Made by a program: the position numbers and the translations under genes
Part shown: positions 1-39,308 of the stretch, piece by piece
How the letters are laid out: every line of letters starts with the position of its first letter
How positions within the stretch are numbered: position 1 is the first letter of the stretch
The notes under the pieces: model-generated
Seen by the model: the letters and a program-made list of their open reading frames with translations, nothing else
What the model was told of the DNA's origin: nothing
Database searches by the model: none
Origin: a virus
Taxonomy: Duplodnaviria > Heunggongvirae > Uroviricota > Caudoviricetes
Reading direction: 5' to 3' (one strand)
Length of the DNA stretch: 39,308 bases
IMG/VR virus record: IMGVR_UViG_2703718775_000026

Positions 1-321
1 TCACACTTCCTCTATAAATTCAGGTTCAGTTTGCGGGTAGAAATAACGGTACTGATAATGAATCTGTGCACGGGCTTCTTCCGGGCTGTTGAATTCCCCT
101 ACGCCATACCAACCGAACAGCGCAGCTCCTGCGACGGTCGTTTCGGCATCGTCGAGAACTTTTACCGGAATATCAAGCATATTGGCTTTAATCTGATTCC
201 ACAATGTGTTGCGACTTCCTCCACCGACTAACAATAATTCAGAGGCCTTAAAGTGCCCGATTTTTTCCAGCATCTGTAGATTGCGCTGTAATTGCGCAGT
301 TAACCCTTCCAGCGCCGCGCG
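1..321 (-). pseudogene. fucK: 3' fragment of FGGY-family carbohydrate kinase gene (L-fuculokinase-like), 5' part separated by prophage insertion
   Basis: Minus-strand translation ends ...[55 protein letters not shown]...EFIEEV with stop at 1-3. The [10 protein letters not shown]...W.QI.A motif is the FGGY kinase C-terminal signature. 112 aa is far too short for a ~480 aa kinase, and the Met at 337-339 appears to be created by phage-end sequence. Confidence 0.6.
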
Positions 322-500
322 TGTAACCAGGTGAATCATTTGATACCAACGAGGGTTTTAGTGAAAGGAGGTGAAATCACCTGTAAGATACTGAAATAAA
401 ACAGGTGATGTCTGGATGAGCGCTTAAAGTCTATTTGATACCGATTGTGCAATAATTAATCGTTTATTCTAAAATCGGCAAAACTTTTGATACTGCGATC
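322..500 (+). repeat. Prophage left-end region (attL-like) with repeated TTTGATAC and TGAAA motifs, candidate transposase-binding sites
   Basis: TTTGATACC at about 339-347 and 434-442, TTTGATACT at about 486-494; GTGAATCA, GTGAAAGG, GTGAAATCAC and CTGAAATA between 331 and 400. Terminal TGTA resembles the Mu end TGTATTGATTCAC. Confidence 0.5.
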
Positions 501-571
501 TCAACTTTTTAAAGCGTTTAAAACTTCATTAAATCTATATGGCAACTAACATACGGGCCAGCCTCGCCAAA

Positions 572-1102
572 CTAACCCGCTTTAGATTCTACCGGATTTG
601 ATTGCCTACTTGTCTCGGTTTTTTCCAAAATCTCTCTGACGCAATCGTCTGGCATATCTACAATCATCAACGCAGCCAGGCGCTTCCTGCCTTCTAGTTG
701 TAATAAATCCTGGTTTTCTTTATCCAGCAGTGTCAGAACCGTCTCTACACCTTTGCGAGCAAGGAGATTGGTTAACTGTTCTCGTTCGTCTTTCGTAAGG
801 AATGAAAGCATCTGTGTAAGTTGATCTCCCTTATCACCAGAACAACCAAAATTACCACAAATACCAACATCGTTTGGTGATTCACCCTTGCCCTCTTTAA
901 GCCACTCAAGACTAACTCCTTCACTTTCAGAAATTCGTATAAGGATACTTTCTCTGGGGGCTGGTTGTGTTTGTCCTCCCTTGAAATAGCTGTTTAATGT
1001 GTTGATATTGATTCCCCACGCTCTGGCAGCTGCACTTCTTGAAGGGTAGCGCTTTGTAAGCATTCCAATACGTTCAATAATAGGTTCTTTTCCCTGCGAC
1101 AT
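572..1102 (-). CDS. c: Mu c-like lysogeny repressor
   Basis: Minus-strand ORF divergent from ner/A/B. HTH-like segment SRSAAARAWGININTLNSYFKGG and LLALM-type C-terminal region. Probable start is the Met of MSQGKEPIIERIG (cat at 1100-1102) with AAGAGG 8 nt upstream; the six-frame ORF extends to 1177. Confidence 0.7.
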   Translation of the reverse strand: MSQGKEPIIERIGMLTKRYPSRSAAARAWGININTLNSYFKGGQTQPAPRESILIRISESEGVSLEWLKEGKGESPNDVGICGNFGCSGDKGDQLTQMLSFLTKDEREQLTNLLARKGVETVLTLLDKENQDLLQLEGRKRLAALMIVDMPDDCVREILEKTETSRQSNPVESKAG

Positions 1103-1177
1103 AAAGATACCTCTTGGTGCTTTTCTAAGGAAAGGTTTCTTTCTATTTATCCAATTGAAAAATAAGGATAAAAGCAA

Positions 1178-1292
1178 AAATTAGCCAAAATACCAAAAAT
1201 ACCTTGATTTGGTATTTTTAGTGATGCATTATTTACCCGTGCAGATATCCGCACGAATATCCGCGCGGGTAACTTTTTAGAATAGAGGAAGT
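1178..1292. promoter_or_regulatory. Divergent c/early promoter-operator region
   Basis: Intergenic between divergent c and ner. Repeated CCAAAATACC / AAAATACC with inverted GGTATTTT, tandem ATATCCGC, and flanking inverted repeat TTACCCG...CGGGTAA. Confidence 0.5.
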
Positions 1293-1541
1293 ATGAGTAG
1301 AAGAGAAGTTTCAGATCACGATTGGCCGCCTGAAATCATCAAGGCGCGCTTACACATGGCTGGCTTATCACTGCGCTCTTTATCTTTAAAGGCTGGTTAC
1401 AGCAGGGATTCGCTGAAAAGCGTATTACGTACTCCTTGCCGACCGTATCAGCAAATAATTGCTGATGCTCTTGGGGTATCGCCTGAAGAAATCTGGCCCA
1501 GTAGATACCAGGTTAAGAGCTATATGAGAAAGGCGTCATGA
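1293..1541 (+). CDS. ner: Ner-like DNA-binding early regulator
   Basis: 82 aa, first gene of the rightward early operon; GAGGAAG RBS; ...QIIADALGVSPEEIWPSRYQ resembles Mu Ner (...QIIANALETKPEVIWPSRYQ). Confidence 0.8.
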   Translation: MSRREVSDHDWPPEIIKARLHMAGLSLRSLSLKAGYSRDSLKSVLRTPCRPYQQIIADALGVSPEEIWPSRYQVKSYMRKAS

Positions 1542-1542
1542 T

Positions 1543-3633
1543 ATGTATGTCATTGCAAAAGAACTGATTGGCGCGCCCGGAATGCCTGCTACAACAAAAG
1601 GTATTCGCCAGGCATTACAACGTTACGTACAAGGGAAAAGCTGTTGTTCCCGTCGTCGCTCAGGCTCTAAAGCAACTGAATACAGCATCGACTGTTTACC
1701 TGAAGTGACGCAGCAGGCATTACGTGAACGTTATGCCCTGCAACTGATGACGCAAAAAGCCGATGAATCACCGGCTCCGGTAGTGACAAAGGCCAGGCGC
1801 TCACCTGCCGTGGTTGATGCGGTGGAGGCATATCGCGGATCACCACAACTGATGGTCGAACGCCTTAATGCCCTGACTGAAAACCAGCGCCAGGTGGCTG
1901 ATGCACGAATCGCGATCGTCAGCGAAGTTCTGAAAGTCGCGCAACAACCTGGTTTCAGCTGTGCGAAGGCTATCCGGTTTATCGTTGACAACCTGGCACG
2001 TTCGCAGCTGGACGAGCGCATTGTGGCAATGGTTGAGACGGCGAACGCCAAAAAGGGAAACAGCCGCGCGTTAAGTGAAATCACGCTGAAACGCTGGATT
2101 GCGGCCTTTAACAAGGCGCAGAACGCCGCTGAACGCCTGCTTTTACTGGCACCGGGTAAGCGCCAGGAAATAAAAGCCGAAGATATTAACTGGCTGCCCG
2201 AATTTCTGGCGCAGTATCGCCAGTCAAACGGCCGACCAATGACCGAGGCTTACGAGGATTTTGTCGCTGAATGGCAGCACCGGCACGCTGATGAGCCTTA
2301 TATGCTCGATATCATGCCGTCTTATGACACCATTCGCCGCGCAATGAAGAAACTGCCGGAAGTGGTGAAACAAAAAGGCCGGGTGACCGGCAGTGAATAC
2401 CGCCAGCTTGAGGGATTCACGCGCCGCGACTGGTCAAAAATGCCGGTGAATTATGTCTGGATTGGTGACGGTCACGGCATGAAGCTGAAATGCGCACACC
2501 CGGTTCACGGTCGGCCATTTGCACCGGAAGTGACCTTTGTTATCGACGGTGGCACGCGCTTTGTGGTGGGCTGGAGCCTTGACCTGGCTGAAAATGTTTT
2601 CGCCGTAGCCGGTGCCATACAGCACGGCATTCGCCATCACGGCAAACCGTTTCTGTATTACTCGGATAACGGCTCCGGGGAAACCGCCGACATCCTGGAT
2701 AAGGAGGTTGTGGGGATACTGCCGCGACTGGGGATTAATCACCCGACCGGGATTGCCGGTAATCCGCAGGGACGAGGCATTATCGAACGGCTTAACCGCA
2801 CATTACCGATGCGCATAGCCCGTAAATACCGCACCTATTTCGGGAAAGGTGCAGATCGCGAGACGTTACGCAAAACCAACCGCGATTTACGCTCGGCATT
2901 TACTGCCCTGCAACAGGGCAAACGGCTGAACGCCCAGCAGCAGTCAGCGATGCGTGATTTACCGTCCTGGTCTGAACTGATTGATGCCATTCGTGATGGT
3001 GTTGAGTGGTACAACAACCGGCCGCACGATGAATTACCGGTGAAGCCGAACGGCAAGCATTACAGCCCGGCGGAGTTCAGAAAAAAACGCCTGGCGGAAG
3101 AGGACACGGAAATTGAATGGCTGTCCGATGTGGAATTGCGGGACATGTTCCGGCCGATGGTGGAACGCCCTGTAAGACGCTGTGAAATACGCTGGCTGAA
3201 TAATATTTACTACGCGCCCGAGCTGCGTGATGAGCATGGCCGCAAGGTGCTTATCAGCTATGACATTCATGATGCCGAACGAATTACCGTACGTCGCCTG
3301 GATGGCAGCGTGATTTGCGAGGCGGTATGGGACGGTAATAAACGCGAAGCCTTCCCGGTTAGCGCGGAATACTACAAACAGCAGCAACGCCTTAAAGGCA
3401 TGCGTAAACGCGCAGAGGAAAAAATCCGTGATGCCGAGGATGAGGTTGTCAACGTGCTGGAGCACAAGCCGCAGGAGCCCTGGCTGGAAAACATCTATCG
3501 CCCGGTAGGTAATACGGTGGCCGTTCAGCAACCTGCCGTTGATGATGAGCCTGATGAAGAATACGAGCGCAATTTCCAGCGGGGATTGCAGTTGCTCGAA
3601 GCGAAATTAAAAGAAAATGACCCGCTGGCCTGA
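1543..3633 (+). CDS. A: MuA-like DDE transposase
   Basis: 696 aa. DDE-type motifs VWIGDGHG, YYSDNGSGE and GIIERLNRT. Position after ner and before B. Confidence 0.85.
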   Translation: MYVIAKELIGAPGMPATTKGIRQALQRYVQGKSCCSRRRSGSKATEYSIDCLPEVTQQALRERYALQLMTQKADESPAPVVTKARRSPAVVDAVEAYRGSPQLMVERLNALTENQRQVADARIAIVSEVLKVAQQPGFSCAKAIRFIVDNLARSQLDERIVAMVETANAKKGNSRALSEITLKRWIAAFNKAQNAAERLLLLAPGKRQEIKAEDINWLPEFLAQYRQSNGRPMTEAYEDFVAEWQHRHADEPYMLDIMPSYDTIRRAMKKLPEVVKQKGRVTGSEYRQLEGFTRRDWSKMPVNYVWIGDGHGMKLKCAHPVHGRPFAPEVTFVIDGGTRFVVGWSLDLAENVFAVAGAIQHGIRHHGKPFLYYSDNGSGETADILDKEVVGILPRLGINHPTGIAGNPQGRGIIERLNRTLPMRIARKYRTYFGKGADRETLRKTNRDLRSAFTALQQGKRLNAQQQSAMRDLPSWSELIDAIRDGVEWYNNRPHDELPVKPNGKHYSPAEFRKKRLAEEDTEIEWLSDVELRDMFRPMVERPVRRCEIRWLNNIYYAPELRDEHGRKVLISYDIHDAERITVRRLDGSVICEAVWDGNKREAFPVSAEYYKQQQRLKGMRKRAEEKIRDAEDEVVNVLEHKPQEPWLENIYRPVGNTVAVQQPAVDDEPDEEYERNFQRGLQLLEAKLKENDPLA

Positions 3634-3640
3634 AATAAAA

Positions 3641-3670
3641 AAATAACCCGAGCGGCGACTCAGGTTATTT
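3641..3670 (+). other. Imperfect hairpin between A and B (possible attenuator or RNA processing element)
   Basis: AAATAACCCGAG / CTCAGGTTATTT inverted repeat with a 6-nt loop, flanked by A-rich and T-rich tracts. Confidence 0.3.
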
Positions 3671-3704
3671 GATTAAACAAGGTATCAAATGAGAGGTTAA
3701 TAAT

Positions 3705-4637
3705 ATGACTGATATTAACGATGTAATCAAGACCATTGATGAACTTATTGATGGCGGCGTACTGACGCAGTATGCCATCGCCAGAGAGGCGGGAATTTCC
3801 GACGGCACATTATCGGCTTTCCGTAAGGGAAAATATAAAGGCGATAACGCTGCTGTGGCTGCTTCCCTGCGTTCCTGGTATGAGAACTGGAATAAACAAA
3901 GCGCACTGCCGGAACCGCCGCAGTTTGTGGAAACGCAGACAGTCCAGGAGCTGCGCGCACTGTTTCAGGCGGTTCGTCTGATGGGCTGTATTAACGTTAT
4001 TGTGGGCGTACCGGGTGTGGGTAAAACGGCCACTGCCCGTAATTACTGCCAGGAGCAACCAAACACCTGGATGATCACCCTGTCACCCGCGCACTCCAGC
4101 GTCACGGAGTGTCTGCTGGAGCTGGCCGATGCGCTGGGGATTGATTACACCCGCGCGAACAAAGGGGCATTATCCCGCGCCATCCGCCGTCGCCTGATGG
4201 GAACGCGTGGACTGGTTATTGTGGATGAGGCGGATCATCTTGGTATTGACGGTCTGGAGCAACTCCGGGCAATTCAGGACGCCACGGGGATCGGGATGGT
4301 GCTTATTGGTAACCCGCGCGGATTGTTTAAAGGTGGACGCCGCACCTTTGATGATTTATCGCGCCTGTTCAGCCGTCTTGCCCGTACAAAACAACTTCGC
4401 AAGGCCAAAAAGGCGGATGTGCTGGCCATTGCCAGGGCGTGGGGGATCAGTGGTGAGGCCGAGCTGGCCGTCATGCAGGCTATCGCTGAAAAGCCGGGAG
4501 CGTTACGCGTTCTGACACATACGCTTAACCAGGCGTGGCTCACCGCCAGCGGTGAAGGCGCGGCGCTGACAGAAAAACATATTAATGCGGCCTTTAAAGA
4601 GGTTTATACCAACCCTGAATTACTCTCACAGGTGTGA
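3705..4637 (+). CDS. B: MuB-like ATP-dependent target DNA activator
   Basis: 310 aa (Mu B ~312 aa); Walker A GVPGVGKT; N-terminal HTH-like region; follows A. Confidence 0.85.
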   Translation: MTDINDVIKTIDELIDGGVLTQYAIAREAGISDGTLSAFRKGKYKGDNAAVAASLRSWYENWNKQSALPEPPQFVETQTVQELRALFQAVRLMGCINVIVGVPGVGKTATARNYCQEQPNTWMITLSPAHSSVTECLLELADALGIDYTRANKGALSRAIRRRLMGTRGLVIVDEADHLGIDGLEQLRAIQDATGIGMVLIGNPRGLFKGGRRTFDDLSRLFSRLARTKQLRKAKKADVLAIARAWGISGEAELAVMQAIAEKPGALRVLTHTLNQAWLTASGEGAALTEKHINAAFKEVYTNPELLSQV

Positions 4638-4861
4638 TTATGGCGGTATTTAATATTCCTGATATTTACGGACGCTTTTACCTGGTTAATTTCGATAACG
4701 TGAAGGTGATTTCACTGGCCGAAAATAAAGAATGTGGCGATTTACTTTTTGAATTTAATGACCGCACACGAATGGTGATATCTGCCGGACTTGATCGAGA
4801 AGGTGCGACAGACGTTTACAGCGGAATATGCCGTTCTGTTGGTGCGAAACAAGTCAGCTAA
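4634..4861 (+). CDS. Hypothetical early protein (kil-region position)
   Basis: 75-aa ORF whose start overlaps the B stop; same strand and operon. Confidence 0.45.
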   Translation: MIMAVFNIPDIYGRFYLVNFDNVKVISLAENKECGDLLFEFNDRTRMVISAGLDREGATDVYSGICRSVGAKQVS

Positions 4862-4873
4862 ATGAGGTGTTAT

Positions 4874-5128
4874 ATGAATATGCAATCCTGCGGTAACAAA
4901 ATGAATTTATTCGACTCCCTGAACAGCGCGCGCCGTCTGACCGAACTTGCCGGTGCGGTACTGGAACGCAGTAAGCGCTATCCGCAACGTTTTGCACTGA
5001 AAACCACGCCGCCGGTAGGCAACGTGCAGGGAACCGGTGAAATTGAAATCACCATACAGACCAACGGCCTGCGCCGCCGTGTGAAGGCCACCCGCATCAG
5101 CGGCTGCACGGTTTACTGGGAGGTGTGA
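4874..5128 (+). CDS. Hypothetical early protein
   Basis: ORF 4862-5128; the internal ATG at 4874 is preceded by GAGGTG. Confidence 0.4.
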   Translation: MNMQSCGNKMNLFDSLNSARRLTELAGAVLERSKRYPQRFALKTTPPVGNVQGTGEIEITIQTNGLRRRVKATRISGCTVYWEV

Positions 5129-5129
5129 G

Positions 5130-5411
5130 GTGAAAAAAAATCTCATTGCATGGGCGTGGTCGAGTGGTCTTATTGAGTTTGGTTACGTCCTGCCGGAAGG
5201 TGCATTGCCGATAGTTGCCGGAAAGCCTGCCACGGTACGGCATGTGATTGAGGTTATGGCGCGTCATGGACGTGATGAACAGGAGCAGTTACTGGTTCCG
5301 GGGATACCGGAAGCGGTGACGGAGGAAGAAGCCTTTAATGCCATGATTCGGTTCTGCCGTGAGGTCAGACGCCGGGTCAGTTATCCAAACAGAACGAGGA
5401 CCAGAGGATGA
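5130..5411 (+). CDS. Hypothetical early protein (GTG start)
   Basis: 93 aa; GTG start with GGGAGGTG upstream. Confidence 0.45.
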   Translation: MKKNLIAWAWSSGLIEFGYVLPEGALPIVAGKPATVRHVIEVMARHGRDEQEQLLVPGIPEAVTEEEAFNAMIRFCREVRRRVSYPNRTRTRG

Positions 5412-5680
5412 GTAAAGTCGTACGCATTATTTTCGAATACAAGGAGCACGTTATCCATAAAAACGCTGATGGAACAGTGCGCATGGGGGTAAGTCTGGAC
5501 ATACGTTCAACCGGGATAAAGCAGAAAGGTGATGGACCCGCCATGATTTTTGGGGTGGTTATGCTCGCGGAAAGCAGAGACTTTGCTGAACTTGTGGCAA
5601 TGAAAGCCAGTGCGCTCATGAAAGATATGAGCATGCGTTCCGGGGTTATTAAAGGTAATGAATTTAATCAGCAGGGGTAA
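5408..5680 (+). CDS. Hypothetical early protein, paralog A (MSKVVRIIFEYKEHV...)
   Basis: 90 aa; AGAGG RBS; the N-terminus is paralogous to the next ORF. Confidence 0.5.
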   Translation: MSKVVRIIFEYKEHVIHKNADGTVRMGVSLDIRSTGIKQKGDGPAMIFGVVMLAESRDFAELVAMKASALMKDMSMRSGVIKGNEFNQQG

Positions 5681-5684
5681 TTCC

Positions 5685-5978
5685 ATGAGCAAAGTACGCG
5701 TTATTTTTGAATTTAAGCATGTTTCGCATGACGAAAAACCGGCAGGCAATGACTGTGTTGAAGTGCATGAAAAGATTGGTGTGGATGTAAAAACAGAACG
5801 TGATACGAATAACAGGCCGACGTCACTCTGTGACGTTTATGCAAGTATTCTCCAGTATCACAGCCCTGAAATTATTCAGTTTCTCTCAGCGGAATTTCAG
5901 GCATCTGTACAGGCTTTTGGGGCGGATGCCATCATTAAACGCCACCGCGTGCATAAAGCATCAGGCACACTGCAATAA
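5685..5978 (+). CDS. Hypothetical early protein, paralog B (MSKVRVIFEFKHV...)
   Basis: ATG at 5685 inside ORF 5658-5978; N-terminal motif shared with 5408-5680. Confidence 0.5.
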   Translation: MSKVRVIFEFKHVSHDEKPAGNDCVEVHEKIGVDVKTERDTNNRPTSLCDVYASILQYHSPEIIQFLSAEFQASVQAFGADAIIKRHRVHKASGTLQ

Positions 5979-5989
5979 GGAAAAACAAA

Positions 5990-6520
5990 ATGGCAAAACG
6001 CGTTACAAAATTAAAGGCCGCAGCAGAGGCGGCACCGCAGACCCGTGAAGAGGTCAGCCGCGATATCCGCACCCTGGGCGATATTCAGCGAGAGGCGCTG
6101 CGCCTGGAAACAGCGATGAATGATGAAGTGGCAGAAATCACCGCCCGTTATACGCCGCAGATTGAAAACCTTAAAAAAGAAATCAAAGTGCTTTTTAAGG
6201 GGATTCAGGACTGGTGCAAAACCAACCGTGATGAGCTGACGAACGGCGGCAAAACCAAAACTGCCAATCTGACCACCGGAACGGTGTCATGGCGACTGGG
6301 GAATCCATCATGCAGCGTCAGTCGTGATGTGGAAGGTGTGATTGAAATGCTGCGCCGTATGGGCCTTGAGCGTTTTATCCGCACGAAAGAGGAAGTGAAC
6401 AAGGAAGCGGTCCTGGCGGAGCCGGATGCGGTGAAAGGGATTGCCGGTATTAAGGTGAATAAAGGCGCTGAAAGTTTTTATGTCGAGCCTTTTGAACAGG
6501 ACGCCGGACTGAATAAATAA
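5990..6520 (+). CDS. gam: Gam-like host-nuclease inhibitor (DNA end-binding protein)
   Basis: 176 aa (Mu Gam 174 aa). Close match to remembered Mu Gam: ...GDLQREA.RLET.MND..AEIT..., ...WC..NRDELTNGGK.KTANL.TG.VSWR..., ...RFIRTK.E.NKEA.L.EP.AV.G.AGI.V... Confidence 0.85.
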   Translation: MAKRVTKLKAAAEAAPQTREEVSRDIRTLGDIQREALRLETAMNDEVAEITARYTPQIENLKKEIKVLFKGIQDWCKTNRDELTNGGKTKTANLTTGTVSWRLGNPSCSVSRDVEGVIEMLRRMGLERFIRTKEEVNKEAVLAEPDAVKGIAGIKVNKGAESFYVEPFEQDAGLNK

Positions 6521-6617
6521 CACCGCATTAATCAATTAAATATCACTTCGTTTTAATTATGGCGCTCGCGTCAGGGGACTGCCTGCGCCTGTAAACTGAA
6601 AATAAGGAACAGGATAT

Positions 6618-7160
6618 ATGGCATATTTTTATTTCAAATTAGACCGTGTGCAGACAAATAAATATTTCACCAAATATCAACAGACTGTTTTACCGCTACG
6701 CAACAGTATTCTTCGGGCATTACTGAAAAATACAGGCGCTGCCGGATTGCGCTTAAAGCCGTTTGCCATGGACGTAATCAGTGAGTTTTATTTTTCTGGT
6801 GCTCTGCCTGCGGGCTGGCGTAAGCGCGATGATGCGGCTTTTATCGGGGACGGACCGTGCTTTATTGCCAGACCTGATGAGTCATGCCCTGAAGGACCGG
6901 CGATTGCCGCAATGATTGAAGCCGCTGAACGCGAGTTAAGAAAGCGTCCTGATTTCCTTGTCTGGCTCTGTGAAAAGCTGGGGGTAATGAGAATCCCCTC
7001 CATGTTTAACACGGACTCCTGGTGGACCCCGTCGCTCTCCCGTGATGCCCTGTGCGTGGTGTTTAAAGTAGGCGCTTATGGCAGGGAAATAAAAGGGTGT
7101 ATTCCTGAAGAATGCCAGGAAATTAAACATTCTGAATATGTGGCGCTGACGGAGGAATAA
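6618..7160 (+). CDS. Hypothetical early protein
   Basis: 180 aa; AAGGAACAGG RBS. Confidence 0.45.
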   Translation: MAYFYFKLDRVQTNKYFTKYQQTVLPLRNSILRALLKNTGAAGLRLKPFAMDVISEFYFSGALPAGWRKRDDAAFIGDGPCFIARPDESCPEGPAIAAMIEAAERELRKRPDFLVWLCEKLGVMRIPSMFNTDSWWTPSLSRDALCVVFKVGAYGREIKGCIPEECQEIKHSEYVALTEE

Positions 7161-7163
7161 TTC

Positions 7164-7697
7164 ATGATTGATGCAAAAGTGCTTGAAGGGGTTAAAAACT
7201 GGCTGAGTATTTACGGGCGTCTGACCTGCGGCATTCTGGCTGAAAAAATGAATATGCCGCCATCCTCGATGGTTTATTTTCTGCGTGATGCGGTCGATGC
7301 CGGGGTGCTGACGGAATGTAACGGTTTTTATGATATTCCGCGTCCCCGCCCGGTGCAGCCGGTTCGTCGCAAATGCAGCCAGGAAGGTGCGGCTGATGAT
7401 GTTCAGTGGTGCAGCTTCAGAAAGTCCCTGCCGTGGATTGAGGGGCATGATATTCCGTCGATGGCGTGGGAATTTGCTCAGGGCGTACTGACCTGCGAAA
7501 CCGTTTATGTGGTGGCTGAAGTTGATGAGCAGGCCATGAAAGAAGGCGTGCCCCAGTTTGTGATGGCGTATATCGACATTCGCCTGGGTGTCATTATCTG
7601 CGGTTTAAGCGGCTGGAATATCACCGAACATGTTCTGCGTTACCTGATTGTTGACCGGACGGCTGCGCCTGCCGGGATATCTGCGGAGGTGGCGTAA
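7164..7697 (+). CDS. Hypothetical early protein with winged-helix-like N-terminus
   Basis: 177 aa; GGAGGA RBS; N-terminal segment LTCGILAEKMNMPPSSMVYFLRDAVDAGVL looks wHTH-like. Confidence 0.45.
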   Translation: MIDAKVLEGVKNWLSIYGRLTCGILAEKMNMPPSSMVYFLRDAVDAGVLTECNGFYDIPRPRPVQPVRRKCSQEGAADDVQWCSFRKSLPWIEGHDIPSMAWEFAQGVLTCETVYVVAEVDEQAMKEGVPQFVMAYIDIRLGVIICGLSGWNITEHVLRYLIVDRTAAPAGISAEVA

Positions 7698-8212
7698 TGT
7701 TCTTTAAAACATCAAACCCTTCCGCGCTGGCTGCGTGGCAAAAATACCAGCAGGACTACAAGAAAGTTAAGGATGAGGCAAAACGTCTTGAGGCCGTGCT
7801 GAATGTTGATTGTCGGTCGGTATTTGTATCCGGTATCAATGGTTTTTATTTTAAAGGACTGCGTTTTACGGATAACAAATATCCTTTTCATCGCGACTTA
7901 TGGCGAAAACCGACTGCGTCGAATGGCTGGAGCTGCACGCCGCGCACATCGTGTATTCCCAAAGCCCTGTGCGCTGCCTCTGACGAACTTAACAGTCTGT
8001 GGCGTGAATATTCGCCCGTCACGTATGCCAGAACCGATGCCCTGTTGTTCTGGCTGGGTATTGATTTCTCGGCAATCCTGTTTGGCCCTGTGGAGTGGTT
8101 CTGCGTTGACGATGTGATTTACCTTCAGTGCGGCGTAAAACCCGCAAAACAGAAAATGACCGAAATTCTGTCTGATGAGTTTTATGCTGCTGAAAAGCGA
8201 GTCAGGGGGTGA
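7697..8212 (+). CDS. Hypothetical early protein
   Basis: 171 aa; TAATG stop/start overlap with the upstream gene. Confidence 0.45.
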   Translation: MFFKTSNPSALAAWQKYQQDYKKVKDEAKRLEAVLNVDCRSVFVSGINGFYFKGLRFTDNKYPFHRDLWRKPTASNGWSCTPRTSCIPKALCAASDELNSLWREYSPVTYARTDALLFWLGIDFSAILFGPVEWFCVDDVIYLQCGVKPAKQKMTEILSDEFYAAEKRVRG

Positions 8213-8215
8213 TGT

Positions 8216-8767
8216 ATGATGATTTTACAACCCATGGGGCGAAAAGGCCGTGCACCCGCTCATGTCCGTGCGTGGACACCTGAAGAAGATGCACTGCTGA
8301 TTGCGCTTTATCCATCCACCCCGGTTAAGGATATTGCTGTCAGGGTAAAAAGAAGTTTCTGGGGTGTACATAACCGGATTGTTTTATTACGCGGTACTTA
8401 CCCGGAGTTGCTCAAATGCAAACGTCCAAGATTTAAACATGATGAAGATAAATTTATCCGAAAAAATGCCAGAACGATGACCGGTAAGCAAATAGGAGAA
8501 TATCTGGGGCGAGACCGGGATTCTGTCCACAAACGGGCGCGATATATTGGCGTAAGCATGAAAAAATACGGAGAGTTGCTGCCCTTCACCCGTATACCTG
8601 ATGATGATGTTCATCTTATTCGTGAATTACGGGATGCTGAATCACCACGACGTCTTACCTTCCGGGAAATAGGCGAGAAATTTGAATTATCCGAGAGTAC
8701 GGTGAATTTTATTTATCACCATCGCCGGACTGCCGAAGATGTTGTATTACGGGAGTTAATGCCATGA
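8216..8767 (+). CDS. Hypothetical protein with three tandem HTH-like repeats
   Basis: 183 aa; three ~40-aa repeats (WTPEEDALLIALY...VHNRIVLL; HDEDKFIRKNARTMTGKQIGEYLGRDRDSVHKRARYIG; DDDVHLIRELRDAESPRRLTFREIGEKFELSESTVNFI). Confidence 0.5.
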   Translation: MMILQPMGRKGRAPAHVRAWTPEEDALLIALYPSTPVKDIAVRVKRSFWGVHNRIVLLRGTYPELLKCKRPRFKHDEDKFIRKNARTMTGKQIGEYLGRDRDSVHKRARYIGVSMKKYGELLPFTRIPDDDVHLIRELRDAESPRRLTFREIGEKFELSESTVNFIYHHRRTAEDVVLRELMP

Positions 8768-9075
8768 TAACGACATTATTTGTTGAATCAGACGAGCCTC
8801 TGGTATGTGCCGCCGGAATGTCGGTTTGTGGCGGAACGCTGACCGGTGTTTATTTCGGGGATTTGCGCGGTTATCCCTGGCATTCACTGGATGACGCATT
8901 TCCGCCTGATATGGAGGCTGTCGTGCTGATTGTTCAGTATGGTGACCAACAGGAACTGCGCATCGGCCATATGGGGTATGAAGGCTTTTTTATTGATGAA
9001 GAAACCGGAGCCTGCCTTGAAGATGAGGACGGACAGGTGACGCACTGGTGCCATATTTCAGCTTTACCGGAATGA
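8764..9075 (+). CDS. Hypothetical early protein
   Basis: 103 aa; ATGA start/stop overlap with the upstream gene. Confidence 0.45.
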   Translation: MITTLFVESDEPLVCAAGMSVCGGTLTGVYFGDLRGYPWHSLDDAFPPDMEAVVLIVQYGDQQELRIGHMGYEGFFIDEETGACLEDEDGQVTHWCHISALPE

Positions 9076-9440
9076 CGGGAGGTGAGTGCGTGAGAAGTTA
9101 TATTGATAATGAAAAACTGAAGACAATCAGCGACTGTCTTAGCTTGCTGGCAAAAATAAAAGAAACCATTGAAGAGATTAAATTTCAGCTTGAATACGAA
9201 CCCTGTGGCGATGATACATGGCGTAACTCTGCCAGAAAAGCACTGGCTGTCTTTCAGAAACAACGCCGGACTGTTGAATACCGCCTTGCTGTATTGCGCC
9301 AGGAGGAAAAGGAAAGAAATATAAGACGTCATGAACTCGTTAATGATTTTCTTGTTCGTGAATTAAAGGAGCGTGTGCCGGAGTCGGTATTTTTTGAGTG
9401 TGAGGCTGTTGCCCGTAGCAAAGCACTGGAAACTGATTAA
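9072..9440 (+). CDS. Hypothetical early protein
   Basis: ORF 9048-9440; the ATG at 9072 overlaps the upstream stop (ATGA) and is preceded by GGA; predicted coiled-coil rich in K/E. Confidence 0.4.
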   Translation: MTGGECVRSYIDNEKLKTISDCLSLLAKIKETIEEIKFQLEYEPCGDDTWRNSARKALAVFQKQRRTVEYRLAVLRQEEKERNIRRHELVNDFLVRELKERVPESVFFECEAVARSKALETD

Positions 9441-9452
9441 ACAGGCAGGTGA

Positions 9453-9788
9453 ATGATGAGTATTGAATTAAGATCGTCTTATGAATATCGTAAAATTCTC
9501 ATCGCCGGAGGCATGAAACCGGAAGATGCAGAAAAAATCGTTTCTTTTATGGATAAAGAATGTGACAAACGGGATATGCCAGAAATTATTATGGATGACA
9601 TGATTCTGCATTCAGCCGTAGCGTTAAGCCCGTTATGGATTGTGCATTCTCTTGCTGAAATTGCCAAAGGCACCGATAAACAGGCAGCTGTTGCTGCCCT
9701 TCAGACGCTTAATGAAATGCGTATATCTCCACGCCCGACATTAATACATATGATTCTGTCCAGCATGGAGGATAAAGCAAATGAATAG
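9453..9788 (+). CDS. Hypothetical early protein
   Basis: 111 aa; AGGTG RBS. Confidence 0.45.
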   Translation: MMSIELRSSYEYRKILIAGGMKPEDAEKIVSFMDKECDKRDMPEIIMDDMILHSAVALSPLWIVHSLAEIAKGTDKQAAVAALQTLNEMRISPRPTLIHMILSSMEDKANE

Positions 9789-9978
9789 TCTACCCGCTGG
9801 ATGGGCGCGGCCACTAATGGCCAGGAAGCATCATTTTTTTAAAACAGGCGAAAATATCAGTATATGTGGACGGTGGTTATATCTGGCTCATAATCGCGAG
9901 CCGGATACATTTGAAAGCCCTGATGACTGTGCCGAATGCCGCAGAAGAGTGAATAAGGAGAAAGATAATGGACAATAG
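9781..9978 (+). CDS. Hypothetical small Cys-containing protein
   Basis: 65 aa; start overlaps the upstream stop; contains C...CAEC. Confidence 0.4.
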   Translation: MNSLPAGWARPLMARKHHFFKTGENISICGRWLYLAHNREPDTFESPDDCAECRRRVNKEKDNGQ

Positions 9979-10264
9979 TTCTCTGTTGTTCTGGTGCTTA
10001 TATATCACATCCTTTTTCGGCGCATTTGTTATTACCCGGTGGTTATGTCGAAAAATCATCTGCTTTTTTGATAAAAGACATCCGGTTGAACGGGCGGCTG
10101 ATGCGCTCATTCAGCAGGCCATTGTGTTATATAGCGGTGAATTTTTCTGCCGGATAACAACCAGAGATGGCTGGCACATAATGATTATTCCACCAACACA
10201 CCATGCCCGGTGGGATGAGGCAGAAAAGGCTTTCCATGTCCGTAAAAAGGTAAATACGGTATGA
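9968..10264 (+). CDS. Hypothetical small membrane protein
   Basis: 98 aa; N-terminal hydrophobic segment LLFWCLYITSFFGAFVITRWL; overlapping start. Confidence 0.45.
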   Translation: MDNSSLLFWCLYITSFFGAFVITRWLCRKIICFFDKRHPVERAADALIQQAIVLYSGEFFCRITTRDGWHIMIIPPTHHARWDEAEKAFHVRKKVNTV

Positions 10265-10770
10265 GAGGAAAACTGATATCCGCCATTCATGTGGCAAAGC
10301 GCGAGCTTGCCCTGGATGATGAGACTTATACATCCGCGCTGCTGGCAGCCACCGGCAAAACCAGCTGCCGGGATATGTCACCGGATGAGTTATCCCGCGT
10401 GCTGGATGTTTTCAAAAAACGCGGTTTTAAAGTGCGTCAGAACCCGGTTAACCGGGCCTTAAAACCGGGTACGGTGACCGCCAAAATTCGCGCCATCTGG
10501 AAGGTGATGCACCGGCAGGGCTTTATCACCGATGGTGCGGAAACCGCCCTTAACCGCTGGGTGAAATCGCAGACGGCCGCGCAGAACGGCGGCGAAGGTG
10601 TGGCAAACTGGCAGTGGCTGGAGCAACACCCCGCCCTGGCCTCAGATGTGCTGGAGCGTCTCAAGCGATGGCACCGCCGCAAAATGCTGGCCGCGATGGG
10701 AATGCCCGAACGCACGCTGATGGGGTATGACGCCGTTTGCAGGCAGTATGAAAAATCACTTCCCCGTTAA
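10261..10770 (+). CDS. gemA: GemA-like protein (Mu gp16 family)
   Basis: 169 aa; N-terminus ...LISAIHVAKRELALDDETYTSALLAATGKTSCRDMSPDELSRVLDVFKKRGFK matches the remembered Mu gp16/GemA pattern; position just before Mor/C. Confidence 0.65.
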   Translation: MRGKLISAIHVAKRELALDDETYTSALLAATGKTSCRDMSPDELSRVLDVFKKRGFKVRQNPVNRALKPGTVTAKIRAIWKVMHRQGFITDGAETALNRWVKSQTAAQNGGEGVANWQWLEQHPALASDVLERLKRWHRRKMLAAMGMPERTLMGYDAVCRQYEKSLPR

Positions 10771-10774
10771 CTCC

Positions 10775-10806
10775 AAATCCCGCCACAACGCGGGATTTTT
10801 ATTTTA
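10775..10806 (+). terminator. Rho-independent terminator after gemA
   Basis: 9-bp stem AAATCCCGC / GCGGGATTT with 6-nt loop, followed by TTATTTTAAAC. Confidence 0.65.
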
Positions 10807-10839
10807 AACTTACCGGGAACGCGAGAACCGGAGGCTGAT

Positions 10840-11265
10840 ATGGCAGAAACTCAGATGAGCATGTTTGGTGGTGACAGTGAGCAACTGCACGCCCTTATCG
10901 ACCGCCTTGATGACATCCCTGATGATGTTCTCAAAAAGAACTGGCCGCGGACCCTGTCAGAACTGGTTGAAGTCACCGGCGCAGAACTTCAGCGTCAGGG
11001 GATTGAGCCGGTACTGGCCGGTAAACTGGCACGCAAGGTGGCTGCGGCTCAGGCAGCCTATATGGGCGGACGGGGTTATTACCTGCCGGTCGGGGAATCT
11101 CTCTTTGCCGAGCTGCGAAACAATGAGATATTTTCGCGCTGGGACCGGGGCGAGAAAATTGAATCCCTTCGCCGCCATTACCGGATGTCAGAAACCCAGA
11201 TTTATACCGTCATACGTGAACAGCGCCGTCTGCATCTGGCAAGAACGCAACCGCCACTTTTCTGA
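10840..11265 (+). CDS. Mor/C-family transcriptional activator (single copy)
   Basis: 141 aa; C-terminal region GGRGYYLPVGESLF...IFSRWD...YRMSETQIYTVIREQRR aligns with Mu Mor GGGQVYIPRGQAL...IWNDF...YGVTFNTVYKAIRRMRR; lies between gemA and lys. Confidence 0.7.
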   Translation: MAETQMSMFGGDSEQLHALIDRLDDIPDDVLKKNWPRTLSELVEVTGAELQRQGIEPVLAGKLARKVAAAQAAYMGGRGYYLPVGESLFAELRNNEIFSRWDRGEKIESLRRHYRMSETQIYTVIREQRRLHLARTQPPLF

Positions 11266-11336
11266 TATTCCGCAAAGCCTGCCGCCTTTCCTTCACCGTT
11301 ACGCTGACTCAGAGAACATCATGAGACAGCGTAACA

Positions 11337-11837
11337 ATGCCAAAACTCCCCGCACCACTGCGTAAAAAGCTGATTGCCCTTGTTCTGGCCGGTGCCGGGA
11401 CGTTCACGATTGCCACGCATTACACCGGTTACTGGGAAGGGAAAGAAAACTCCACGTATATCGATCCCACCGGTACACCCACCATCTGTTACGGCCATAC
11501 CGGCCCGGATGTGAAACCGGGTATGACCCTGACGGATGAAGAATGCCTGGAACTACTGGAAAAGGACATGAAATGGGCCTTTGCGGCCATTGATCGGCGT
11601 GTTCAGGTGCCGCTTACCCGTGGTCAGACTGTGGCGCTGGCTTCGTGGATCTTCTGGGCCGGTGAAACGAACTTCCGCAACTCCACGCTTCTGCGCCTGA
11701 TCAATGCCGGGCAGATGCCCGCGTCCTGTAAGCAGTATATCCGCTGGATTTATTCAAAGGGGGTGAAACTCCCCGGCCTTGAGGCCCGCCGTTCGGCGGA
11801 TGAATGGTTATGTCGCTACGACTTGCCGAACGTCTGA
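11337..11837 (+). CDS. lys: Phage lysozyme (T4-type endolysin), probable SAR endolysin
   Basis: 166 aa; catalytic-region motif E..ENSTYIDPTGTPTICYGHTG; N-terminal weakly hydrophobic Gly/Ala-rich segment KKLIALVLAGAGTFTIATHY. Confidence 0.75.
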   Translation: MPKLPAPLRKKLIALVLAGAGTFTIATHYTGYWEGKENSTYIDPTGTPTICYGHTGPDVKPGMTLTDEECLELLEKDMKWAFAAIDRRVQVPLTRGQTVALASWIFWAGETNFRNSTLLRLINAGQMPASCKQYIRWIYSKGVKLPGLEARRSADEWLCRYDLPNV

Positions 11838-11910
11838 ACCGCTTCTGGCGACCGCTCATGATAGCGCTGCTGTGTGCGGTACTGCTGTTACGGGGTGTCC
11901 TGTGGCTGCG

Positions 11911-12300
11911 GTGAATAATGCCTTACCGGCCCTGATTGCCGGGGCGTGCATGGCGGCGCTGGGGATTATCGCTGTACTGGTTGCCGCGATATGGGGAATG
12001 CACCAGAAGACGCAGCGCCTTGAAGACAATAATCAGGTGCTTGTGCGTGAGCGGGATGAGGCGCGTCAGGTGCTGGCAAATCAGCAGCACACCCTGCAAC
12101 TCATTTCACAAATCAGTGAGGCGGCCACGAATGAAAAACAACAGAACATTCAGCACAGCGAGGGACAGCAGAGCGTTGTCCGCCGGTCGCTGGCAGCGGT
12201 GCCTGCGGCCTCTGCCCCTGTTCCTGATGATGTGGCTGATCGGGTGCGCCGGGCCGTCTGTGAAATACGTGCCTGTGAAGCCGGTGCCGATCCCCGCTGA
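11911..12300 (+). CDS. Rz-like i-spanin (start uncertain)
   Basis: N-terminal TM LPALIAGACMAALGIIAVLVAAIW followed by a charged coiled-coil; candidate starts are GTG 11911 and ATG 11950, or upstream within ORF 11779-12300. Confidence 0.5.
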   Translation: MNNALPALIAGACMAALGIIAVLVAAIWGMHQKTQRLEDNNQVLVRERDEARQVLANQQHTLQLISQISEAATNEKQQNIQHSEGQQSVVRRSLAAVPAASAPVPDDVADRVRRAVCEIRACEAGADPR

Positions 12301-12502
12301 ATGGCTGGCTGACTGCCTGGTCCCTCCTGTGCCGGAGCCGTTCACGTTTGGGGCATCGGTCACTTACAACCTGCAACTGCTGGCGGTGATCAAGAACTGC
12401 AACGTGGACAAGGCCAGTATTCGTCGTCTGGAGGCGCGGCGACAACATGAATTTACTGATATGGCCGGAACGCCTGCTGTTCCGGCAGGAAAGACGAAGT
12501 AA
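12131..12502 (+). CDS. Rz1-like o-spanin lipoprotein, +1 frame overlapping the i-spanin
   Basis: Lipobox LIGC followed by a proline-rich mature region (CAGPSVKYVPVKPVPIPAEW...). Frame is +1 relative to the i-spanin and extends past its stop. The start could be ATG 12131 or TTG about 12176. Confidence 0.5.
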   Translation: MKNNRTFSTARDSRALSAGRWQRCLRPLPLFLMMWLIGCAGPSVKYVPVKPVPIPAEWLADCLVPPVPEPFTFGASVTYNLQLLAVIKNCNVDKASIRRLEARRQHEFTDMAGTPAVPAGKTK

Positions 12503-12512
12503 GGAAAAAGGT

Positions 12513-12740
12513 ATGGATGATTCAGATCGTGCTCAGGCTGTGATGGAGCGGGGATCAGAACGCGCCCTTTGTAACCGGCTGACACGTAAGCGCCGGGCAA
12601 TGGATGCTCCGGGCAGACGTGTCTGCGCGGACTGTGGCGGAGAGATCCCCGCCGCACGTCTTGTTGCTGTGCCGGATGCCATCCGTTGTGTGAACTGCCA
12701 GAACATCATGGAGGCCCGTCATGTGGGTCAGCATCGTTAA
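12513..12740 (+). CDS. TraR/DksA-family C4 zinc-finger protein
   Basis: ATG at 12513 with AGGAAAAAGG RBS inside ORF 12447-12740; CADCGGEIPAARLVAVPDAIRCVNC fits C-x2-C-x17-C-x2-C. Confidence 0.6.
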   Translation: MDDSDRAQAVMERGSERALCNRLTRKRRAMDAPGRRVCADCGGEIPAARLVAVPDAIRCVNCQNIMEARHVGQHR

Positions 12741-13032
12741 AGATTATGTTGTGCCGATCCTTTCGGCGACGGCAACCGCTGGCGGGATATTCATGGCGCT
12801 GATGCGCAAAACGTTTGTCCCCCGCGAGGCCTTTGAAAAACTCTCCGACCGCGTTGAGAAGGTGGAAACCCGCCTGTCGTCACTGCCGACAGAAGCTGAG
12901 GTCAACCGTCTGAATGTGGAAATCGTGACCCTGCGGGGTGAACTGAAAACCACGAACGCCACGCTCCGCTCTGTCTCCTATCAGAACGAACTGCTGCTGG
13001 AGCAGGCGGTAAGGAAAAAAACGAATGAGTGA
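12721..13032 (+). CDS. Small membrane protein with periplasmic coiled-coil (releasin-like position in lysis cluster)
   Basis: 103 aa; N-terminal TM VVPILSATATAGGIFMALM followed by a coiled-coil. Confidence 0.45.
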   Translation: MWVSIVKDYVVPILSATATAGGIFMALMRKTFVPREAFEKLSDRVEKVETRLSSLPTEAEVNRLNVEIVTLRGELKTTNATLRSVSYQNELLLEQAVRKKTNE

Positions 13033-13315
13033 TTTCATTACTGAAGATCAGCGTCTGGTCATTCTGCGGTCGCTGGCAGATTACAACGGTGAACTGGGTG
13101 AATCCGTGCTCCAGGACTGTCTGGATGATTACGGCCACCGCGTGTCCCGCGACACCGTTCACACCCACATTGCCTGGCTTGCCGAGCAGGGACTGGTGCG
13201 CAAACGCGTTCTGATTAACGGTTATTTCATCGCGGAACTGACCGGCCGGGGGCAGGATGTGGCGGAAGGCCGCGCCAGCGTTCCGGGTGTGAAGAAACCA
13301 CGCGCAAGGGGGTAA
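13025..13315 (+). CDS. Hypothetical protein (Mu gp26-position)
   Basis: 96 aa; overlapping start; precedes the gp27-like gene. Confidence 0.45.
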   Translation: MSDFITEDQRLVILRSLADYNGELGESVLQDCLDDYGHRVSRDTVHTHIAWLAEQGLVRKRVLINGYFIAELTGRGQDVAEGRASVPGVKKPRARG

Positions 13316-13317
13316 CG

Positions 13318-13899
13318 ATGGACAAGCCGACGCGTGGACGCGTGCGCAAGGTGGATTTGCTCCCCGACAGCATCCGTAAGCCACTGCTGGAAATGCTGCG
13401 TGAAAAACGTCTGACGCAGGTCCAGATACGCGAGGAAATCAACCGTCTGATCCGTGAGGCGGGCCTGCCGGAAGAGCAGCAGCTTTCACCGGCGGCCATC
13501 AGCCGGGAAGCCTCCCGTAATGAGCTGATTGCCCGTAACCTGCGTGATTTACGCGAGCAGACAAAAGCCATGATGGCCGAACTGGGGGACAAGCCAACCG
13601 GTGAAACCACTGCATTGATCCTGGAGATGTCCCGCGCCCTGATGTACCGCCGTCTGCGTGCCGCGACCGAATCCCTGAACAGTGACAGCGACGTGGATAT
13701 GCGTCTTATTAAGGACATCCTCCTGTCAGCACAGCGTGCGGAAAGTGCCGCCGAGCGCAGCATTAAGCGTGAAAAAGAAATCAGGGCTGCATTTGCTGAA
13801 GAGATGGCAAACGCCGTCACCGACGAGCTGCGCGGCGTGGACGGGATGAGTGAACAGCTTGAGTCCCGTATTAAGGGGATTCTGTTGGGTAAAGTCTGA
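13318..13899 (+). CDS. Mu gp27-like protein (putative terminase small subunit / DNA-binding)
   Basis: 193 aa; directly precedes the large terminase with a TGATG overlap. Confidence 0.55.
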   Translation: MDKPTRGRVRKVDLLPDSIRKPLLEMLREKRLTQVQIREEINRLIREAGLPEEQQLSPAAISREASRNELIARNLRDLREQTKAMMAELGDKPTGETTALILEMSRALMYRRLRAATESLNSDSDVDMRLIKDILLSAQRAESAAERSIKREKEIRAAFAEEMANAVTDELRGVDGMSEQLESRIKGILLGKV

Positions 13900-15563
13900 T
13901 GAATAACGCCGAAGAACTCTCCCCCTTACTGACGAATACCGTCTCCACCCGCAAAATTGATCTGGCCGGTGAAAAAGCCCTGCTGGGCGTGGATGTGCCG
14001 GACAGCCTTGATTTGCCCGGTGATATGCCGGTATTTCTGGATTATCAGGCCCGCTGGTTTGAGGATGAAAGCGAGGTCTGCATCGCGGAAAAATCCCGCC
14101 GCACCGGGCTTACCTGGGCGGAAGCCGGGCGTAACGTCATTACCGCTGCAAAACCGAAGCGGCGCGGTGGCCGCAATGTGTTTTATGTGGGGTCAAAGCA
14201 GGAGATGGCGCTGGAATATATTTCTGCCTGTGCACTGTTCTCCCGTGCCTTTAACCAGCTGGCAGATGCTGATGTGTATGAGCAGACCTTCTGGGATCGG
14301 GATAAAAAAGAAGAAATTCTGACCTACATGATCCGCTTTCCGAACAGTGGATTCAAAATTCAGGCACTGTCTTCCCGTCCGTCAAACCTGCGCGGCCTTC
14401 AGGGGGATGTGGTGATTGATGAAGCCGCGTTCCACGAGTCACTGGATGAGCTTCTCAAGGCGGCAATGGCGCTTACCATGTGGGGCGCGCGCGTGCGTAT
14501 TATCTCCACGCATAACGGCGTCGATAATCTGTTTAATCAGTACATTCAGGAAGCCCGCGAAGGGCGCAAGGATTACAGCGTCCACCGCATTACCCTGGAT
14601 GATGCCATTGCGGACGGGCTGTACCGTCGTATCTGTTATGTCACCGGCCGCGAATGGTCACCGGAAAGCGAGCAGAAGTGGCGTGATGATCTCTACAAAA
14701 ACGCCCCGACCCGTGAGGATGCCGACGAGGAATACGGCTGTATCCCGAAAAAATCCGGCGGTGCCTATATTCCTCACGCGCTTATTGAAATGGCGATGAT
14801 CCGCGACATCCCGATTCTGACGTTTGAAGCCCCGGACGACTTCATCAGCCGTGCCGCATGGCTGCGTGAATCGGAGGTTTTAACCTGGTGTGAAGAACAT
14901 TTAAAACCGCTTTTAGAGGCGTTAAATCCCCGTTCCCGATTCAGCTTCGGGGAAGACTTTGCCCGCACCGGAGACCTGTCCTGTTTTGTGCTGCTGGAAA
15001 TCACTGAATCCCTGGCAAAACGCGAGGTGTTTCGCGTGGAGCTGCGCAACCTGCCGTATGCCCAGCAGGAGCAGGTGATGATGTACATCCTGACCCGCGT
15101 TCCGGCGCTGGTCGGTGCGGCGTTCGACGCCACCGGTAACGGCGGCTATCTGGCCGAAGCCGCGCTGCTGGCCTTTGGCCCGGACATCATCGACTGCGTG
15201 ATGTTATCGCCGAAGTGGTACGGCGAGTGGATGCCAAAACTGAAGGCCGAGTTTGAGGATCAGAATATCCTCGTCGCCCGCCATCAGACCACGCTTGATG
15301 ATTTGCGCCATGTGAAGGTGGTGAACGGTATCCCGCAAATCGACAAGGGGCGTACGAAGGACCAGAACGCAACGGCTGTGAACGCCCGCCGCCATGGTGA
15401 TTTTGCCGTGGCGCTCTGTATGGCAAACCGGGCGTCATACATGGAGGGCTTTATCCTGGATGAATCAGCCTGCCAGGCGCTGCCGGAGCGGTCGCGGGCC
15501 ATGGAGGGCGGTTATCGTGATGACGATGAGGCATATCATGAATTTGATCGGGGGTGCTGGTAG
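13899..15563 (+). CDS. Terminase large subunit (Mu gp28-like)
   Basis: 554 aa; position and size; conserved acidic nuclease-like region. Confidence 0.7.
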   Translation: MNNAEELSPLLTNTVSTRKIDLAGEKALLGVDVPDSLDLPGDMPVFLDYQARWFEDESEVCIAEKSRRTGLTWAEAGRNVITAAKPKRRGGRNVFYVGSKQEMALEYISACALFSRAFNQLADADVYEQTFWDRDKKEEILTYMIRFPNSGFKIQALSSRPSNLRGLQGDVVIDEAAFHESLDELLKAAMALTMWGARVRIISTHNGVDNLFNQYIQEAREGRKDYSVHRITLDDAIADGLYRRICYVTGREWSPESEQKWRDDLYKNAPTREDADEEYGCIPKKSGGAYIPHALIEMAMIRDIPILTFEAPDDFISRAAWLRESEVLTWCEEHLKPLLEALNPRSRFSFGEDFARTGDLSCFVLLEITESLAKREVFRVELRNLPYAQQEQVMMYILTRVPALVGAAFDATGNGGYLAEAALLAFGPDIIDCVMLSPKWYGEWMPKLKAEFEDQNILVARHQTTLDDLRHVKVVNGIPQIDKGRTKDQNATAVNARRHGDFAVALCMANRASYMEGFILDESACQALPERSRAMEGGYRDDDEAYHEFDRGCW

Positions 15564-17152
15564 TGGGACGTATAATTGATCTTGACGGAAAACCTTTCTC
15601 CTTTGACCCGGAGATGCAGAGCGCCGCGCTGGATATTCCGCAGATTGCCAGCCGTTATATTGAACATCCGGCCTCGGGTATCACCCCGAACCGGGCGGCA
15701 CAGTGCCTTCGCGGGGCTGAACGTGGCGATCTGATTGCCCAGTCCGATCTGGCCGCTGACATTGAAGAAAAGGATACCCACCTTTTTGCAGAGCTGGGCA
15801 AGCGACGCCTTGCCATTCAGGGGGTGCCCTGGAGTATTGAGCCGCCACCGAACGCCAGCGCGAATGAGAAAAAGGACGCGGAAATGCTCGACGAATATCT
15901 GCATTCCGCCGACTGGTTTGATGCCATGCTGTTTGATGCCACCGATGCCATCCTGAAAGGCTATTCCTGCATGGAGATTGAGCACGGGATGCTCGGTAAA
16001 ATGCACATCATCCGCGCCATCCGCTGGCGTGACAGCGGGCATTTCTGCCTTAACCCGGATGATTTGAGCGAACTGCGGCTGCGTGACGGCAGCCATGCCG
16101 GGGTGGCGTTTCAGCCCTTTGGCTGGATAGTGCATCAGTCACGTTCACGCACCGGTTACGGCGGCGCAACGGGGCTTGTCAGGACGCTTATCTGGCCGTT
16201 CATTTTCAAAAACTATTCCGTGCGCGATCTGGCTGAATTTCTGGAGGTGTACGGCCTGCCGATGAAGGTCGGTAAATACCCGTCCGGGGCAACGCCGGAG
16301 CAGAAAAGCGCCCTGATGCGGGCGGTGATGGATATCGGGCGACGTACAGGCGGGATCATCCCGGCCGGGATGTCGCTGGAGTTTCAGGCGGCAGCGAACG
16401 GTCAGGCCGATCCGTTTGAAACCATGATTTCGTGGGGGGAGCGTTCCATCTCCAAAGCTATCCTCGGCGGCACGCTGACCACGGAAGCCGGAGACAAGGG
16501 CGCACGTTCGCTGGGTGAAGTGCATAACGAGGTGCGCCGGGAAATCAGGGATTCTGATTTACGTCAGCTGGCCGCCACGCTGAACCGCGATCTGGTGTAT
16601 CCGCTGTATGCCCTGAACACCGCCCACGCCATTGATATCCGTCGCCTGCCGCGTATCTGTTTCCAGACAAAAGAGCCGGGGGATATCACCAAAATCACCA
16701 GTGCGGTGATGCAGCTCAGTACGGGGATGGATATTCCTGATCCCTGGGTACGGGAGCAGACCGGTATTCCACAGCCTGCCCCCGGTGAAGCCATCTTCCG
16801 TGTCCGTCAGAGTGGCAATGAACCTGCTCAGACAGACAAAGAGATGCCACCGGAAAAACAGGAAAAGACAGAGCAGACAGCGCTGGCTGCCAGACTGCCG
16901 GAAGCGAAGAGCAGCCCCCGAGATGAACTGGACGACATGGGGGATGCGGTGCCTGCCCGCCGGTTACAGGAGGCCATCGACCCGGTACTGGAGCCGGTCA
17001 TTGAAGCCATCAGAACGCGGGGGCTGGCGGAGGCACTGGCAGACCTGCCTGCCCTTTACCGTGAAATGGATGATTCCCGCCTGATGACGCTGCTCAGTGA
17101 TGCCATGTTTGCTGCGGAAATGAAGGGGATGCTGGATGGCACAGGGGATTGA
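15554..17152 (+). CDS. Portal protein (Mu gp29-like)
   Basis: 532 aa; follows the terminase; acidic C-terminal region. Confidence 0.7.
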   Translation: MLVVGRIIDLDGKPFSFDPEMQSAALDIPQIASRYIEHPASGITPNRAAQCLRGAERGDLIAQSDLAADIEEKDTHLFAELGKRRLAIQGVPWSIEPPPNASANEKKDAEMLDEYLHSADWFDAMLFDATDAILKGYSCMEIEHGMLGKMHIIRAIRWRDSGHFCLNPDDLSELRLRDGSHAGVAFQPFGWIVHQSRSRTGYGGATGLVRTLIWPFIFKNYSVRDLAEFLEVYGLPMKVGKYPSGATPEQKSALMRAVMDIGRRTGGIIPAGMSLEFQAAANGQADPFETMISWGERSISKAILGGTLTTEAGDKGARSLGEVHNEVRREIRDSDLRQLAATLNRDLVYPLYALNTAHAIDIRRLPRICFQTKEPGDITKITSAVMQLSTGMDIPDPWVREQTGIPQPAPGEAIFRVRQSGNEPAQTDKEMPPEKQEKTEQTALAARLPEAKSSPRDELDDMGDAVPARRLQEAIDPVLEPVIEAIRTRGLAEALADLPALYREMDDSRLMTLLSDAMFAAEMKGMLDGTGD

Positions 17153-18467
17153 TTTAGGTTATGCCGCCACCCTTCCCTCAAAAGAGGCGGTGGCATACTT
17201 CCGCGCCAAAGGGGCGCATATCAGCTGGAACTGGTTCGAAACAAACGCAGATGTTCATGCCCGTTCATTCACGGCGGCAAAAGTGGCACGCCTGGACGTA
17301 CTGACCACACTACAGGCGGAAGTGCAGCGTGCTGTTGATGAGGGGATTTCACAGAAAGCATTTATCCGCACACTGACACCCCGCCTGCAAAAGCTGGGAT
17401 GGTGGGGAAAGCAGATTGTGGTGGACAGCGCCGGTAACGCAGAAGAAGTGCAGCTGGGCAGTCCCCGCCGTCTGGCGCTGATTTACAACGTGAACACCCG
17501 CGTGGCTTACAATGCCGGGCGTTACACGCAGATGATGAACAACACGGACACGCATCCGTTCTGGCAGTATGTGGCGGTGATGGACAGCCGCACCCGCCCG
17601 GCGCATTCCGCCCTTAACGGGCTGGTATTCCGCTATGACGATCCGTTCTGGAATACACACTACCCACCCAATGGCTGGAACTGCCGCTGCCGTGTCCGGC
17701 CATTGTCTCAGGCCCGTCTGGATGCAATGGGGTTATCCGTTTCATCCGGTCAGGATCATCTTTCCACCCGCAATGTTGAGGCTGGCGTGGATAAGCAGAC
17801 CGGAGAAGTCAGAGAAATGCCGGTGACCACATATTCAGATGGCACCAGAACCATGACACCGGATGTGGGCTGGTCATATAACCCCGGTTCGGCGGCGTTC
17901 GGCACAGACCAGGCGCTGCTCCGCAAGTTGATCGAGGTGAAAAGCCCGGCGTTACGGGAAATGGTGGTTCAGGAGATGAACAACAGCCCGGAGCGGCAGC
18001 TGGCGTTCCGCATCTGGGCAAAAAACATCATGAAAACCCGGCGAGGCGGTAACGATATCCGCACGCTGGGCTTTATGACCGAAAGTATTGCGCAGGCGGT
18101 GGAAAGCCGGACGGGAACGCCACCGGCCCGCCTGCTGGCGATGAGCGGTAAAAATGTGCTCCATGCGGACAGCATGAAACATCAGAATGACGGCATTGCC
18201 CTGACGCCGGAGGATTTCGGGCGATTACCGGCAATGCTGGCAAAGCCAAAAGCGGTACTGTGGGATAAACGCCACAACAATCTGATGTATATCGTGGAAA
18301 GTAAGGATGGCAGTGTGCAGATTGCCGTTAATGCGCCGTACAGCCTGAAGCGTCAGCCGGATAAACTGGATGTGATTGTGAATGCTTACCGGGTTATCAA
18401 TATGGATAAGCTGAAATCGGATATCCGGGGCGGAATGCTTGAGGTACTGGAAGGAGATATTGATTAA
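17136..18467 (+). CDS. Head morphogenesis protein (Mu F / gp30-like)
   Basis: 443 aa; follows the portal. Confidence 0.65.
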   Translation: MAQGIDLGYAATLPSKEAVAYFRAKGAHISWNWFETNADVHARSFTAAKVARLDVLTTLQAEVQRAVDEGISQKAFIRTLTPRLQKLGWWGKQIVVDSAGNAEEVQLGSPRRLALIYNVNTRVAYNAGRYTQMMNNTDTHPFWQYVAVMDSRTRPAHSALNGLVFRYDDPFWNTHYPPNGWNCRCRVRPLSQARLDAMGLSVSSGQDHLSTRNVEAGVDKQTGEVREMPVTTYSDGTRTMTPDVGWSYNPGSAAFGTDQALLRKLIEVKSPALREMVVQEMNNSPERQLAFRIWAKNIMKTRRGGNDIRTLGFMTESIAQAVESRTGTPPARLLAMSGKNVLHADSMKHQNDGIALTPEDFGRLPAMLAKPKAVLWDKRHNNLMYIVESKDGSVQIAVNAPYSLKRQPDKLDVIVNAYRVINMDKLKSDIRGGMLEVLEGDID

Positions 18468-18552
18468 CGGTCAGTGGCGGGGGTCGAACCCGCATACATG
18501 ATCCACCCGGAGGCAGGCACCGACTTTACCAGTTAAGCGTACACTGACCGCC
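18468..18552 (-). ncRNA. tRNA-like structured element (acceptor stem plus canonical T-arm, no anticodon arm found)
   Basis: Minus strand reads GTCAGTG...GCGGGTTCGACCCCCGC-CACTGAC-C: a 7-bp acceptor-like stem and a T-arm matching the GTTCRANYC consensus. On the plus strand the same inverted repeat is followed by a T-rich tract. Confidence 0.3.
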
Positions 18553-18588
18553 TGCTTATTTTATATTCATATTTTATACGGAGGCAAT

Positions 18589-19062
18589 ATGTCATCCATT
18601 GATGCCGCCGTCGTTGTTGACGTTACGCGTCTCCAGCGGGTCTTTGCCCGGCTTCAGTTTGTGGGTGGCGGAAAAGACCTGGCCCGCAGTGTGGCGTCCA
18701 GCCTTCTGTCATCGTCAGAAATGGCGTTTGAACAGGAAAAAGAGCCGGACGGCGAACGCTGGCATGACTGGTCAGATCCTTACCGCAAGTGGCGTACCCG
18801 TAAGGGATACATGCCCGGCAAAATCCTGACGCTGAACGGCGATCTGGCCCGACGCCTGACCACGGATTATGGCGACACCTGGGCGCTGATTGGATCAAAT
18901 GAGCCTTATGCGGCCATTCATCAGTGGGGTGGCCTGCCAGGTATGCCGCCGGGACCGGCGGCCATTGGTGCACGTCCGTATATGGGCTTTGATCAGGTGG
19001 CAGAGCAGGAGATCATGGACGAAATCAGAAAACGCTTTAAAAAGGCCACAGAAACGCCTTAA
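18589..19062 (+). CDS. Virion morphogenesis protein (Mu G-like)
   Basis: 157 aa; motif IHQWGGLPGMPPGPAAIGARPYMGF typical of the phage virion morphogenesis family. Confidence 0.65.
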   Translation: MSSIDAAVVVDVTRLQRVFARLQFVGGGKDLARSVASSLLSSSEMAFEQEKEPDGERWHDWSDPYRKWRTRKGYMPGKILTLNGDLARRLTTDYGDTWALIGSNEPYAAIHQWGGLPGMPPGPAAIGARPYMGFDQVAEQEIMDEIRKRFKKATETP

Positions 19063-19238
19063 TTGTTTAAGGTATGCAAATGCATTACCTTACCCCCTTC
19101 AGGCGCGTGTCGTGATTTTCTAACCTGTATTTAACGGGCTTTAAAATCTGCGTGAAGCGCCTTTGTATTTTTCCCCTGGAAGCACTTCCTGAAATCCCGC
19201 AAAACCCGCCCTGAAAATTCCCGGCCTATGCTGCCGGA

Positions 19239-20363
19239 ATGAAGACGAAAAACACGCCCAAACTTGCTTATGCCATTCTGAATGCCATCAGCCTGTCCGC
19301 AGACGGGGACGGTGACTGGTGTCAGATCATGCCAGCCGGTCGGGTAAAGGCCCGTGACGGTCGCCCGGAAAAACCGGCCGAGGGCTGGCTGATCAACCAT
19401 GCAGCCGTTGAGCGCATGGTCTCCCGTGTTGTGGCGCTCAATCAGCCGGTGAAAATTGACTACAACCACCAGACCCTGATTGAGGGACATCCGGCACCGG
19501 CTGCCGGTTTTGTGATGGCCTCACCGGAGAATTTTCGCTTCAGTGAAGAGCGAGGTTTCGAGGTGCGCCCGAAGTGGAACCCTCCGGCCCTTGAACATCT
19601 GCGTAATAACGAATTCCCCTGGTTTTCACCGGTGATTGGCTATGACGAGAGCACCGGCGAACCTGTCGAACTTCGGATGCTGGCTATTACCGGTGACCCC
19701 GGTCTGACCGGCATGAATCCTGTCGCCGCACTGTCGGCGGATGACCTTTATAACGCCTTAAACCCTCCTTTAAAGGATACCTCCATGAATGAGCAATTAC
19801 GCCAGTTGCTGACGGCGCTCGGTCTGACCGTGGCTGACGGTGACGAATTTACGCCGGAGCTGGGCACGGCGGCGCTGTCTGCCCTCACCGGGATCAAAAC
19901 CCGTGCGGATGCACACGACAACCTGAAAACACAGGTCGCCAGTCTGTCGGCAGAGCTGGAAACCGCAAAAGGCACACCGGCTGGCGGCAGTATTGATCTG
20001 ACGAAATACGTGCCCGTTGAAACGTATAACGCCCTGCGTACCGAATACGTTGCGCTGTCGGCGCAGCACGGCAGCACCACGCTGGAGCAGGTGCTGGACA
20101 AGGCTGAATCCGAAGGGCGCATCTTCAAAAGCGAACGCGGCTATCTGGAACAACTGGGCGGGCAGATTGGCGTTGCGGCACTTTCTGCACAGCTTGACGC
20201 CCGCCAGCCGGTTGCGGCCCTGACCTCTCTTCAGACCGACACCGTGACCGTGCCGGATAAAAAGACTGCCACCGCTGCGCTGTCGGCTGAAGATATCGCG
20301 GCCGCCAAACTGCTGGGTAAAACCGAAGCCGAGTTCCTGAAAATGAAAGAGGAAATGCAATAA
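19239..20363 (+). CDS. Head protease/scaffold protein (Mu I-like)
   Basis: 374 aa; position before the major head gene. Confidence 0.65.
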   Translation: MKTKNTPKLAYAILNAISLSADGDGDWCQIMPAGRVKARDGRPEKPAEGWLINHAAVERMVSRVVALNQPVKIDYNHQTLIEGHPAPAAGFVMASPENFRFSEERGFEVRPKWNPPALEHLRNNEFPWFSPVIGYDESTGEPVELRMLAITGDPGLTGMNPVAALSADDLYNALNPPLKDTSMNEQLRQLLTALGLTVADGDEFTPELGTAALSALTGIKTRADAHDNLKTQVASLSAELETAKGTPAGGSIDLTKYVPVETYNALRTEYVALSAQHGSTTLEQVLDKAESEGRIFKSERGYLEQLGGQIGVAALSAQLDARQPVAALTSLQTDTVTVPDKKTATAALSAEDIAAAKLLGKTEAEFLKMKEEMQ

Positions 20364-21310
20364 TGCCTACCCCGATTACACCGGCGATGATCACCGCCCT
20401 GATGACGGGCTACCGTTCTGATTTTCAGGCCGGGATGTCCATGGCCCCGTCGCAGTACAAAAAAATTGCGATGACCGTACCGTCCACGTCGAAATCCAAC
20501 ACCTACGGCTGGCTGGGGCAGTTCCCGCAGTTCCGTGAGTGGATCGGCTCCCGCGTCATCGAGAAGATGAAGGCCTATGGCTATGCCATCGTGAACAAAA
20601 CCTTTGAAGGCACCGTCGCCATTAACCGCGATGACTTCGAAGACGATAACCTCGGTATTTATTCCCCGTTGTTCCAGGAGATGGGGCGCGCTGCTGCGGC
20701 ACAACCGGATGAACTGGTCTTTGCTGCTCTTCGTGACGGGATTAATGCGGCCTGCTATGACGGCCAGAACTTCTTTGATACCGAACATCCTGTTTACCCC
20801 AAAGTGGATGGCTCCGGGGATGCGCAGATGGTCAGCAATATGTTTGTGGCAAAAACCGGCTCTGTCGGTGCACAAGCGGATTACAGCGGTCCTGCCTGGT
20901 ATCTGCTCGACTGTTCACGCGCAATCAAACCGCTGATTTATCAGGATCGCCGTAAGGCTGAACTGGTTGCCCAGACCAAAGTCGATGAAGGTCGCGCATT
21001 CACCGATAACGAATTTGTGTTTGGTGCATCCGCCCGTCGCAATGTGGGCTACGGCTTCTGGCAGATGGCCTACATGATGCAGTCACCGCTGACGCTGGAT
21101 GCACTGTGGCACGGCTGGTCAGCCATGCGCGAATTTACCGCTGACGGTGGCCGCAAACTCGGCATCAAACCCACCCATATTGTTGTCCCCACCTCGCTGG
21201 AAAAACAGGCGGTGCAGCTGCTGGAGCGTGAACTGTTCGCAGACGGAAACGCAACCGTCTCTAACGAGATGAAGGGCAAGCTGGAGCTGGTTGTCGCGGA
21301 TTATCTGTAA
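20363..21310 (+). CDS. Major head subunit (Mu T-like)
   Basis: 315 aa; ATGA-type overlap with the I-like gene. Confidence 0.7.
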   Translation: MPTPITPAMITALMTGYRSDFQAGMSMAPSQYKKIAMTVPSTSKSNTYGWLGQFPQFREWIGSRVIEKMKAYGYAIVNKTFEGTVAINRDDFEDDNLGIYSPLFQEMGRAAAAQPDELVFAALRDGINAACYDGQNFFDTEHPVYPKVDGSGDAQMVSNMFVAKTGSVGAQADYSGPAWYLLDCSRAIKPLIYQDRRKAELVAQTKVDEGRAFTDNEFVFGASARRNVGYGFWQMAYMMQSPLTLDALWHGWSAMREFTADGGRKLGIKPTHIVVPTSLEKQAVQLLERELFADGNATVSNEMKGKLELVVADYL

Positions 21311-21317
21311 ACGGTGA

Positions 21318-21336
21318 GCCGGGCTTACGGCCCGGC
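21318..21336 (+). other. GC-rich stem-loop downstream of the major head gene
   Basis: GCCGGGC-TTACG-GCCCGGC hairpin with no following T-tract. Confidence 0.35.
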
Positions 21337-21353
21337 CCCTGCGGAGGGCAAAT

Positions 21354-21707
21354 ATGAATGAACATCACACTGTGGCAGCAACAGATGATTCAGGTCTTCA
21401 GGTCAGTGGTGACAATTCTGTCACAGTGCTGGCAGAAGTGCGTTGCAGTCGTTCGGCGTTTCGTCGTGCGGGGTTCCTGTTCACGCGTGGACGTCAGCAG
21501 GTTGAGGTCTCCCCGGAGCAGCTTGCCCGACTGGAGGCGGAGCCATGCCTCACTGTGCGAATACTACAGACGCCTGCTGATGATGCGGGGAGCGTGGCGG
21601 GTGTGGTTCATGCAGTGGCCGGTACAGATTTAGCCGAAGCCGGACAGGATACTCCCCGGAAAAAGACCGGTAACAAAGCGAAACAGGCGAAAAAGGCCCG
21701 CGCATGA
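21354..21707 (+). CDS. Hypothetical head-associated protein
   Basis: 117 aa; GGAGGG RBS; lysine-rich C-terminus. Confidence 0.5.
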   Translation: MNEHHTVAATDDSGLQVSGDNSVTVLAEVRCSRSAFRRAGFLFTRGRQQVEVSPEQLARLEAEPCLTVRILQTPADDAGSVAGVVHAVAGTDLAEAGQDTPRKKTGNKAKQAKKARA

Positions 21708-22123
21708 ATTACGCCACTGAAACCGATATGCGGGCGCGTTACCGCGAGGATTTGCTCAGGCCGTTACTGGCTGTGCCCCGTTCGGATGAGCCGGACACGC
21801 GCAAGCTGAACCGGGCGCTGACAGATGCGTCAGCCCTTATCGACAGCTATCTGTCCGCCCGTTACACGTTGCCGCTGGAGGTTATTCCGGCCGTTCTTGT
21901 TCAGCACTGTTGCGCGATTGCCTTTTATTACCTGTGCGATCAGCGAGCCTCCGATCAGGCGCGTGACCGTTACCGTGAAGCGCTGGCCTGGCTGAAAGAT
22001 GTCATGAACGGCAATGTGCCGGTCGGTGTGGATACGAACGGTGCGGCCCCTGAATCCGGGGATTTACCACAGGTTCAGTCTGATGCAGCGGTATTCGGGC
22101 GCAACCAGAAGGGCTTCATATGA
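21704..22123 (+). CDS. Mu gp36-like protein
   Basis: 139 aa; overlapping start; conserved position. Confidence 0.5.
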   Translation: MNYATETDMRARYREDLLRPLLAVPRSDEPDTRKLNRALTDASALIDSYLSARYTLPLEVIPAVLVQHCCAIAFYYLCDQRASDQARDRYREALAWLKDVMNGNVPVGVDTNGAAPESGDLPQVQSDAAVFGRNQKGFI

Positions 22124-22680
22124 TTACGGAAACCGAACAGGCATACATCGCCCGTATCCGTGAGTATTTCGGGAATGAACTGGTGTCTGTTGACACGCAT
22201 CCCGGCGACTGGAGCGACAGCGTACTGCGCACCATGTTGATTAACGCCCCGGCGATCTACGTTGCCTGGCTGGGTGCCGGTGAAGGCCGTACCCGTGGTC
22301 GCCTGGTCAGTCACTGGGTGTTCTACGTCATCGGCGACATGCTCAACGGGCGTGAGGCCAGCCGTCCCGGACTGTATCAGATTGTGGCCCGGCTGATTGC
22401 CGTGCTTAACGGCTTCAGAACAGAAAAAACCTCACCGCTTTACTTTGAAAAGGCGGTCAACGGTTACACCGAAACCCAGGCGGACAGTGGTGCGGTGATG
22501 TATGCGCTTTATTTCTCCTGCGAGGAAATGATCGCACCGCTGACCGATACCAGCTCGCTGGACGACTTCCTGCGTCATTACGAAACCTTTGTGGAGCCGC
22601 CCGGTACGCCGCCGTTTGAGGCACATATTGATTTGCCGGGGAACACGACAACGGCGGTCGAACCGCCGGAGGAACTGTAA
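22120..22680 (+). CDS. Mu gp37-like protein
   Basis: 186 aa; overlapping start. Confidence 0.5.
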   Translation: MITETEQAYIARIREYFGNELVSVDTHPGDWSDSVLRTMLINAPAIYVAWLGAGEGRTRGRLVSHWVFYVIGDMLNGREASRPGLYQIVARLIAVLNGFRTEKTSPLYFEKAVNGYTETQADSGAVMYALYFSCEEMIAPLTDTSSLDDFLRHYETFVEPPGTPPFEAHIDLPGNTTTAVEPPEEL

Positions 22681-22926
22681 ATGAAAACCATCTTTATCAA
22701 ACCCGCGCCGGGACGCCTGATTCGTGATCCCGACACAATGCGCCCGCTGGCACAGGAGGGGGAGGAAAAGCCCTTTACGCCGTTCTGGTGTCGGCGTCTT
22801 GATGACGGCGATGTCATTCAGGCTGAAAAAGCCGCTGAAGAGGCTCCGGCTGTATCTGCGGATGCAACGACTGCGACAGAAAAACCGGTCGCCCAACCGG
22901 CATCCGATAAGGAGAAACCGCAATGA
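22681..22926 (+). CDS. Mu gp38-like small protein
   Basis: 81 aa; immediately upstream of the sheath gene. Confidence 0.45.
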   Translation: MKTIFIKPAPGRLIRDPDTMRPLAQEGEEKPFTPFWCRRLDDGDVIQAEKAAEEAPAVSADATTATEKPVAQPASDKEKPQ

Positions 22927-24425
22927 TTAATTTTGACGGGATCGGTAATGACCGCCGTATACCGCTGATTGAGGTTGAGTTTAATAACTCCATGGCTGTC
23001 ACCGGCACTCCGGCACAGCGTCAGTGTGTGCTGCTGTTTGGTCAGGCGAGAATGAAAGAGAATGCCGTGGACGGTGCCGGTGTTCTGGATGTTCCGGTCA
23101 GGATCACCCGTGCGTCTCAGGCAACAGAACTCTGGGGGCGCGGTTCCATGATTGCCCTGATGGTGGCGGAATTTATCGCCATCAATCCTGATGCTGAACT
23201 GTATGCCATTGCTCAGGGGAACGGCACCGGACAGGCAACGGCTGCGGCCATGAATCTGACCGGAACGGTCACCCGTGACGGGATTGTTTATGCCTGCGTG
23301 GGGGGGCGGCGTTATACACTCCCGGCACCAAAAGGTAAGAAAGGCAAAGAACTGACCGACGAGCTGGCCGCGCTGATCAATGCCGATCCTGACGCGCCCT
23401 TCACGGCCTCCTCTGGTGCAGGAAGTGGTGATAATGGCGCAGGTCTGAAAGGGTCTCTGGGGATCACCGCCCGCTTTACCGGTGAATGCTCCGTTCATGA
23501 TGTGCGCCTGAACTATCACGACGGGGAAGCAACCCCGGAAGGAATACAGGTCGCTATAGCCTATCCGAAACAAAAAGCGGCTAACCCGGATATCACCCGA
23601 AGCGTGGCGGGGATGGGCGATCGCCAGTACAACTATGTCGTCATGCCCTATAAGGATGATGCAAACCTGAAAATCATCAGTGATGAGCTTCTGAAACGCT
23701 GGGGACCGGCCAAAATGTCTGACGGCGTGCTGTGGCTGGCACATACCGGCACGTTTGGTGAGGTGCAGGCATTCGGGGCAAAACGCAATGATTTTCTGGC
23801 GACCTGCACATCCATTCCCAAAGCCCCTGAACCGGATTACCTCTGGGCAGCGGCGGTCTGTGCCACCTGTGCACCCTCTCTGGGAGCAGATCCTGCGCGT
23901 CCGCTTCAGACGCTGGCGCTTCCGTCACGCATGGCCCCGGCTCCGGCCGATCGTCTGACGCGTGAAGAGCGTAACAGTCTGCTGTGGGGAGGGATTGCCA
24001 CGGTCAGTGTGGCTGCCGGTGATGTGGTTCAGATCGAACGTCAGGTGACCATGTATCGCCAGAACGTGTACGGCGAAAGTGATCCCAGCTATCTGGATGT
24101 GGAAACCATCTACACCCTCTCCTGGCTGCGTTATTCCCTGCGTACTTTTATCACACAACGTTTTCCGCGCCATAAACTGGCTGATGACGGGACGCCCGTT
24201 CGTGCCGGTCAGAATATCGTGACGCCGGAGATCATGAAGCTTCAGTTAATTTCGCTGGGTGAAGAGTGGGTGGAACTCGGGCTGGTCGAAAATCTGGACA
24301 CCTTTAAAAAGAATCTGCTTGTGGAGCGTAATGCGTCAGATCGAAACCGTCTTGACGTGTTATGCACGCCGGATCTGGTTAACCAGTTCCGCTTCCTGGC
24401 AGCACAGATCCGTTTCATTTTGTGA
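22923..24425 (+). CDS. Tail sheath protein (Mu L-like)
   Basis: 500 aa (Mu L ~495 aa); followed by the tube gene. Confidence 0.7.
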   Translation: MINFDGIGNDRRIPLIEVEFNNSMAVTGTPAQRQCVLLFGQARMKENAVDGAGVLDVPVRITRASQATELWGRGSMIALMVAEFIAINPDAELYAIAQGNGTGQATAAAMNLTGTVTRDGIVYACVGGRRYTLPAPKGKKGKELTDELAALINADPDAPFTASSGAGSGDNGAGLKGSLGITARFTGECSVHDVRLNYHDGEATPEGIQVAIAYPKQKAANPDITRSVAGMGDRQYNYVVMPYKDDANLKIISDELLKRWGPAKMSDGVLWLAHTGTFGEVQAFGAKRNDFLATCTSIPKAPEPDYLWAAAVCATCAPSLGADPARPLQTLALPSRMAPAPADRLTREERNSLLWGGIATVSVAAGDVVQIERQVTMYRQNVYGESDPSYLDVETIYTLSWLRYSLRTFITQRFPRHKLADDGTPVRAGQNIVTPEIMKLQLISLGEEWVELGLVENLDTFKKNLLVERNASDRNRLDVLCTPDLVNQFRFLAAQIRFIL

Positions 24426-24433
24426 GGTAAGGC

Positions 24434-24799
24434 ATGAGCGGAAAACAGTATCAGGGCACGGCCACTATCCGTGTGAACGGTCAGGAATACGAGACGCTTG
24501 AGGGGGCTACATTTTCTCCGTCAGGTTTTGAACGTGAAGTGGTGAAAGGCGCGAAAGTCTATGGTTACCGCCAGAAACCACGTGAAGCGACGCTGGACTG
24601 CAAATTTCCGGCAGGCGGAGAAGGCTCACCAGCCGCTGATGAAATCAACAACTGGACTGCGGTCACTATCGAGTTTGTGGCGGATACCGGCGAAGTCCAC
24701 ATGATGACGAAGGCCTGGAGCAGTGAACCGGCCTCGCTTGACGGTGGCGGGGAGATCTCCGTGAAGTTCGCCAGCGCCACCAGTACCCGTGTTCAGTGA
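24434..24799 (+). CDS. Tail tube protein (Mu M-like)
   Basis: 121 aa; between the sheath and chaperone genes. Confidence 0.65.
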   Translation: MSGKQYQGTATIRVNGQEYETLEGATFSPSGFEREVVKGAKVYGYRQKPREATLDCKFPAGGEGSPAADEINNWTAVTIEFVADTGEVHMMTKAWSSEPASLDGGGEISVKFASATSTRVQ

Positions 24800-25290
24800 T
24801 CAGGAAAAATAAAATGACCACACGTAAGAAAAAAACGGCAGTTTCCGAGGCAGCCGTGATGGAGGCAATCCGGGAAGCACTTGAGGGGGCTGATCCACGC
24901 ACTGCCGGGCTGACAGAGCAACTGGCAAAGGGATATGTGGATCTGCTTGATGGTCTGCCGTTTGGTGAGACCCGTGAATATCGTGTCACGTTCCGGGAAC
25001 TGACAGCGAAAGACAGTATTGACGCAGAAGCAGAAGCCGAGCGCGTGGTGGAGACAAACAATGGCCCGATGCTGATAGCGTCTCCGTCGTTACGCGGTGT
25101 TGCACTGCTGCGCCGTCAGATTGCCGCAGTGGGAGACATTGAAGGTCCGTTGTCACCCCGTCAGATTGGACAGTTAAGCGAGCGCGATCTCTCCCGCCTG
25201 ATGGCAGCGGTCAGCCTGCTGGATACCGCGCTTGCCGGAAAGCTGGCAGCTGACCGGGGGCGATCAGGCGCAGTGTCGGGATCAGATTGA
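24796..25290 (+). CDS. Tail assembly chaperone (candidate frameshift gene)
   Basis: 164 aa, directly upstream of the tape measure. The +1 frame is open from 25202 to 25414 and ends 2 nt before the tape-measure start. Confidence 0.55.
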   Translation: MIRKNKMTTRKKKTAVSEAAVMEAIREALEGADPRTAGLTEQLAKGYVDLLDGLPFGETREYRVTFRELTAKDSIDAEAEAERVVETNNGPMLIASPSLRGVALLRRQIAAVGDIEGPLSPRQIGQLSERDLSRLMAAVSLLDTALAGKLAADRGRSGAVSGSD

Positions 25291-25416
25291 AGAAGCGGCA
25301 ATTATCCTGGGGATGGTGACAAAAAGCGGTCCGGAATGGGCGCTTAACCTCCCCCTGTCGCAACTTTACCGGCACTGCCGACAGACAGAAAAAATCATCA
25401 GAACGAAGCAGTAAGT

Positions 25417-27492
25417 ATGGCCCGAAATCTCAGAGCATCTCTGATAGTTGATTTGCTCGGCAATATCTCAGCCAAATCCCGCCAGTGGTCACAGGAGCTG
25501 GGGGCATTCTCACGCTCCGGCCAGGCGGGGCTGGGTGGCCTGGGAAATGCTGCCCGCCGTGCCGGGCAGGAAACAGATGTACTCGGAAGCAGGATGCAGC
25601 GCACGCTGGCCGGGGTGCGGGGCAGTATCCGCCATGTCACTTCTGATTTTGACCGTCTTCAGGGCAGTATTACCGGCACCATCGGGCGGATCAGCAATCT
25701 TTACGGAATGCTGGCCGGTGGTGCTGCTGTATATGGCTTTAACCGGGGATTTATTCGCCCGGCAGCGGAGATGGAAACCTATATGATTCGCCTGAACTCC
25801 CTTTACAAAGGGGATCGGGCGAAAACTGATGATGTCCGCAGGTGGGCAATACAGAATGCGAAGGAAACCACCTGGGGGCTGGCTGGCGTCATGCAGGAAT
25901 ATACGTCCAGTCTGGGCTTTGGTATGAGTGACAGGGAGGCCCGAAATTTTGTCACCATGCTTCAGGATCAGGGGGCCGTGGGCGGCTGGTCACTGTCCGA
26001 TGCACAGGGGGCATCCCTGCAACTGAAACAGATGTATGCAAGAGGCAGTATTCAGGCGGCGGATGCAAATATTCTTGCCACCTACGGCATTAATGCCTAC
26101 CGCGTGCTGGCTGATCGTCTGGGTGTGGACCAGAAAGTGGTCAGAAAACTTGGTGAAAAAGGGCTGCTTGGGCCGGACAGTATTCGCCTGTTATTTCAGA
26201 CGCTGGCGGAACAGGCCAGGGGAGCACAAAAGGACGCAATGAATTCCTGGAGTGGCCTGACGGCCATGATGGGTGACGTCTGGGACCAGTTTGCCCGGGA
26301 TGTGATGGACAGTGGGCCATTTGAAAAACTGAAGGGTAATCTCAGGGGATTTCTTTCATGGGTTGACAGTGCCAAATCTGATGGCAGTTACCATTCCCTG
26401 GCGGAAAGCACGGCATCAGCCATGAACCAGGGCTTTGAGTATGCCCGTGATGCAGTGACAGGGTTTTATCAGGCGATCAGAAAGGTACGCGACACGCTTC
26501 AGGCTCTGCGGGATGCGGGCTATGGTGATGCGCTGGATCGCATTGGTCAGGGGGCACAGACTGCCGCGAAATACCTGCTGTACATGTATCTCGCCACCCG
26601 TGCCCTGAAAATGGCGCGGGCTGTCGGAACGGGGATTATACGTCCGGGTGCTGCATTGCTGGGATACGGATTATCAGCGGCGGCCTTCCTGACTTCACCT
26701 TTCCGGCGCTCTCCTCCGGCCGGAACACCACCAGGCACATCTCAGGGACGAGGGCAACGTTTTATAAACTTTCTTACCGGGGTAAATCCGGCAGCCGTTC
26801 AGCCAGTACTTGTAACAAACTGGCCCACAGGAGGACTGTCCGGCACCGGCGCGACCGATACATCCTCAGGCGGACGTCAGGGGCGGGGCCGCAGGAAACG
26901 CGGACCGGGGCGCGGAAGACCGGTCACGCCTCCCCTGCCACCGTCCCCAGTGCCACCGTCTCCCTCTTCTGGTGGGGCAGGGTTCTGGGGGCGCATGATG
27001 GGGCGCGCCGGTGGGTTACTTTCGTCTGTCGGTAGCCGCATGGGGCTGGGGCGTTTCTCCGGCTTTTTCCGCAGTGCCGGTGGACTGGCCGGCCGGCTGG
27101 GTGGAGGTGCCCTGTGGGCTGGCGCGATGGCAGCCCCGGTTCTGCTGGATGGCAGCGCCAGTGCCACAGACAAGGGAGAAGCGGTCGGCTCTCTTGCAGG
27201 CAGTATTGCCGGTGGTGCGCTGGGGGCGGCAGCCGGACCTGTGGGGATTGCCATTGGTTCTACGGTGGGCAGCTATCTCGGTAACTATCTGGGGGGATGG
27301 CTGACTGAAGCCTGGCAGAAATTACGGGGCAGTGATGATGAAAGCAGTGGACAGGCGGTACAAAAAGCCTCTGCCCGTGTGGAGCTGGTTGCCCCGGAAG
27401 GGTGGCAGGCTCGCAGTATTGATATTGATGACACGTCCGGTCACGGACTGGATGTGAATGTCTGGAACGGAGGGAATTATGGCCTCTGGTGA
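25417..27492 (+). CDS. Tail tape measure protein
   Basis: 691 aa; position; Gly/Ala-rich hydrophobic tracts and a Pro/Arg/Gly low-complexity segment. Confidence 0.75.
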   Translation: MARNLRASLIVDLLGNISAKSRQWSQELGAFSRSGQAGLGGLGNAARRAGQETDVLGSRMQRTLAGVRGSIRHVTSDFDRLQGSITGTIGRISNLYGMLAGGAAVYGFNRGFIRPAAEMETYMIRLNSLYKGDRAKTDDVRRWAIQNAKETTWGLAGVMQEYTSSLGFGMSDREARNFVTMLQDQGAVGGWSLSDAQGASLQLKQMYARGSIQAADANILATYGINAYRVLADRLGVDQKVVRKLGEKGLLGPDSIRLLFQTLAEQARGAQKDAMNSWSGLTAMMGDVWDQFARDVMDSGPFEKLKGNLRGFLSWVDSAKSDGSYHSLAESTASAMNQGFEYARDAVTGFYQAIRKVRDTLQALRDAGYGDALDRIGQGAQTAAKYLLYMYLATRALKMARAVGTGIIRPGAALLGYGLSAAAFLTSPFRRSPPAGTPPGTSQGRGQRFINFLTGVNPAAVQPVLVTNWPTGGLSGTGATDTSSGGRQGRGRRKRGPGRGRPVTPPLPPSPVPPSPSSGGAGFWGRMMGRAGGLLSSVGSRMGLGRFSGFFRSAGGLAGRLGGGALWAGAMAAPVLLDGSASATDKGEAVGSLAGSIAGGALGAAAGPVGIAIGSTVGSYLGNYLGGWLTEAWQKLRGSDDESSGQAVQKASARVELVAPEGWQARSIDIDDTSGHGLDVNVWNGGNYGLW

Positions 27493-28828
27493 CGGTCGTG
27501 GTGCGTTCCGTGGTGTGCCGTTCCTCGTCTGGCGTGAGCAGCGCGAACGTGGCGGGCGAAACATTGTCCGTCGGGAATATCCGTTACGGGAAACCGGTGG
27601 TGCAGACGATCTGGGACCTAAACTGGCTGAATTTACGTTCAGTGTACTTGTGATGGGGGATGATGTTCAGACACAGCGAAATCGTCTGCGTGATGCCCTT
27701 CGTGCACCCGGTGCCGGGGAGCTGCTTCACCCGGATTACGGCACGTTAAATGTGCTGATAAACAGCTTTGAAAGTCGTTATAACGCTGCTGAACAGGGCG
27801 TGGTTGAGTTCACCATTAATGTCACGCCGGTAAGTGATGATACCGCACCTGCTGTCACACAGGACACGGCCGCCATTCTGGAGCAGAAGAGTACCACCGC
27901 GCTCGGGAAGGTTTTTGAAACCCTGGAAGCGGGCTGGACGGTGATTTCTGACGGAATGCACGATGTCCAGGCAATGACCGAAACCATCAGCGATAAGGTG
28001 TCCGCCCTGGAAAATGCCGTTTCCGGCATGGGGATTGTACAGGATATCAGTGCCTTTACTGCCACGTTCACGGCGCTGAAAGGGAATGCCACGGCATTAC
28101 TGACAGCACCTTCCCGCATGGCCTCATCTTTTGCGGGGCTTTTCAGTGCCCTGATCACCCTGCCATCGCTGCCGTCACTGTCTTCAGGAGGCCTGAATAC
28201 CCGGCCCGGTGGCAGTATCGGCCGGACGACATCCGCCGTCTCTCAGGGAATGCCGCAACTGTACAGGACATTATCTTCCCTGCGTTACGTGCTGGATGAG
28301 CAGGATAATCCGCAGACTCTCATCGGTCTGACACCGGCAGCACAAAAGAATATTCGTCTGATACGGGCGGTAATGCAGAGTGCTGCCGTGGTGGCCCAGG
28401 CACAGACCGTGGGAAAACTGCTGGATCAGGTTCTCAGTCAGGAAACCCTGCCGGACAGTGACGCAGCCCACCGTACCTGGCCTGTCTGGCTGGAAAGTTC
28501 AGTTGATCTTCAGCGCATTAACCGTGACTTAAGCGAAGCGCTCGAACGGCAGGTGATGACACTGTCCGGGCAGGGGTATACCGCCACGGCGCTGACGCTT
28601 CGTGATGCCAGACTGGCACTGACAGAGGATCTGAATACACGGGGAGTTCAGCTACCCGGTGCAACAGTAGTGACTGTACGTACCACCGAGCCTGCACTGG
28701 TGACCCTGTACCGTGCCACCGGGAACAGTACCGGCTGGCAACGTTTTGTGCGCCGTAACGGTATTGTTGATCCGCTGTTCATTCCCGGAGGCCATTCAGT
28801 GGAGGTGATTAGTGAGCAGCAGGGTTGA
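27479..28828 (+). CDS. Mu N-like (gp43, DNA circularization protein family) tail protein
   Basis: ATG at 27479 overlaps the tape-measure end; about 450 aa; position. Confidence 0.55.
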   Translation: MASGDGRGAFRGVPFLVWREQRERGGRNIVRREYPLRETGGADDLGPKLAEFTFSVLVMGDDVQTQRNRLRDALRAPGAGELLHPDYGTLNVLINSFESRYNAAEQGVVEFTINVTPVSDDTAPAVTQDTAAILEQKSTTALGKVFETLEAGWTVISDGMHDVQAMTETISDKVSALENAVSGMGIVQDISAFTATFTALKGNATALLTAPSRMASSFAGLFSALITLPSLPSLSSGGLNTRPGGSIGRTTSAVSQGMPQLYRTLSSLRYVLDEQDNPQTLIGLTPAAQKNIRLIRAVMQSAAVVAQAQTVGKLLDQVLSQETLPDSDAAHRTWPVWLESSVDLQRINRDLSEALERQVMTLSGQGYTATALTLRDARLALTEDLNTRGVQLPGATVVTVRTTEPALVTLYRATGNSTGWQRFVRRNGIVDPLFIPGGHSVEVISEQQG

Positions 28829-29936
28829 ACTGTATCTGGGCGGTGAGATTTTTTCCGGCTGGCTGACGGTGAGTGTTCGTCGCTCTCTTGAACATCTGGC
28901 GGGCTCCTTTGAACTGGGGGTAATGATGCCCGGTGTACGCCTTCCGTCATCCGTCCGTGCCGGTCAGTCTCTGGAATTGCGCATTGACGGTCAGCCTGTG
29001 ATCACTGGCTGGCTGGATCAGGTCCGGCAGCGCATCAGCGCCACGCGTTTTCAGATCACGCTCAGCGGACGGGATAAAACCGGTGACCTGGTGGACTGTT
29101 CAGCCATTCATCCGGGCAGCCAGTGGAGGAACCGCACGCTGGAGCACATTGCTTCAGATTTGTGTGCTCCGTTCGGGGTCACGGTGCGCTGGCAGGTAAA
29201 TGATGCAACGGCAGCCCGGCCCTTTTCCACCTTCACACTGGAAAACTCAGAAACCGTGGCAGATGCGCTGACACGGGCCGCGAGACACAGAGGCGTCCTG
29301 GTAACCAGTAATGCCGCCGGTGAACTGGTTTTCACTCAGGCCGGCAGTCAGCGTGGCGACACGCTGACGCTGGGCGAAAATCTGCTGGATTTGGATCACA
29401 ACGTGGATCACCGTCTGCGCCACAGTGAATACCGTGTACGGGGGCACGGGCGTGGTGGTGGTCATGCCGGGGATGCACTGACAGCCGGAACGCTGGCCGC
29501 ACCCGTTGGTACGGTGACAGACAGTGCCATCCACCGTTACAGACCGAAAATTGTGCTGGCGGATCATGCTGTTGATGCAGACGGTGCACGCCAGAGGGCT
29601 GTCCGGGAAATGCGCCGGGCGGTTGCCCGCTCTGTGCGCCTGACAGCCACCGTGCGGCACTGGTTTCGGGAGAACGGCCAGTTGTGGGATATCAACCTGC
29701 TGACGGCTGTCACGGCTCCCCGCACCGGAGTGGAAGAGCGTGATCTTCTTGTCTGTCAGGTGGAGTTTTCGCTGGATGCAAATCACGGCGAAACCACCCG
29801 TCTGATTCTGGCACCCCGTGACGGCTTTATTGTTCCGGCAGAGCCGGGAAACAGCGGAAGCGGAAATGCGGGTGACGTGGACGCCTTCGTGCGGGCACAG
29901 ATGAAAAAACAGGGGATTAAATTCAATGATGAATGA
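28812..29936 (+). CDS. Baseplate hub / tail protein (Mu P, P2 gpD-like)
   Basis: 374 aa; GTG start; position. Confidence 0.55.
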   Translation: MSSRVELYLGGEIFSGWLTVSVRRSLEHLAGSFELGVMMPGVRLPSSVRAGQSLELRIDGQPVITGWLDQVRQRISATRFQITLSGRDKTGDLVDCSAIHPGSQWRNRTLEHIASDLCAPFGVTVRWQVNDATAARPFSTFTLENSETVADALTRAARHRGVLVTSNAAGELVFTQAGSQRGDTLTLGENLLDLDHNVDHRLRHSEYRVRGHGRGGGHAGDALTAGTLAAPVGTVTDSAIHRYRPKIVLADHAVDADGARQRAVREMRRAVARSVRLTATVRHWFRENGQLWDINLLTAVTAPRTGVEERDLLVCQVEFSLDANHGETTRLILAPRDGFIVPAEPGNSGSGNAGDVDAFVRAQMKKQGIKFNDE

Positions 29937-30540
29937 CGAAGTCATCAGCCGCCTTCTGGCCCCCGTGATGCGGGGTGTTCGTCTGCTGTTCGGGCGTGGT
30001 GTACTGACCGGCACAACGGACACGATGAAAATCCAGAATGTGCAAATCACCGGTATGGATGGTGAAACCTTTGATGACGTTGAACGCCCCCAGCAGTACG
30101 GGCAAATCAGCGTCCCCCTGCCTGGTGCGGAAGTTTTTCTGGCCTGTGCTGGCGGACAACGGGATCAGGCCGTGGTGCTTGTGGTGGAAGACCGCCGCAG
30201 TCGCCCGACCGGACTTACCGCCGGAGATACCGGCGTGTATCACCATGAGGGGCACCGTATACGTCTGACAAAGAACGGCCGGATCATTGTGACCTGTAAG
30301 ACGCTGGAGATTTACGCCGATGAAGGTGTTCAGGTGGATACACCGGAGGCTCACTTTACCGGTAATGTCACAGTGGATAAGAACCTGCATGTCAAAGGCA
30401 ATGTGTCCATTGACGGCACCGGAAGATCACAGGGGACGTTCACGATGTCCGAAGCGGTTATTGCCGGGATCACCTATTCAGGTCATGTGCATCACGATAA
30501 CGGTGAAGGCAGCAAAACGGGAGGACCAGAGAATGGCTGA
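29926..30540 (+). CDS. Baseplate assembly protein V-like spike (Mu gp45-like)
   Basis: 204 aa; position. Confidence 0.55.
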   Translation: MMNDEVISRLLAPVMRGVRLLFGRGVLTGTTDTMKIQNVQITGMDGETFDDVERPQQYGQISVPLPGAEVFLACAGGQRDQAVVLVVEDRRSRPTGLTAGDTGVYHHEGHRIRLTKNGRIIVTCKTLEIYADEGVQVDTPEAHFTGNVTVDKNLHVKGNVSIDGTGRSQGTFTMSEAVIAGITYSGHVHHDNGEGSKTGGPENG

Positions 30541-30970
30541 TATTGCTGTCGTCTGGGATCAGGGTTGCGGTTCCCTGCAACTGAACGGCGCAGATCTTCT
30601 GACGGATAACAGCCTGCTGACTGCGGTCATTATTTCACTGTTTACGGACAGGCGGGCGCTGGATTCCGATGAAATCCCTGACGGCACCCGTGACCGTCGG
30701 GGATGGTGGGGAGACAGTTTCCGGGAGCGCCCCGTTGGCTCCCGTCTCTGGCTGTTAAGCCGTGAAAAGACGCTGTCCTCCGTGGTCAGCCGTGCACAGG
30801 CCTATGCTGATGAAGCGCTGGCGTGGCTGCATAAAAGCGGTGCTGCCACATCCGTGGTATGTCATGCCATGCGTGTGGGGCATGCTCGCCTTTCGCTTTC
30901 CGTGAAAATCACCCTGCCGGACGGAAGCAGACATCCGATGATTTTTTATGCTGATATGAAGGGGGAATGA
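30533..30970 (+). CDS. Baseplate protein (Mu gp46-like)
   Basis: ATG at 30533 (MADIAVVWDQ...) with GGAGGA RBS; the longer ORF from 30320 overlaps the preceding gene and is rejected. Confidence 0.55.
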   Translation: MADIAVVWDQGCGSLQLNGADLLTDNSLLTAVIISLFTDRRALDSDEIPDGTRDRRGWWGDSFRERPVGSRLWLLSREKTLSSVVSRAQAYADEALAWLHKSGAATSVVCHAMRVGHARLSLSVKITLPDGSRHPMIFYADMKGE

Positions 30971-32052
30971 TGCCTTATCAGCCCTTACCACTGGCGCAAC
31001 TGATCACACAGACACAACAGGATATCAGCCAGCGCCTGCCCGGTTCGCAGCCGGGCGTGAATGAAACCACCCTGAATGCCATTGCGTATGCACTGGCGGG
31101 TCTGTCAGCACAGGAGCATGAACATCTGGCCTGGATCTCCCGGCAGATAATTCCGACAGAAGCTGATGAAGCCGAACTCCTGAAACACTGCGCATTCTGG
31201 GGTGTCATCCGTAAACCGGCTTCCCGCGCTGACGGACCGGTACAACTGATGCTGACCACGGATGCAGGGATCACGGAAGGCGTACTCCTTCAGCGAAGCG
31301 ATGGTGTTGTGTACCGCATCACCGGCTCTGCGACCGGAAAAGCCGGAACACTGAATGTTAATGTGGAGGCGGAAAGTGCGGGGCGCGCTGGAAATACCCC
31401 GACCGGAACCCGCCTGTCCTTTATCACGCCACAGGCGGGCATCAACCAGACAGCCACGGTCACCGGCACGGGACTCACCGGTGGTGCGGATGTGGAAACG
31501 GTGCCGGAGTTGCTGTCCAGGCTGGTATTCCGGGTACAGAACCCGCCATCAGGGGGAACACAGTATGATTTTGAACGCTGGGCACGGGAAGTACCGGGCG
31601 TGACGCGGGCATGGTGTAAGCCTGAATGGCCTGAGGCGGGTAGTGTTGGTGTGACTTTTGTTCAGGATAATAACCCTGACATTTTCCCCGGAGAAGGTGA
31701 TGTGAAGCGGGTGGCGGATTATATCCGCAGTCATGATGATCCGGCGACGGGCCAGCCCGTTGGTCAGCCACTTGGGCCGACAATCAGCGTGTTTAAGCTG
31801 ACCAATAAGCCGGTGGCGTTTGAGATCAGGATTGTACCCAAAACGCCGGAAAATCAGGCTGCCGTAAAACAGGCATTAACGGACCTGCTTTATAACGAAT
31901 CGCGGCCGGGTGGACTTGTATTGCCTTCATCATTCTGGCGGGCTGTTGCAGGGGTGAAAGGACTGGAGGATTTTGAAGTTCGCAGCCCGCTGAAGTCCGT
32001 GATGGCCGGAGATACAGAGTTGCTGACCGTGGGGGAAATCACATGGCTGTAA
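30967..32052 (+). CDS. Baseplate J-like protein (Mu gp47-like)
   Basis: 361 aa; position. Confidence 0.6.
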   Translation: MMPYQPLPLAQLITQTQQDISQRLPGSQPGVNETTLNAIAYALAGLSAQEHEHLAWISRQIIPTEADEAELLKHCAFWGVIRKPASRADGPVQLMLTTDAGITEGVLLQRSDGVVYRITGSATGKAGTLNVNVEAESAGRAGNTPTGTRLSFITPQAGINQTATVTGTGLTGGADVETVPELLSRLVFRVQNPPSGGTQYDFERWAREVPGVTRAWCKPEWPEAGSVGVTFVQDNNPDIFPGEGDVKRVADYIRSHDDPATGQPVGQPLGPTISVFKLTNKPVAFEIRIVPKTPENQAAVKQALTDLLYNESRPGGLVLPSSFWRAVAGVKGLEDFEVRSPLKSVMAGDTELLTVGEITWL

Positions 32053-32603
32053 CCCTGACCCCGCATCAGCGTGCCCTGTTGCAGTTGCTGCCTGACGGGC
32101 TGGCATGGGATAAGCGGCCGTCATCCGTTCTTGCGGCTTTGTGCCTGGGCCTCAGTCATTCCACGGAGCGTGTTTCCTGGACCGGTAACCAGATGCTGGC
32201 AGAACGTTTTCCTGATTCATCCCGTCTGCTGCTGGAAGACTGGGAGCGTTATCTGGGGTTACCGGAATGTGATATGACCGGCGCAACAATTCAGGAGCGT
32301 CAGCGTTATGCCGGGAATAAATACCGGATGAAACCCTCTCTTAACCGTGAATTTTATATCCGGTTTGCGGCAGAGTTTGGTTATGAAATAGATATTCAGC
32401 CATCACCGGATTCACAGTGGGTCAGTATTGTCACGATTAACAGTGAAACCGGCTACCGGAATATGAATGTGCTGGATGATATTCTCACGCCGCTGCGTAT
32501 TTATGAAGGCGGTGCGCTGGAATGTATTCTGAACCGTTATAAGCCTGCATGGCAGACGTTTATTTACGTGTATGCAAACAGCCATGAAGAGGAGACTATT
32601 TAA
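32043..32603 (+). CDS. Tail protein (Mu gp48, P2 gpI-like)
   Basis: 186 aa; precedes the tail fibre gene. Confidence 0.55.
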   Translation: MAVTLTPHQRALLQLLPDGLAWDKRPSSVLAALCLGLSHSTERVSWTGNQMLAERFPDSSRLLLEDWERYLGLPECDMTGATIQERQRYAGNKYRMKPSLNREFYIRFAAEFGYEIDIQPSPDSQWVSIVTINSETGYRNMNVLDDILTPLRIYEGGALECILNRYKPAWQTFIYVYANSHEEETI

Positions 32604-33514
32604 TGTTTCATGTTGATAATAATTCCGGCGTGGCGAATATGCCTGCGCTGGCACCGGCGCAGAGTAATACCACCACCTGGTTTACCGAAGGTGACGGACA
32701 AAAAGGTATCAGCTGGATTGGTCAGGACTGGCTGAATATTCTCCAGGCCGAACTGCTGAATATTCTGGCTGAAGCCAGTATTCAGCCGGATAAGGCGCAG
32801 TTAAACCAGCTTACGCTGTCCATTAAAGCCATTATCGCTGCGAATGCCTTTTCCCGGAAAAACAACCTGAAAGAAATTGCTGATGCCGGTGCGGAAGCCC
32901 AGCGTCTTGCCCGTGGTTATCTTGGTCTTGGGGCGCTTGCCACAAAAAACAGTCTTGGTCCCGGTGACGTTAATGCTCTGGCGAAGGATCAGAACCTTGC
33001 CGACCTGGAGAATGCGGGAACCGCCCGTAATAATCTGGATGTTTACAGCAAAAGCGAAGGTGATAACCGTTACCTGCGCAGGGAGCAGAACGGCGCAGAC
33101 ATTCCGGATAAAGGCGCTTTTATCGATAACGTCGGTTTACGGGAAACGGTAAATAAGGCTGCTGATGCCCTGCCATCGGGTGGAACCGCCGTGGCAGCAA
33201 ACAGACTCGCCACCCCAAGAAATATTAATGGCGTTCCTTTTGACGGAACGCAGGATATCAACATCACGTCAGGAATGACGCAGTCAACCGCAGATGGCCG
33301 GTATGTACAGAATGTTCAGCTTGGAGCACAGAGCTATCATTCACCCGGAGGCAATGAAATATCATGGAATTACAGCGCACCTTCCGGTTGTATGCTTTCC
33401 GGTATTAACGTGCAGGAAACCGGCTCCCGGTCTGCGGACAATATCGGTGGGGTCTATTATCGCCCGGTTCAGATTTATATTAATAATGCCTGGAGAACGG
33501 TAAGTTCAGTGTAA
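32603..33514 (+). CDS. Tail fibre protein S (constant part plus currently expressed variable C-terminus Sv)
   Basis: 303 aa; the gix-like site lies inside the gene at about 33120-33145; the C-terminal third is homologous to the inverted S'v cassette. Confidence 0.7.
   Translation: MFHVDNNSGVANMPALAPAQSNTTTWFTEGDGQKGISWIGQDWLNILQAELLNILAEASIQPDKAQLNQLTLSIKAIIAANAFSRKNNLKEIADAGAEAQRLARGYLGLGALATKNSLGPGDVNALAKDQNLADLENAGTARNNLDVYSKSEGDNRYLRREQNGADIPDKGAFIDNVGLRETVNKAADALPSGGTAVAANRLATPRNINGVPFDGTQDINITSGMTQSTADGRYVQNVQLGAQSYHSPGGNEISWNYSAPSGCMLSGINVQETGSRSADNIGGVYYRPVQIYINNAWRTVSSV
33120..33145. other. gix-like recombination site (left), inside S
   Basis: Contains TCGGTTTACGGGA, the reverse complement of TCCCGTAAACCGA in the right site. 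Confidence 0.6.
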
Positions 33515-33521
33515 ACCACAG

Positions 33522-33540
33522 AAAAGGGTGCTGAATGCAC
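33522..33540. terminator. Hairpin between convergent S and U' (terminator-like on the minus strand)
   Basis: AGGGTGC-TGAA-TGCACCCT; on the minus strand it is followed by TTTTCTGTGGTTT. Confidence 0.45.
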
Positions 33541-33548
33541 CCTCTGAA

Positions 33549-34070
33549 TTATTCCGGTTTTTCCGGCCAGGGAATCGCCTGGTAATGCCCCTCACTGGCA
33601 ATATCATTAAAGTGCATTTCTTTAAGCTGTCGGATATACGCCATCCAGCGCGTCAGCTGTAATTTATTTTCATCGCTAATCATGTCCAGTTTTAATTCTG
33701 TTTTCCAGTCATCCACGGTTTCGTTGGCTTCCTGGAGCAGCGATGAGCGACGCTTTTCAGCAACCGTCTTCCAGTTTACCGGCACCTTTGATATCAGGCC
33801 ATCAGAACACTGCCAGTTACCGTCAATATTCACACCTTCCGGCAGTTCGTCCACTTCAACAACAGTAAAACCTGCCGGATATAAAGCAGAGACATCTTCA
33901 GCAACAGAGCAGATAATACCCGTTACAGGCGAAATACAGAGTTTGTATTTCTTTGTGAAAAGCGGGATAGATTCATAAAAATCCCTTCCGTCCTCACTCT
34001 GGAAATACTGAACATCCTCACCATAGGGTTTGTGTTCCGGGTAATATCGTTTTACGTTAATAAGCTCCAT
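33549..34070 (-). CDS. Tail fibre assembly protein (U'-like), currently antisense to S
   Basis: ATG (MELINVKRYYPE...) with AAGGTGA RBS inside minus ORF 33549-34181; about 173 aa, typical Tfa size and composition; inside the invertible segment. Confidence 0.65.
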   Translation of the reverse strand: MELINVKRYYPEHKPYGEDVQYFQSEDGRDFYESIPLFTKKYKLCISPVTGIICSVAEDVSALYPAGFTVVEVDELPEGVNIDGNWQCSDGLISKVPVNWKTVAEKRRSSLLQEANETVDDWKTELKLDMISDENKLQLTRWMAYIRQLKEMHFNDIASEGHYQAIPWPEKPE

Positions 34071-34149
34071 TATTTCACCTTGTTTTTGTTGAAAAGACAA
34101 AATCATCATATATTTATTCAGATAATCTGTTTTTTGAACTACTGCACTT

Positions 34150-34495
34150 TTATGCGCTGGAAGCTGTTTTCCACGAACCATCTATCAGAAACTGAACAGG
34201 TCGATAATATGCGGTTACCGTTGCATTACCATCACCAGCGACATCAAGCCCTGTAAGTACGCATCCGTCAGGAACTTCAAAAATATTATATTGCATTCCA
34301 ATCGTTGACCTTGAACCTCTTCGAATGCTTTGAACATAACGTGAGTCAGCCACAGACTGCGTCATCCCCGATGTAATATTTATATCCTGCGTTCCGTCAA
34401 ATGGGACACCATTAATATTTCTTGGAGTGGCGAGTTTATTCGCTGCAACAGCCGTTCCGTTCGATGGCAGGGCATTCGCGGCCCTGTTTACAGTA
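34150..34495 (-). other. S'v: alternative tail-fibre C-terminal cassette (silent in this orientation)
   Basis: Minus-strand reading from the right gix site gives ...VGLRDTVNRAANALPSNGTAVAANKLATPRNINGVPFDGTQDINITSGMTQSVADSRYVQS..., in frame with and homologous to Sv. Confidence 0.6.
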
Positions 34496-34520
34496 TCCCG
34501 TAAACCGAGGTTTCAGGGAT
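34494..34520. other. gix-like recombination site (right)
   Basis: Near-palindrome ATCCCGTAAACC-GA-GGTTTCAGGGAT, resembling the gix/hix invertase site family. Confidence 0.6.
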
Positions 34521-34574
34521 GCCGTATATCTGCTTTAAAAGGCCTTTCCACCTCTTTTTAAGGAAGGTAAATAC

Positions 34575-35135
34575 ATGCTGATTGGCTATATACGCGTATC
34601 AACAAATGACCAGAACACCGGTTTACAAAGAAATGCGCTGGAATGTGCAGGATGTGAGCAGATTTTTGAAGACAAAATGAGTGGTAAAACGACACAGCGG
34701 CCGGGACTGAAGCGGGCACTGAAGAAACTAAAACCCGGTGACACACTGATGGTCTGGAAACTGGACAGGCTGGGGCGCAGTATGCGCCACCTTGTTGCGC
34801 TGACAGATGAATTACAGCAACAGGGGATAAATTTTCGTAGTCTTACTGACAACATTGATACGTCAACCCCCATGGGGCGCTTCTTTTTTCACATAATGGG
34901 TGCGCTGGCAGAAATGGAGCGTGAATTAATTGTCGAACGGACACGGGCTGGTCTTGCAGCTGCCCGTGAAAGGGGACGAACCGGCGGCAGACCCCGTCGT
35001 CTCACGCAGGAACAATACGAGCAGGTCGGGCGTTTACTGGCCGGGGGTGTCAGTCGAAGACAGGTGGCACTTATTTTTGATATCGGCCTTTCAACCCTTT
35101 ATCGTTATTATCCTGCGAGCGTTTCGGAAAAATAA
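34575..35135 (+). CDS. gin: Gin/Pin/Hin-family serine DNA invertase
   Basis: 186 aa; MLIGYIRVSTNDQNTGLQRNALECAGCEQIFEDK... is nearly identical in pattern to Mu Gin; catalytic-Ser motif RVSTNDQ; C-terminal HTH. Confidence 0.9.
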   Translation: MLIGYIRVSTNDQNTGLQRNALECAGCEQIFEDKMSGKTTQRPGLKRALKKLKPGDTLMVWKLDRLGRSMRHLVALTDELQQQGINFRSLTDNIDTSTPMGRFFFHIMGALAEMERELIVERTRAGLAAARERGRTGGRPRRLTQEQYEQVGRLLAGGVSRRQVALIFDIGLSTLYRYYPASVSEK

Positions 35136-35225
35136 GACGCTCCCTTTGTTGGGCCTTTACTGAATTAACGCAAAATGGCGTTTATCGGTCTGTGGATATG
35201 ATAATTCTGTTTATTCAGGAACAGG

Positions 35226-37283
35226 ATGAATATTATGACGTCCAAATGGGTTCAACTATCATCAATGCCCGGAAACTTTACCGTTAAAGTTTCCGGTGGT
35301 ACAGCGGCATTTCTTGAGGCTCCCTTTCCTCCTGCTGAAACGAAAGGAGGAATGACATTTGCTGACTGTCTCATCAGTTTTAATACACAGGATTGCCTGT
35401 GGGTAAGGCCAGTATCCGGTGATCCGAACGTGGAAATTACCGGAGCGGGTATTGGTGCTGTCATTCCGTTAAGTGCTGATGTTGCCGGTACTACTGAACC
35501 GTCAGACTGGGATAATGCAGAAACACATACCCGTCCGGCAGGAAATGAAACGGCTTCCAGCTCCCCTTCCTGGTATTACGTGATTGTTATAGCCGGCCAG
35601 TCCAATGCTTCATCTTATGGTGAAGGGTTGCCCCTTCCGGATTCTTATGATCGTCCTGATCCACGTATTATGCAGCTGGCACGCAGGAATACACAAACCC
35701 CCGGAGGTATTCCCTGCAAATACAATGAAATCATTCCAGCAGATCACTGCCTTCATGATGTTCAGAATATGAGTCTGCTGAACCATCCAAAAGCAGACCT
35801 GAAAAAAGGGCAGTATGGTTGTGTGGGGCAGGGACTTCATATTGCGAAAAAAGTATTACCGGTGATTCCTGCTGATGCCGGGATTTTACTGGTTCCCTGT
35901 GCCCGTGGCGGCTCTGCTTTTACAACCGGCGCAGTTGGCTCATTCGATCCGGCAAGTGGTGCAGCCGAGGCGTCACTACGCTGGGGAGTGGATACCCCAC
36001 TGTATCAGGATCTTGTCAGTCGAACTAAAGCGGCACTTGAGGCGAATCCAAAGAATGTGCTGTTATCTGTCGTATGGATTCAGGGGGAAGGAGACCTTAA
36101 AGCGACCCCGGCCCAGCATGGTGCCCAGTTTACTGCGATGGTGAAAAAATTCCGTGCGGATCTTGGTGCTTTCTCCGGTCAGTGTATTGGTGGTTCATCA
36201 GACAGTGTGCCGTGGTTATGTGGTGACACAACCTATGACTGGAAAGAGAAGAACCCAGCGGCATATGAAACCATTTATAGCGGATATAAAAACCGGGCTT
36301 CCGAGAACATTCACTTTGTTCCACTGATGCACGATGAGTTCGGTAATAAAACCGCGACCAACCTGCCGGAGCACGACCCGGATATCGCTTCTGCCGGGTA
36401 TTATGGTGCGGAATCACGGGGAGATGGCAACTGGACAACAGCATCCAGGGCAACCCATTTTAGCTCCTGGGCGCGCCGTTTTCTGGTCTCAGATCGTTTT
36501 GCATCAGCAATTCTTAAATATGCAGGTCTGACCTCTGCATTTATTGCCGGTGTGGCCCCTGATGGTGAAGCCCTGCCTCAGCCCGCGCCGGGTGGGAAAC
36601 CGGAAGCGCCGACAGGTAGTCAGCCAGGAGGCAGTGAGTCCCCCCATCCGACATCCCCGTCACTCCGTACGCTGCTTTCACTTAAAGCATCAGCAGGAGA
36701 AGCCCCGGCTCAGGGCTGGAAAATTACAGATGGTACAATCCAGCTGACGGACGAAGGTAAAGCGTTGACCGTATCCAAACAAAGCGGAAAAACCTGGGCG
36801 CTTACCCATGGAACTGATGCAGCCGGTGAACTTCTGAAGCATGGTGGTCAGTTGACCTGTAAATTCCGTCTGTCAGGTGAAGTAAAAGAAGGCCAGTTTG
36901 CTCTGGGTATTTACCTCCACACCGATACGGTCCCGGAAGGTGTAACCATGAGTGGTACAGGCACACCGTTCCTGATGGCGTATTATCTCCAGACAACAGG
37001 CGGCCAGTTAAATCTGATGCACCATAAAACAGGGGGGAATACGAAACTGGGATCATTTGGAGCCTACAATAACCAGTGGCATACACTTGTCCTGAAGTTT
37101 ACGGCGGGAAGTGCCCAGGTAACGCCTGTGCTGGATGGCACTCCGGGCCAGGCATTCCAGATGGTGAAAGATGCACTTTCCCCTGCCAAAGATACGCTGA
37201 CACTGACAGATGTCACCAAAGGGGCAACTTATGGCGTGTCTTTTGAGAGCGTTGTCCTTGAGGTTAATACCCCTGCGGCATAA
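35226..37283 (+). CDS. SGNH/GDSL-type esterase (sialate/carbohydrate O-acetylesterase-like) with C-terminal lectin-like domain; cargo protein
   Basis: 685 aa. GQSN nucleophile motif (VIVIAGQSNASSYGEG, nt about 35595-35606), WIQGEGD block and later His/Asp candidates; C-terminal ~200 aa with beta-rich, lectin-like composition. Architecture resembles prophage NanS-p-type esterases. Confidence 0.55.
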   Translation: MNIMTSKWVQLSSMPGNFTVKVSGGTAAFLEAPFPPAETKGGMTFADCLISFNTQDCLWVRPVSGDPNVEITGAGIGAVIPLSADVAGTTEPSDWDNAETHTRPAGNETASSSPSWYYVIVIAGQSNASSYGEGLPLPDSYDRPDPRIMQLARRNTQTPGGIPCKYNEIIPADHCLHDVQNMSLLNHPKADLKKGQYGCVGQGLHIAKKVLPVIPADAGILLVPCARGGSAFTTGAVGSFDPASGAAEASLRWGVDTPLYQDLVSRTKAALEANPKNVLLSVVWIQGEGDLKATPAQHGAQFTAMVKKFRADLGAFSGQCIGGSSDSVPWLCGDTTYDWKEKNPAAYETIYSGYKNRASENIHFVPLMHDEFGNKTATNLPEHDPDIASAGYYGAESRGDGNWTTASRATHFSSWARRFLVSDRFASAILKYAGLTSAFIAGVAPDGEALPQPAPGGKPEAPTGSQPGGSESPHPTSPSLRTLLSLKASAGEAPAQGWKITDGTIQLTDEGKALTVSKQSGKTWALTHGTDAAGELLKHGGQLTCKFRLSGEVKEGQFALGIYLHTDTVPEGVTMSGTGTPFLMAYYLQTTGGQLNLMHHKTGGNTKLGSFGAYNNQWHTLVLKFTAGSAQVTPVLDGTPGQAFQMVKDALSPAKDTLTLTDVTKGATYGVSFESVVLEVNTPAA

Positions 37284-37340
37284 TCGTGACGGCCGGGAAT
37301 TTATCCGGCTGTAACATCAGTTAATAAGAGTGAGGCTTAT

Positions 37341-37520
37341 ATGACATATATAAACGTCTGCCTGCTGTATTTCTGCACGGTGGTTTGTTGTCTGTTGCTT
37401 GTCAGCGGTGGTTATAAAATTATTCGCAATTATTTTCGAAATAAAATTGATGCAGCTGCCGAGGAAAAGATAAAAAGCGGTGCTGTAATGCCGCAGCCGA
37501 AAGACTCCGGTCAGATTTAA
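37341..37520 (+). CDS. Small hydrophobic membrane peptide (59 aa)
   Basis: ATG with GAGTGAGG upstream; MTYINVCLLYFCTVVCCLLLVSGGYKIIRNYFRNK... has an N-terminal TM helix and basic tail. Not in the ORF track (below the length cutoff). Confidence 0.4.
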   Translation: MTYINVCLLYFCTVVCCLLLVSGGYKIIRNYFRNKIDAAAEEKIKSGAVMPQPKDSGQI

Positions 37521-37555
37521 TTTTTTGTGAACCAGAAAAGGAAAGGAGAATATTC

Positions 37556-37801
37556 ATGCCAGAGATTAAAGGCACGGTTACTGAAGAGCTTGTCAAACAG
37601 GCACTTTATTCTGAAGAAGTGAACCGCGTGCTGAAGGCGCAGGTTCGCAAGGATTTTGAGGCACAAATCGACGCATATGTTGATGAAGTGCTGGCCCGAA
37701 TGGTTGGTCGTTCTCCGGCTGAAAACAGCACGGAAAATGAGCCTCAACCCGTAGAGCAACCAGAGCCGGTTCAGCCCGGAACTGACGGTACTATGATGTA
37801 A
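37556..37801 (+). CDS. Hypothetical acidic protein (81 aa)
   Basis: Strong RBS AAAGGAAAGGAGA; helical N-terminus and Pro/Glu-rich C-terminus. Confidence 0.5.
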   Translation: MPEIKGTVTEELVKQALYSEEVNRVLKAQVRKDFEAQIDAYVDEVLARMVGRSPAENSTENEPQPVEQPEPVQPGTDGTMM

Positions 37802-37810
37802 CAATACCGA

Positions 37811-37830
37811 CCGGCAGGTTTCCCTGCCGG
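37811..37830. terminator. Hairpin between convergent small genes (possible bidirectional terminator)
   Basis: CCGGCAGG-TTTC-CCTGCCGG with moderately T-rich flanks on both strands. Confidence 0.35.
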
Positions 37831-37839
37831 GTGAATTTG

Positions 37840-38010
37840 TTAATGCACGTTTTGTGTATTTTCCCTCCGGGGAGAACAGGCAGGACATATCAGCATCCTG
37901 AAACAGGAAGCATTTTTTGGTTTGTATGTCTTGCCATTTTGAGATCGAGAACGGCGATAGATGAGCTGTAAGGGAGTCTTACAGGCAGGGCAAACAGGCT
38001 CTTTATCCAT
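37840..38010 (-). CDS. Small zinc-ribbon protein (two CPAC motifs), 56 aa
   Basis: Minus-strand ATG (MDKEPVCPACKTPLQ...ICPACSPRR...) with AAGGAG 8 nt upstream; inside minus ORF 37840-38034. Confidence 0.45.
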   Translation of the reverse strand: MDKEPVCPACKTPLQLIYRRSRSQNGKTYKPKNASCFRMLICPACSPRRENTQNVH

Positions 38011-38118
38011 GATAAAGATCTCCTTTTTATGCATCTCTGCTTTACAGGAGACCGGGGAATATCATAGGATACGCCACGAGCTCGAAGTAAAGCATTGATG
38101 CAAGTTTTTACAGATTGA

Positions 38119-38156
38119 CCCAGCATAGTTCCAGCTATGCTGGGTTTCCCTTTTAT
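38119..38156 (+). terminator. Rho-independent terminator-like hairpin upstream of com-mom
   Basis: Perfect 10-bp stem CCCAGCATAG / CTATGCTGGG with 6-nt loop, followed by TTTCCCTTTTAT. Confidence 0.55.
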
Positions 38157-38189
38157 GTAGTATCCTGTTGATTTGAAACATACTACATA

Positions 38190-38416
38190 TACGCGCGATC
38201 CTACCTTCACTGTATAAAAAGTCAATAAAATGATCATTTTATGATCGTTTTCACCACCTAACTCTTCGTTTCTTTAAGTAAATAATCACCGCCCTGAATC
38301 ATTGTTGATGACTTTTAAATCTATTTGTTGTATCAATTAAACAAATCGAATCGATCGTTTTTGTCGATCGATTGCATGAGAAAGGCATCAACAACAAAGC
38401 AGGAGGTTATGCGGCC
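38190..38416 (+). promoter_or_regulatory. Putative mom-operon regulatory region with clustered Dam (GATC) sites
   Basis: Five GATC within about 175 bp (about 38197, 38232, 38243, 38353, 38366), arranged as two repeat pairs: TGATCATTTTATGATCGTTTT and ATCGATCGTTTTTGTCGATCGAT. Confidence 0.5.
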
Positions 38417-38617
38417 ATGTATCGAAACATACGGTGCCGACACTGCAATAAGCTACTGGCACGGGCCAGTTTCAGTTATCTGGAAGTAAAATGTCCGCGC
38501 TGTAAAACCCTCAATCAAATCACATCTCCGAGCGCCACAGAGCACCCCACATACACAAGGAAATCCTGTCGTGGGGAACAGAAAGCAAGTCACATCCCGT
38601 ATCATCAGCACGCCTGA
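38417..38617 (+). CDS. com: Com-like zinc-finger translational activator of mom
   Basis: ATG with AGCAGGAGG RBS; [35 protein letters not shown] resembles Mu Com (...IRCKNCNKLL...IEIRCPRCKR...); overlaps the mom start. Confidence 0.7.
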
Positions 38618-39308
38618 ACTTATTCGCTATAACGACAATATCGTTGGTTATGGCTCCCGTGAGTTGCGGGTTGAGACAATAAGTTGCTGGCTGGCCAGAC
38701 TGGTTATCGTCAATAAACATTACAGCCACCGTTTCGTAAATAATTCCTACCTTCATCTGGGTATATTTTCAGAACGGGAACTTGTTGGCGTAATGCAATG
38801 GGGTTACGCCCTTAACCCAAACAGTGGTGCACGCGTCGTAACGGGTACGCAGAACCGAGAATATATGGAGCTTAACCGGCTATGGATGCATGACTGTATG
38901 CCGAGAAACTCCGAATCAAGGGCAATCAGTTACGCGCTCAAGCTAATCAGGCAGCTTTATCCGCAGGTACAGTGGGTTCAGTCGTTTGCAGATGAGCGTT
39001 GTGGCTGTCTTGGTGTCGTGTATCAGGCAAGCAATTTTGATTATGTAGGCAGCCATGAATCAACATTCTATGAACTTGATGGCGAGTGGTATCACGAGAT
39101 TTGCAGGAGTGCCATTAAACGAGGCGGACAACGAGGTGAACATCTGAGGGCTAATATCGACAGAGCCAGTGTGCATAAGTTCCGACAGTTTCGTTACATC
39201 CGGTTTCTGAACAAGAGGGCCAGAAAACGCCTCAACACAAAGCTATTCAAAGTCCAGCCTTACCCAAAACCACAAACAGTTAAAACTGGTTTGAAAGAGA
39301 GTGAATGA
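38571..39308 (+). CDS. mom: Mom-like DNA modification protein (adenine modification, anti-restriction); start uncertain
   Basis: 245-aa ORF overlapping the com 3' end, stop at window end; position downstream of gin and com as in Mu. Confidence 0.65.

Follow-up and report, generated by a model that had tools for sequence, protein, structure and literature searches.

An Sp18-type, Mu-like prophage in Escherichia coli fucK flanked by a 4-bp target-site duplication

Results

Genes in the window and the break in fucK

The window, that is the whole stretch of DNA analysed here (39,308 nt), opens at the stop codon of E. coli fucK (position 1) and closes at the stop codon of mom, 129 bp before the right end of a prophage that begins at position 322. 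From there, the phage genes follow in the order repressor, ner, A, B, kil, gam, gemA/mor, lysis, head, contractile tail, an invertible tail-fibre segment, com and mom. The host part, the junction and the annotated phage genes are as follows.

1–321, minus strand: 3′ part of host fucK (L-fuculokinase), last 106 codons plus stop; 100% identity to fucK, Pfam FGGY_C
1–339, minus strand: chimeric ORF of 112 aa, an ATG and five phage-end codons fused to the FucK C-terminal fragment
318–321: CGCG, left copy of the 4-bp target-site duplication; the right junction reads ...GCGCTATA/CGCG/ATAGAAATG (slashes mark junctions)
572–1177, minus strand: repressor (c-like), a helix-turn-helix protein in relatives, positioned as in Mu
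1178–1292: putative divergent early control region, assigned by position only, with operator-like inverted repeats at 1187–1218 and 1233–1272
1293–1541, plus strand: ner-like regulator (Pfam HTH_35, E = 2.5e-19)
1543–3633, plus strand: transposase A, 696 aa, with a DDE/RNase H-like core and Mu-transpos_C (PF09299, E = 1.5e-17; PF02316)
3705–4637, plus strand: MuB-like AAA+ transposition ATPase (Phage-MuB_C PF09077, E = 2.5e-25; AAA_22)
38417–39308, plus strand: com and mom, the last prophage genes; the right end (129 bp, ...GGTATCAAAAAAATCGCCGCGCTATA) lies immediately outside the window

Read on the minus strand, positions 1–321 correspond to the 3′ end of E. coli fucK: thousands of complete genomes match them at 100% identity, and all of these alignments stop at 321. 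The fragment carries the FGGY_C domain (Pfam E = 2.4e-16) and has fucU, fucR and rlmM as its neighbours, the intact locus being ordered fucI-fucK-fucU-fucR; 321 nt at full identity, a place upstream of fucU-fucR and the FGGY_C domain thus agree in identifying the gene. The first-pass annotation had recognised the C-terminus of an FGGY kinase up to about position 321 and had proposed aligning it with the host gene; this alignment both names the kinase and fixes the break. Intact fucK reads ...CCGCGCG/ATAGAAATG and the window ...CCGCGCG/TGTAACCAGGTGAATCA (with longer context, ...CCAGCGCCGCGCG/ATAGAAATGCC versus ...CCAGCGCCGCGCG/TGTAACCAGGTGAATCATTTGATACC). Since the host sequence diverges exactly after the shared CCGCGCG, the break lies between 321 and 322, and the phage starts with 5′-TG at 322. 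The break falls on a codon boundary and splits fucK after codon 366 of 472.

The right junction and the 4-bp duplication

We used the chimeric ORF (1–339) as an exact-match tag for the left junction, which was found in two NCBI assemblies (GCA_001607025.1 and GCA_002924065.1) as well as in Logan runs, and was absent from the 5,426 complete E. coli genomes searched. GCA_001607025.1 is identical to the window over 10.3 kb. For the right junction, a look-up of the Mom protein returned no fucK contig and gave ten independent right ends instead. We predicted the FucK N-terminal fragments that duplications of 3, 4, 5 and 6 bp would produce, and looked these up in a collection of 15 billion proteins. 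The 4-bp prediction (368 aa, ending ...TTRGHFYRV before the stop) is present exactly, and the fragments predicted for 3-, 5- and 6-bp duplications are absent from that collection.

The contig encoding the 368-aa fragment comes from GCA_002924065.1, the assembly that also holds the left junction, and it adjoins fucI and fucP. The junction reads ...CATTTCTATCGCG/TATAGCGCGGCG... on this contig and, from the side of the FucK fragment, ...GGGCATTTCTATCGCG/TATAGCGCGGCGATTTTTTTGATACC..., so that the N-terminal 366 codons of fucK resume directly past the right phage terminus. In the orientation of the window, the insertion is ...GCGCCG(CGCG)/TGTAACC ... GCGCTATA/(CGCG)ATAGAAATG, with the duplicated bases in parentheses, and intact fucK has one CGCG followed by ATAG. 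An N-terminal half running on beyond 321 would have spoken against an insertion; it sits instead beyond the right phage end. There, the earlier expectation of finding the other half of the gene was borne out, while the 5-bp duplication anticipated with it proved to be one of 4 bp, CGCG.

The assembly that supplied the right junction is thus a sister of the one matching the window, and past ~6.8 kb its phage interior is a different one. Its contig BESM01000033.1 has the identical fucK junction, another interior from ~6.8 kb on (compared with the window at ~6.8–10 kb) and other small early genes, which suggests recombination with another Mu-like copy after the insertion.

Identity and spread of the phage

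Over its first 300 nt, the phage agrees with Sp18 of O157:H7 Sakai at every position (300/300). Many E. coli copies are 100% identical to the final 1,109 nt of the window, and an annotated copy has its genes in the same order. Sp18 itself has been described as a Mu-like prophage, with DNA that is packaged without being circularised (PMC2669165), and its relatives occupy strain-specific sites in Shiga-toxin-producing E. coli (STEC; PMC7430833, PMC10132054), where phages of this type are common. The phage half of our query matched beside hyaE, bcsA, nadB and tail genes or other prophages, that is at many unrelated sites and with no attB; the mom-proximal 1.1 kb (window 38200–39308) occurs in 233 of 5,426 complete E. 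coli genomes, at up to four places per genome, and ten different right flanks were present among the matches of the Mom look-up. What we have here is a known phage family at a new or rare site, the insertion being represented by two draft assemblies and a small number of sequencing runs. The set of c, ner, A, B ... com and mom, together with the same ends at many unrelated sites, bears out the earlier reading of the element as a Mu-like transposable prophage.

These data also bear on whether the phage might have entered fucK site-specifically, by an integrase-like or otherwise target-directed route and not by near-random transposition. In all eight insertions listed below the duplication starts with a pyrimidine, so some target preference exists. 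The fucK junction, however, occurs in none of the 5,426 complete genomes, the phage is found in dozens of other genes, and an integrase is absent, the invertase-type recombinase belonging to the tail-fibre inversion segment (PMC2669165). We regard site-specific entry as having a negligible chance of being correct.

Termini and duplication length across the family

Ten of ten left junctions begin with TGTAACC, the nine at other loci all starting TGTAACCAGGT, and the preceding base varies; the proposed 5′-TG start at 322 is thereby established. At the other side, 11 right junctions at different loci share the 129 bp after mom, up to ...GGTATCAAAAAAATCGCCGCGCTATA, and diverge beyond it, and six more agree, so that 17 of 17 end in ...GCGCTATA (TATA-3′) before differing host DNA. 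The right terminus is thus TA-3′ and not CA-3′, whereas the left one does carry 5′-TG.

Eight insertions could be paired cleanly, with the same gene on both sides, and all eight show a duplication of 4 bp:

melA: CGTT
gab locus (left flank adjoins gabT): CACG
ydj locus: TGGA
yahO region: TTTT
fucK (present insertion): CGCG
DUF4224 gene: TGAT
etk: CATA
sorM (Sakai Sp18): TAAA

The fifth base outward is mismatched in six of the eight pairs, and a shift of the boundary therefore cannot rescue a 5-bp duplication; parses that assign the final A of TATA or the initial T of TG to the target, and would thereby give 5 bp, fail in most pairs. This count leaves out two related copies with unlike flanks, which we deemed rearranged. 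One of them (NZ_AP027159.1, 1253300–1293800) has hyaE on one side and torS on the other, the second (NZ_CP028609.1) an ISEc8 transposase and a polyketide-synthase gene, and neither has a duplication. Their flanks suggest deletions or inversions, either between phage copies or at transposition.

Such rearranged copies show that rearrangements happen, and one may ask whether the fucK junction, too, is an assembly chimera or the mark of a degraded remnant, with no real transposition by an active phage behind it, particularly as the window stops short of the right end and draft contigs break inside a multi-copy phage. Against this stand the recovery of the left junction from two independent NCBI assemblies and from Logan runs, the complementary right junction with its precise 4-bp duplication, a gene set that is complete from c to mom, and ends that are those of Sp18, whose DNA is packaged (PMC2669165). 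A chimera or remnant is thus very improbable, and an insertion by transposition is by far the better account of the junction.

Repeats at the phage ends

The left end carries the following elements.

322–350, plus strand: left terminus (5′-TGTA...) and putative transposase site L1, core TTTGATACC at 339–347; same offset as R1, conserved in vB_YpM_5
351–416: L1–L2 spacer, with TGAAA at 362, 372 and 392 and an imperfect inverted repeat, 373–384/401–412
417–445, plus strand: putative transposase site L2, core TTTGATACC at 434–442
469–497, plus strand: putative transposase site L3, core TTTGATACT at 486–494

Three repeats spaced about 95 and 52 bp apart, in a layout reminiscent of L1...L2-L3 of Mu, had been noticed in the first-pass annotation; they begin at 339, 434 and 486, with spacings of exactly 95 and 52 bp. 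The right end, which it had marked for a motif comparison, provides their R1-R2-R3 counterparts: three copies in the last 83 bp, in mirrored orientation. Each end thus has three copies of TTTGATAC(C/T) in the same orientation relative to its own terminus, the cores starting inward at nt 18, 113 and 165 on the left and at nt 18, 40 and 75 on the right, with an R1–R2 step of 22 bp. The first core therefore lies 18 nt from either terminus, equidistant from the two cleavage points. As to the matching inverted terminal sequence and duplication that the right end had been expected to show, the mirrored repeats and a duplication exist, but with TA in place of CA and 4 bp in place of 5.

The Yersinia phage vB_YpM_5, whose transposase region is 78.6% identical at the DNA level, keeps all six cores while the surrounding sequence has diverged; its right-end spacings are identical and those on the left are 103 and 41. 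Cores retained amid divergence are the pattern expected of transposase-binding sites, and by position, symmetry and conservation we infer that the six repeats are probably bound by the phage transposase. The TGAAA motifs, of which several had been reported, do occur in the L1–L2 spacer, but they form a weak cluster; since neither they nor the 373–412 hairpin are conserved in vB_YpM_5, we claim no function for them. In its circularised record (MT374853.1), the right and left ends of vB_YpM_5 are joined through ~85 nt of unrelated DNA (1046–1135), probably a packaged host flank, and its left terminus reads TA where it aligns to the TG of the present phage.

The repeats might alternatively be sites of another protein, such as the repressor, Ner or HU/IHF, or chance AT-rich words. 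Chance is excluded by the count of the 9-mer TTTGATACY, which occurs five times in the whole window against 0.38 expected (none of 100 shuffles reached five), three of them within 156 bp. For another protein speaks that the word AATACC of the operator region (1187–1222) resembles the end-site core GATACC, and that exact copies of TTTGATACC also lie at 3681–3689 (minus strand, in the A–B intergenic gap) and 20774–20782 (plus strand, inside a head gene). Moreover, the repressor shows no significant BLASTP similarity to the transposase N-terminus (best E = 3.3), so that the shared specificity known from Mu cannot serve as a guide here. Nevertheless, the copies are mirrored at the right end with the first core 18 nt from each terminus, a symmetry needed by a protein that positions two cleavage sites and not by an early-promoter regulator; in addition, the R1–R2 step is that of Mu, and the cores are conserved in the diverged vB_YpM_5. 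Binding by another protein is hence improbable, and the assignment to the transposase is preferred. The operator-like repeats themselves (1187–1222, 1233–1272) consist of AAAATACCAAA/TTTGGTATTTT and a 19-nt repeat.

The transposition module

Here a MuB-type AAA+ ATPase lies downstream of a DDE transposase that has the Mu C-terminal domain, the arrangement of transposable phages in general. The transposase is 22% identical to MuA, ~30% to D3112/DMS3-type transposases and 48% to that of Pseudomonas phage VW-6B, whereas the neighbouring B protein is 49% identical to MuB, which makes the early region a mosaic. With phmmer against the PDB, the transposase matches MuA (4fcy) only at E = 0.036 and retroviral integrase cores rank ahead, an order that reflects nothing beyond the shared RNase H-like fold. 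A distant search that took window 322–3700, the leftmost 3.4 kb, as its query found no DNA-level match to Mu. The element belongs to the transposable phages and, judged by its sequence, appears to work like Mu, with a transposition module that is not of the MuA type; a different stagger and a different terminal dinucleotide are then unsurprising. The term Mu-like is apt for the mechanism and the late genes and less so for the transposase, given its 22% identity to MuA.

Scans of the window for tRNAs (ARAGORN) and Rfam families found nothing. In the related copy of NZ_AP027159.1, RefSeq annotates an 81-nt 'tRNA-OTHER' on the minus strand (17931–18011 of the extract, ~18468–18588 of the window), between the head-morphogenesis and virion-morphogenesis genes.

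Consequences for the host

The insertion leaves a FucK N-terminal fragment that comprises the residues up to 367 plus one foreign residue, and a C-terminal fragment whose only start is a chance ATG at 337–339. No ribosome-binding site lies upstream of this ATG, and the chimeric ORF is therefore probably a gene-caller artefact. Because the C-terminal FGGY segment, including the GGGSRN motif of FGGY_C, is cut off, it is safe to infer that the kinase is inactive and FucK function lost. Downstream, 39 kb of phage now separate fucU and fucR from the fucPIK promoter, and transcription of these two genes could only stem from a promoter of their own or from read-through out of the co-oriented phage repressor gene, which is transcribed toward the left end and hence toward fucK′, fucU and fucR; 3′ of the repressor gene lies a weak terminator-like hairpin with no T-run. 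The use and sensing of fucose are important in gut colonisation by pathogenic E. coli. The fucose phenotype of the strain, which belongs to a small E. coli clone in which a known Mu-like prophage disrupts fucK, could thus be of local interest.

Discussion

Altogether, we conclude with a probability of roughly 90% that positions 322–571 of the window are the attL of an intact Sp18-type Mu-like prophage of ~39,116 bp, which entered fucK by DDE-transposase strand transfer. With the mechanism of Mu as background (PMC3145075), the 696-aa transposase and the MuB-like ATPase would pair both phage ends, and nicks would be placed at the 3′ A of TG/CA on the left (bottom strand) and of TA on the right (top strand). 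The ends would then be joined to target phosphates staggered by 4 bp, and gap repair would give rise to the duplication; the wide gap between L1 and L2 would serve as a bending spacer, by analogy with Mu. The chemistry may differ from that of Mu in detail, given the right TA where CA is conserved (PMC8705779) and 4 bp in place of 5.

Among transposable phages, duplications of 5 bp are known for Mu and of 6 bp for B3, and TG-CA termini are described as common to every Mu- and B3-like phage, the TA-TA prophages of Leptospira being the exception (PMC8705779; PMC3145075). In the literature searched we found no statement on the duplication length or the termini of Sp18-type phages, and the combination of 4 bp with TG and TA ends may be undescribed so far. 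The underlying sequence facts are solid (8/8 pairs, 17 right junctions), although an earlier publication outside the searched literature is possible. More tentatively, and at slightly less than even odds, the Sp18-type phages could represent an undescribed variant of Mu-type transposition, with a transposase distant from MuA, a 4-bp stagger, TG at the left and TA-3′ at the right end, and a preference for a pyrimidine as the first target base.

Compared with Mu, the present phage shares the order c-ner-A-B...com-mom, the 5′-TG at the left end (Mu begins TGTATTGATTCAC, as the first-pass annotation correctly stated), three repeats per end, Mom and Com, and a B protein at 49% identity. Likewise, L1 lies far from L2-L3 and R1 and R2 are 22 bp apart in both phages, and the spacer 351–416 corresponds by position to the HU-bound spacer of Mu attL. 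Scanned alike, Mu yields two 22-bp consensus sites on the left, starting at 6 and 151 (its L2 is too diverged for the scan), and three on the right, at 6, 28 and 56, the last of them inverted. The sites differ, when compared by their core sequence, in that the Mu consensus is ...RCGAAAR and the core here TTTGATACY, and R3 is inverted in Mu but direct here. Mu makes a 5-bp duplication and has CA at its right end, versus 4 bp and TA here. Finally, repressor and transposase of Mu share an N-terminal DNA-binding domain, and no such similarity was detected between the two proteins here.

Phages of the D3112/DMS3/Ab30 type (~30%) and VW-6B (48%) are nearer than Mu in their transposases, both values applying over ~90% of the length, yet they differ in late genes and morphology; insertions of the D3112-like Ab30 show a 5-bp offset between orientations (PMC5977238), as opposed to 4 bp in the present phage. 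The B3-type and Leptospira TA-TA prophages (PMC8705779) set a precedent both for a duplication length other than that of Mu (6 bp) and for a terminal TA. They differ, however, in having TA at both ends, a 6-bp duplication and a Tn552/B3-type transposase, whereas the present phage has TG at the left end, TA-3′ at the right end and 4 bp.

The closest counterpart is Sp18 of strain Sakai, which resembles the present phage in its left 300 nt, gene order, right-end sequence and 4-bp duplication, and differs in its insertion site (sorM in Sakai, fucK here) and in minor mosaic differences within the phage. In RefSeq, the feature 'prophage Sp18' (NC_002695.2, 5040971..5079729) lacks the first T and runs five host bases too far at the right; comparison places the ends at 5040970..5079724. 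Searches for TG...CA plus the 5-bp repeat usually looked for will misplace the boundaries of such prophages, an error seen in the Sakai reference annotation, which is off by 1 and 5 nt; the ends of this widespread family can be defined exactly, as TGTAACC...GCGCTATA.

Follow-up and report, generated by a model that had tools for sequence, protein, structure and literature searches.

The Mu-like prophage analysed here carries a single transcriptional activator of the Mor/C family, and the gene for that activator lies directly behind a conserved hairpin, in the left arm of which the promoter-proximal half of the phage's own late-promoter box recurs without a mismatch. We read this hairpin, in a judgement that is evenly poised between right and wrong, as a combined element in which a predicted intrinsic terminator would also act as a late-type promoter for the activator gene, primed by read-through or by basal activity and then activated by the product of the gene itself. 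That reading follows from the left arm being a late box, and from the presence of -10-like hexamers in and after the T-tract; within it, we infer termination efficiency, promoter use and self-activation from the DNA sequence. No discussion of a combined terminator and late-promoter box before an activator gene was found in the literature that was searched.

The window (that is, the whole stretch of 39,308 nucleotides that was analysed) is a Mu-like prophage inserted in fucK of Escherichia coli, and its left flank (positions 1-339, minus strand) matches the last 99 residues of L-fuculokinase. Its gene order is Mu-like, beginning with the repressor at the left (572-1177, minus strand), after which ner, the transposase gene A, B and a number of small early ORFs follow in that order; gam lies at 5990-6520 and is followed by a gp11-like ORF, and the early operon ends with gemA (10261-10770, plus strand; Pfam GemA PF06252, E=3.2e-30). 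Beyond the activator gene lie lys, which encodes the endolysin and is the first late gene (11337-11837, plus strand; Pfam Phage_lysozyme, E=6.3e-37), the head and tail genes, an invertase (34575-35135) and, at the right edge, com and mom (38417-39308, plus strand; Pfam Zn_ribbon_Com, E=2e-12, and Mom PF25680, E=8.5e-77), the last letters of the window being the mom stop codon. Rfam and tRNA scans of the window returned no family and no tRNA.

Positions 9000-13000 of the window share 98.9% identity with a 'Mu-like phage' whose annotation places it within an Stx2c phage, and the segment that runs from gemA through the activator gene to lys is found in 231 of 5,426 complete E. coli genomes (approximately 4%). 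Because several O157:H7 chromosomes match that segment at 99.7% identity, the window prophage is probably of the Sp18 type, a kind found in E. coli O157:H7 genomes; Sp18 itself, the Mu-like prophage of O157:H7 Sakai, is intact by published judgement (PMC2669165). The right-end cargo varies from copy to copy, and the 98.9%-identical copy illustrates that prophages of the window's type have transposed into Stx phages. More broadly, the window prophage is a member of a widespread clade of Mu-like phages with a single C-type activator.

The activator gene (10840-11265, plus strand) encodes a protein of 141 aa, within the size of approximately 130-140 aa that is expected of the family, and its product is an ordinary member of that known family. 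It matches Pfam Mor (PF08765) with E=2.8e-32 and 111.3 bits (cut-off 24.9), its residues 34-140 corresponding to profile positions 2-107 of 107, and it carries the conserved linker and core motif GGR..Y.P: across 28 aligned sequences, with Mu Mor and C among them, G76, Y81 and P83 do not vary, while G77 and R78 hardly do. Over its full length it shares 39% identity with Mu C (105 bits), as opposed to 27% with Mu Mor (51.6 bits), and when compared with PDB structures it matches C (9l0x) with E=1.1e-26 and Mor (1rr7) with E=2.1e-9. The gene also adjoins lys: its stop codon ends at 11265, a Plys-like box and -10 occupy 11264-11305, and lys starts at 11337. Judged by its sequence and by its position before lys, the activator is an orthologue of C and not of Mor, which makes Mor the absent partner.

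Both of the clamp-binding-type motifs of this protein family are kept in the activator, where their function is putative: QMSMF at residues 5-9, whose S in the place of D/E fits the general consensus QL[SD]LF, and QPPLF at residues 137-141, the C-terminal end. The published clamp-binding motifs are an N-terminal Qx[D/E][L/M]F and a C-terminal QPDLF, and late transcription by MuC requires both of them (PMC12867686). As a member of the family, the activator would be expected to bind, in dimeric or tetrameric form, a promoter element near -43 and to recruit sigma-70 RNA polymerase. A Shine-Dalgarno sequence, GGAGG (10830-10834, plus strand), precedes the gene and is conserved between E. coli sublineages.

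An earlier sequence-only reading of the same DNA had described one Mor/C-family gene of 141 aa and no second paralogue among the early ORFs, and had pointed to the remainder of the prophage, in particular its right end, as the place where a second homologue might still lie. The gene is present at the position described, and the search against Mor/C models that it proposed, which was run here in all six frames, bears out the remainder of the claim. Pfam scans of 30 ORFs (the early region except for the transposase gene A, plus the left and right ends) gave no second Mor match. When hmmsearch and phmmer, both with their filters disabled, were applied to the complete set of 913 stop-to-stop six-frame fragments of the window, the sole match was the fragment at 10771-11262 (E=1.6e-66); the runner-up scored E=2 with the HMM and E=0.17 with phmmer and Mu Mor, and no second paralogue emerged. 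As a positive control, an HMM of this kind picks up both paralogues of Mu, Mor and C, even though these two proteins are only 37% identical to one another. A related copy of the prophage, found in E. coli FORC_044, shows 100% identity over 10500-11450 but has other cargo at its right end; its final phage gene is mom, and host genes resume approximately 150 bp further on. The window extends as far as this terminal gene, and so leaves no room for a hidden paralogue at the right end; a second homologue was looked for there and elsewhere in the window, and was not found. The pair of paralogous Mor/C genes that defines a two-step cascade of the Mu type is accordingly missing from the window.

The sequence-only reading had also taken two paralogues as the baseline from which this phage departs, and in that respect it was wrong, because the loci surveyed and the phage records mostly carry one. 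Exactly one Mor/C-family member, in the order gemA, activator, lys, was found at 40 of 40 loci of the clade (39 from IMG/VR and one from Edwardsiella; the profile was searched over 10 kb to either side, and the activators are 44-100% identical to that of the window), and only Mu-type loci, retrieved with Mu Mor at 87-99% identity, were found to have two (23 of 23). A tblastn search of 50,697 phage records, for which the query was a family member that detects both Mu paralogues, returned 89 places in 75 records. Among the matches listed, the only records with two places were Mu, D108, SfMu and their close relatives, including the Yersinia vB_YpM phages; those with one place, again among the matches listed, included Mu-like phages of Pasteurella, Shewanella, Klebsiella and Burkholderia (BcepMu and phiE255), and of Pseudomonas (B3/D3112-like), Vibrio, Pseudoalteromonas and Ralstonia. 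That search supplied the breadth of the survey: broader locus surveys with more diverse alignments were too diverse to be informative, a profile scan of genome contigs gave one locus only, and scans with three further single proteins found no loci. In the literature on transposable phages, too, 'the late regulator Mor/C' figures as a single core gene (PMC8705779). To have just one activator is the usual condition of Mu-like phages outside Mu's own genus, and is therefore of little interest by itself; it is the conserved element of terminator and late box that lifts the interest somewhat above that level.

The hairpin, identified by a terminator scan at 10775-10798 on the plus strand, begins 4 nt past the gemA stop codon and consists of a 9-bp perfect inverted repeat, AAATCCCGC N6 GCGGGATTT. 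Written out with its loop it reads AAATCCCGC-cacaac-GCGGGATTT, with nine pairs (five of them G-C) and a loop of 6 nt, and it is followed by TTATTTT. The T-tract, TTTTTATTTT (10796-10805, plus strand), holds an alternative -10 candidate, TATTTT (10800-10805), and is invariant in an E. coli sublineage of 83% identity. The RNA folding energy of the hairpin is -13.5 kcal/mol, versus -12.2 kcal/mol for the t9.2 hairpin of Mu, and hairpin and U-tract together have the features by which an intrinsic (Rho-independent) terminator is predicted. The sequence-only reading had placed the activator gene behind just such a hairpin after gemA, and only the length that it gave for the gap, 33 nt, needs adjustment: approximately 34 nt separate the end of the T-tract at 10805 from the ATG at 10840.

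This hairpin element is present in 37 of the 41 sequences checked (the window and the 40 loci); in the other four, two loci (L032 and L034) have a one-base variant of the arm, one (L033) is truncated by a contig end, and one (L029) bears an IS4-type insertion in the left arm. Between the two E. coli sublineages, which are 83% identical overall, the block CCAAATCCCGCCACA[A/G]CGCGGGATTTTTATTTTAAACTT is unchanged bar one loop base; the next 16 bp or so past that block diverge, and conservation returns at the Shine-Dalgarno sequence. The element is not obligatory, since in L040, L042 and L048 another sequence stands before the activator gene.

The box with which the left arm was compared is that of the late promoters. 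When four annotated late promoters of Mu are aligned on their -10 hexamers, they display xATAAyCCCs at about -41 to -32 (with PMC2582627). In the window, a late promoter of the Plys type is predicted at 11264-11305 (plus strand), with the box GATATTCCGCAAAGCCTGCC at 11264-11283 and a -10, TACGCT, at 11300-11305; it is conserved in the sublineage, and its -10 and start region resembles that of Mu Plys (TAGACTGCCATCAGAGAA in the window versus TACGCTGACTCAGAGAA in Mu). A promoter of the PI type is predicted upstream of the protease gene at 19191-19232 (plus strand), with the box GAAATCCCGCAAAACCCGCC at 19191-19210 and a -10, TATGCT, at 19227-19232. The upstream regions of lys and of the protease gene have in common a 20-bp box, GAWATYCCGCAAARCCYGCC, at an equal distance from the -10 in both, and this 20-mer pattern has 2 matches in the window versus 0.01 expected. 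A third site, at 28443-28474 (plus strand; box AAACCCTGCC, -10 CACCGT), is probably a promoter of the PP type; it lies inside gene N, approximately 350 bp before the end of that gene, and PP in Mu is placed likewise. The promoter-proximal half of the box, AAANCCYGCC, occurs in Plys, in PI and in the PP-like site, 26 bp upstream of the -10, and has 8 matches in the window, all of them on the plus strand, versus 1.1 expected. These three sites, which share the box and a -10 and are without a -35, are predicted to respond to the activator; upstream of com and mom, no box of the C type was found in the window.

The left arm of the hairpin, AAATCCCGCC (10775-10784, plus strand), is one of those eight matches, and fits the late-box consensus exactly. 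Its 9-mer is identical to the core of the PI box (19192-19200), and the AATCCCGC that it contains recurs in Mu Plys, a C-dependent promoter, in the region of the C site. The strongest evidence for a box within the hairpin comes from a comparison of its arms across lineages, in which the sequence (A)AATCCCGC has been kept where the activator proteins are only 44-60% identical, and where loops and flanks are unrelated. The arms read AAATCCCGcC...CGGGATTT in L041, AAAAATCCCGC...GCGGGATTTTT in L043, AAAATCCCGC...GCGGGATTTT in L045, AAAATCCCGCC...GGCGGGATTTT in L046 and CCCATCCCGC...GCGGGATGGG in L039, the last of which keeps the palindrome without any T-run. In L032 and L034 the arm is AAACCCCGC, which breaks one pair of the stem and still fits the box consensus. 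As a stem needs only pairing, the conservation of the actual letters of the arm points to a sequence-specific constraint; among the lineages compared, which are few and not fully independent, it could partly reflect slow evolution of paired stems.

The position of a -10 relative to the arm can be followed in the same lineages. In four relatives (L041, L043, L045 and L046) TATACT or TATAAT lies directly 3' of the hairpin; L043 and L046 have the consensus hexamer TATAAT, with CCC at -36 to -34, as in Mu PP. In all four relatives the left arm falls at -40 to -32 and its CCC at -36 to -34, a register that agrees with the Mu PP box and lies within 1 bp of Plys in the same phages, and the distance from box to -10 in them is 26-28 bp, the late promoters having 26 bp. 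The counterpart of these hexamers in the window, TAAACT (10805-10810, plus strand), is put forward as a candidate -10 for the activator gene. It does not vary between the E. coli sublineages, corresponds to TATACT of L045 (TACC follows both), and would give a leader of approximately 23 nt, those of Mu Pm, Mu Plys and the Plys of this phage being 24-25 nt. The box of the window stands 29 bp from TAAACT and 24 bp from TATTTT, and the hexamer at the canonical position is TTTAAA. With a spacing that is off by approximately 2 bp, a promoter is plausible there, in an imperfect register; a T-tract followed by A/T-rich sequence often resembles a -10 by chance.

A pattern that joins box and hexamer, AATCCC-N20-22-TAnnnT, occurs 12 times in 108 kb (six loci, comprising five relatives of the window and Mu) versus 1.7 expected (maximum 6 in 200 shuffles). 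Eleven of the 12 are on the plus strand, where they are found only directly upstream of the activator gene or of lys, and they include the C-dependent Plys of Mu. The dependence of Mu Plys on C is experimentally established. Some relatives have gained an extra gene between gemA and the activator gene, and the hairpin is then duplicated, with one copy on either side of the insert; the -10 is kept before plus-strand genes (in both copies of L045), and where a copy faces an insert on the minus strand (L023 and L030) it has been lost.

Other arrangements of promoter and hairpin were considered and set aside. A placement with the centre of the hairpin at -43.5, as in Mu sites, would use TGTAAT and would start the mRNA at the Shine-Dalgarno sequence; that hexamer belongs to the 83% sublineage, 20-25 nt past the hairpin, and the placement was dropped on finding no such hexamer in the window. 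A leftward promoter on the right arm has no -10, as judged by eye. The Pasteurella phage Pmp9 was uninformative as a test lineage, having a 130-bp A/T-rich gap with TATAAT, and neither a comparable hairpin nor a box in register.

If the hairpin is indeed such a combined element, the early transcript from Pe would stop after gemA at the intrinsic terminator, and a first, small amount of activator would be made via terminator read-through or basal promoter activity. The activator would then bind the box in the hairpin DNA and turn on its own gene (a positive feedback), and would also turn on Plys, PI and probably PP. The timing of the switch may in addition be gated by replication through the clamp-binding motifs; because motifs of that type are kept, coupling to replication could add delay. 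A further proposal, which we advance tentatively and as rather less than an even prospect, is that one palindrome has two jobs, as a terminator in RNA and as the activator's own binding site in DNA, so that a single protein would run a self-amplifying switch from early to late expression, and that the Mu relay derived from such a circuit. In that scenario a duplicated copy of the activator gene (mor) would have been placed upstream of the terminator, and promoter specificity would have shifted to the new paralogue, so that the duplication would convert a positive-feedback loop into a two-step cascade.

A simpler account would dispense with the promoter altogether: a plain terminator would set a low and delayed dose of activator by read-through only, the 69-bp gap would contain no promoter, and the likeness of the arm to the late box would be due to ancestry or chance. 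Several observations are in keeping with this, among them the canonical hairpin and U-tract directly after gemA, a consensus scan that made no sigma-70 promoter call in 10771-10839, the spacing of box and -10 in the window (off by some 2 bp), and the shortness of a gap that ends in a conserved Shine-Dalgarno sequence. We nonetheless regard it as unlikely, though well worth keeping in view; against it stand the retention of the arm's letters, beyond pairing, across very diverged lineages, the palindrome without a T-run in L039, the exactness of the match between arm and late box, and the TATAAT or TATACT hexamers that lie in the register of a C box in four lineages.

The two remaining explanations concern the missing partner itself. 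Another factor, either a non-homologous early regulator, such as the protein encoded at 8216-8767, or a host factor, might take over from Mor and activate a promoter before the activator gene; the ORF at 8216-8767 has weak matches to HTH and sigma-70 region 4-like families (E of approximately 1e-4 to 1e-3, below the Pfam cut-offs), and the RefSeq name of its homologue is SANT/Myb-like DNA-binding. We consider this improbable. Homologues of the 8216-8767 protein are confined to the E. coli sublineage and L046, and are absent from L039, L041, L043, L045 and L009, all of which have a single activator, while Mu, which does possess Mor, has a weak relative; with such a distribution the protein does not qualify as a conserved replacement for Mor, and was rejected as a general stand-in. 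No regulator signature was seen in any other early ORF scanned, and the box in the conserved upstream element is that of the activator itself, not some other motif. It is far less probable still that a second Mor/C paralogue was missed, either as too diverged or as lying outside the window. Sequence searches do have a limited reach for small, fast-evolving regulators, but the six-frame search gave nothing better than the phmmer runner-up, its type of HMM bridges the divergence between the two Mu paralogues, the window extends to the last gene, and the 40 related loci also have one copy. Of the three possibilities that the sequence-only reading had raised, a one-activator cascade and control at the terminator find support; its third, a non-homologous replacement, finds none, given the absence of the 8216-8767 ORF from most single-activator lineages. 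That reading had recognised neither the C orthology of the gene nor the late box in the hairpin.

The early-middle-late cascade of Mu is the textbook model for transposable phages, yet it appears to be the exception, and one activator the common design. If the hairpin proves to be the activator's own promoter box, it would provide a simple mechanism for a delayed, all-or-none switch that is run by one activator, and a plausible origin both for the overlap of Pm and t9.2 in Mu and for Mor. It would also bear on a prophage carried by roughly one in 25 complete E. coli genomes, including those of O157:H7, copies of which transpose into Stx phages. If the hairpin is only a leaky terminator, the finding is an ordinary one. 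The combined-element model is directly testable, both as a one-protein switch and as an origin of Mor and Pm in Mu.

In the cascade of Mu, Mor activates the middle promoter Pm, and C activates the late promoters. The corresponding order of genes and signals in Mu is gemA and mor (which overlap), t9.2/Pm, gp18-20, C, a terminator, Plys and lys; the window phage is without mor and gp18-20, and its C gene directly follows the early terminator. Its activator otherwise resembles Mu C (gp21), in that the two belong to the same Pfam family, are of nearly equal length (140 aa in Mu versus 141 aa here), are encoded directly upstream of lys, possess both clamp-binding-type end motifs (PMC12867686), and have late promoters with an AAnnCC(C) box at about -38 to -32 and without a -35 (PMC2582627). 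They differ in that Mu C is made from Pm under the control of Mor, approximately 800 bp beyond the early terminator and behind gp18-20; in that Mu has a terminator between C and Plys, whereas the window has none before Plys; and in the form of the late box, which is a tandem pair in the window (AWATYCCGC followed by AAARCCYGC) and a TTAT-N5-6-ATAA dyad in Mu.

The closest known parallel to the hairpin element is t9.2/Pm of Mu, in which the last early gene is likewise followed directly by a hairpin, of comparable strength, that overlaps the site of a Mor/C-family activator for the next transcription unit (PMC4390567; PMC4287176). If 9224 is taken as +1, in agreement with the published -57G and -54A (PMC4390567; PMC4287176), the Mor site of Mu at -51 to -36 is AGTAAAGCCGGTTAAT, and covers the t9.2 hairpin from its left arm through its loop; the box in the window comprises the left arm. 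The -10 of Mu lies 15 bp past the hairpin, whereas the candidate -10 of the window abuts it, and the activator that acts in Mu is Mor, a different protein encoded upstream, whereas only the gene's own product is available in the window. Among phages with one activator, the B3/D3112-like phages, BcepMu, phiE255, Vibrio martha 12B12, MuM16-1 and Kp4866-3 have one family member that is usually located next to gemA. In Shewanella MuM16-1 and Klebsiella Kp4866-3, gemA overlaps at its end with the activator ORF, which is itself the last early gene, and no terminator lies between the two, whereas in the clade to which the window belongs a conserved hairpin separates gemA from the activator gene.

A gene encoding a TraR/DksA-type zinc-finger protein (12447-12740; TIGR02419, E=1.4e-21) was found within the lysis and late gene cluster of the window, and every single-activator lineage tested (that is, relatives with one Mor/C-family gene) was found to carry a homologue of it; none was found in the 1-13 kb region of Mu. 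Such proteins bind RNA polymerase, and the product of this gene could therefore modulate late transcription.

Several related loci were found to harbor additional genes between gemA and the activator, and these inserts are bounded on each side by a copy of the hairpin element, the terminator palindrome that precedes the activator gene (copies at 2570 and 3290 in L023, at 8835 and 9480 in L030, and at 9377 and 9930 in L044 and L045). In another relative, L029 (8489-10001), an IS4-type transposase (445 aa) lies inside the left arm of the hairpin and has destroyed it.

Two Mor-family stretches were observed within a single representative protein of 267 residues (P0108), in which two activator domains seem to have been fused in tandem, and two separate Mor-family genes (6980-7324 and 9220-9651), approximately 2 kb apart, are present in the metagenomic viral contig L072. 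That contig has only a distant relationship to Mu (46% to Mor) and yet contains two such genes; two-activator arrangements may therefore have more than one origin.

The left flank of the window (1-339, minus strand) encodes a C-terminal fragment of L-fuculokinase (residues 367-465), and this prophage copy therefore interrupts fucK; other copies occupy different chromosomal sites, such as one near ndh in E. coli FORC_044. A SASA-type carbohydrate esterase domain and DUF6645 were found in the 685-aa product of a reading frame (35226-37283) that lies between the invertase gene and the genes of the right end; this product may modify or degrade surface polysaccharide.

The right end of the window encodes com followed by mom (38417-39308). 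A Mu-like phage that is 98%-related to the window and sits in an Stx2c phage (L004; LC727881, 1350-2400) has the same com, followed by a C5-cytosine methyltransferase-like reading frame in the position of mom; the DNA-modification cargo is swapped between the two, with com and its upstream region common to both. No late-promoter box could be recognised upstream of com (38238-38416), either as AAANCCYGCC or as an in-register AATCCC; GATC sites are clustered in this region, as they are in the regulatory region of Mu mom.

Additional exact matches to AAANCCYGCC, all on the plus strand, were located at 5222, 14091 and 25474, within coding regions and without a convincing -10 element, and at 33867, within the invertible tail-fibre segment and with CATCTT 26 bp downstream. 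The late-promoter boxes preceding lys (11264-11283) and the protease gene (19191-19210) each consist of two adjoining direct 9-bp repeats, AWATYCCGC and then AAARCCYGC, whereas the dyad described for Mu C is an inverted TTAT-N5-6-ATAA.

Follow-up and report, generated by a model that had tools for sequence, protein, structure and literature searches.

A putative non-decoding, tRNA-shaped RNA gene between the F and G head genes of Mu-like prophages

Non-decoding mimics of tRNA are rare in bacteria and phages, and few of them have known roles. Bacillus cereus reportedly harbors a non-decoding pseudo-tRNA, "tRNA-Other", which, like the species 1 and 2 RNAs of phage T4 and like mascRNA, keeps the tRNA fold outside translation. 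The members of this group possess a recognisable anticodon arm or CCA end and undergo tRNA-like processing. Small RNAs of temperate phages and satellites, such as C4 of P1/P7, CI of P4 and IsrK, combine a closing helix with variable hairpins and carry two target-pairing loops, with no D/T elbow; C4 and CI are said to be matured by RNase P. The tRNA-like domain of tmRNA is a tRNA mimic devoid of an anticodon arm, and the induction of the Mu prophage is said to depend on the tRNA function of SsrA (tmRNA). In YrlA and in the tRNA-like RNAs of gammaherpesvirus 68 the tRNA elbow is copied to engage tRNA-binding proteins or processing enzymes; YrlA, a bacterial Y RNA, is circularly permuted with respect to tRNA and binds Ro.

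The element analysed here resembles each of these RNAs in part. It has in common with canonical tRNA (RF00005) a 7-bp acceptor stem, a D arm containing G18 and G19, a variable loop of 4 nt and a T arm with the loop UUCRANC; unlike canonical tRNA, it has neither an anticodon loop nor CCA, its position 73 is paired, an extra nucleotide follows position 9, and its transcript probably starts at the base of the helix with no RNase P cut. As in tRNA-Other, the T4 species 1 and 2 RNAs and mascRNA, a tRNA fold appears to be kept outside translation, but the ends are sealed, the anticodon arm is a stub, the gene travels as a mobile module with its promoter, and there is no sequence relationship with that group. 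With C4, CI and IsrK it shares the small size, the closing helix, the variable hairpins and the occurrence in temperate phages or satellite-like elements; unlike them, many of its alleles end in tetraloop stubs and no target was found. As in the tRNA-like domain of tmRNA the anticodon arm is missing; in contrast to tmRNA, the element lacks the G3-U70 pair, the CCA end and the mRNA-like part, and has a full D arm. The elbow likens it to YrlA and the gammaherpesvirus RNAs, and no gene named Ro was present among the annotated genes of the prophage or of the island described below.

The stretch of DNA under study (39,308 nucleotides, hereafter the window) corresponds to an entire Sp18-type Mu-like prophage that interrupts comEC. 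Its gene set comprises a Mu-type transposase, a Mor/C activator, lysis genes, portal, F, G, protease and gpT, followed in the inventory by tail genes, an invertase, and Com with a DNA cytosine methyltransferase. The tRNA-like element is held in the 121-bp spacer between F and G, at about 18.5 kb of the 39 kb, that is, in the middle of the prophage. A 451-bp query that spans the RNA gene (window 18300-18750) matched 231 records; these came from 230 genomes out of 5,426 complete ones of E. coli. The carriers include Mu-like prophages in Shiga-toxin-producing strains of this species.

The first-pass annotation had read the minus strand of the spacer as GTCAGTG, 48 nt, and GCGGG-TTCGACC-CCCGC-CACTGAC-C. 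These letters were confirmed, with G1 at 18548 and N73 at 18469, and the 7-bp acceptor-type stem and consensus T arm recognised there are indeed present, their stems covarying among relatives. Of the extent it had proposed, 18468-18552, the tRNA-like core occupies 18469-18548, and the remainder corresponds to four extra pairs that lengthen the terminal helix. Its statement that no D arm could be folded was mistaken, as a D arm with G18 and G19 in the loop is formed and is aligned by the Rfam tRNA model (Table 1). It was right in finding no anticodon arm, which turned out to be the defining trait of the whole RNA family, and in finding no encoded CCA: the minus strand continues with GUU, and this absence is likewise shared by the entire family.

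Table 1. Coordinates in the window of the tRNA-like RNA, its predicted promoter and the flanking genes
Feature	Position	Strand	Remarks
Gene F	17136..18467	+	Phage_Mu_F and MuF_C domains (Pfam)
3' trailer GUU	18466..18468	-	pairs with leader; two bases overlap the F stop, 18465-18467 (+)
Core tRNA-like RNA, 80 nt	18469..18548	-	RF00005, 31.0 bits; PGAP tRNA-OTHER; model R1, 92.7 bits
Acceptor-type stem, 3' strand CACUGAC	18470..18476	-	covariation
T arm GCGGG / UUCGACC / CCCGC	18477..18493	-	T loop equals the tRNA consensus; stem pairs covary
Variable loop GUAU, 4 nt	18494..18497	-	A15-U48 Levitt-type pair
Central arm	18498..18520	-	GUG-C-CUGCC-UCCG-GGUGG-AU-CAU; basal GUG/CAU, internal loop, C-G-closed UCCG tetraloop
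D arm, stem GCUU/AAGU, loop AACUGGUA	18523..18538	-	RF00005 D-arm alignment; A14, R15, G18, G19, A21
U8, A9 and one extra C	18539-18541	-	extra C follows A9
Acceptor-type stem, 5' strand GUCAGUG	18542..18548	-	pairs with 18470-18476; positions 2-5 covary (29 variants)
Predicted 5' leader GGCG	18549..18552	-	pairs with trailer; terminal helix 11 bp
-10 box TAAAAT (predicted)	18558..18563	-	9 nt upstream of G1
-35-like TTGCCT, 18-nt spacer (predicted)	18582..18587	-	complement of the G Shine-Dalgarno region
Gene G	18589..19062	+	virion morphogenesis family PF05069

A focused Rfam search matched RF00005 to 18469-18548 of the minus strand with 31.0 bits (gathering score 29, E = 9.4e-5). The alignment covers model positions 1-71 and skips the anticodon arm, placing 24 nt where the model expects 18; the curated threshold is exceeded in this focused search and arm-skipping local alignment only, and a whole-window gathering scan did not pick up the element. 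ARAGORN called no tRNA and no tmRNA in the window. Other Rfam families gave weak, chance-level matches in the focused search (STnc480, snoRNAs), the tmRNA, C4 and Y-RNA models did not match the element, and a 351-nt scan returned no C4 match at E values up to 10. BLAST of E. coli genomes revealed no close E. coli tRNA relative. In RefSeq, identical E. coli prophages have the same 80 minus-strand bases labelled tRNA-OTHER by PGAP, which leaves unannotated a one-base variant of the T loop (UUCAACC) present in about 80 genomes. No paper found by full-text searching describes the element; it is machine-annotated as tRNA-OTHER and otherwise uncharacterised.

Relatives were gathered from E. coli genomes by BLAST and from IMG/VR by three pattern scans; a scan of GTDB species representatives yielded Edwardsiella anguillarum and Citrobacter braakii only, and a metagenome scan yielded 22 loci. 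Twenty-nine distinct variants were parsed from this collection, which is dominated by Enterobacterales. A covariance model, R1, built on 16 variants, recovers all copies at 52-94 bits, the L087b/L115 type scoring weaker at about 36 bits, and detects a single copy in the window. Mu, D108, SfMu, the Yersinia Mu-like phages and the phage L076 have no copy, nor do the loci of three distant G homologues (L078-L080). The F and G genes of Mu, which is without the element, share an ATGA overlap and presumably have coupled translation.

The three stems of the tRNA-like body covary. In a 16-sequence alignment 96% of the cells are paired and compensatory changes occur at 7 of 16 pairs; none of 500 shuffles attained the observed pairing and compensatory values, and sliding the partner strand by 1-3 columns left two compensatory pairs at most. 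Among the 29 variants each of the acceptor pairs 2-5 occurs as three to five standard pair types (for example GUCAGUG/CACUGAC, GCCGGUG/CACCGGC, GUUGAUG/CAUUAAC and GCUGGUG/CACCAGC). The D-stem pairs 11:24, 12:23 and 13:22 are formed in all 29, with 13:22 changed from UA to CG in four of them; in the T stem 50:64 and 51:63 covary (CG to UA, GC to AU), and 49:65 is a G-U pair in four variants. Essentially no variation is seen in the D loop (A14, A15, G18, G19, A21), at U8 and U48 or in the T loop UUCRANC, and the variable loop reads GUAU, UUAU, GUAC or UUUU across all variants; the near-invariance of these core and loop positions implies that the core and elbow of a tRNA have kept their sequence hallmarks. 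The D loop and T arm stay nearly unchanged while the adjacent F protein drops to about 30-45% identity. A small open reading frame was discarded as the conserved feature, since the ATG codons around the variable loop stand in different frames, reckoned from the T arm, in one scaffold type and the other, and no conserved peptide results.

These data bear on the idea, also put forward in the first-pass annotation, that the locus is a tRNA remnant. It is true that tRNA finders either miss the element or call it "undetermined", and such calls often correspond to tRNA fragments (bioRxiv 10.1101/2022.07.05.498093). However, both halves of the cloverleaf are intact, compensatory changes have accumulated in three stems, the promoter is conserved, and the RNA is retained in phages of E. 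coli, Citrobacter and Edwardsiella and in metagenome contigs. A tRNA fragment at an attachment site is not expected, because the host element is a transposing Mu-like phage, and what was found is a complete cloverleaf lying in the middle of the prophage. We therefore see very little chance that this is a functionless, decaying tRNA gene or a relic of integration.

The choice of strand was made on three grounds. Within the acceptor, D and T stems of the 29 variants, 13 G-U pairs stand against 2 A-C oppositions, which indicates that the minus strand is the one that folds, as the plus strand would carry 13 mismatches. Folding of the minus strand gives the 11-bp terminal helix. Minimum free energies did not separate the strands, being similar when summed over 19 variants (-504 vs -497 kcal/mol), and were set aside as indecisive. 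The assignment consequently rests on the G-U pairs, the loop consensus and the promoter. The first-pass annotation had considered the opposite option as well, namely a plus-strand hairpin serving as terminator or processing site within the late operon, on account of the long helix that is followed by a T-rich stretch in the window; the plus strand also folds almost as well as the minus strand. Such a function, or that of an attenuator, is extremely doubtful: on the plus strand the 13 G-U pairs turn into A-C mismatches, and the D- and T-loop consensus and the UNCG caps are legible on the minus strand only. The conserved -10 box of the minus strand, read in complement, accounts for the T-rich tract; U-richness beside the helix is not conserved among relatives, and in the lineages L046 and L077 the tract is neither adjacent to the helix nor U-rich. 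In addition, our scan gave no plus-strand intrinsic terminator at the site, and the module was found in two other genomic contexts. What held of the first-pass options is the tRNA-like RNA, to which the three covarying stems, the canonical D and T loops, the G-U pairs confined to the minus strand, the UNCG/GNRA caps and the conserved promoter all point; of the checks it had named, the covariance-model search gave the RF00005 match described above, and conservation was found in related prophages.

Where a tRNA has its anticodon arm, every variant has a central region that folds alone as a single closed hairpin. As this region cannot be aligned, its covariation was judged on folds of the individual sequences. 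Two or three basal pairs covary (GUG/CAU, GCA/UGU, AC/GU, ACG/CGU, CAA/UUG), and above them sequence and length are unrelated between alleles. The arm of Sakai Sp18, for instance, whose element is located between ECs_4971 and ECs_4972 of O157:H7 Sakai (region 5058640-5058760 of NC_002695.2), is ACCC-UCAG-GGGU, and the other caps comprise UUCG (in five lineages), UCCG, UCAA, GUAA, CAU and AUU. The predicted loops of the 26 folded variants have 3, 4, 5, 6, 9, 10, 14 or 18 nt, those of 9-18 nt belonging to the longer arms, and none is a 7-nt anticodon loop. Close alleles exchange loop letters under a stable tetraloop (UCCG/UUCG in one case, UCAG/UCAA/UCCG/UUCG in another), so a structural stub fits better than a recognition loop.

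It follows from the missing anticodon loop, the inclusion of position 73 in a helix and the absence of CCA that the RNA should be unable to decode. No 5-bp anticodon stem carrying a 7-nt loop with U33 was found in the 26 folded variants, and none of the 29 variants has an unpaired position 73 followed by an encoded CCA. Variation is free at acceptor positions 2:71 to 5:68 as well as at 73, and hence no identity set for an aminoacyl-tRNA synthetase, whether at position 73 or in the first acceptor pairs, is conserved in the 29 variants. Aminoacylation in any conserved way is thus unlikely, given that positions 2-5 and 73 vary, that 73 is paired and that no CCA is present. A chargeable, decoding tRNA with an unusual anticodon arm could be argued from the PGAP label of tRNA-Tyr on one island copy, whose loop is UGUACA; this label is most likely a misannotation, the GUA lying within a 6-nt palindromic loop, and against the features just listed a functional tRNA is scarcely credible. 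At 3:70, where tmRNA has its G-U pair, 25 of the 29 variants have C-G or U-A and only one has G-U.

The variable arm raises the alternative of a scaffolded regulatory RNA, in which the tRNA-like body would provide stability and processing and the hypervariable arm would determine target specificity. Such an RNA would be comparable to the immunity RNAs C4 (P1/P7) and CI (P4), and tandem arrays of it would represent several specificities. Consistent with this proposal, the arms are wholly different between phages that are otherwise 97-98% identical, arrays in the island join two or three arms to one acceptor stem, and the longer arms expose loops of 9-18 nt. However, many alleles are stubs of 3-5 bp with UNCG or GNRA caps, which make poor pairing surfaces; loop letters drift among close alleles (UCAG, UCAA, UCCG, UUCG), and the Rfam C4 model does not match. 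When the whole window and Sp18 were scanned, in a crude way, with RNAduplex, no trans target of the variable arm rose above shuffled controls, the trivial cis-antisense site alone exceeding them. We regard target recognition through the arm as rather unlikely.

The predicted 5' end of the RNA coincides with the base of its terminal helix. The terminal helix extends beyond the acceptor stem, with pair -1:73 formed in 24 of the 29 variants and -2:74 in 23, by several pair types. A G-1:C73 identity of the histidine-tRNA kind was considered and dropped, since the pair is merely part of the longer extension and position 73 varies. The -10 box TAAAAT (TACAAT in one allele) stands 8-10 nt from G1 in the alleles of the E. 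coli and Citrobacter types and is maintained while the surrounding spacer diverges; in the majority of the distant lineages the box is TATACT or TATATT, 8-14 nt from G1. L113 has a weak box (TATGCT), and in L077 and L099 no -10 box was found. The number of bases between the -10 box and G1 (d) is matched by the length of the paired extension: 2 bp at d = 8 (10 variants), 4-5 bp at d = 9, 3-4 bp at d = 10 and 7-8 bp at d = 14, two cases with d = 11 fitting this trend more poorly. As the extension tracks d, a start 6-8 nt after the -10 box would coincide with the first nucleotide of the helix. In single-copy genes the primary 5' end would then also be the mature 5' end, within a sealed terminal helix of 9-15 bp. 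For the window this predicts a discrete RNA of about 85-95 nt that would carry a 5'-triphosphate at 18551/18552, and the copies of tandem arrays would have to be separated by endonucleolytic cuts. On the minus strand of the window and of Sp18 no intrinsic terminator was found 3' of the RNA gene, and the 3' end would come from trimming back to the helix. A minus-strand terminator candidate at 18157-18181 of the window was rejected because it is weak, was not found in Sp18 and occurs at the rate expected from shuffles.

The most frequent context of the module is the one seen in the window, that is, the F stop, the element on the opposite strand and the G start, in Mu-like phages whose F proteins are 36-100% identical to that of the window; a metagenome contig (L087) whose F is about 30% identical in its C-terminal region also has the F-G context. 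This persistence, together with the orientation, suggests a cis-antisense regulator, with the RNA or its transcription controlling the late mRNA at the F-G junction. RNase III might, for instance, cut the duplex, the translation of G might be uncoupled, or the two transcriptions might interfere in the lysogen. The overlap of the -35 box with the Shine-Dalgarno region of G, and the overlapping, presumably coupled F and G genes of the element-free Mu, agree with that idea, and the maintenance of the F-G position over deep divergence could reflect a cis role rather than simple synteny. In contrast, the RNA itself does not overlap the ribosome-binding site of G, and a tRNA core, D- and T-loop consensus and covarying stems would be superfluous for an antisense RNA. 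Furthermore, the module occurs where F and G are not its neighbors. In L109/L114, another Mu-like phage (gpT), it lies downstream of gpT and the head genes and runs against them, and 210 nt separate it from a DUF2971 gene, downstream of it, that matches the PADLOC defence candidate PDC-S31 (E = 1.6e-27), and it is also present in island arrays without F or G. The mobility of the module among accessory slots speaks for action in trans and against a purely cis role at F-G, and we judge the cis-antisense explanation improbable. A general link between the RNA and DUF2971/PDC-S31 was discarded, as this gene was found in L109/L114 only.

A different connection with F was suggested by the comparison of the window with Sp18. 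The two prophages are 97-98% identical except at a few spots, one of which, window 18200-18600, is about 29% divergent; it is a single exchanged cassette of about 400 bp, made up of the RNA gene and the final ~90 codons of F. Moreover, the C-terminal alleles of F track the type of RNA scaffold in two clades, with about 72% identity of their G proteins. The RNA might accordingly bind the fast-evolving MuF_C domain and serve in head morphogenesis, or be packaged and injected, with the RNAs of a satellite matching the capsids of its helpers; the presence of both scaffold types in the island arrays would accord with this. The co-variation may, however, be mere linkage, as physical proximity by itself accounts for it; Mu and L076 have MuF_C and no RNA, and in L109/L114 the RNA is away from F. 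A special RNA-binding domain in F was also looked for and rejected, the C terminus being an ordinary MuF_C that is also present in the RNA-less Mu and L076. A partnership between the RNA and F is, in our estimation, very improbable, and so is its wider version, in which the RNA would be a cofactor common to helper and satellite that partners the C terminus of F (the "DNA pilot"), the arrays allowing the satellite to exploit either kind of helper.

The arrays consist of two or three tandem copies at the cargo end of an island of about 8 kb, inserted adjoining tRNA-Ile or near ligB. The island encodes an integrase, an HTH protein, Ash, an Icd-like protein, DUF4222, a RepA helicase, SSB, PerC and Mor, and has no F or G; OkiPb01678 is one of the strains that carry it. 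Its copies have in common the acceptor stem GCUGGUG/CACCAGC, differ in their arms and represent both scaffold types of the phages. A promoter was predicted at the first copy only (TTTACC-17-TACTAT), and the helix begins at its predicted transcription start. As genes, island and prophage have only two features in common, the tRNA-like RNA and a late activator of the Mor/C type (47% identity). Upstream of the array there are GTGAAAGAAGGTGAAA repeats and CAGGTGAAATAATGATACC, which resemble the left terminus of the prophage, TGTAACCAGGTGAATCATTTGATACC...AGTGAAAGGAGGTGAAATCAC; TTTGATACC repeats recur at both prophage ends. The array is carried by 14 of 5,426 E. coli genomes, and at least 7 of these 14 also have the Mu-like prophage, against a background of about 4%, a count that ignores strain relatedness. 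As judged from these sequence features, the island is likely a satellite of these Mu-like phages.

Taken together, we consider it probable that the locus is a gene for a small, non-decoding, tRNA-shaped RNA that has its own promoter, travels as a mobile moron in Mu-like phages and acts in trans. The predicted promoter, the variable presence among related phages and the alternative slot in L109/L114 are those of a moron. Sequence comparison shows the structure, its conservation, the strand that folds, the promoter geometry and the genomic contexts; from these we infer expression, unprocessed ends and action in trans. The RNA would be transcribed from a sigma-70-type promoter on the strand that opposes the late operon, probably in the lysogen because this operon is then silent, and the transcript would begin at the first nucleotide of the 9-15-bp terminal helix. 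Its predicted cloverleaf would retain U8, A14, A15/U48, G18 G19 and the T loop UUCRANC, with the anticodon arm replaced by a structurally inert hairpin, often capped by a tetraloop, and the RNA would work in trans by means of its tRNA shape. As to how, we tentatively guess that it serves as a stable mimic that decoys, or competes for, a protein recognising the tRNA elbow and the acceptor-T helix, perhaps a tRNA-directed nuclease, a toxin or a tRNA-handling enzyme, in the setting of conflicts between phage, host and satellite or of lysogen physiology. Loss of the anticodon loop would keep such an RNA off the ribosome and beyond the reach of anticodon nucleases.

Separately, it should be mentioned that the acceptor stem is uniform within the island arrays and different between lineages, a pattern that a pure shape decoy does not predict.

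In summary, the RNA family is clearly supported by its evolution and has an unusual architecture: a stub stands where the anticodon arm would be, and the ends are sealed from the predicted transcription start. Its distribution, in phage accessory slots, next to a defence candidate and in satellite-like arrays, points to a role in trans in conflicts among mobile elements. The tRNA-OTHER label, given in hundreds of RefSeq genomes and sometimes wrongly replaced by tRNA-Tyr, inflates their tRNA counts, and the family could be curated as a separate RNA family. Should the readings that involve F as a partner and the island as a satellite be true, the RNA would constitute an RNA component in the head pathway of a myovirus, and the island, with its helpers, the first described satellite system of transposable phages.

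In the prophages compared, the tRNA-like RNA gene lying between head genes F and G is part of a cassette (window 18200-18600) that has diverged by about 29% and comprises this gene together with the last ~90 codons of F, which encode the MuF_C domain; prophages that differ here are 97-98% identical elsewhere. The RNA scaffold type and the F C-terminal alleles co-vary in two clades. Comparison with Sp18, a Mu-like prophage of E. coli O157:H7 Sakai, gave further hot spots of divergence or replacement, among them a segment of the early region, the 3' portion of the HI1506-related gene that follows gpT and, near the right end, the region of the large DUF6645 gene. Near the cassette border, about 290 nt 3' of the RNA gene, there is a terminator-like hairpin; a counterpart was looked for in Sp18 and not found, and the frequency of such hairpins equals the chance expectation.

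Coordinates of the features discussed
Feature	Location	Remarks
Terminator-like hairpin	window 18157-18181	minus strand; 10 pairs, tail CATTTTTACC
Divergence/replacement hot spots	window 8773-9441, 21600-21800, 35600-37540	versus Sakai Sp18
Two tRNA-like copies	L087 122-194 and 756-830	1.1-kb metagenome contig
Class II-like tRNA	L019 3778-3867; L033 7197-7286	gut-virome contigs
tRNA-like module and DUF2971 gene	L114 2294-3765 = L109 11859-13330	another Mu-like phage
~8-kb island	L107 2480-10700	E. coli JNEC-KY179
Same island	L093, L096, L100 and L102 1132-1433	
PGAP 'tRNA-Tyr' island copy	L107 2507-2588	equivalent copies in other genomes

In one metagenome contig, the segment coding for the F C-terminal domain sits between two tRNA-like copies, and the type of the weaker copy, scoring about 36 bits in our covariance model, was found again between F and G in L115 (5610-5681). 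A class II-like tRNA found in two gut-virome contigs ends in an encoded ACCA; its T arm GUGGGUUCGACCCCCAC is identical to that of one allele of the tRNA-like family, and it has the UAUG junction in common with it. Unlike the family, however, it has a loop of the normal 7 nt (UUUAUAA), and its variable arm is long. This tRNA may be a relative of the family's ancestor.

The RNA also occupies other positions. In another Mu-like phage the module lies on the opposite strand, downstream of gpT and 210 nt upstream of the gene of a DUF2971 protein that matches the PADLOC defence candidate PDC-S31 (E = 1.6e-27).

Two to three tRNA-like genes in tandem form the end of an ~8-kb E. coli island that encodes an integrase, HTH, Ash, two Icd-like proteins, DUF4222, a RepA helicase, SSB, PerC and a Mor-family activator. 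PGAP labelled one copy tRNA-Tyr because GUA falls within its 6-nt palindromic loop (CAGCC-UGUACA-GGCUG); this copy is very likely a misannotated, anticodon-less family member. Upstream of the array (L107 2770-2860, minus strand), GTGAAAGAAGGTGAAA repeats and CAGGTGAAATAATGATACC are similar to the left end of the prophage, TGTAACCAGGTGAATCATTTGATACC ... AGTGAAAGGAGGTGAAATCAC, as compared with window 323-400 and L106 39100-39230. This terminus is where we would expect the transposase-binding and pac sites. The island stretch may mimic an end or a pac site. Apart from the tRNA-like RNA, the only thing that the island has in common with the Mu-like prophage is a Mor/C homologue (47% identity); this prophage is co-present in at least half of the 14 island-bearing E. 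coli genomes. The island appears to be a satellite of Mu-like phages that has not been described before.

Follow-up and report, generated by a model that had tools for sequence, protein, structure and literature searches.

Gin-family invertases that drive invertible tail-fibre segments are a textbook system, and the question raised by the locus described here is whether it holds such a switch and how one would work with a single tail-fibre chaperone gene. The locus lies in a 39,308-nt stretch of DNA (IMG/VR record IMGVR_UViG_2703718775_000026), the whole of which we call the window. A first-pass annotation of this DNA had proposed a Gin-invertible tail-fibre segment with gix-like sites, one of them inside the tail-fibre gene S. 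Our analysis supports that proposal, as an invertase, two inverted gix sites and an S homologous to that of Mu are all present, and Gin/gix inversion switching the tail-fibre tip is the best explanation of the locus (probability about 0.93). The features of the locus, in window coordinates, are as follows.

32603-33131, plus strand: Sc, the constant N-terminal part of S, 176 codons, outside the invertible segment
33120-33145, plus strand: gixL, 26 bp (TTATCGATAACG-TC-GGTTTACGGGAA) inside S, with the crossover dinucleotide TC at 33132-33133
33132-34508, no strand: invertible segment, 1,377 bp including the crossover dinucleotides at its two ends
33134-33514, plus strand: Sv, the variable C-terminal cassette to which Sc is joined in this orientation, 127 aa with the junction codon
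33523-33545, no strand: G+C-rich hairpin between the convergent stops of Sv and tfa, a probable bidirectional terminator
33549-34070, minus strand: tfa (U'-like), tail-fibre assembly chaperone, 173 aa, co-oriented with S'v
34150-34506, minus strand: S'v, the silent alternative cassette, which lacks its own start and has 119 codons if the junction codon is counted
34495-34520, plus strand: gixR, 26 bp (ATCCCGTAAACC-GA-GGTTTCAGGGAT), with the crossover dinucleotide GA at 34507-34508
34575-35135, plus strand: gin, DNA invertase of the small serine recombinase type, 186 aa
34590-34665 (limits approximate), no strand: probable recombinational enhancer with putative Fis sites, at the 5' end of gin

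By sequence, the window is a Mu-like prophage of the Sp18 type from E. coli O157:H7. It is 100% identical to O157:H7 strain NE 1092-2 over 32600-35140, and Sp18 of strain Sakai shares 97.0% nucleotide identity with it across 30297-36037. The Sakai locus (ECs_4989-ECs_4992) is the same element, with the same gene order (S, tfa on the minus strand, an S'v fragment on the minus strand, DNA invertase) in the same orientation; Sp18 of Sakai is an allelic variant of the window prophage that occupies a different chromosomal site. The invertible tail-fibre switch of the Sp18 type is real, but already known: annotation of the locus goes back to the Sakai genome, and Sp18 was noted in 2009 to have "an invertible host-specificity region" and "atypical" host-specificity genes (PMC2669165). 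In the literature that we consulted on Sp18, we found neither the gix sites nor the crossover point described, nor the layout with a single chaperone. The first-pass annotation, for its part, mentioned neither the single chaperone gene nor the probable enhancer in the 5' end of gin, and neither the identity with Sp18 nor the published invertible region.

The sites themselves had been put forward as exact inverse copies of a 13-mer, and this proved correct: TCGGTTTACGGGA occurs once on the plus strand (33132-33144) and once on the minus strand (34496-34508). One such inverted 13-bp pair no more than 2 kb apart is not significant by itself, as 58% of shuffled windows have at least one. The 39-kb window has 16 exact 13-mer pairs of this kind, however, and all of them lie in register at this locus, making up two 182-nt arms with 79% complementarity (33128-33309 and 34331-34512). 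The palindrome claimed around the right copy is a 26-bp near-palindrome whose half-sites agree at 10/12 positions, and it lies, as stated, just upstream of gin (55 bp from the start at 34575). Alignment with Mu gix, which had been suggested as a check, gave 22/26 matches for gixL and 19/26 for gixR (minus strand). Nothing else in the window matches the Mu gix 26-mer as well (next best 17/26), the two sites stand in inverted orientation with the same asymmetric TC/GA centre, and gixL falls at the border of Sc and Sv inside S, exactly as in Mu. A third site, as in a shufflon-like system, was rejected, other gix-like 26-mers scoring only 17/26, and a search with the 18-nt gixR core at up to three mismatches returned gixR alone. 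One of the 17/26 sequences lies within gin (34606-34631); its centre is CC and Mu does not share it, so we treat it as chance.

In the orientation of the window, S is an open reading frame of 303 aa (32603-33514) that matches the Mu tail fibre S (PDB 5yvq_A; E = 1e-48) at both its N-terminus and its tip. The N-terminus aligns with Mu S at residues 1-198 (E = 3e-43), and tip residues 228-302 align with residues 434-503 of the Mu tip. The minus-strand cassette had been described as in frame with the current Sv and homologous to it, and both statements hold. From the right-hand site, S'v reads through xTC and GGT TTA CGG and stays open for 119 codons as far as the stop at 34150-34152; its identity with Sv is 58% (E = 2e-49). 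Inversion would swap the C-terminus as had been claimed, joining the 176 aa of Sc to a tip of either 127 or 119 aa. In natural flipped genomes the fusion of Sc and S'v is annotated as an intact 295-aa protein (WP_032213164.1), and Sc is identical between natural flipped and unflipped genomes. Across diverged prophage variants Sv carries no indel or stop and has a dN/dS of 0.05-0.13 at a dS of ~1, a pattern by which it is under purifying selection (dN/dS ~0.1). The intact annotated S' and the purifying selection on Sv together indicate that both cassettes encode working proteins. Judging from the divergent tips and from Mu, the two orientations would give different host ranges.

The chaperone gene is the less usual part of the locus. 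The tfa product matches Pfam Caudo_TAP (E = 5e-18) and Mu U (PDB 5yvq_B; E = 3e-14), and a tblastn search across the window found no second tfa. Mu and SfMu have two such genes, one for each cassette (Sv-U and S'v-U'), but this arrangement is not present here. Sv has no chaperone gene after it on the plus strand, and since Sv and tfa are convergent, there is no orientation in which the S promoter could transcribe both. Between their stops, a terminator scan found the hairpin on the minus strand, with 9 pairs followed by TCTGTGGTTT; it also persists in three variants (L005-L007), where compensating differences are seen in the sequence of its loop and flanks. The single-tfa layout is kept in four diverged variants, down to ~80% identity, and this one conserved chaperone family accompanies at least four different S'v tips. 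Among phages, the Sv tip is closest to the tail fibre of Rac-SA53 (65% identity), which forms a pair with a Tfa (tail1/tail2); that Tfa, encoded directly downstream of the fibre, is the closest relative of the window Tfa (52.6% identity, E = 7e-66). The two genes of the pair are neighbours and run in one direction, whereas Sv and tfa converge in the window. Tips of the Sv family are followed by tfa at 2-4 bp in P2-type, SfMu and Rac-SA53 phages.

It is not certain that both orientations yield infectious fibres, as the chaperone lies behind the fibre gene in one orientation only. The locus might then be an on/off switch of infectivity, in which only Sc+S'v with tfa is usable and the fibre of the window orientation stays unfolded without its chaperone. 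A lone tfa that points against Sv, with no other in the segment or elsewhere in the window, is what such a switch would look like, and the closely linked tfa of Sv-family tips in other phages is in keeping with it. Conservation of all 127 codons of Sv is unexpected for a non-functional product, however, and the layout is maintained in the variants down to the most diverged; moreover, the closest relative of Tfa partners the closest Sv-type tip, which suggests that tfa serves Sv also. We consider an on/off switch improbable. That the expressed cassette without a chaperone gene is the conserved one is an unexplained twist. Our tentative and rather doubtful suggestion is that elements of the Sp18 type carry an asymmetric G segment, in which one tfa, antisense to Sv, serves both fibres through a promoter inside the segment, or else that Sv is chaperone-independent or borrows the Tfa of a co-resident prophage. 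If one tfa serves both fibres, its expression must be independent of the orientation of the segment and come from an internal promoter. Our search for an orientation-independent tfa promoter in the window and three variants found no sigma-70 match above 8/12 and none conserved in position.

The product of gin matches Pfam Resolvase (E = 1e-51) and HTH_7 (E = 2e-14), as well as PDB 3uj3/4m6f (3uj3 being Gin; E = 2e-91). It shares 74% identity with Mu Gin and keeps S9, the FFF triad F103-F105 and M114. Expression of gin is assumed, because a scan upstream of the gene gave no sigma-70 match of at least 9/12. Inversion in systems of the Gin/Hin/Cin/Pin class depends on the invertase, Fis and supercoiling, and both Mu and the Hin system have their enhancer, with its Fis sites, within the 5' end of the invertase gene at a distance of ~100 bp from one of the crossover sites. 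At the corresponding end of the window gene, the blocks GTATCAACAAATGACCAGAA and TGTGCAGGATGTGA are nucleotide-identical to Mu gin and lie ~90-150 bp from the centre of gixR. Among five gin genes, synonymous divergence is lowest in codons 1-10 (0.26) and is 0.42 in codons 21-30, against 0.5-0.8 for most of the gene. The blocks and the low synonymous divergence are consistent with a Fis-site enhancer in this part of gin and are suggestive only, not decisive. One later stretch of gin has a synonymous divergence comparable to that of codons 21-30, and codons 1-10 and 21-30 also encode the catalytic motif.

To look for both orientations, the segment was flipped in silico at the central TC/GA dinucleotides, and the flipped construct was sought in complete E. 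coli genomes. The window orientation was found in 182 genomes at 80% coverage or more (143 of them at 99% identity or more), and the flipped construct in 23 complete genomes, at least 14 of which matched at 99% identity or more, each in one uninterrupted alignment; these lopsided counts come from phylogenetically clustered genomes and give no switching rate. Complete assemblies show the majority orientation only, and the orientations are compared between genomes and not within the window's own strain. The observation of a single orientation, which the first-pass annotation had named as evidence against inversion, is thus not what the genomes show. Strain SMN197SH3 carries two copies, one in each orientation. 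Two O157:H7 strains, 2-6-2 and TX 265-1, have 0 mismatches over 8,541 bp after 1,377 bp are flipped, and because they are identical over this length once flipped, the inversion was precise and recent. The switch could instead be a fossil, its sites and gin being relics, its two orientations left by ancient events and its segment no longer inverting, and the strongly skewed ratio of orientations in the database and the scan without a gin promoter would agree with this. The absence of any difference besides the inversion in 8.5 kb between flipped and unflipped O157:H7 genomes points to a very recent event, though; gin is intact and its product retains every catalytic and regulatory residue, the two copies in strain SMN197SH3 face opposite ways, and Sp18 is an active phage (PMC2669165). 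A fossil switch is therefore very unlikely.

The flipped genomes also locate the exchange. In them the marker of the outer half-site of gixL (G, position 12) has not moved and the inner marker (position 26) has been exchanged; the crossover therefore lies inside the 13-bp core. The crossover interval is thereby shown exactly, and the genomes show that both orientations occur in nature, in one case as a sequence-identical pair. Homologous recombination by way of RecA between the inverted arms (182 nt, 79% identical), in place of Gin, is the least probable alternative and deserves next to no weight. Such arms are present, and general recombination is able to invert the DNA that inverted repeats enclose, but in the informative comparisons the crossover falls within the gix core, which forms the outermost 13 bp, at the centre of sites matching Mu gix. 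Longer identical stretches lie further in (up to 20 bp, 33239-33258). The informative comparisons are the identical pair L003/L008, in which differences start just inside the cores, and the site markers in L003 and L005.

Inversion by Gin at gix would proceed as follows. Gin dimers would bind the two inverted 26-bp sites, cut both at the central TC/GA and turn the ends through 180 degrees, so that the 1,377 bp are inverted; activation would probably be by Fis bound to the putative enhancer in the 5' part of gin. In the window orientation, late transcription would read Sc and Sv into the 303-aa fibre and stop at the hairpin, and in the inverted orientation it would read Sc and S'v (295 aa) and then tfa. 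The two fibres would share the baseplate-proximal part and differ in a tip of 60-70 aa, and a population of lysogens may thus release phage of two adsorption specificities.

The G segment of Mu (also of D108 and SfMu) is the closest parallel, with a constant Sc outside and alternative variable cassettes inside, 26-bp sites with a TC/GA centre, gixL in S and gixR just upstream of gin, and the order gp47-gp48-S...gin...com-mom, com-mom lying downstream. The window differs in its shorter segment (1.38 kb against ~3.06 kb in Mu), in its variable parts of ~120-127 aa (against ~330 aa, the middle of Mu Sv being absent), in having one tfa and not U and U', in gix sites that are not identical to each other, and in ~3 kb of cargo genes between gin and com. 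An Rfam search of the window found no RNA family. The C segment of P1 with Cin, the P segment of e14 with Pin and the Salmonella Hin/hix system share with the window the recombinase subfamily, two 26-bp inverted sites and an adjacent invertase gene, but Hin inverts a promoter whereas the window inverts a coding cassette. Passages of one paper describe Gin-related switches as sharing a Fis-dependent enhancer logic (PMC4513852). The e14 and P1 systems switch tail-fibre C-termini too, and inversion of a Mu prophage in EPEC E2348/69 has been confirmed by whole-genome sequencing (both PMC4272514). In a search with the CI5 variant for a link between that prophage and the family of the window, the E2348/69 genome was not among the 60 matches listed. 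At the P1-like locus L011, no match of at least 18/26 to Mu gix was found.

The scientific gain over what was known is small and the practical value modest. The exact crossover coordinates can be used for orientation typing in the ~200 E. coli genomes that carry the element, and orientation explains the inconsistent annotation of S and S' in Sp18-type prophages as "hypothetical", "partial" or "pseudogene". If the asymmetric reading is true, the slot opposite Sv would be a swappable bay for S'v tips. The single-chaperone layout might also serve, in a small way, as a natural test of the need for Tfa to be produced in cis with its fibre.

The tail-fibre gene S of this prophage ends within a 1,377-bp invertible segment bounded by two 26-bp crossover sites, gixL and gixR. 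S consists of a constant part (Sc) and an expressed tip cassette (Sv); the segment also holds a silent tip cassette (S'v) and tfa, a Mu U-like tail-fibre assembly chaperone gene, and is followed by the DNA invertase gene gin.

Features of the invertible locus and of the left end of the window
1-339: host FGGY-family carbohydrate kinase gene, 3' part, interrupted by the prophage
32603-33514 (+): S, 303 aa; Sc is 176 codons, up to gixL
33120-33145: left site gixL, TTATCGATAACG-TC-GGTTTACGGGAA, inside S at the end of Sc
33134-33514 (+): Sv, the variable part after gixL
33523-33545: G+C-rich hairpin, eight bases past the Sv stop codon
33549-34070 (-): tfa, 173 aa, convergent with Sv; Caudo_TAP; matches Mu U (PDB 5yvq_B)
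34506-34150 (-): S'v, start-less cassette upstream of tfa, convergent with Sv
34495-34520: right site gixR, ATCCCGTAAACC-GA-GGTTTCAGGGAT; gin ATG 55 bp on
34575 (+): ATG of gin, 186-codon ORF, right of gixR

The first-pass annotation had proposed that 13-mers at the two sites are exact inverse copies, with the right one in a palindrome just upstream of gin, and the coordinates were confirmed (TCGGTTTACGGGA at 33132-33144 (+), its reverse complement at 34496-34508). In 39 kb, one such 13-bp pair within 2 kb would by itself be unremarkable, since 58% of shuffles of the window gave at least one. The window has 16 exact 13-mer inverted pairs spaced by no more than 2 kb, however, and every one of them lies at this locus, in register; the inverted arms reach 182 nt with 79% complementarity. 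When compared with the gix of the Mu record (TTATCCAAAACC-TC-GGTTTACAGGAA), as had been suggested, gixL (22/26) and gixR (19/26) ranked first and second among all 26-mers of the window, the next scoring 17/26. Two positions distinguish gixL from gixR: position 12 in the outer half (G/C) and position 26 in the inner half (A/T). A gix-like 26-mer inside gin (34606-34631, +; ATGACCAGAACA-CC-GGTTTACAAAGA; 17/26 against Mu gix) has AAC...CGGTTTAC in common with gixL. It was rejected as a gix site based upon its CC rather than TC centre and its lack of conservation in Mu gin, and is probably a chance match or a decayed half-site.

The flipped product was built in silico by exchange at TC 33132-33133 and GA 34507-34508, and both orientations were searched in 5,426 complete E. 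coli genomes. Of these, 182 had the window orientation at a coverage of at least 80% (143 of them at ≥99% identity) and 23 had the flipped construct (14 at ≥99%), so the expectation that inversion occurs held and the locus is not confined to one orientation. All 23 flipped matches were single uninterrupted alignments spanning both junctions, and SMN197SH3 (NZ_CP024056.1) carries two copies in opposite orientations (2023897-2026437 and 4542876-4545416). Several other genomes contained multiple places (up to 8-9) matching parts of the query. Of two O157:H7 strains, 2-6-2 is flipped and TX 265-1 is not; their sequences show 835 differences when left unadjusted, all strictly inward of the two 13-bp cores, and are identical at 8,541 of 8,541 positions after reverse-complementing of the 1,377 bp. 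In flipped genomes the outer marker (position 12) stays in place and the inner marker (position 26) has moved, which, judged from these alignments, places the crossover within the 13-bp core, as expected from staggered cleavage at the gix centre. RecA-mediated exchange between the inverted arms would be expected to use the longer stretches of identity, up to 20 bp, that lie deeper in the arms; it is disfavoured as the origin of the inversions because the crossover sits in the core instead.

The N-terminus of S (residues 1-198) matches Mu S (5yvq_A; E 3e-43) and its C-terminal tip (228-302) matches Mu S residues 434-503, although about 200 residues from the middle of Mu Sv are missing. Inversion exchanges the last 127 residues of S for 119 others, and the predicted swap of the fibre C-terminus for a homologous one is borne out by a fused 295-aa protein that RefSeq annotates in flipped genomes. 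Sv and S'v are 58% identical overall, with the first ~60 residues nearly alike and the tip divergent. By analogy with Mu, it is a reasonable inference that tip exchange would alter adsorption specificity. RefSeq labels whichever cassette is silent as a 'partial' fibre gene. A RefSeq 61-aa 'hypothetical protein' lying across gixR in unflipped genomes (34376-34561, +) and missing in flipped ones is almost certainly an annotation artefact of segment orientation.

Gin shares 74% identity with its Mu counterpart and keeps the catalytic Ser9, the helix E FFF triad and M114, a residue whose substitution renders Gin Fis-independent. The Mu and Hin systems require an enhancer, bound by Fis, that lies within the first part of the invertase gene (5' end), according to PMC4513852 and titles cited there. 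Two stretches in codons 7-14 and 23-28 of gin are nucleotide-identical to Mu, and across five gin genes synonymous divergence has its minimum in codons 1-10 (0.26), with codons 21-30 also low at 0.42, compared with 0.5-0.8 over most of the gene; the catalytic motif, also encoded there, confounds this comparison. These patterns are consistent with a putative Fis enhancer in the 5' end of gin.

The segment is the invertible region of Sp18, the Mu-like prophage of O157:H7 Sakai treated by Asadulghani et al.; the window is 97.0% identical to Sp18 over 30297-36037, and the Sp18 genes ECs_4989 to ECs_4992 are arranged and oriented alike. Phase variation of a Mu prophage segment in EPEC has been shown by sequencing (PMC4272514), and systematic surveys list tail-fibre inversions as a recurring class (PMC9881135); the finding is thus correct and already known. 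The segment belongs to the Gin/gix class in every testable respect but one: the Mu G segment has paired chaperones.

The window as a whole is a Mu-like prophage. Three TTGATAC-containing repeats just inside its end (about 341, 434 and 487) look like transposase-binding end sites, and the insertion site differs from those in Sakai (sorM) and FRIK804 (between prpD and prpE). The host fragment is followed by a repressor-position gene, Mu transposase A and MuB, by tail and baseplate genes including Baseplate_J/gp47 and gp48, and then by S, the invertible segment, gin, ~3 kb of extra genes, com and mom (cut at the window end). Positions 32600-35140 are 100% identical to O157:H7 strain NE 1092-2 and five further complete genomes. 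The cargo between gin and com/mom (35226-38300), which Mu lacks, encodes a 685-aa protein (SASA carbohydrate-esterase domain plus DUF6645), followed by DUF1378 and DUF826 proteins and by minus-strand ORFs. Positions 36037-37542, which cover the C-terminal portion of the 685-aa protein plus sequence downstream, do not align to Sp18, whereas the flanks are 97-99% identical. Adjacent ORFs of 123 and 115 aa at 37517-38237 (-) overlap one gene that RefSeq annotates as intact (465 nt) in Sakai and TX 265-1; in NE 1092-2 it is annotated as a frameshifted pseudogene.

In Mu and SfMu a chaperone gene lies behind each cassette, whereas this segment holds a single tfa, the only one anywhere in the window, and it lies behind S'v; the expressed Sc+Sv fibre therefore has no chaperone gene downstream. 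This layout is not a recent deletion, because diverged prophage variants (L001, L005, L006 and L007) keep it down to ~80% identity. The chaperone-less Sv is the conserved cassette (127 codons, no indels, dN/dS 0.05-0.13, dS ~1), and the cassette ahead of tfa has at least four different tips, swapped among the variants; two quite different ones (window and L005) precede the same Tfa. The Sv tip is a member of the P2 H/Mu S/SfMu family, in which tfa follows 2-4 bp after the gene in all three relatives examined. The closest phage relative of Tfa is in Rac-SA53 (52.6% identity, versus 27-30% for Mu U/U', SfMu and P2-type G), directly behind the closest relative of the Sv tip, and for this reason Tfa looks like the partner of Sv, the tip with which it could not be co-transcribed.

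No convincing promoter for tfa was found in the window and three variants scanned. From the stop codon of S'v to the start of tfa runs an AT-rich spacer (34071-34149 (-) and its L005-L007 equivalents) that varies from 51 to 109 bp, which is unusually long next to the 2-4 bp ahead of tfa in Mu, SfMu, P2-type phages and Rac-SA53; an in-frame ATG further upstream would make the Tfa of the window 186 aa. One option is that tfa is expressed independently of segment orientation; others are that Tfa for the Sv fibre is supplied in trans, or that the Sv tip is chaperone-independent. The single antisense-placed chaperone may reflect a functionally distinct, asymmetric design, a reading that we consider rather unlikely.

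Follow-up and report, generated by a model that had tools for sequence, protein, structure and literature searches.

A compact invertible tail-fibre segment with one assembly gene in a Mu-like prophage of Escherichia coli O157, and a possible shared chaperone for its two fibre tips

The DNA analysed here, a stretch of 39,308 nt that we call the window, is a Sp18-type Mu-like prophage of E. coli O157, in which the tail-fibre gene S runs into a 1.37-kb Gin-type invertible segment followed by a DNA invertase gene (Table 1). The segment contains, in order, the expressed fibre end Sv, a hairpin, one tail-fibre assembly gene (tfa) and an alternative fibre end, S'v. Homologues of Mu gp44-48 lie upstream of S, those of gp47 and gp48 directly before it. 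Positions 32603-35135 match complete O157:H7 genomes, e.g. that of strain NE 1092-2, at 100%, and the counterparts in strain Sakai are ECs4989 (fibre, plus strand), ECs4990 (tfa, minus strand), ECs4991 (fibre fragment, minus strand) and ECs4992 (invertase, plus strand). The Sakai Sp18 prophage is the same element, with no structural difference, and its assembled orientation is that of the window, with Sv in frame with the constant part of S (Sv-ON). The element itself is known and annotated, and the accessible sections of one report attribute to Sp18 an invertible region for host specificity that differs from that of Mu (PMC2669165). Within the accessible literature, a scope outside which the work on the S. 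boydii B segment (pinB) falls, we found no discussion of the one-chaperone design, its conservation, the convergent placement of chaperone and tip, or independent transcription of tfa.

Table 1. Coordinates of the tail-fibre switch region in the window, with the basis of each assignment.
Feature	Position	Strand	Basis
Sc, constant N-terminal part of tail-fibre gene S	32603..33119	+	ORF; phrog_1833 over its full length
Left crossover site, gixL-like	33120..33145		TTATCGATAACG-TC-GGTTTACGGGAA
Sv, variable C-terminal part, at present in frame with Sc	33134..33514	+	tip aligns to the end of Mu S
Hairpin between the convergent Sv and tfa	33523..33545		folding and terminator scoring
tfa, tail-fibre assembly gene, 173 aa	33549..34070	-	PF02413, phrog_136
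S'v-tfa spacer, non-coding, 79 nt, 75% A+T	34071..34149	-	from S'v stop to tfa start
S'v, alternative variable C-terminal part	34150..34512	-	coding stretch without a start
Right crossover site, gixR-like	34495..34520		ATCCCGTAAACC-GA-GGTTTCAGGGAT
Gin/Pin-type serine DNA invertase, outside the segment	34575..35135	+	PF00239 and PF02796; phrog_125

Between the invertase and com/mom lies a 685-aa gene (35226-37283, plus strand) that has no counterpart at this place in Mu. It encodes a sialate-O-acetylesterase-type domain (PF03629) together with DUF6645, belongs to phrog_143, a PHROG of unknown function, and is only 67-78% identical in many relatives although its flanks are ~98% identical; it may be cargo, a surface-modifying gene or a second host-range determinant. 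At the right end (38571-39308), a Mom-like ORF continues to the end of the window, unlike in strain NE 1092-2, where the annotation runs from com into the disrupted host gene ycjN without mom and the prophage is otherwise identical. Two records of Stx-converting phages (LC727881.1, here L002, and LC727895.1) contain an inserted Mu-like phage of the window type, whose invertible region is 94% identical to that of the window and has the one-tfa layout too.

S is an intact ORF of 303 aa (32603-33514, plus strand). Residues 1-198 match tail fibre S of Mu (5yvq_A/9ki1, E 1e-48), and residues 228-302 align with residues 434-503 of Mu S, up to the C-terminal end of both proteins. Sc attaches to the baseplate and is common to both fibre variants, and the Sv tip is of the '...VQETGSRSADNIGGVYYRPVQIYINNAWRTVSSV' type. 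An AlphaFold model of S (mean pLDDT 47.5) is confident for residues 225-303 only, and from it we used a single result, that the best fold match of this part of the tip is 5yvq_A, the tip of the Mu fibre from a crystal that includes the chaperone. The earlier note on this DNA, made from the sequence alone, had raised an intramolecular chaperone in the Sv C-terminus and proposed structure prediction as a check. We rejected this idea because S has no Pfam family, no extra C-terminal domain past the receptor-binding tip (a Peptidase_S74-type chaperone feature is absent) and an alignment that reaches the C-terminus of Mu S. The alternative end, S'v, is a promoterless coding stretch with a stop codon ahead of it and no start codon. 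Comparison of Sv alleles gave a dN/dS of 0.08-0.10 at dS 1.0-1.7, which indicates strong purifying selection, and in L002 the nucleotide identity of Sv drops to 78.6% between flanks that are 98-100% identical, marking Sv as a hot spot of allele exchange.

Both crossover sites are contained in imperfect inverted repeats of 182 nt (33128-33309 and 34331-34512; 79% complementary). They are 26-bp Din-type sites in inverted orientation with matching 2-bp cores (TC/GA), and the left site read on the opposite strand, TTCCCGTAAACC-GA-CGTTATCGATAA, is close to tabulated bix and gix sites of the Din family (PMC3241671). The invertase matches PF00239 (E 1e-51), PF02796 (C-terminal HTH; E 2e-14) and phrog_125, 'DNA invertase' (E 6e-95). 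An in-silico flip of 33134-34506 produces an in-frame 295-aa fibre, S', followed by tfa, and exactly this arrangement is naturally encoded in L009/L047 and in 23 E. coli genomes. With an invertase, paired sites, a frame-keeping swap and both orientations found in nature, the segment fits the Din-family (Gin/Cin/Pin/Hin) type of invertible tail-fibre system. Among complete E. coli genomes with matches at >=80% coverage, 182 are Sv-ON and 23 are flipped, and the IMG/VR loci comprise 22 Sv-ON and 6 S'v-ON cases. This skew to Sv-ON, ~8:1 among the 205 complete genomes and ~4:1 in IMG/VR, may stem from clonality among the genomes, from an inversion equilibrium that favours one state or from the orientation that the infecting phage had. 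The window has just these two crossover sites and none that would flip tfa alone; separate flipping of tfa was rejected for this reason.

The Tfa protein matches PF02413 (E 5e-18; 65.9 bits against a gathering cut-off of 22.1), phrog_136 (E 3e-56) and Mu U (5yvq_B, E 3e-14), and its gene has a ribosome-binding site, AAGGTG, 6 nt ahead of the ATG. The earlier note had reported one Tfa-like gene, antisense to the expressed S-Sv, and no assembly gene on the strand of Sv, and our searches bear out both statements. A Tfa profile run in six frames over the whole 39-kb window found only 33552-34181 on the minus strand (next best E = 2). The 34 nt between the stop codons of Sv (33514) and tfa (33549) are filled by the hairpin, and the plus-strand ORFs that overlap tfa (33528-33662 and 33682-33978) belong to no PHROG or NCBIfam family. 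A hidden second tfa was rejected because the profile search and the family searches were both empty. The asymmetry relative to Mu that the note pointed out is real as well, since the classical Mu relatives SfMu and Yersinia Muvirus carry S-U / U'-S' (PMC11915804).

The hairpin, which the note had placed at 33522-33540 and read as a terminator mainly for the minus strand, is terminator-like on that strand only. On the minus strand it has a folding energy of -17.8 kcal/mol (z -3.4) with a U run, and UUUUCUGUGGUUU follows the hairpin, whereas on the plus strand the energy is -15.1 kcal/mol and a U run is absent. It is therefore predicted to be an intrinsic terminator for the tfa strand that is weak or absent for the S strand. 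The hairpin is 100% conserved among all A-type relatives (the sequence type of the window, see below), and analogous hairpins occupy the same position in the other one-tfa types.

The one-tfa layout was found in four sequence types, namely A (the window), B (L025/L023), C (L044/L052/L035) and E, the last from Citrobacter braakii ATCC 51113 (L003), and the design is present in many hosts and serotypes as well as in Citrobacter. In every one of these types the genes are convergent with a hairpin between them, and the stop codons of Sv and tfa are less than 60 nt apart; the Tfa of type E is of a different family. The type E region (L003, 6819-9223) has three crossover sites, three alternative tips and one tfa. 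One of its sites lies in S, and the opposite side holds two more, in direct orientation and 366 nt from each other, so that it looks like a small multiple-inversion system. The comparison with related prophages for a second tfa that the earlier note suggested had a divided outcome: none was found in types A, B, C and E, and L041, a member of the window's own clade, has two. We claim a single tfa for types A, B, C and E only, because these leave no physical room for another and because the Tfa profile did not detect the divergent second tfa of L041. A scan of genome contigs gave four loci only. Given four cassette types, both orientations in nature and purifying selection on Sv, the one-tfa layout represents a conserved design rather than decay, and it probably arose more than once.

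A further regularity concerns the distance between fibre and assembly gene. In 27 pairs from two-tfa segments this gap is 2-16 nt, whereas in 24 pairs from one-tfa invertible segments it is 49-119 nt and A+T-rich. Long A+T-rich spacers are exclusive to one-tfa segments, which indirectly favours independent expression of tfa. In the A-type relatives the spacer is 100% identical throughout, even where tfa or S'v has diverged. However, the spacer moves together with the S'v cassette, and the 120-nt spacer of type C (L044/L052) opens with a relic, ...INGSWRTAGSA*, left by the 3' terminus of an earlier fibre cassette; it is therefore possible that the spacer is recombination debris and not a regulatory element. 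The relic also suggests that new tips seem to have been inserted ahead of a resident tfa.

To which tip the Tfa belongs can be approached through its homologues. The closest ones outside invertible segments (53-57% identity, full length) occur in the lambdoid phage Rac-SA53, an invertase-less Mu-like prophage (L088-90) and a P2-like prophage (L094), where each follows a Sv-like tip on the same strand after 2-15 nt. These tips are 58-70% identical to Sv versus ~30-38% to S'v, and other Tfa homologues accompany further tip subtypes. Alleles and cassettes are also mixed within the invertible segments: one Tfa allele is joined to differing S'v cassettes (L035, P0002), one S'v with its spacer is joined to Tfa alleles that are 66-98% identical, and the single tfa of L003 lies downstream of two alternative cassettes. 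From the neighbours of the homologues and this mixing we conclude that the Tfa family is promiscuous and at least as much the natural partner of Sv as of S'v. The earlier note had paired tfa with the silent S'v, and as a statement on gene order this stands, since tfa lies downstream of and co-directional with S'v and is convergent with Sv. As an exclusive pairing that leaves Sv without a chaperone it is probably wrong, given that the family stands behind Sv-like tips in three unrelated non-invertible phages and that the same Tfa occurs with different S'v cassettes. Where a tip has no adjoining tfa, it is nearly always of the 'SADNI' type (...VQ[DE]TGxxSADNIGGVYYRPVQ...), and a SADNI-type tip has tfa behind it in SfMu, L003 and Rac-SA53.

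The invertase-less Mu-like prophages of E. coli and Salmonella (L088-L090, L097) carry two fibre-chaperone sets in tandem before com/mom, a short Sv-like fibre with Tfa and then a lambda Stf-like fibre with a DUF4376 protein, which by their gene content represent an alternative route to two specificities.

Published array data bear on whether tfa is transcribed while antisense to S. In the growth time course of Sakai on 70-mer oligonucleotide arrays by Bergholz et al., 2007, the signals of ECs4990 (tfa) and ECs4991 (S'v) climb side by side, starting near -0.9 and reaching +1.3 and +1.1 log2, respectively, a step of ~2.2 log2 (4-5 fold) between 5 and 5.5 h (FDR p = 0), whereas ECs4989 (S) has no significant step over the same interval (PMC2241611). 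ECs4961, the homologue of the Mu late activator C, increases from -0.84 to +1.11 one sampling point before ECs4990 and ECs4991, while ECs4986 declines and the increase of the head genes comes later and is smaller than that of these two (PMC2241611). These values come from one study of an uninduced lysogen; the orientation cited for Sakai, Sv-ON, is that of its genome assembly and need not be that of the array culture, and the signals are known per gene and not per probe position. Read with these limits, the time course indicates that S'v and tfa are transcribed as a unit, independently of the late P operon. The earlier note had named expression of the minus-strand tfa from its own promoter as evidence that would count against its reading, and the co-induction of ECs4990 and ECs4991 independently of ECs4989 is published experimental support for such expression (PMC2241611).

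The promoter of such a unit was sought with a consensus search and with a weight matrix whose scores were compared with those of random windows. Neither gave a convincing sigma-70 site for tfa. On the tfa strand of the spacer and S'v, the highest scores ranked between the 56th and the 94th percentile of random 150-nt windows, and candidates in types B and E were rejected since their positions are not conserved. Two places only, ahead of the lysis gene (11263-11283, plus strand) and ahead of the protease/scaffold gene I (19190-19210, plus strand), carry a 21-nt motif, TGAWATYCCGCAAARCCYGCC, and CCGCCCTGAA is common to this lys/I motif and the region upstream of com (38289); both are candidate binding sites for the late activator. 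Neither of these putative late-promoter motifs has a match in or beside the segment, and a C-dependent late promoter for tfa was rejected because the lys/I motif is absent there. A C site of the form TTAT-N6-ATAA was not borne out in the window phage, whose C protein is encoded at 10840-11265. Upstream of com there is also a GATC-rich palindrome, CGAATCGATCGTTTTTGTCGATCGATTG (38325-38365, plus strand), which resembles the region through which Dam methylation controls the mom operon of Mu.

We propose that the locus is a compact host-range switch of the G-segment type, in which Gin-type inversion between the 26-bp sites within S would fuse Sc either to Sv, giving the 303-aa fibre of the present state, or to S'v, giving the 295-aa fibre. 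With S'v-ON, transcription of the late P operon would run through S' into tfa and stop at the hairpin. With Sv-ON, where tfa lies antisense to S, a separate leftward promoter located upstream of S'v would drive one transcript that spans the untranslated S'v and tfa. Since tfa would be transcribed in both orientations, the chaperone would be made whichever tip is expressed. We regard as most likely, with moderate confidence, that a single promiscuous Tfa serves both tips and is transcribed independently of the switch, and we infer that the tfa RNA is sufficient for lytic growth, that Tfa folds Sv and that the promoter has the position given above. One point against a shared chaperone is that the hairpin, a weak terminator on the plus strand, would allow transcripts of S to continue into tfa in antisense.

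The main rival to the shared chaperone, which we regard as rather unlikely, is that Sv fibres fold without Tfa, so that the switch would alternate between a bare Sv fibre and a chaperone-dependent, possibly Tfa-capped, S'v fibre, and the tfa transcript of the lysogen would be irrelevant to Sv. Gene order agrees with this, as tfa is paired with S'v in a unit terminated by the hairpin and read-through from S on the plus strand is antisense to tfa; a promoter for tfa is not recognisable, and the design is stable across four cassette types. However, the Sv tip has the fold of the Mu S tip that was crystallised with a chaperone, it carries neither an extra C-terminal domain nor a Pfam match, tips 58-70% identical to it always have a tfa of the same family behind them elsewhere, and tfa RNA is made in Sakai, the Sv-ON reference strain. 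A related and, in our estimate, improbable notion is that inversion switches chaperone use along with the tip, the Sv-ON fibre assembling without Tfa, 'uncapped', despite its Mu/P2-type tip fold, and the S'v-ON fibre being made with Tfa, which may stay bound and aid host binding. Were this true, Sv would be a natural example of a tip that does without a chaperone in a family for which Tfa is held to be required.

The two remaining explanations concern a chaperone supplied from elsewhere and a fibre that fails. Many tfa genes of lambdoid and P2-like type are present in O157 strains, and Sv might be folded in trans by Tfa from other resident prophages; Tfa proteins of the window family do pair with several tip subtypes, and the accessible part of Asadulghani et al. 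describes defective O157 prophages that complement each other in head functions (PMC2669165). The one-tfa design is nevertheless kept in many hosts, in many serotypes and in Citrobacter, resident prophages would be unreliable for a phage that must infect new hosts, and the 2.5-kb region sits at a single near-identical place in most O157 genomes. We consider supply in trans the least probable of the explanations, and a chaperone encoded elsewhere, one of the options in the earlier note, is not needed. That note had also allowed for an assembly-deficient current orientation, i.e. Sv-ON giving fibre-less or poorly infectious particles, with the asymmetry a tolerated defect after loss of a second tfa. 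An origin by deletion is plausible in view of the two-tfa relatives in the clade (L041) and in classical Mu, and for Sp18 the accessible part of Asadulghani et al. reports DNA packaging rather than plaque formation or transfer (PMC2669165). We nevertheless find this very improbable, given the strong purifying selection on Sv across saturated synonymous divergence, its exchange of alleles in L002, the predominance of the Sv-ON state and the probable repeated origin of the layout.

A single chaperone shared by both tips, our preferred reading, would set the window apart from an otherwise familiar system. As in the Mu G segment with Gin, and likewise in SfMu, D108 and Yersinia Muvirus, gp44-48 baseplate genes lie upstream and a crossover site is inside S. 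Also shared with the G segment are a constant N-terminus with alternative C-termini, 26-bp Din-type sites with a 2-bp core, a serine invertase just outside the segment and com/mom further right. However, the Mu segment is ~3 kb long and its fibres have ~500 aa, and Mu has U and U', one chaperone for each fibre variant, with gaps of 2-16 nt before the assembly gene in segments of its type. In Rac-SA53 and in P2-like and invertase-less Mu-like modules, tfa follows its fibre on the same strand at a distance of 2-15 nt and the pair does not invert, whereas in the window the two related parts are convergent. Min of p15B and the Citrobacter segment resemble the window in combining a Din-family invertase with several alternative fibre 3' cassettes; the window has two sites and two tips only, as opposed to three of each in the Citrobacter segment.

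The engineering of tail fibres for phage therapy and the retargeting of tailocins assume that a tip travels with its cognate chaperone. In the switch described here, which is natural and widespread, the opposite appears to hold, with the chaperone fixed, tip cassettes swapped ahead of it, and the chaperone antisense to the tip that its family usually accompanies. The element is carried by O157 and other STEC, a major lineage of pathogens in which the Mu-like phage is intact and mobile. If our reading is confirmed, several tips can use one Tfa as a common hub and the expression of Tfa can be separated from the inversion switch, and the segment would offer a simple genetic system for finding what Tfa recognises.

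Follow-up and report, generated by a model that had tools for sequence, protein, structure and literature searches.

A predicted NanS-p-family sialate O-acetylesterase with a backbone-linked N-terminal domain between gin and com of a Mu-like Escherichia coli prophage

The window analysed here is a stretch of DNA of 39,308 nucleotides, in which a large ORF lies between gin and com. It starts with ATG, runs on the + strand over 35226..37283 and encodes 685 amino acids, exactly at the coordinates given in a preliminary description of this DNA. A complete Mu-like prophage makes up the remainder of the window; MuA, MuB, the Mu portal, MuF, gpT, the sheath, gp43 and gp44 were recognised in it by Pfam, and the assignment to a Mu-like transposable phage follows from the Pfam matches to MuA/MuB, the Mu-type portal, the F and T head genes, the gp43-48 baseplate, gin and com-mom. 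Of the structural genes, gpT lies at 20363-21310, gp48/YmfQ at 32043-32603 and the fibre protein at 32603-33514. In phage Mu (NC_000929), 94 bp separate the end of gin (35673) from the start of com (35768), compared to 3,236 bp in the window, which bears out the earlier remark that gin directly precedes com-mom in Mu and that about 3.2 kb of extra DNA is present here. The following features were mapped.

34575..35135, + strand: gin-type DNA invertase (Pfam Resolvase 1.4e-51 and HTH_7; 75% amino acid identity to Mu Gin)
35136..35225, + strand: intergenic region between gin and the esterase gene, with ribosome-binding site (AGGA at 35217-35220 and 35223-35226, before ATG 35226 and ATG 35235)
35226..37283, + strand: gene for a predicted 685-aa NanS-p-family sialate O-acetylesterase, its N-terminus not of the DUF1737 type (SASA and DUF6645; phrog_143; 3PT5 and 6YP6)
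35226..35546, + strand: N-terminal domain, aa 1-107, with an all-beta core at about aa 8-81 and then a low-confidence linker ending ...ETASSSPSW
35547..36545, + strand: esterase domain, aa 108-440, predicted SGNH type II / SASA (3PT5 match, identity to NanS and NanS-p, active-site residues)
35598-35603, + strand: Gln125-Ser126 codons, within the esterase domain
36456-36458, + strand: His411 codon, within the esterase domain
36546..36665, + strand: Pro/Gly/Ser-rich interdomain linker, aa 441-480, sequence AGVAPDGEALPQPAPGGKPEAPTGSQPGGSESPHPTSPS
36666..37283, + strand: lectin-like jelly-roll domain, aa 481-685 (DUF6645), and stop codon (PF20350 8e-26; 6YP6)
37341..37520, + strand: module gene 2, DUF1378 small protein of 59 aa with a hydrophobic N-terminal stretch (PF07125 9.2e-24; phrog_494)
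37556..37801, + strand: module gene 3, DUF826 protein of 81 aa (PF05696 3.1e-15)
37811..37830, no strand assigned: GC-rich hairpin CCGGCAGG-TTTC-CCTGCCGG, an inverted repeat 10 nt past the DUF826 stop
38117..38146, + strand: terminator-like hairpin between the module and com, 13-bp stem and T-rich tail, the top-ranked site of the terminator scan
38372..39308, + strand: com (38372-38617, probable start about 38417) and mom (38571-39308, reaching the window end) (Zn_ribbon_Com 3.3e-12, Mom 8.5e-77)

Judged from its matches, the ORF is far beyond chance, because it matches phrog_143 (E=2.8e-273) and E. coli NanS (YjhS, PDB 3PT5, E=3.7e-110) and recurs almost unchanged in dozens of complete E. coli genomes. 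Both M1 (35226) and M4 (35235) are plausible start codons, each with an AGGA 5-8 nt upstream, and some RefSeq records start the protein at M14, by which Trp8, a residue invariant across the domain family, is lost. The intergenic region 35136..35225 is 100% identical between two Mu-like alleles. Between gin and the ORF the terminator scan gave no hit, and no promoter could be assigned to the esterase gene, sigma-70-like sites occurring at background (chance) frequency; a search for promoter or operator motifs common to its upstream region and the mom control region returned short chance-level repeats, and an Rfam scan over 34300-39308 gave no match. At the other end of the module, the hairpin at 37811..37830 is a possible operon end; it was not flagged by the terminator scan because its T-run is weak. 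The hairpin at 38117..38146 could shield com-mom from read-through, and a cluster of GATC sites (38344-38378) lies 5' of com. As to the two small genes, the DUF1378 gene is also found 3' of nanS-p in BP-4795 and in other Mu-like prophages, and the DUF826 protein shares 47% identity with the C-terminal part of BP-4795 ORF45.

The centre of the protein had been described as an SGNH-type O-acetylesterase with a GQSN nucleophile motif, and this description stands. The motif VIVIAGQSNASSYGEG is present in the ORF, with GQSN at aa 124-127, Pfam SASA (PF03629) matches with 51.3 bits against a cutoff of 24.8, and the match to NanS covers aa 108-432. By BLAST, the esterase domain is 54.5% identical to crystallised NanS and 68% identical to lambdoid NanS-p. 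Gln125, Ser126 and His411 align with Gln18, Ser19 and His301 of NanS and are kept in all eight sequences compared, and an RGGSAF block (aa 227-232) is conserved as well. In NanS, Ser19 and His301 form the active site and Gln18 lies in the oxyanion hole (PMC9063846). Going by these alignments, the Gln125/Ser126/His411 active site is intact, and a catalytic dyad Ser126-His411 with Gln125 in the oxyanion hole is predicted on an SGNH type II (SASA) fold. For lambdoid members of the NanS-p family, experiments have shown activity on both Neu5,9Ac2 and mucin glycans (review PMC8065619). The O-acetyl groups of sialic acids are a likely substrate of the window protein too, a specificity extrapolated from proteins that are 54-68% identical, with esterase activity demonstrated for the lambdoid alleles only. 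An 'SSP' motif, proposed as a processing site in the preprint on phi24B NanS-p (bioRxiv 10.64898/2026.04.10.717836), was also considered as support for processing here and rejected, as (S/I)SP(D/E/S)(Y/W)YY is the conserved N-terminus of the catalytic domain and is found in NanS as well.

Behind the esterase follows the linker (aa 441-480), for which BLAST returned no homolog, and then a C-terminal domain of about 200 aa that had been called beta-rich and lectin-like. That reading is supported by DUF6645 and by PDB 6YP6 ('NanS-p', the solved lectin-like C-terminal domain), which matches aa 481-682 with E=1e-41. This domain is the most variable part of the protein, with 35-45% identity to other Mu-like alleles, 58% identity to a DUF1737-type allele (P0117) and only 35-58% identity to any other allele. 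The resemblance to prophage NanS-p esterases noticed in the preliminary description goes back to true homology: the esterase domains are 68% and the lectin domains 39% identical. Leaving aside any docking role of its N-terminus, we hold with good confidence that the 685-aa protein is a NanS-p-family carbohydrate esterase heading the module described here.

One alternative keeps the enzyme but changes its target. A virion-borne receptor-modifying enzyme would de-O-acetylate O-antigen, capsule or another bacterial surface polysaccharide for adsorption, instead of host mucin sialic acids. The idea has been raised for NanS-p (review PMC8065619), and the position of the gene directly 3' of the tail-fibre module, the high variability of the lectin domain, reminiscent of receptor-binding proteins, and a weak match of the SASA region alone to phrog_25867, 'tail protein' (E=1.1e-6), are in its favour. 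We nevertheless consider it improbable, given the identity of the catalytic domain to the sialate esterase NanS (54.5%), the demonstrated sialate and mucin activity of the 68% identical lambdoid homologs, and the occurrence of the same cassette types in unrelated phages with different receptors. Moreover, Pfam and PDB matches revealed no beta-helix, trimerisation or fibre module of the kind found in esterase tailspikes and fibres.

The N-terminus of the protein is of another nature. About 107 aa have no Pfam match, in agreement with the earlier statement that some 110 aa are of unknown type, and DUF1737 (PF08410) was not matched anywhere in the 685-aa protein even at E<=0.1. Precomputed Pfam lists divide the family into two groups, with and without PF08410, and the window protein belongs to the latter; the alignment with lambdoid copies begins only at about aa 71-111, and none of them has the N-terminal domain. 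A single-sequence AlphaFold run on the full-length protein had a mean pLDDT of 32, too low to be of use; the N-terminal domain is modelled, in a high-confidence structure prediction, as a compact six-strand beta-barrel of about 75 residues. Fold searches with this domain were uninformative. It is modestly matched by phrog_4772 (E=0.0021, aa 3-71 on profile positions 8-77 of 79), and an hhalign comparison of the fused and stand-alone forms gave a likewise modest match (77% probability, E=2e-5), with Trp8, Pro36 and Trp59 invariant in the joint alignment. The stand-alone homologs are ORFs of 77-80 aa, with a mean column identity of 79% (n=22), located directly after tail-fibre genes and before other variable genes, which encode an ILEI domain protein or are accompanied by a fibre-assembly-type chaperone. 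Prophages with different baseplate types carry such stand-alone homologs too, so the link of the domain to Mu-like backbones is not a strict one. A conserved partner protein was not evident. Two further matches were set aside: a 1,445-aa protein (P0006) with Gly/Ala/Val/Thr-rich repeats, probably compositional, and a 77-aa Kuttervirus ORF that precedes a 'tail needle knob' gene, too weak at 27% identity and E=2e-4.

The N-terminal domain was found in 205 of 5,426 complete E. coli genomes (~4%), mostly STEC, and in all contexts examined it lies in a Mu-like prophage at the same position. The same gene order recurs in Mu-like prophages whose N-terminal domains share only 54% and 45% identity; L007, a diverged Mu-like phage of the Salmonella type, has the module at the same place, and the genome collection contained no close relatives in which gin adjoins com-mom and the module is absent. 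By this comparison, the esterase, DUF1378 and DUF826 genes are a fixed standard module of this Mu-like E. coli prophage clade and not a recent insertion. The preliminary description, which spoke of cargo in an unusual context, was overstated on this point in view of the 205 genomes, the lack of an insert-less close relative and the diverged Salmonella-type phage.

Within this constant frame the sequences are mosaic. The N-terminal domain is 93-96% identical across alleles whose esterase domains are 67% and whose lectin domains are 36-40% identical; the cassette of esterase, lectin domain and DUF1378 gene has been swapped behind it (36-67% identity), and the DUF826 protein on the far side is again 98-100% identical between Mu-like alleles. 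Identity between these alleles breaks sharply at the GQSN motif, ~35600, and again at ~37540, of which the former may be no more than the point where conservation becomes sufficient for homologous recombination. A search for a recent lambdoid donor of the esterase-lectin cassette gave none: copies at >=85% DNA identity were confined to the Mu-like prophage, and lambdoid phages reach 68-69% DNA identity at most, in the esterase core only. A seeming second context of the cassette, in H175, was rejected as the same prophage split by rearrangement. By its pattern of conservation the N-terminal domain behaves as a separate, backbone-linked unit. The identity break exactly where the esterase domain begins, together with DUF1378 and DUF826 companions common to lambdoid phages, could also be read as the trace of a lambdoid nanS-p cassette recombining into a Mu-like gene, with the N-terminal 107 aa a functionless remnant kept only for its start codon and expression signals. 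This we regard as very improbable, as the domain is conserved at the protein level (identity classes of 45-96% among E. coli and Shigella, 28-38% for Salmonella), keeps Trp8, Pro36 and Trp59 invariant, is predicted with high confidence to have a compact fold and persists as a well-conserved independent ORF. Its replacement of DUF1737 is, from the sequence comparison, the most interesting feature of the gene and one not singled out in the preliminary description.

Taken together, the protein is best read as a putative de-O-acetylase of sialate or mucin that is produced as the phage develops. The esterase would remove O-acetyl groups from sialic acids, both from free Neu5,9Ac2 and from O-acetylated sialoglycans on mucin, while the C-terminal jelly-roll is predicted to keep the enzyme on its glycan substrate. 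No signal peptide was found in the 685-aa protein, and it is therefore probably made in lytic development and freed at lysis. Expression might come about by read-through from tail-gene or gin transcripts; the enzyme would then leave the cell at lysis, making O-acetylated sialic acids usable by surviving lysogens. We lean towards such late expression and release by lysis. The N-terminal domain, in its turn, would correspond to DUF1737 and would dock or oligomerise the esterase on the Mu-type particle, a virion-docking role which, based on analogy, we propose tentatively.

For lambdoid NanS-p, the literature gives support to an enzyme associated with the virion as well as to a fitness factor of the lysogen (bioRxiv 10.64898/2026.04.10.717836; PMC8065619). 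The protein could also be a pure fitness factor (moron) that is never part of the virion, feeding the population de-acetylated sialic acid after being freed at lysis or by leaking, with the N-terminal domain serving oligomerisation or solubility only or being an extra glycan-binding domain. We take this as a serious contender, though falling short of an even chance: it leaves unexplained why lambdoid copies strictly begin with DUF1737 and Mu-like copies strictly with the present N-terminal domain while the enzyme and lectin parts move freely, and why the stand-alone homologs always directly follow tail-fibre genes, and the NanS-p of phi24B has been reported to be virion-associated. Going beyond the docking role, the N-terminal beta-barrel could be a previously unrecognised virion-docking or adaptor domain of Mu-type and related myovirus particles. 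The same sialoglycan esterase-lectin cassette would then be displayed on two unrelated virion architectures via interchangeable anchors, DUF1737 on lambdoid/podovirus capsids and this domain on Mu-like phages, with the phrog_4772 relatives acting as general adaptors for variable glycan-binding accessory proteins of prophage particles. Virion targeting to mucus or sialoglycans would in that case be a widespread modular trait of the temperate phages of STEC and Salmonella. This wider proposal is speculative and we rate it as rather unlikely as a whole.

NanS-p esterases are thought to aid the growth of STEC on O-acetylated mucin sialic acids. The present comparison indicates that the same enzyme-lectin core is standard in a wholly different phage type, the Mu-like transposable myoviruses, with a different backbone-linked N-terminal domain, and counts of STEC nanS-p alleles that rely on DUF1737 or on a lambdoid context miss the copy in the window. 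If the N-terminal domain were a second virion anchor, the phage-carried mucin-modifying enzyme would become a general idea, directly testable by comparing anchors, and the small prophage ORFs of a large unannotated family would gain a function.

Among known systems, chromosomal NanS (YjhS, 3PT5) shares its full-length catalytic domain with the window protein, and in both the active site is of the Gln-Ser...His type and lacks a catalytic Asp. NanS belongs to the nan regulon and consists of this one domain, whereas the phage-encoded protein has about 107 aa added N-terminally and about 245 aa (linker and lectin) C-terminally. Esterase tailspikes are built on a trimeric beta-helix or fibre module, unlike the window protein, which is without such Pfam or PDB domains. 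Closest are the lambdoid NanS-p proteins, which share the SASA esterase (68% identity), the lectin-like C-terminal domain (~39%, PDB 6YP6), the DUF1378 and DUF826-like genes 3' of the gene, the lack of a signal peptide and a late position in the genome of a temperate STEC phage. They differ by having DUF1737 (PF08410, the 'D' domain of the literature) at the N-terminus, where the window protein has an unrelated all-beta domain, and by their location between Q/stx and holin S, as against a position behind the tail fibre and gin genes and ahead of com-mom. In addition, the window phage is a transposable Mu-like myovirus and not lambdoid, and its lectin domain is of a divergent type.

For one lambdoid member, NanS-p (gp84) of phi24B, association with the virion has been reported, with DUF1737 as the capsid-binding or decoration part (2026 preprint, bioRxiv 10.64898/2026.04.10.717836). 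[quoted passage not shown] The two have no sequence similarity, however, and the fold of DUF1737 according to the preprint is one helix and three strands, compared to the six-strand beta-barrel modelled here; capsid binding has been reported for DUF1737 only. The phrog_4772-type ORFs of 77-80 aa in Salmonella prophages (P0012, P0019) differ in being separate polypeptides that are only 14-21% identical to the window domain, with modest statistical support, and in their downstream genes, which do not encode esterases but an ILEI-domain protein or else a protein of 332 aa that comes with a DUF4376 chaperone of its own. They nonetheless align over their full length with the core of the N-terminal domain, keep its Trp, Pro and Trp-x-Arg positions and occupy the same place, right after tail fibre, assembly and invertase genes and with a variable gene next.

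The 685-aa ORF between gin and com was recovered exactly as the preliminary description had placed it, at 35226-37283 on the plus strand, and the extra DNA that it had noted relative to the Mu map, in which gin is followed by com-mom, is indeed present: gin and com are 3,236 bp apart in the window compared to 94 bp in phage Mu (gin end 35673, com start 35768). The remainder of the window makes up a complete Mu-like prophage, in which MuA, MuB, the Mu portal, MuF, gpT, the sheath, gp43 and gp44 are all present. The region from gin to mom is organized as follows.

34575-35135, gin-type invertase, upstream of the esterase ORF
35226-37283, plus strand, NanS-p-type esterase, 685 aa (ORF call)
37341-37520, plus strand, small DUF1378 gene (Pfam)
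37556-37801, plus strand, small DUF826 gene (Pfam)
37811-37830, GC hairpin directly after DUF826
38117-38146, strong terminator-like hairpin upstream of com, stronger than that at 37811-37830
38344-38378, also 38196 and 38241, GATC cluster within short palindromes (atcgatcg...tcgatcgatt), close upstream of com
38372-38617, com, downstream of the esterase ORF
38571-39308, mom, downstream of the esterase ORF

The stretch of ~570 bp from DUF826 to com contains minus-strand ORFs and a terminator-like hairpin. Two such ORFs overlap at 37840-38237; the one of 115 aa matches phrog_26524 (E=1.7e-61), the one of 64 aa carries two CPAC motifs suggestive of a zinc ribbon, and the region, which RefSeq annotates as a single frameshifted pseudogene, shows 88-100% conservation in LC727895, the second Mu-like allele. 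On its other side, gin adjoins a Mu G-segment-like invertible host-range region with fibre genes unlike those of Mu. Inverted copies at 33128-33285 and 34354-34512, 83-85% identical as measured in a near-identical O157:H7 copy of the prophage (L001), enclose a tail-fibre assembly gene (33549-34181) and a fibre C-terminal ORF (34150-34365), both on the minus strand.

An SGNH-type esterase with a fused lectin-like domain had been proposed, with profile HMM searches as a check, and searches of Pfam, PHROGs and solved structures bear this out. SASA (PF03629) was matched at aa 119-315 with 51.3 bits (cutoff 24.8) and DUF6645 (PF20350) at aa 537-647 (E=8e-26), phrog_143 covers aa 65-684 (E=2.8e-273), and E. 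coli NanS/YjhS (3PT5) and the crystallised C-terminal domain 'NanS-p' (6YP6) were matched by aa 108-432 (E=3.7e-110) and aa 481-682 (E=1e-41), respectively. NanS catalysis involves Ser19 and His301 but no catalytic Asp, and Gln18 belongs to the oxyanion hole (PMC9063846). Gln125, Ser126 and His411 of the window protein align with NanS Gln18, Ser19 and His301, and these residues, together with an RGG(S/A)AF block, are kept in all relatives compared. The suspected likeness to NanS-p is true homology, as the esterase domain is 68% and the lectin domain 39% identical to lambdoid NanS-p (BP-4795, PA2); identity to NanS (3PT5) is 54.5% for the esterase domain, the lectin domain being absent there. 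By its catalytic and lectin domains the window protein belongs to the NanS-p enzyme family, and the enzyme itself is ordinary. For lambdoid NanS-p, activity was demonstrated on Neu5,9Ac2 and mucin O-glycans, lysogens gain a growth advantage, and the C-terminal domain is described as a jelly-roll of lectin-like type that probably serves as a carbohydrate-binding module (PMC8065619).

Compared to the NanS-p of the literature, the window protein differs in two features, the DUF1737 N-terminus, which in the published architecture precedes SASA and the C-terminal domain (DUF1737 being labelled 'D'), and the position in a lambdoid late operon. BP-4795 has the order stxA, stxB, small ORF, yjhS (nanS-p), DUF1378, ORF45 and holin S, and ORF45 contains a DUF826-like segment with 47% identity to the DUF826 protein of the window; the window thus has the trio of nanS-p, DUF1378 and DUF826. 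One database protein, P0141 (752 aa), is an esterase-tail fibre fusion in which DUF1737, SASA and most of the lectin domain are joined to a phage tail Collar domain (PF07484) at the C-terminus; the same DUF1737-type esterase lies downstream of the lysis genes in vB_EcoM-705R2, a partial P2-like phage record (L004 5800-7050).

The DNA identity profile of the window against the second Mu-like allele (LC727895) is that of a mosaic. Identity is 91-100% up to ~35600, covering gin, the intergenic region and the N-terminal domain (N-domain) as far as the GQSN motif, 21-76% over ~35600-37540 (esterase core, linker, lectin domain and DUF1378), and again 88-100% from ~37540, from DUF826 through com. At the protein level, P0037, P0047 and P0075 are 93% identical to the window protein in the N-domain, 67% in the esterase and 36-40% in the lectin domain, and P0117, of the DUF1737 type, has an unrelated N-domain, 67% in the esterase and 58% in the lectin domain, the closest lectin domain among the other allele classes. 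The three domains are thus reassorted in different combinations, and the N-terminus tracks the phage backbone, with the N-domain in Mu-like and DUF1737 in lambdoid phages; further N-terminal variants occur in a P2-like record and in a second myovirus type (L009). The L009 contig encodes an esterase-lectin protein with a short unrelated N-terminus and, between tail fibre and fibre-assembly genes, a macro-domain protein (PF01661; 8368-9177). At a DNA identity of at least 85%, the esterase-lectin cassette of the window was found in Mu-like prophage only (43 genomes), and lambdoid nanS-p matches it at 68-69% in the esterase core only; no recent donor is identifiable.

The Pfam scan gave no DUF1737 match in the window protein, and lambdoid copies align with it from residue ~71-111 onward only. 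Its first 110 residues recur in the phage collection in two 'inserted Mu-like phage' regions only, and HMMER, run exhaustively against 1.84 billion representatives, returned only a handful of relatives. A profile search recovered the domain in fused form from E. coli, Shigella and Salmonella, and as a stand-alone ORF of 77-80 aa from Salmonella. The homology of both forms is modestly supported by their alignment (hhalign, 77% probability, E=2e-5, 62 columns; phrog_4772 matches the window N-domain end to end at E=0.002, compared to 1e-15 to 1e-19 for the stand-alone ORFs), in which Trp8, Pro36 and Trp59 are invariant. With the joint alignment, AlphaFold confidently modelled a compact all-beta domain of six strands (pLDDT 86-90 over aa 10-75), unlike DUF1737, for which one helix and three strands are described (bioRxiv 10.64898/2026.04.10.717836). 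RefSeq WP_044078958.1 starts at Met14 (672 aa; L001 3967, window ~35265), which probably is too far downstream, since Trp8, invariant throughout the N-domain family, would be lost.

The term 'cargo' used earlier goes too far, as the gene is not sporadic. Its N-terminal part is present in 205 of the 5,426 complete E. coli genomes, and the gin-to-mom stretch is found at ~99% identity in 38 complete E. coli genomes, largely STEC (of bovine or human origin) and including O157:H7. A joined query detected this gin adjoining com-mom directly in no genome, and the module is fixed in this Mu-like lineage. Comparison of the gin-com junction across related prophages, as had been suggested, places it at the same site in diverged alleles: P0081 and P0154 (N-domains 54% and 45% identical), both in Mu-like prophages, show the order gp43 to gp48, fibre, assembly protein, gin or no gin, esterase, DUF1378, DUF826 and com, followed by Mom or a C5 methylase and then host genes. 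L007, a Mu-like viral contig that has diverged much further, encodes a 784-aa protein with N-domain, SASA and DUF6645 directly 3' of the fibre-assembly gene, with a com-like region and a methylase further downstream, and the Salmonella fragment P0010 (assigned by NCBI) has a nearly identical N-domain. Classical Mu, D108 and SfMu are without the gene, which is standard equipment of this other Mu-like clade. In the searchable literature we found no mention of a Mu-like nanS-p copy, and the description of Sp18 of O157 Sakai goes no further than a Mu-like prophage that is apparently intact (PMC2669165); as far as we found, neither the backbone-linked alternative N-domain nor the combinatorial shuffling nor the conserved position in Mu-like phages has been described.

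Several loci deviate in other respects. A C5 cytosine DNA methyltransferase takes the place of mom, with com or a com-like gene kept, in L002 (LC727895; 7525-8577), L019 (10792-11844) and L007 (13785-14837). In LC727895 and LC727881 the entire Mu-like phage sits inside a Stx-converting prophage. In five E. coli genomes (L018, NZ_CP027591.1; ~7000 and ~12441-12917) the prophage is broken inside the esterase gene at ~window 35710, with the N-terminal fragment and the remainder apart, inverted, and beside an integrase fragment and IS66, which suggests chromosomal rearrangement via the nanS paralogues or mobile elements close by.

The window protein lacks a hydrophobic segment at its N-terminus and therefore has, from sequence, no signal peptide. 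A scan found no terminator-like site between gin and the esterase ORF, and in a gin-less prophage (L021) the assembly gene is followed, 190 bp downstream, by the esterase with the same orientation, consistent with the esterase being the distal end of a late tail transcript. The hairpins after DUF826 and before com would isolate a separately controlled mom operon. Clustered GATC sites are expected for Mu-type mom control, and the cluster upstream of com resembles the Dam/OxyR-controlled region that regulates mom in Mu. In lambdoid phages, nanS-p is induced together with the late genes (PMC8065619).

In Salmonella prophages, the 77-80-aa ORF is always located directly 3' of the genes for tail fibre, assembly and invertase, and forms with a variable gene and then DUF1353 a conserved three-part module (L011 8001-9179; L014 8001-10391). 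The variable gene encodes an ILEI-domain (PF15711) protein in one type, and in another a 332-aa protein that comes with a DUF4376 chaperone of the fibre-assembly type. In L008, a single in-frame stop separates the small ORF from a 703-aa esterase. A 77-aa hypothetical protein of Kuttervirus PhaxI (L017 6965-7726), weakly similar to the stand-alone ORFs (27%, E=2e-4), is encoded directly upstream of a 'tail needle knob' gene, in ~129 Kuttervirus-type phage records. Virion attachment modules of receptor-binding proteins have a conserved small N-terminal unit and exchangeable glycan-directed distal parts, and lie beside fibre genes. As the stand-alone ORFs resemble this pattern and phi24B gp84 (NanS-p) is reported to decorate the capsid via DUF1737, its esterase and lectin parts being cleaved off (bioRxiv 10.64898/2026.04.10.717836), the most economical hypothesis is that the N-domain might serve on Mu-type particles as DUF1737 does on phi24B. 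We hold this only tentatively, as rather less likely than not, because stand-alone ORFs are also found alongside baseplates of non-Mu type, the GQSN breakpoint could just be the first recombination-competent conserved stretch, and the N-domain fold is uninformative. Next to phi24B, the Mu-like locus offers a second system in which virion display of NanS-p can be tested.

Follow-up and report, generated by a model that had tools for sequence, protein, structure and literature searches.

A DUF1378–DUF826 gene pair linked to an esterase and a convergent putative zinc-ribbon gene between gin and com of a Mu-like Escherichia coli prophage

Introduction

In phage Mu, the end of gin and com are separated by 95 bp, with no gene between them. 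In the Mu-like prophage of Escherichia coli considered here, the same interval, between gin and com/mom, holds three small open reading frames (ORFs) lying downstream of an esterase gene. What are these genes, and do they belong together? A first-pass annotation read them as a single three-gene module. This reading did not hold: in three phage backbones the two plus-strand genes accompany the esterase gene that precedes them, the minus-strand gene goes with the com/mom control region, and each of the two occurs without the other. Instead we propose, as a full account held with moderate confidence, two independent units: unit A, in which genes of the DUF1378 and DUF826 families form the tail of the esterase cassette, and unit B, made of the putative zinc-ribbon gene, here named znr, and its leader. 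In sister Mu-like prophages that have the DUF1378–DUF826 pair, the minus-strand slot is instead taken by an unrelated 97-aa ORF or a 68/76-aa ORF.

The DUF1378 and DUF826 families, as well as the esterase cassette of Stx and other lambdoid prophages, are already known. DUF826 and DUF1378 ORFs were noted between nanS-p and S (PMC10462455), whereas a literature search with the old locus tags ECs1208, Z1467 and L0106 gave irrelevant papers only.

Results

The gin–com interval and its genes

The window is the whole stretch analysed, 39,308 nucleotides. The three ORFs were found in the sequence and in the ORF listing as annotated. The first (37341–37520, plus strand) encodes 59 residues, of which residues 4–22 are hydrophobic (Kyte–Doolittle 19-residue mean 2.46) and are followed by a basic tail (K26, R29, R33 and K35; pI 8.8). 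The second (37556–37801, plus strand) encodes an acidic protein of 81 residues (pI 4.4, 16 D+E), with GGAGA 7 nt upstream of the ATG. The third (37843–38010, minus strand) encodes 56 residues with two CPAC motifs, at C7/C10 and C42/C45, and has AAGGAG 9 nt upstream of the ATG; a 64-aa alternative from the ORF listing, starting at 38034, has no Shine–Dalgarno sequence. Judged from the sequences, all three are real genes rather than chance frames, since there are Pfam matches, low core dN/dS values and a znr homologue that conserves the cysteines. The search for remote homologues that the annotation had called for thus gave Pfam DUF1378 and DUF826 for the plus-strand ORFs and one homologue, 47% identical, for the zinc-ribbon ORF.

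The region was described as more AT-rich than the phage backbone, and it is (46.0% GC at 37341–38010 against 57.0% at 10–32 kb), but the dip is shared by the neighbouring region. The right end from 32.5 kb on, com–mom included (47% GC), is as AT-rich as the three ORFs, and hence the dip is not peculiar to them.

To the right lie com (38414–38617, plus strand; Pfam Zn_ribbon_Com, E 3e-12, 46.1 bits) and mom (38571–39308, plus strand; Pfam Mom, E 8.5e-77), both also annotated by PGAP. A GATC cluster with Dam/OxyR-type sites at 38349–38373, upstream of com, belongs to the mom control region and is conserved in L113, the locus of the 47% identical znr homologue; the leftward znr unit begins just past this cluster. 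The promoter scan of the window yielded as many matches as shuffled sequence, so no promoter was assigned.

Morons, such as lambda bor and lom, are accessory genes inserted between conserved phage genes. The window genes resemble them in being absent from Mu, in their GC content below that of the backbone and in varying among close relatives: the pair is variably present in otherwise similar lambdoid late operons, and other genes occupy the minus-strand slot in sister prophages. The proposal of accessory, moron-like cargo with no counterpart in Mu is therefore borne out. The zinc-ribbon unit, moreover, has its own leader and end hairpin. The pair, unlike morons, has no evident promoter or terminator of its own; in the lambdoid phages it resides within the late operon.

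The esterase cassette and its relatives

The cassette is headed by a gene for a NanS-p-type sialate O-acetylesterase of 685 aa (35226–37283, plus strand; Pfam SASA and DUF6645). The SASA (SGNH) domain with the C-terminal DUF6645 is followed on the same strand by DUF1378 and DUF826. Just downstream of the esterase stop codon there is a GC hairpin, GCCGG-N8-CCGGC, without a T-run (37291–37309, plus strand), and the gap alignment gives a distance to DUF1378 of 57 nt in the window versus about 140 nt in other alleles.

We collected 80 IMG/VR loci with DUF1378: 29 in Mu-like backbones, about 50 in lambdoid ones, 933W/VT2-Sakai among them, and one in a P2-like phage. The esterase gene is immediately upstream of DUF1378 in 78 of the 80, the remaining two being cut by the contig end, and DUF826 is downstream in 79; the P2-like locus has DUF1378 without DUF826. 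The loci represent 43 distinct recombinant haplotypes, and all ORFs are intact.

The closest known arrangement is the lambdoid nanS-p segment (933W, the orf42–orf43 region of VT2-Sakai, PhiR12 phages), with the same order, orientation and Pfam families and similarly small genes and gaps. The order there is esterase, DUF1378, DUF826, holin S, and that of the first three genes is identical in VT2-Sakai and PhiR12_4. The lambdoid pair is situated between Q/stx and the holin gene, in the late operon, and nanS-p is induced 1–2.4 log by mitomycin C (PMC10462455). In contrast, the cassette of the window lies between gin and com, no holin gene follows the pair, the esterase has no DUF1737, and the gap is 57 rather than about 140 nt.

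The linkage is asymmetric. In an esterase-based scan, the pair was absent from 67 of 69 informative, closely related lambdoid esterase loci, where the holin gene directly follows the esterase gene. The idea that the esterase always needs the pair is thereby rejected; the pair is an optional add-on to the esterase cassette and dispensable for the enzyme. Nor were particular alleles of the esterase, DUF1378 and DUF826 genes seen to go together: the correlations of identity simply decay with distance. A scan of GTDB species representatives with the DUF1378 profile gave 600 pattern matches, none of which was confirmed, as would be expected if the family is limited to prophages of Escherichia and Shigella.

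The esterases of the two lineages differ in their N-termini. Pfam finds no DUF1737 in the window esterase, and its alignment with the VT2-Sakai esterase (53% identity) begins only at residue 106. Residues 1–118 are about 97% identical to those of another Mu-like esterase, and the remaining part about 55%. By these comparisons, an N-terminal domain specific to the Mu lineage (approximately residues 1–118) replaces DUF1737. This swap agrees with a 2026 preprint on phi24B (bioRxiv 10.64898/2026.04.10.717836), in which esterase gp84 decorates the capsid and its N-terminal DUF1737 domain binds hexons. The analogy suggests that the Mu-like esterase may also be virion-borne, via a different anchor.

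Hence one has to consider that DUF1378 and DUF826 are esterase helpers, which would serve, for example, to hold or fold the enzyme displayed on the virion, to load it there or to govern its release. DUF1378 without an upstream esterase was never found in the 80 loci from three backbones (two of them cut by the contig end), the decoration of the phi24B capsid through DUF1737 is in line with a displayed enzyme, and a lineage-specific N-terminal domain fits a virion-attached enzyme with swappable anchors. However, most close lambdoid esterases do without the pair, no allele matching was detected, the main text of the phi24B preprint makes no mention of small virion proteins encoded beside gp84, and a membrane anchor would be odd in a helper of a capsid protein. 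We regard a helper role as rather doubtful.

The DUF1378 and DUF826 proteins

The 59-aa protein matches Pfam PF07125 (DUF1378; E 9e-24, 83.8 bits at a cut-off of 25), residues 1–48 corresponding to positions 1–48 of the 59 in the model, and phrog_494 (E 4e-29); PGAP annotates the gene at identical coordinates. It is predicted to be a single-pass inner-membrane protein in the N-out/C-in orientation, with a conserved basic juxtamembrane helix facing the cytoplasm and a variable tail.

The 81-aa protein, likewise annotated by PGAP, matches PF05696 (DUF826; E 3e-15, 56.5 bits at a cut-off of 25) over residues 1–52 and phrog_311 (E 5e-30). The AlphaFold2 model and the alignment give helices at residues 10–17 and 20–50 and a disordered acidic, proline-rich tail ending in a hydrophobic, conserved tip (..TMM). 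DUF826 is thus predicted to be an acidic, helical cytoplasmic protein with a flexible tail.

Both proteins are diverged from those of VT2-Sakai (48% identity for DUF1378, 41% for DUF826). DUF1378 has a core dN/dS of 0.15 and, within the Mu-like phages alone, a pN/pS of 0.32; the corresponding values for DUF826 are 0.26 and 0.23. This indicates that both genes are under purifying selection. Sequence searches in PDB revealed no relative of DUF1378, DUF826 or znr, and NCBIfam and PADLOC had no match to any window protein. The K-12 genes ydfR and ybcW were considered as members of the two families, but the Qin region gave no support for this.

The zinc-ribbon gene and its slot

The znr gene (37840–38010 with the stop codon, minus strand) is defined by its ORF and Shine–Dalgarno sequence and encodes a basic protein (pI 9.8) with cysteines C7, C10, C42 and C45. 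The AlphaFold2 model has four strands at a pLDDT of 79. The fold search gave nothing below E = 1, and searches of Pfam, PHROGs, NCBIfam and PADLOC gave no family at the cut-off, the Pfam zinc ribbons being sub-threshold. From the two CPXC pairs and the modelled beta strands, znr is a generic zinc ribbon, and zinc binding is predicted.

Between the convergent DUF826 and znr genes there is an 8-bp hairpin, CCGGCAGG-TTTC-CCTGCCGG (37811–37830), kept in all aligned variants. The terminator scan did not call it, the T-runs being weak. To judge by its position and conservation, it probably marks the shared transcript end of DUF826 and znr.

An exhaustive HMMER search with the znr protein yielded four clusters, one of them distant. 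The distant homologue, P0097, is 47% identical and retains all four cysteine ligands. It is encoded by a stand-alone 53-aa ORF in the same Shine–Dalgarno and ATG context, with no long ORF upstream. Genes of this type are divergent from com in Mu-like prophages that have no esterase cassette, and three more leftward genes follow. The second of these three is homologous to the 97-aa alternative cargo. A tblastn search of the phage collection with the P0097 homologue retrieved only two records, both with an inserted Mu-like phage.

As for the alternative cargo ORFs, Pfam matched none of them, and PADLOC gave a single sub-threshold partial match (PD-T4-7), for one ORF. In some lineages znr itself is disrupted, either frameshifted behind codon 2 or altered by C7Y; hence it is dispensable in at least some prophages. 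Beside the mom control region there is thus a variable leftward slot, for which znr is one of several alternative cargos; the gene is probably what is left, on the promoter-proximal side, of a leftward operon that is intact in related Mu-like prophages. Its unit would be self-contained and transcribed away from the mom control region.

The obvious comparison is with Mu Com (PF10122), a zinc-ribbon translational activator of mom. Like Com, znr is small (about 60 aa), basic, has four cysteines and is encoded at the mom control region. However, neither the 56-aa nor the 64-aa form of the znr ORF matches PF10122, while com of the window does so at E 3e-12; the cysteine spacing is CX2C-X31-CX2C in znr and CX2C-X17-CX2C in Com; and znr is transcribed in the opposite direction. 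Most plausibly, znr would be a small nucleic-acid-binding regulator.

The structured leader and the annotated pseudogene

Upstream of znr, fold z-scores and alignments define a structured leader of about 190 nt (38011–38200, minus strand), with stem-loops at approximately 38154–38189, 38118–38145 and 38030–38102. Folding gave z-scores of −5.7 (minus strand) and −4.5 (plus strand). The middle hairpin (38118–38145) shows compensatory changes in the alignments; on the plus strand it is terminator-like and gives the best match of the terminator scan (38117–38146). The leader nucleotides are conserved even in L113, whose znr protein is only 47% identical, and the same leader precedes other cargo genes.

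Mu mom regulation and the divergent promoter momP2 have been documented (PMC3378877), and momP2 is in keeping with a leftward transcription of unit B. A bolder reading takes the leader for a novel cis-acting regulatory RNA, or an insulator, of Mu-like phages, a platform that would drive swappable small cargo genes and on which znr would act as Com does on mom mRNA. We consider this quite unlikely; if true, it would be a leftward expression platform, perhaps fed by momP2 and tied to the Dam/OxyR/C switch.

RefSeq treats this region differently, taking znr for the C-terminal portion of a gene of about 154 aa that is disrupted by a frameshift (37840–38302). The bulk of this PGAP pseudogene, which includes znr, is a 115/135-aa ORF frame (37890–38302, minus strand; phrog_26524) that overlaps both znr and the leader. 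The label 'frameshifted' itself, the match of the 115-aa ORF to phrog_26524 and two protein clusters of the expected length, P0001 (154 aa, 205 member sequences) and P0002 (153 aa), speak for such a gene. But P0001 and P0002 fuse the frames at different points by different, independent indels, the junction in P0001 being one extra G directly after znr codon 2, and the breaks in the frame upstream differ between the window, L002 and other variants. In the middle of the frame, non-triplet indels fall exactly at the hairpin whose pairing is conserved. The 47% identical homologue is an independent 53-aa ORF, and in L113 the 115/135-aa frame is absent as an ORF. Finally, in a reading of the alignment, the overlap has few substitutions; for znr most of them are synonymous, whereas in the other frame every one is non-synonymous. 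A 154-aa gene is therefore very improbable, and on the same grounds (unstable frames, independent fusions, hairpin covariation and the stand-alone homologue) a decayed HicB-like gene of 154 aa on the minus strand was rejected. Most likely, by the sequence comparisons, the 115/135-aa frame is no gene, and the RefSeq pseudogene is an artefact of ORFs running over the leader.

Discussion

What the pair may do

The genes of unit A are co-oriented with the esterase gene, with short gaps and no convincing terminator in between, and hence the pair is presumably produced together with the esterase, which in lambdoid phages would mean late in the lytic cycle. We propose that DUF1378 and DUF826 may act jointly on the cytoplasmic side of the inner membrane in a late accessory function, which would modulate events at the membrane or in lysis, or else how the esterase is handled. 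The pair would then be neither a toxin–antitoxin nor an immunity module.

A role in lysis or membrane timing is possible, though tentative. The T4 proteins RI (a membrane protein) and RIII (a small cytoplasmic one) are lysis regulators of the holin/antiholin type. The pair resembles them in combining a small membrane protein with a charged tail and a small soluble partner, acidic and helical in the case of DUF826, and the lambdoid and P2-like pairs, like lysis regulators, adjoin holin, endolysin or spanin genes. DUF1378 has the generic traits of holins and antiholins, a transmembrane segment at 4–22 with a basic and then mixed-charge tail, which is no proof of membership. The pair shows no sequence or family relation to regulators of the RI/RIII type, however, and it is the esterase, not a given holin, with which it is linked. 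The location in a lysis cassette holds in the lambdoid and P2-like relatives but not in the window, where the pair is about 26 kb away from the endolysin homologue (11343–11762) and an S21-type holin is undetectable.

Exclusion and conversion functions are typically carried out by small bitopic membrane proteins that have a tail in the cytoplasm. The membrane peptide, with or without DUF826, could accordingly serve in lysogenic conversion or superinfection exclusion, the latter an idea of the first-pass annotation, or modulate a host inner-membrane protein, being expressed from the prophage. Apart from this architecture, the pair is optional among relatives, AT-rich and found in Escherichia/Shigella phages only, and in the Mu-like context it follows gin, distant from the lysis genes. 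Against this, about 50 lambdoid loci hold the pair inside the Q-dependent late operon, in the esterase–holin interval; no promoter of its own is evident, the gap to the esterase gene in the window being 57 nt; and Pfam, PHROGs and PADLOC do not relate the pair to any exclusion or defence protein already known. We judge an exclusion or conversion role to be unlikely.

The toxin-like architecture noted in the first-pass annotation led to the suggestion of a type I toxin, the 59-aa peptide, under the control of neighbouring small genes or of an antisense RNA. The peptide is indeed small and hydrophobic with a charged tail, and convergent transcription from downstream could in principle yield an antisense RNA. 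Yet it matches no known family of small hydrophobic toxins (Hok, Ldr, Ibs, TisB, Fst and others), DUF1378 being its only Pfam family, and there is neither an antisense RNA from Rfam nor a PADLOC match. Rfam gave no family at E ≤ 1 except one chance-level match elsewhere in the window, and the promoter scan found no convincing minus-strand promoter facing the peptide gene. DUF826 and the hairpin separate the peptide gene from the convergent one, which in sister phages is replaced by unrelated genes. In late operons the peptide gene is always second, behind the 2-kb esterase gene, and the lambdoid pair belongs to the Q-dependent late operon, whose esterase gene is mitomycin C-induced (PMC10462455). 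A type I toxin is extremely improbable, and a late accessory function at the membrane is the reading we keep for the pair.

Significance

These results overturn no current understanding. The plus-strand ORFs belong to families that already have names and are to be read together with the upstream esterase gene. On the minus strand, the RefSeq 'frameshifted pseudogene' conceals a genuine gene of 56 aa together with a structured element that is non-coding. In lambdoid, P2-like and Mu-like phages alike, the DUF1378–DUF826 pair goes with NanS-p-type esterases, yet it is dispensable for many of these, and its two members are thereby defined, testable 'known unknowns' of the medically relevant Stx phages.

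Setting and composition of the small-ORF region

The window is a Mu-like E. coli prophage, and strain 2012C-4502 carries an essentially identical copy of it. There, the baseplate, tail-fibre and tail-fibre-assembly genes are followed by the invertase gene gin, a 2-kb gene for a "DUF6645 domain-containing protein", genes for a "DUF1378 family protein" and a "DUF826 domain-containing protein", a minus-strand "hypothetical protein, frameshifted", com, a Mom-family gene and the disrupted host melA. The truncated melA (8155–9201 of locus L001, NZ_CP027440) adjoins the right end of the prophage, as expected of a transposing Mu-like phage inserted into a gene; further copies occupy many different chromosomal sites. 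Since only 95 bp separate the end of gin from com in phage Mu, about 35.2–38.3 kb of the window is extra relative to Mu; the first-pass annotation recognized no Mu counterpart of the three ORFs. The 1,097-bp region around the three ORFs is present in 217 of 5,426 complete E. coli genomes, at full length in 43 of the 217.

All three ORFs were found at the positions assigned earlier. The 59-aa product (37341–37520, plus strand) has a single strongly hydrophobic stretch at residues 4–22, with zero charge ahead of it and four basic residues directly behind. The 81-aa product (37556–37801, plus strand) is acidic, with pI 4.4, and GGAGA precedes its ATG by 7 nt. The 56-aa product of the minus-strand gene, a putative zinc-ribbon gene denoted here znr (37840–38010), carries CPAC at residues 7–10 and 42–45, and AAGGAG is located 9 nt before its start. 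The region is indeed AT-rich relative to the backbone (GC 46% against 57% at 10–32 kb); the entire right end, including com–mom, is about equally so. The ORFs had been described as a three-gene toxin or exclusion module. They are accessory cargo, but form two unrelated units rather than one module, as sister prophages combine the same cassette with other genes in the znr slot.

Two start sites differ between annotations. For com, the ORF listing gives an 81-aa TTG-started form (38372–38617), whereas PGAP and the Pfam match favour a 67-aa form starting at ATG 38414; the esterase starts at 35265 according to PGAP, against the first ATG at 35226. In some other prophages (L002, 7033–8085; L113, 4398–5450) a 350-aa C5 DNA cytosine methyltransferase (PF00145) is encoded right behind com, replacing mom: enzymes in the DNA-modification slot under com control are swapped between Mu-like prophages.

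DUF1378 and DUF826

The plus-strand pair belongs to previously named and annotated families, the 59-aa ORF being DUF1378 (83.8 bits) and the 81-aa ORF DUF826 (56.5 bits; the Pfam cut-off is 25 bits for both). They match PHROGs 494 and 311, respectively, both of unknown function. Both are real, constrained protein genes, with core dN/dS values of 0.15 (DUF1378) and 0.26 (DUF826), and pN/pS in the Mu-like phages alone of 0.32 and 0.23. Searches of solved structures, PADLOC and NCBIfam turned up no relative of either protein. The named DUF1378 members all come from Escherichia or Shigella, and a scan of the GTDB species representatives yielded none.

The transmembrane segment of DUF1378 is strongly conserved (LLYFCTVVCxLYLVSGGYK); behind it come a basic helix, likewise conserved (IRNYxRRKIDxAAAEK), and a variable tail, which by the positive-inside rule would be cytoplasmic. 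The structure model of DUF826 features a short helix (residues 10–17) and a 30-residue one (20–50), with pLDDT up to 96, and a disordered, acidic, proline-rich tail of varying length. In the alignment its C-terminus is nearly always a hydrophobic tip (..TMM, ..MMM, ..TML or ..MML), which looks like a short docking motif. The tip, ..P[DE]xxxM[ML]-COOH (37770–37801 in the window), is kept in almost all sequences despite very unequal tail lengths.

Linkage to the esterase

The 685-aa protein encoded upstream of the pair (35226–37283) contains SASA and DUF6645 domains and is 53% identical to the "SASA family carbohydrate esterase" of VT2-Sakai, the NanS-p sialate O-acetylesterase whose gene lies downstream of stx. 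The order in VT2-Sakai is esterase, 59-aa DUF1378 ORF, DUF826 ORF, holin S, endolysin R, and the non-Stx lambdoid phage PhiR12_4 has the same layout. DUF826/DUF1378 ORFs between nanS-p and S have been noted in a survey of Stx2a phages, with no function given (PMC10462455).

We gathered 80 IMG/VR loci with the DUF1378 profile and scored the neighbour genes. A same-strand esterase lies directly upstream in 78, the remaining two beginning at a contig edge, and DUF826 follows in 79. The backbone is Mu-like (gin upstream, com/mom downstream) in 29 loci, lambdoid (S21-type holin and lysozyme downstream) in about 50, and P2-like in one. The latter, L101, is a third backbone for the esterase cassette; its order is holin, endolysin, Rz, esterase, DUF1378, tail-completion genes, and DUF826 is missing. 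Its esterase, with a DUF1737-like N-terminus, and DUF1378 (3788–6174) are situated between the Rz/Rz1 spanin and tail-completion genes. A second Mu-like lineage, found via a 72%-identical DUF826, has an identical layout at ten different chromosomal sites.

The linkage is one-way only. Of the 69 informative loci with esterase bodies most similar to that of the window, 67 (63 lambdoid, four unassigned) lack both small genes, and the other two are Mu-like and of the same type as the window; in the pair-less loci the esterase–holin gap is 156–442 nt, without an intervening ORF. Hence the pair is an optional add-on to the cassette, not needed by the enzyme. A role as esterase helper fits in part: it agrees with the one-way linkage, but many esterases do without the pair.

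There are 43 distinct esterase/DUF1378/DUF826 haplotypes, every copy being an intact ORF. As pairwise identity correlations among the three genes merely decay with distance along the DNA, recombination in the cassette is frequent. Residues 1–118 of two Mu-like esterases (35226–35580 in the window, 3608–3960 in L002) are about 97% identical, whereas the remainders are only about 55% identical, that of L002 being closer to lambdoid alleles. The alignment of the VT2-Sakai enzyme with the window esterase starts at residue 106. In L002, DUF1378 is 59% and DUF826 100% identical to those of the window, and DNA homology starts at about 37542, between the two genes. The Mu-like lineage thus retains an N-terminal domain and a DUF826 flank of its own, while DUF1378 and the body of the esterase are swapped with other phages. 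The N-terminal domain of about 118 aa has no Pfam match and replaces the DUF1737 domain by which lambdoid NanS-p binds the capsid; exchange with lambdoid alleles affects the catalytic and C-terminal parts. In phi24B, the esterase gp84 decorates the capsid, its N-terminal DUF1737 domain binding hexons (2026 preprint, bioRxiv 10.64898/2026.04.10.717836). An N-terminal domain specific to the backbone would be expected if the Mu-like enzyme is virion-attached as well, which suggests that the domain may be a virion anchor of this backbone.

Behind the esterase stop codon, most alleles (L002 5651–5700, L005 5639–5690, L003 4864–4910) carry an A-run and a hairpin rich in GC, GCCGCCGG..CCGGCGGC; viewed on the minus strand, this is a hairpin with a T-run, a leftward terminator-like site. 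The window allele lacks the site and about 90 nt of spacer behind it.

The znr gene and its slot

The znr gene is a unit separate from the pair. Sister Mu-like prophages with the same cassette have other genes between DUF826 and com, an unrelated 97-aa ORF in one type and a 68/76-aa ORF in another; among 29 Mu-like loci, the slot holds znr in ten and the 97-aa type in nine, with neither in six, and four loci are truncated. Exhaustive HMMER search with the 56-aa protein yielded near-identical sequences and a single distant relative, cluster P0097 (53 aa, 47% identity, E 2.7e-7), conserving four cysteines and the GKTY.PK core. In other Mu-like prophages, without gin or the esterase cassette, P0097 has the same position and orientation, divergent from com at about 390 bp. 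It has its own terminator-like hairpin, followed by three leftward genes of 100, 81 and 122 aa (L113, 6362–7274), and the 100-aa gene has a homologue in the 97-aa ORF found in the sister lineage (29% identical along the full length, E 4e-11). Thus, the slot resembles what is left of an ancestral operon running leftward, whose first gene alone would have been kept in the window.

The slot cargo proteins are all orphans in Pfam, and PADLOC gave a lone sub-threshold partial match (122-aa protein of L113, PD-T4-7, E 0.0025). The structure model of the znr product (pLDDT 79) has four strands and no significant neighbour in a fold search, and the protein does not match the Com family. As some alleles carry a frameshift or C7Y, znr is not indispensable.

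PGAP treats 37840–38302 as one frameshifted gene, and a 154-aa protein cluster exists. However, in P0001 (154 aa) and P0002 (153 aa) the upstream frame is fused to that of znr at different points, the P0001 junction being one extra G behind the second znr codon. Different indels break the upstream frame in the window and L002, and its common 135-aa form ends in a frame other than that of znr. The part of it that varies most is a hairpin (38118–38145) whose arms co-vary across four sequence versions, so that pairing is kept and the reading frame is not. A single frameshifted gene is therefore unlikely. The region of about 190 nt upstream of znr (38011–38200) is conserved at the nucleotide level even in L113, with its 47%-identical protein; it folds much more stably than shuffled sequence (z = −5.7 for the znr strand, −4.5 for the opposite one); and in other prophages it precedes different cargo genes, with the hairpin unit tandemly duplicated in some. 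Given the unstable frames, covarying hairpin, nucleotide conservation, strong fold and varied cargo, we read this region as a putative structured non-coding leader, overlain by ORFs by chance. The duplicated unit (L036, L056 and L088, with another cargo gene) is about 80 nt, ACTACATAAA..hairpin..GCATCAATGCTTTACTTCG. Alternatively, the region may be a plus-strand terminator shielding mom from upstream transcription, being the best terminator-like site hereabouts in a terminator scan. In Mu lacking activator C, RNA polymerase binds the divergent promoter momP2 (PMC3378877); a similar promoter could feed the leftward znr unit with its candidate leader.

Possible role of the pair

The most economical reading is that the pair would act late, on the cytoplasmic side of the inner membrane, since in lambdoid phages it sits in the Q-dependent late operon and nanS-p is induced 1–2.4 log by mitomycin C (PMC10462455). 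A role in lysis or membrane timing fits the shape of the pair, in which a small membrane protein is combined with a small acidic cytoplasmic one; it also fits the adjoining genes, those for holins in lambdoid phages and for spanins in the P2-like locus. This role is weakened by the window itself, where the endolysin is about 26 kb away and no S21-type holin is present, and by purifying selection on the pair persisting in the Mu-like context. The pair may also have an exclusion or host-modulating function expressed from the prophage. For the earlier suggestion of a type I toxin, Pfam, PADLOC and Rfam searches gave nothing in favour of the 59-aa peptide beyond its size.

The new elements are modest: the one-way linkage of DUF1378/DUF826 to NanS-p-type esterases, spanning three backbones; the N-terminal domain swap seen in the Mu-lineage esterase; and, hidden beneath a pseudogene annotation, a small gene for a zinc-ribbon protein whose leader is conserved and apparently structured.
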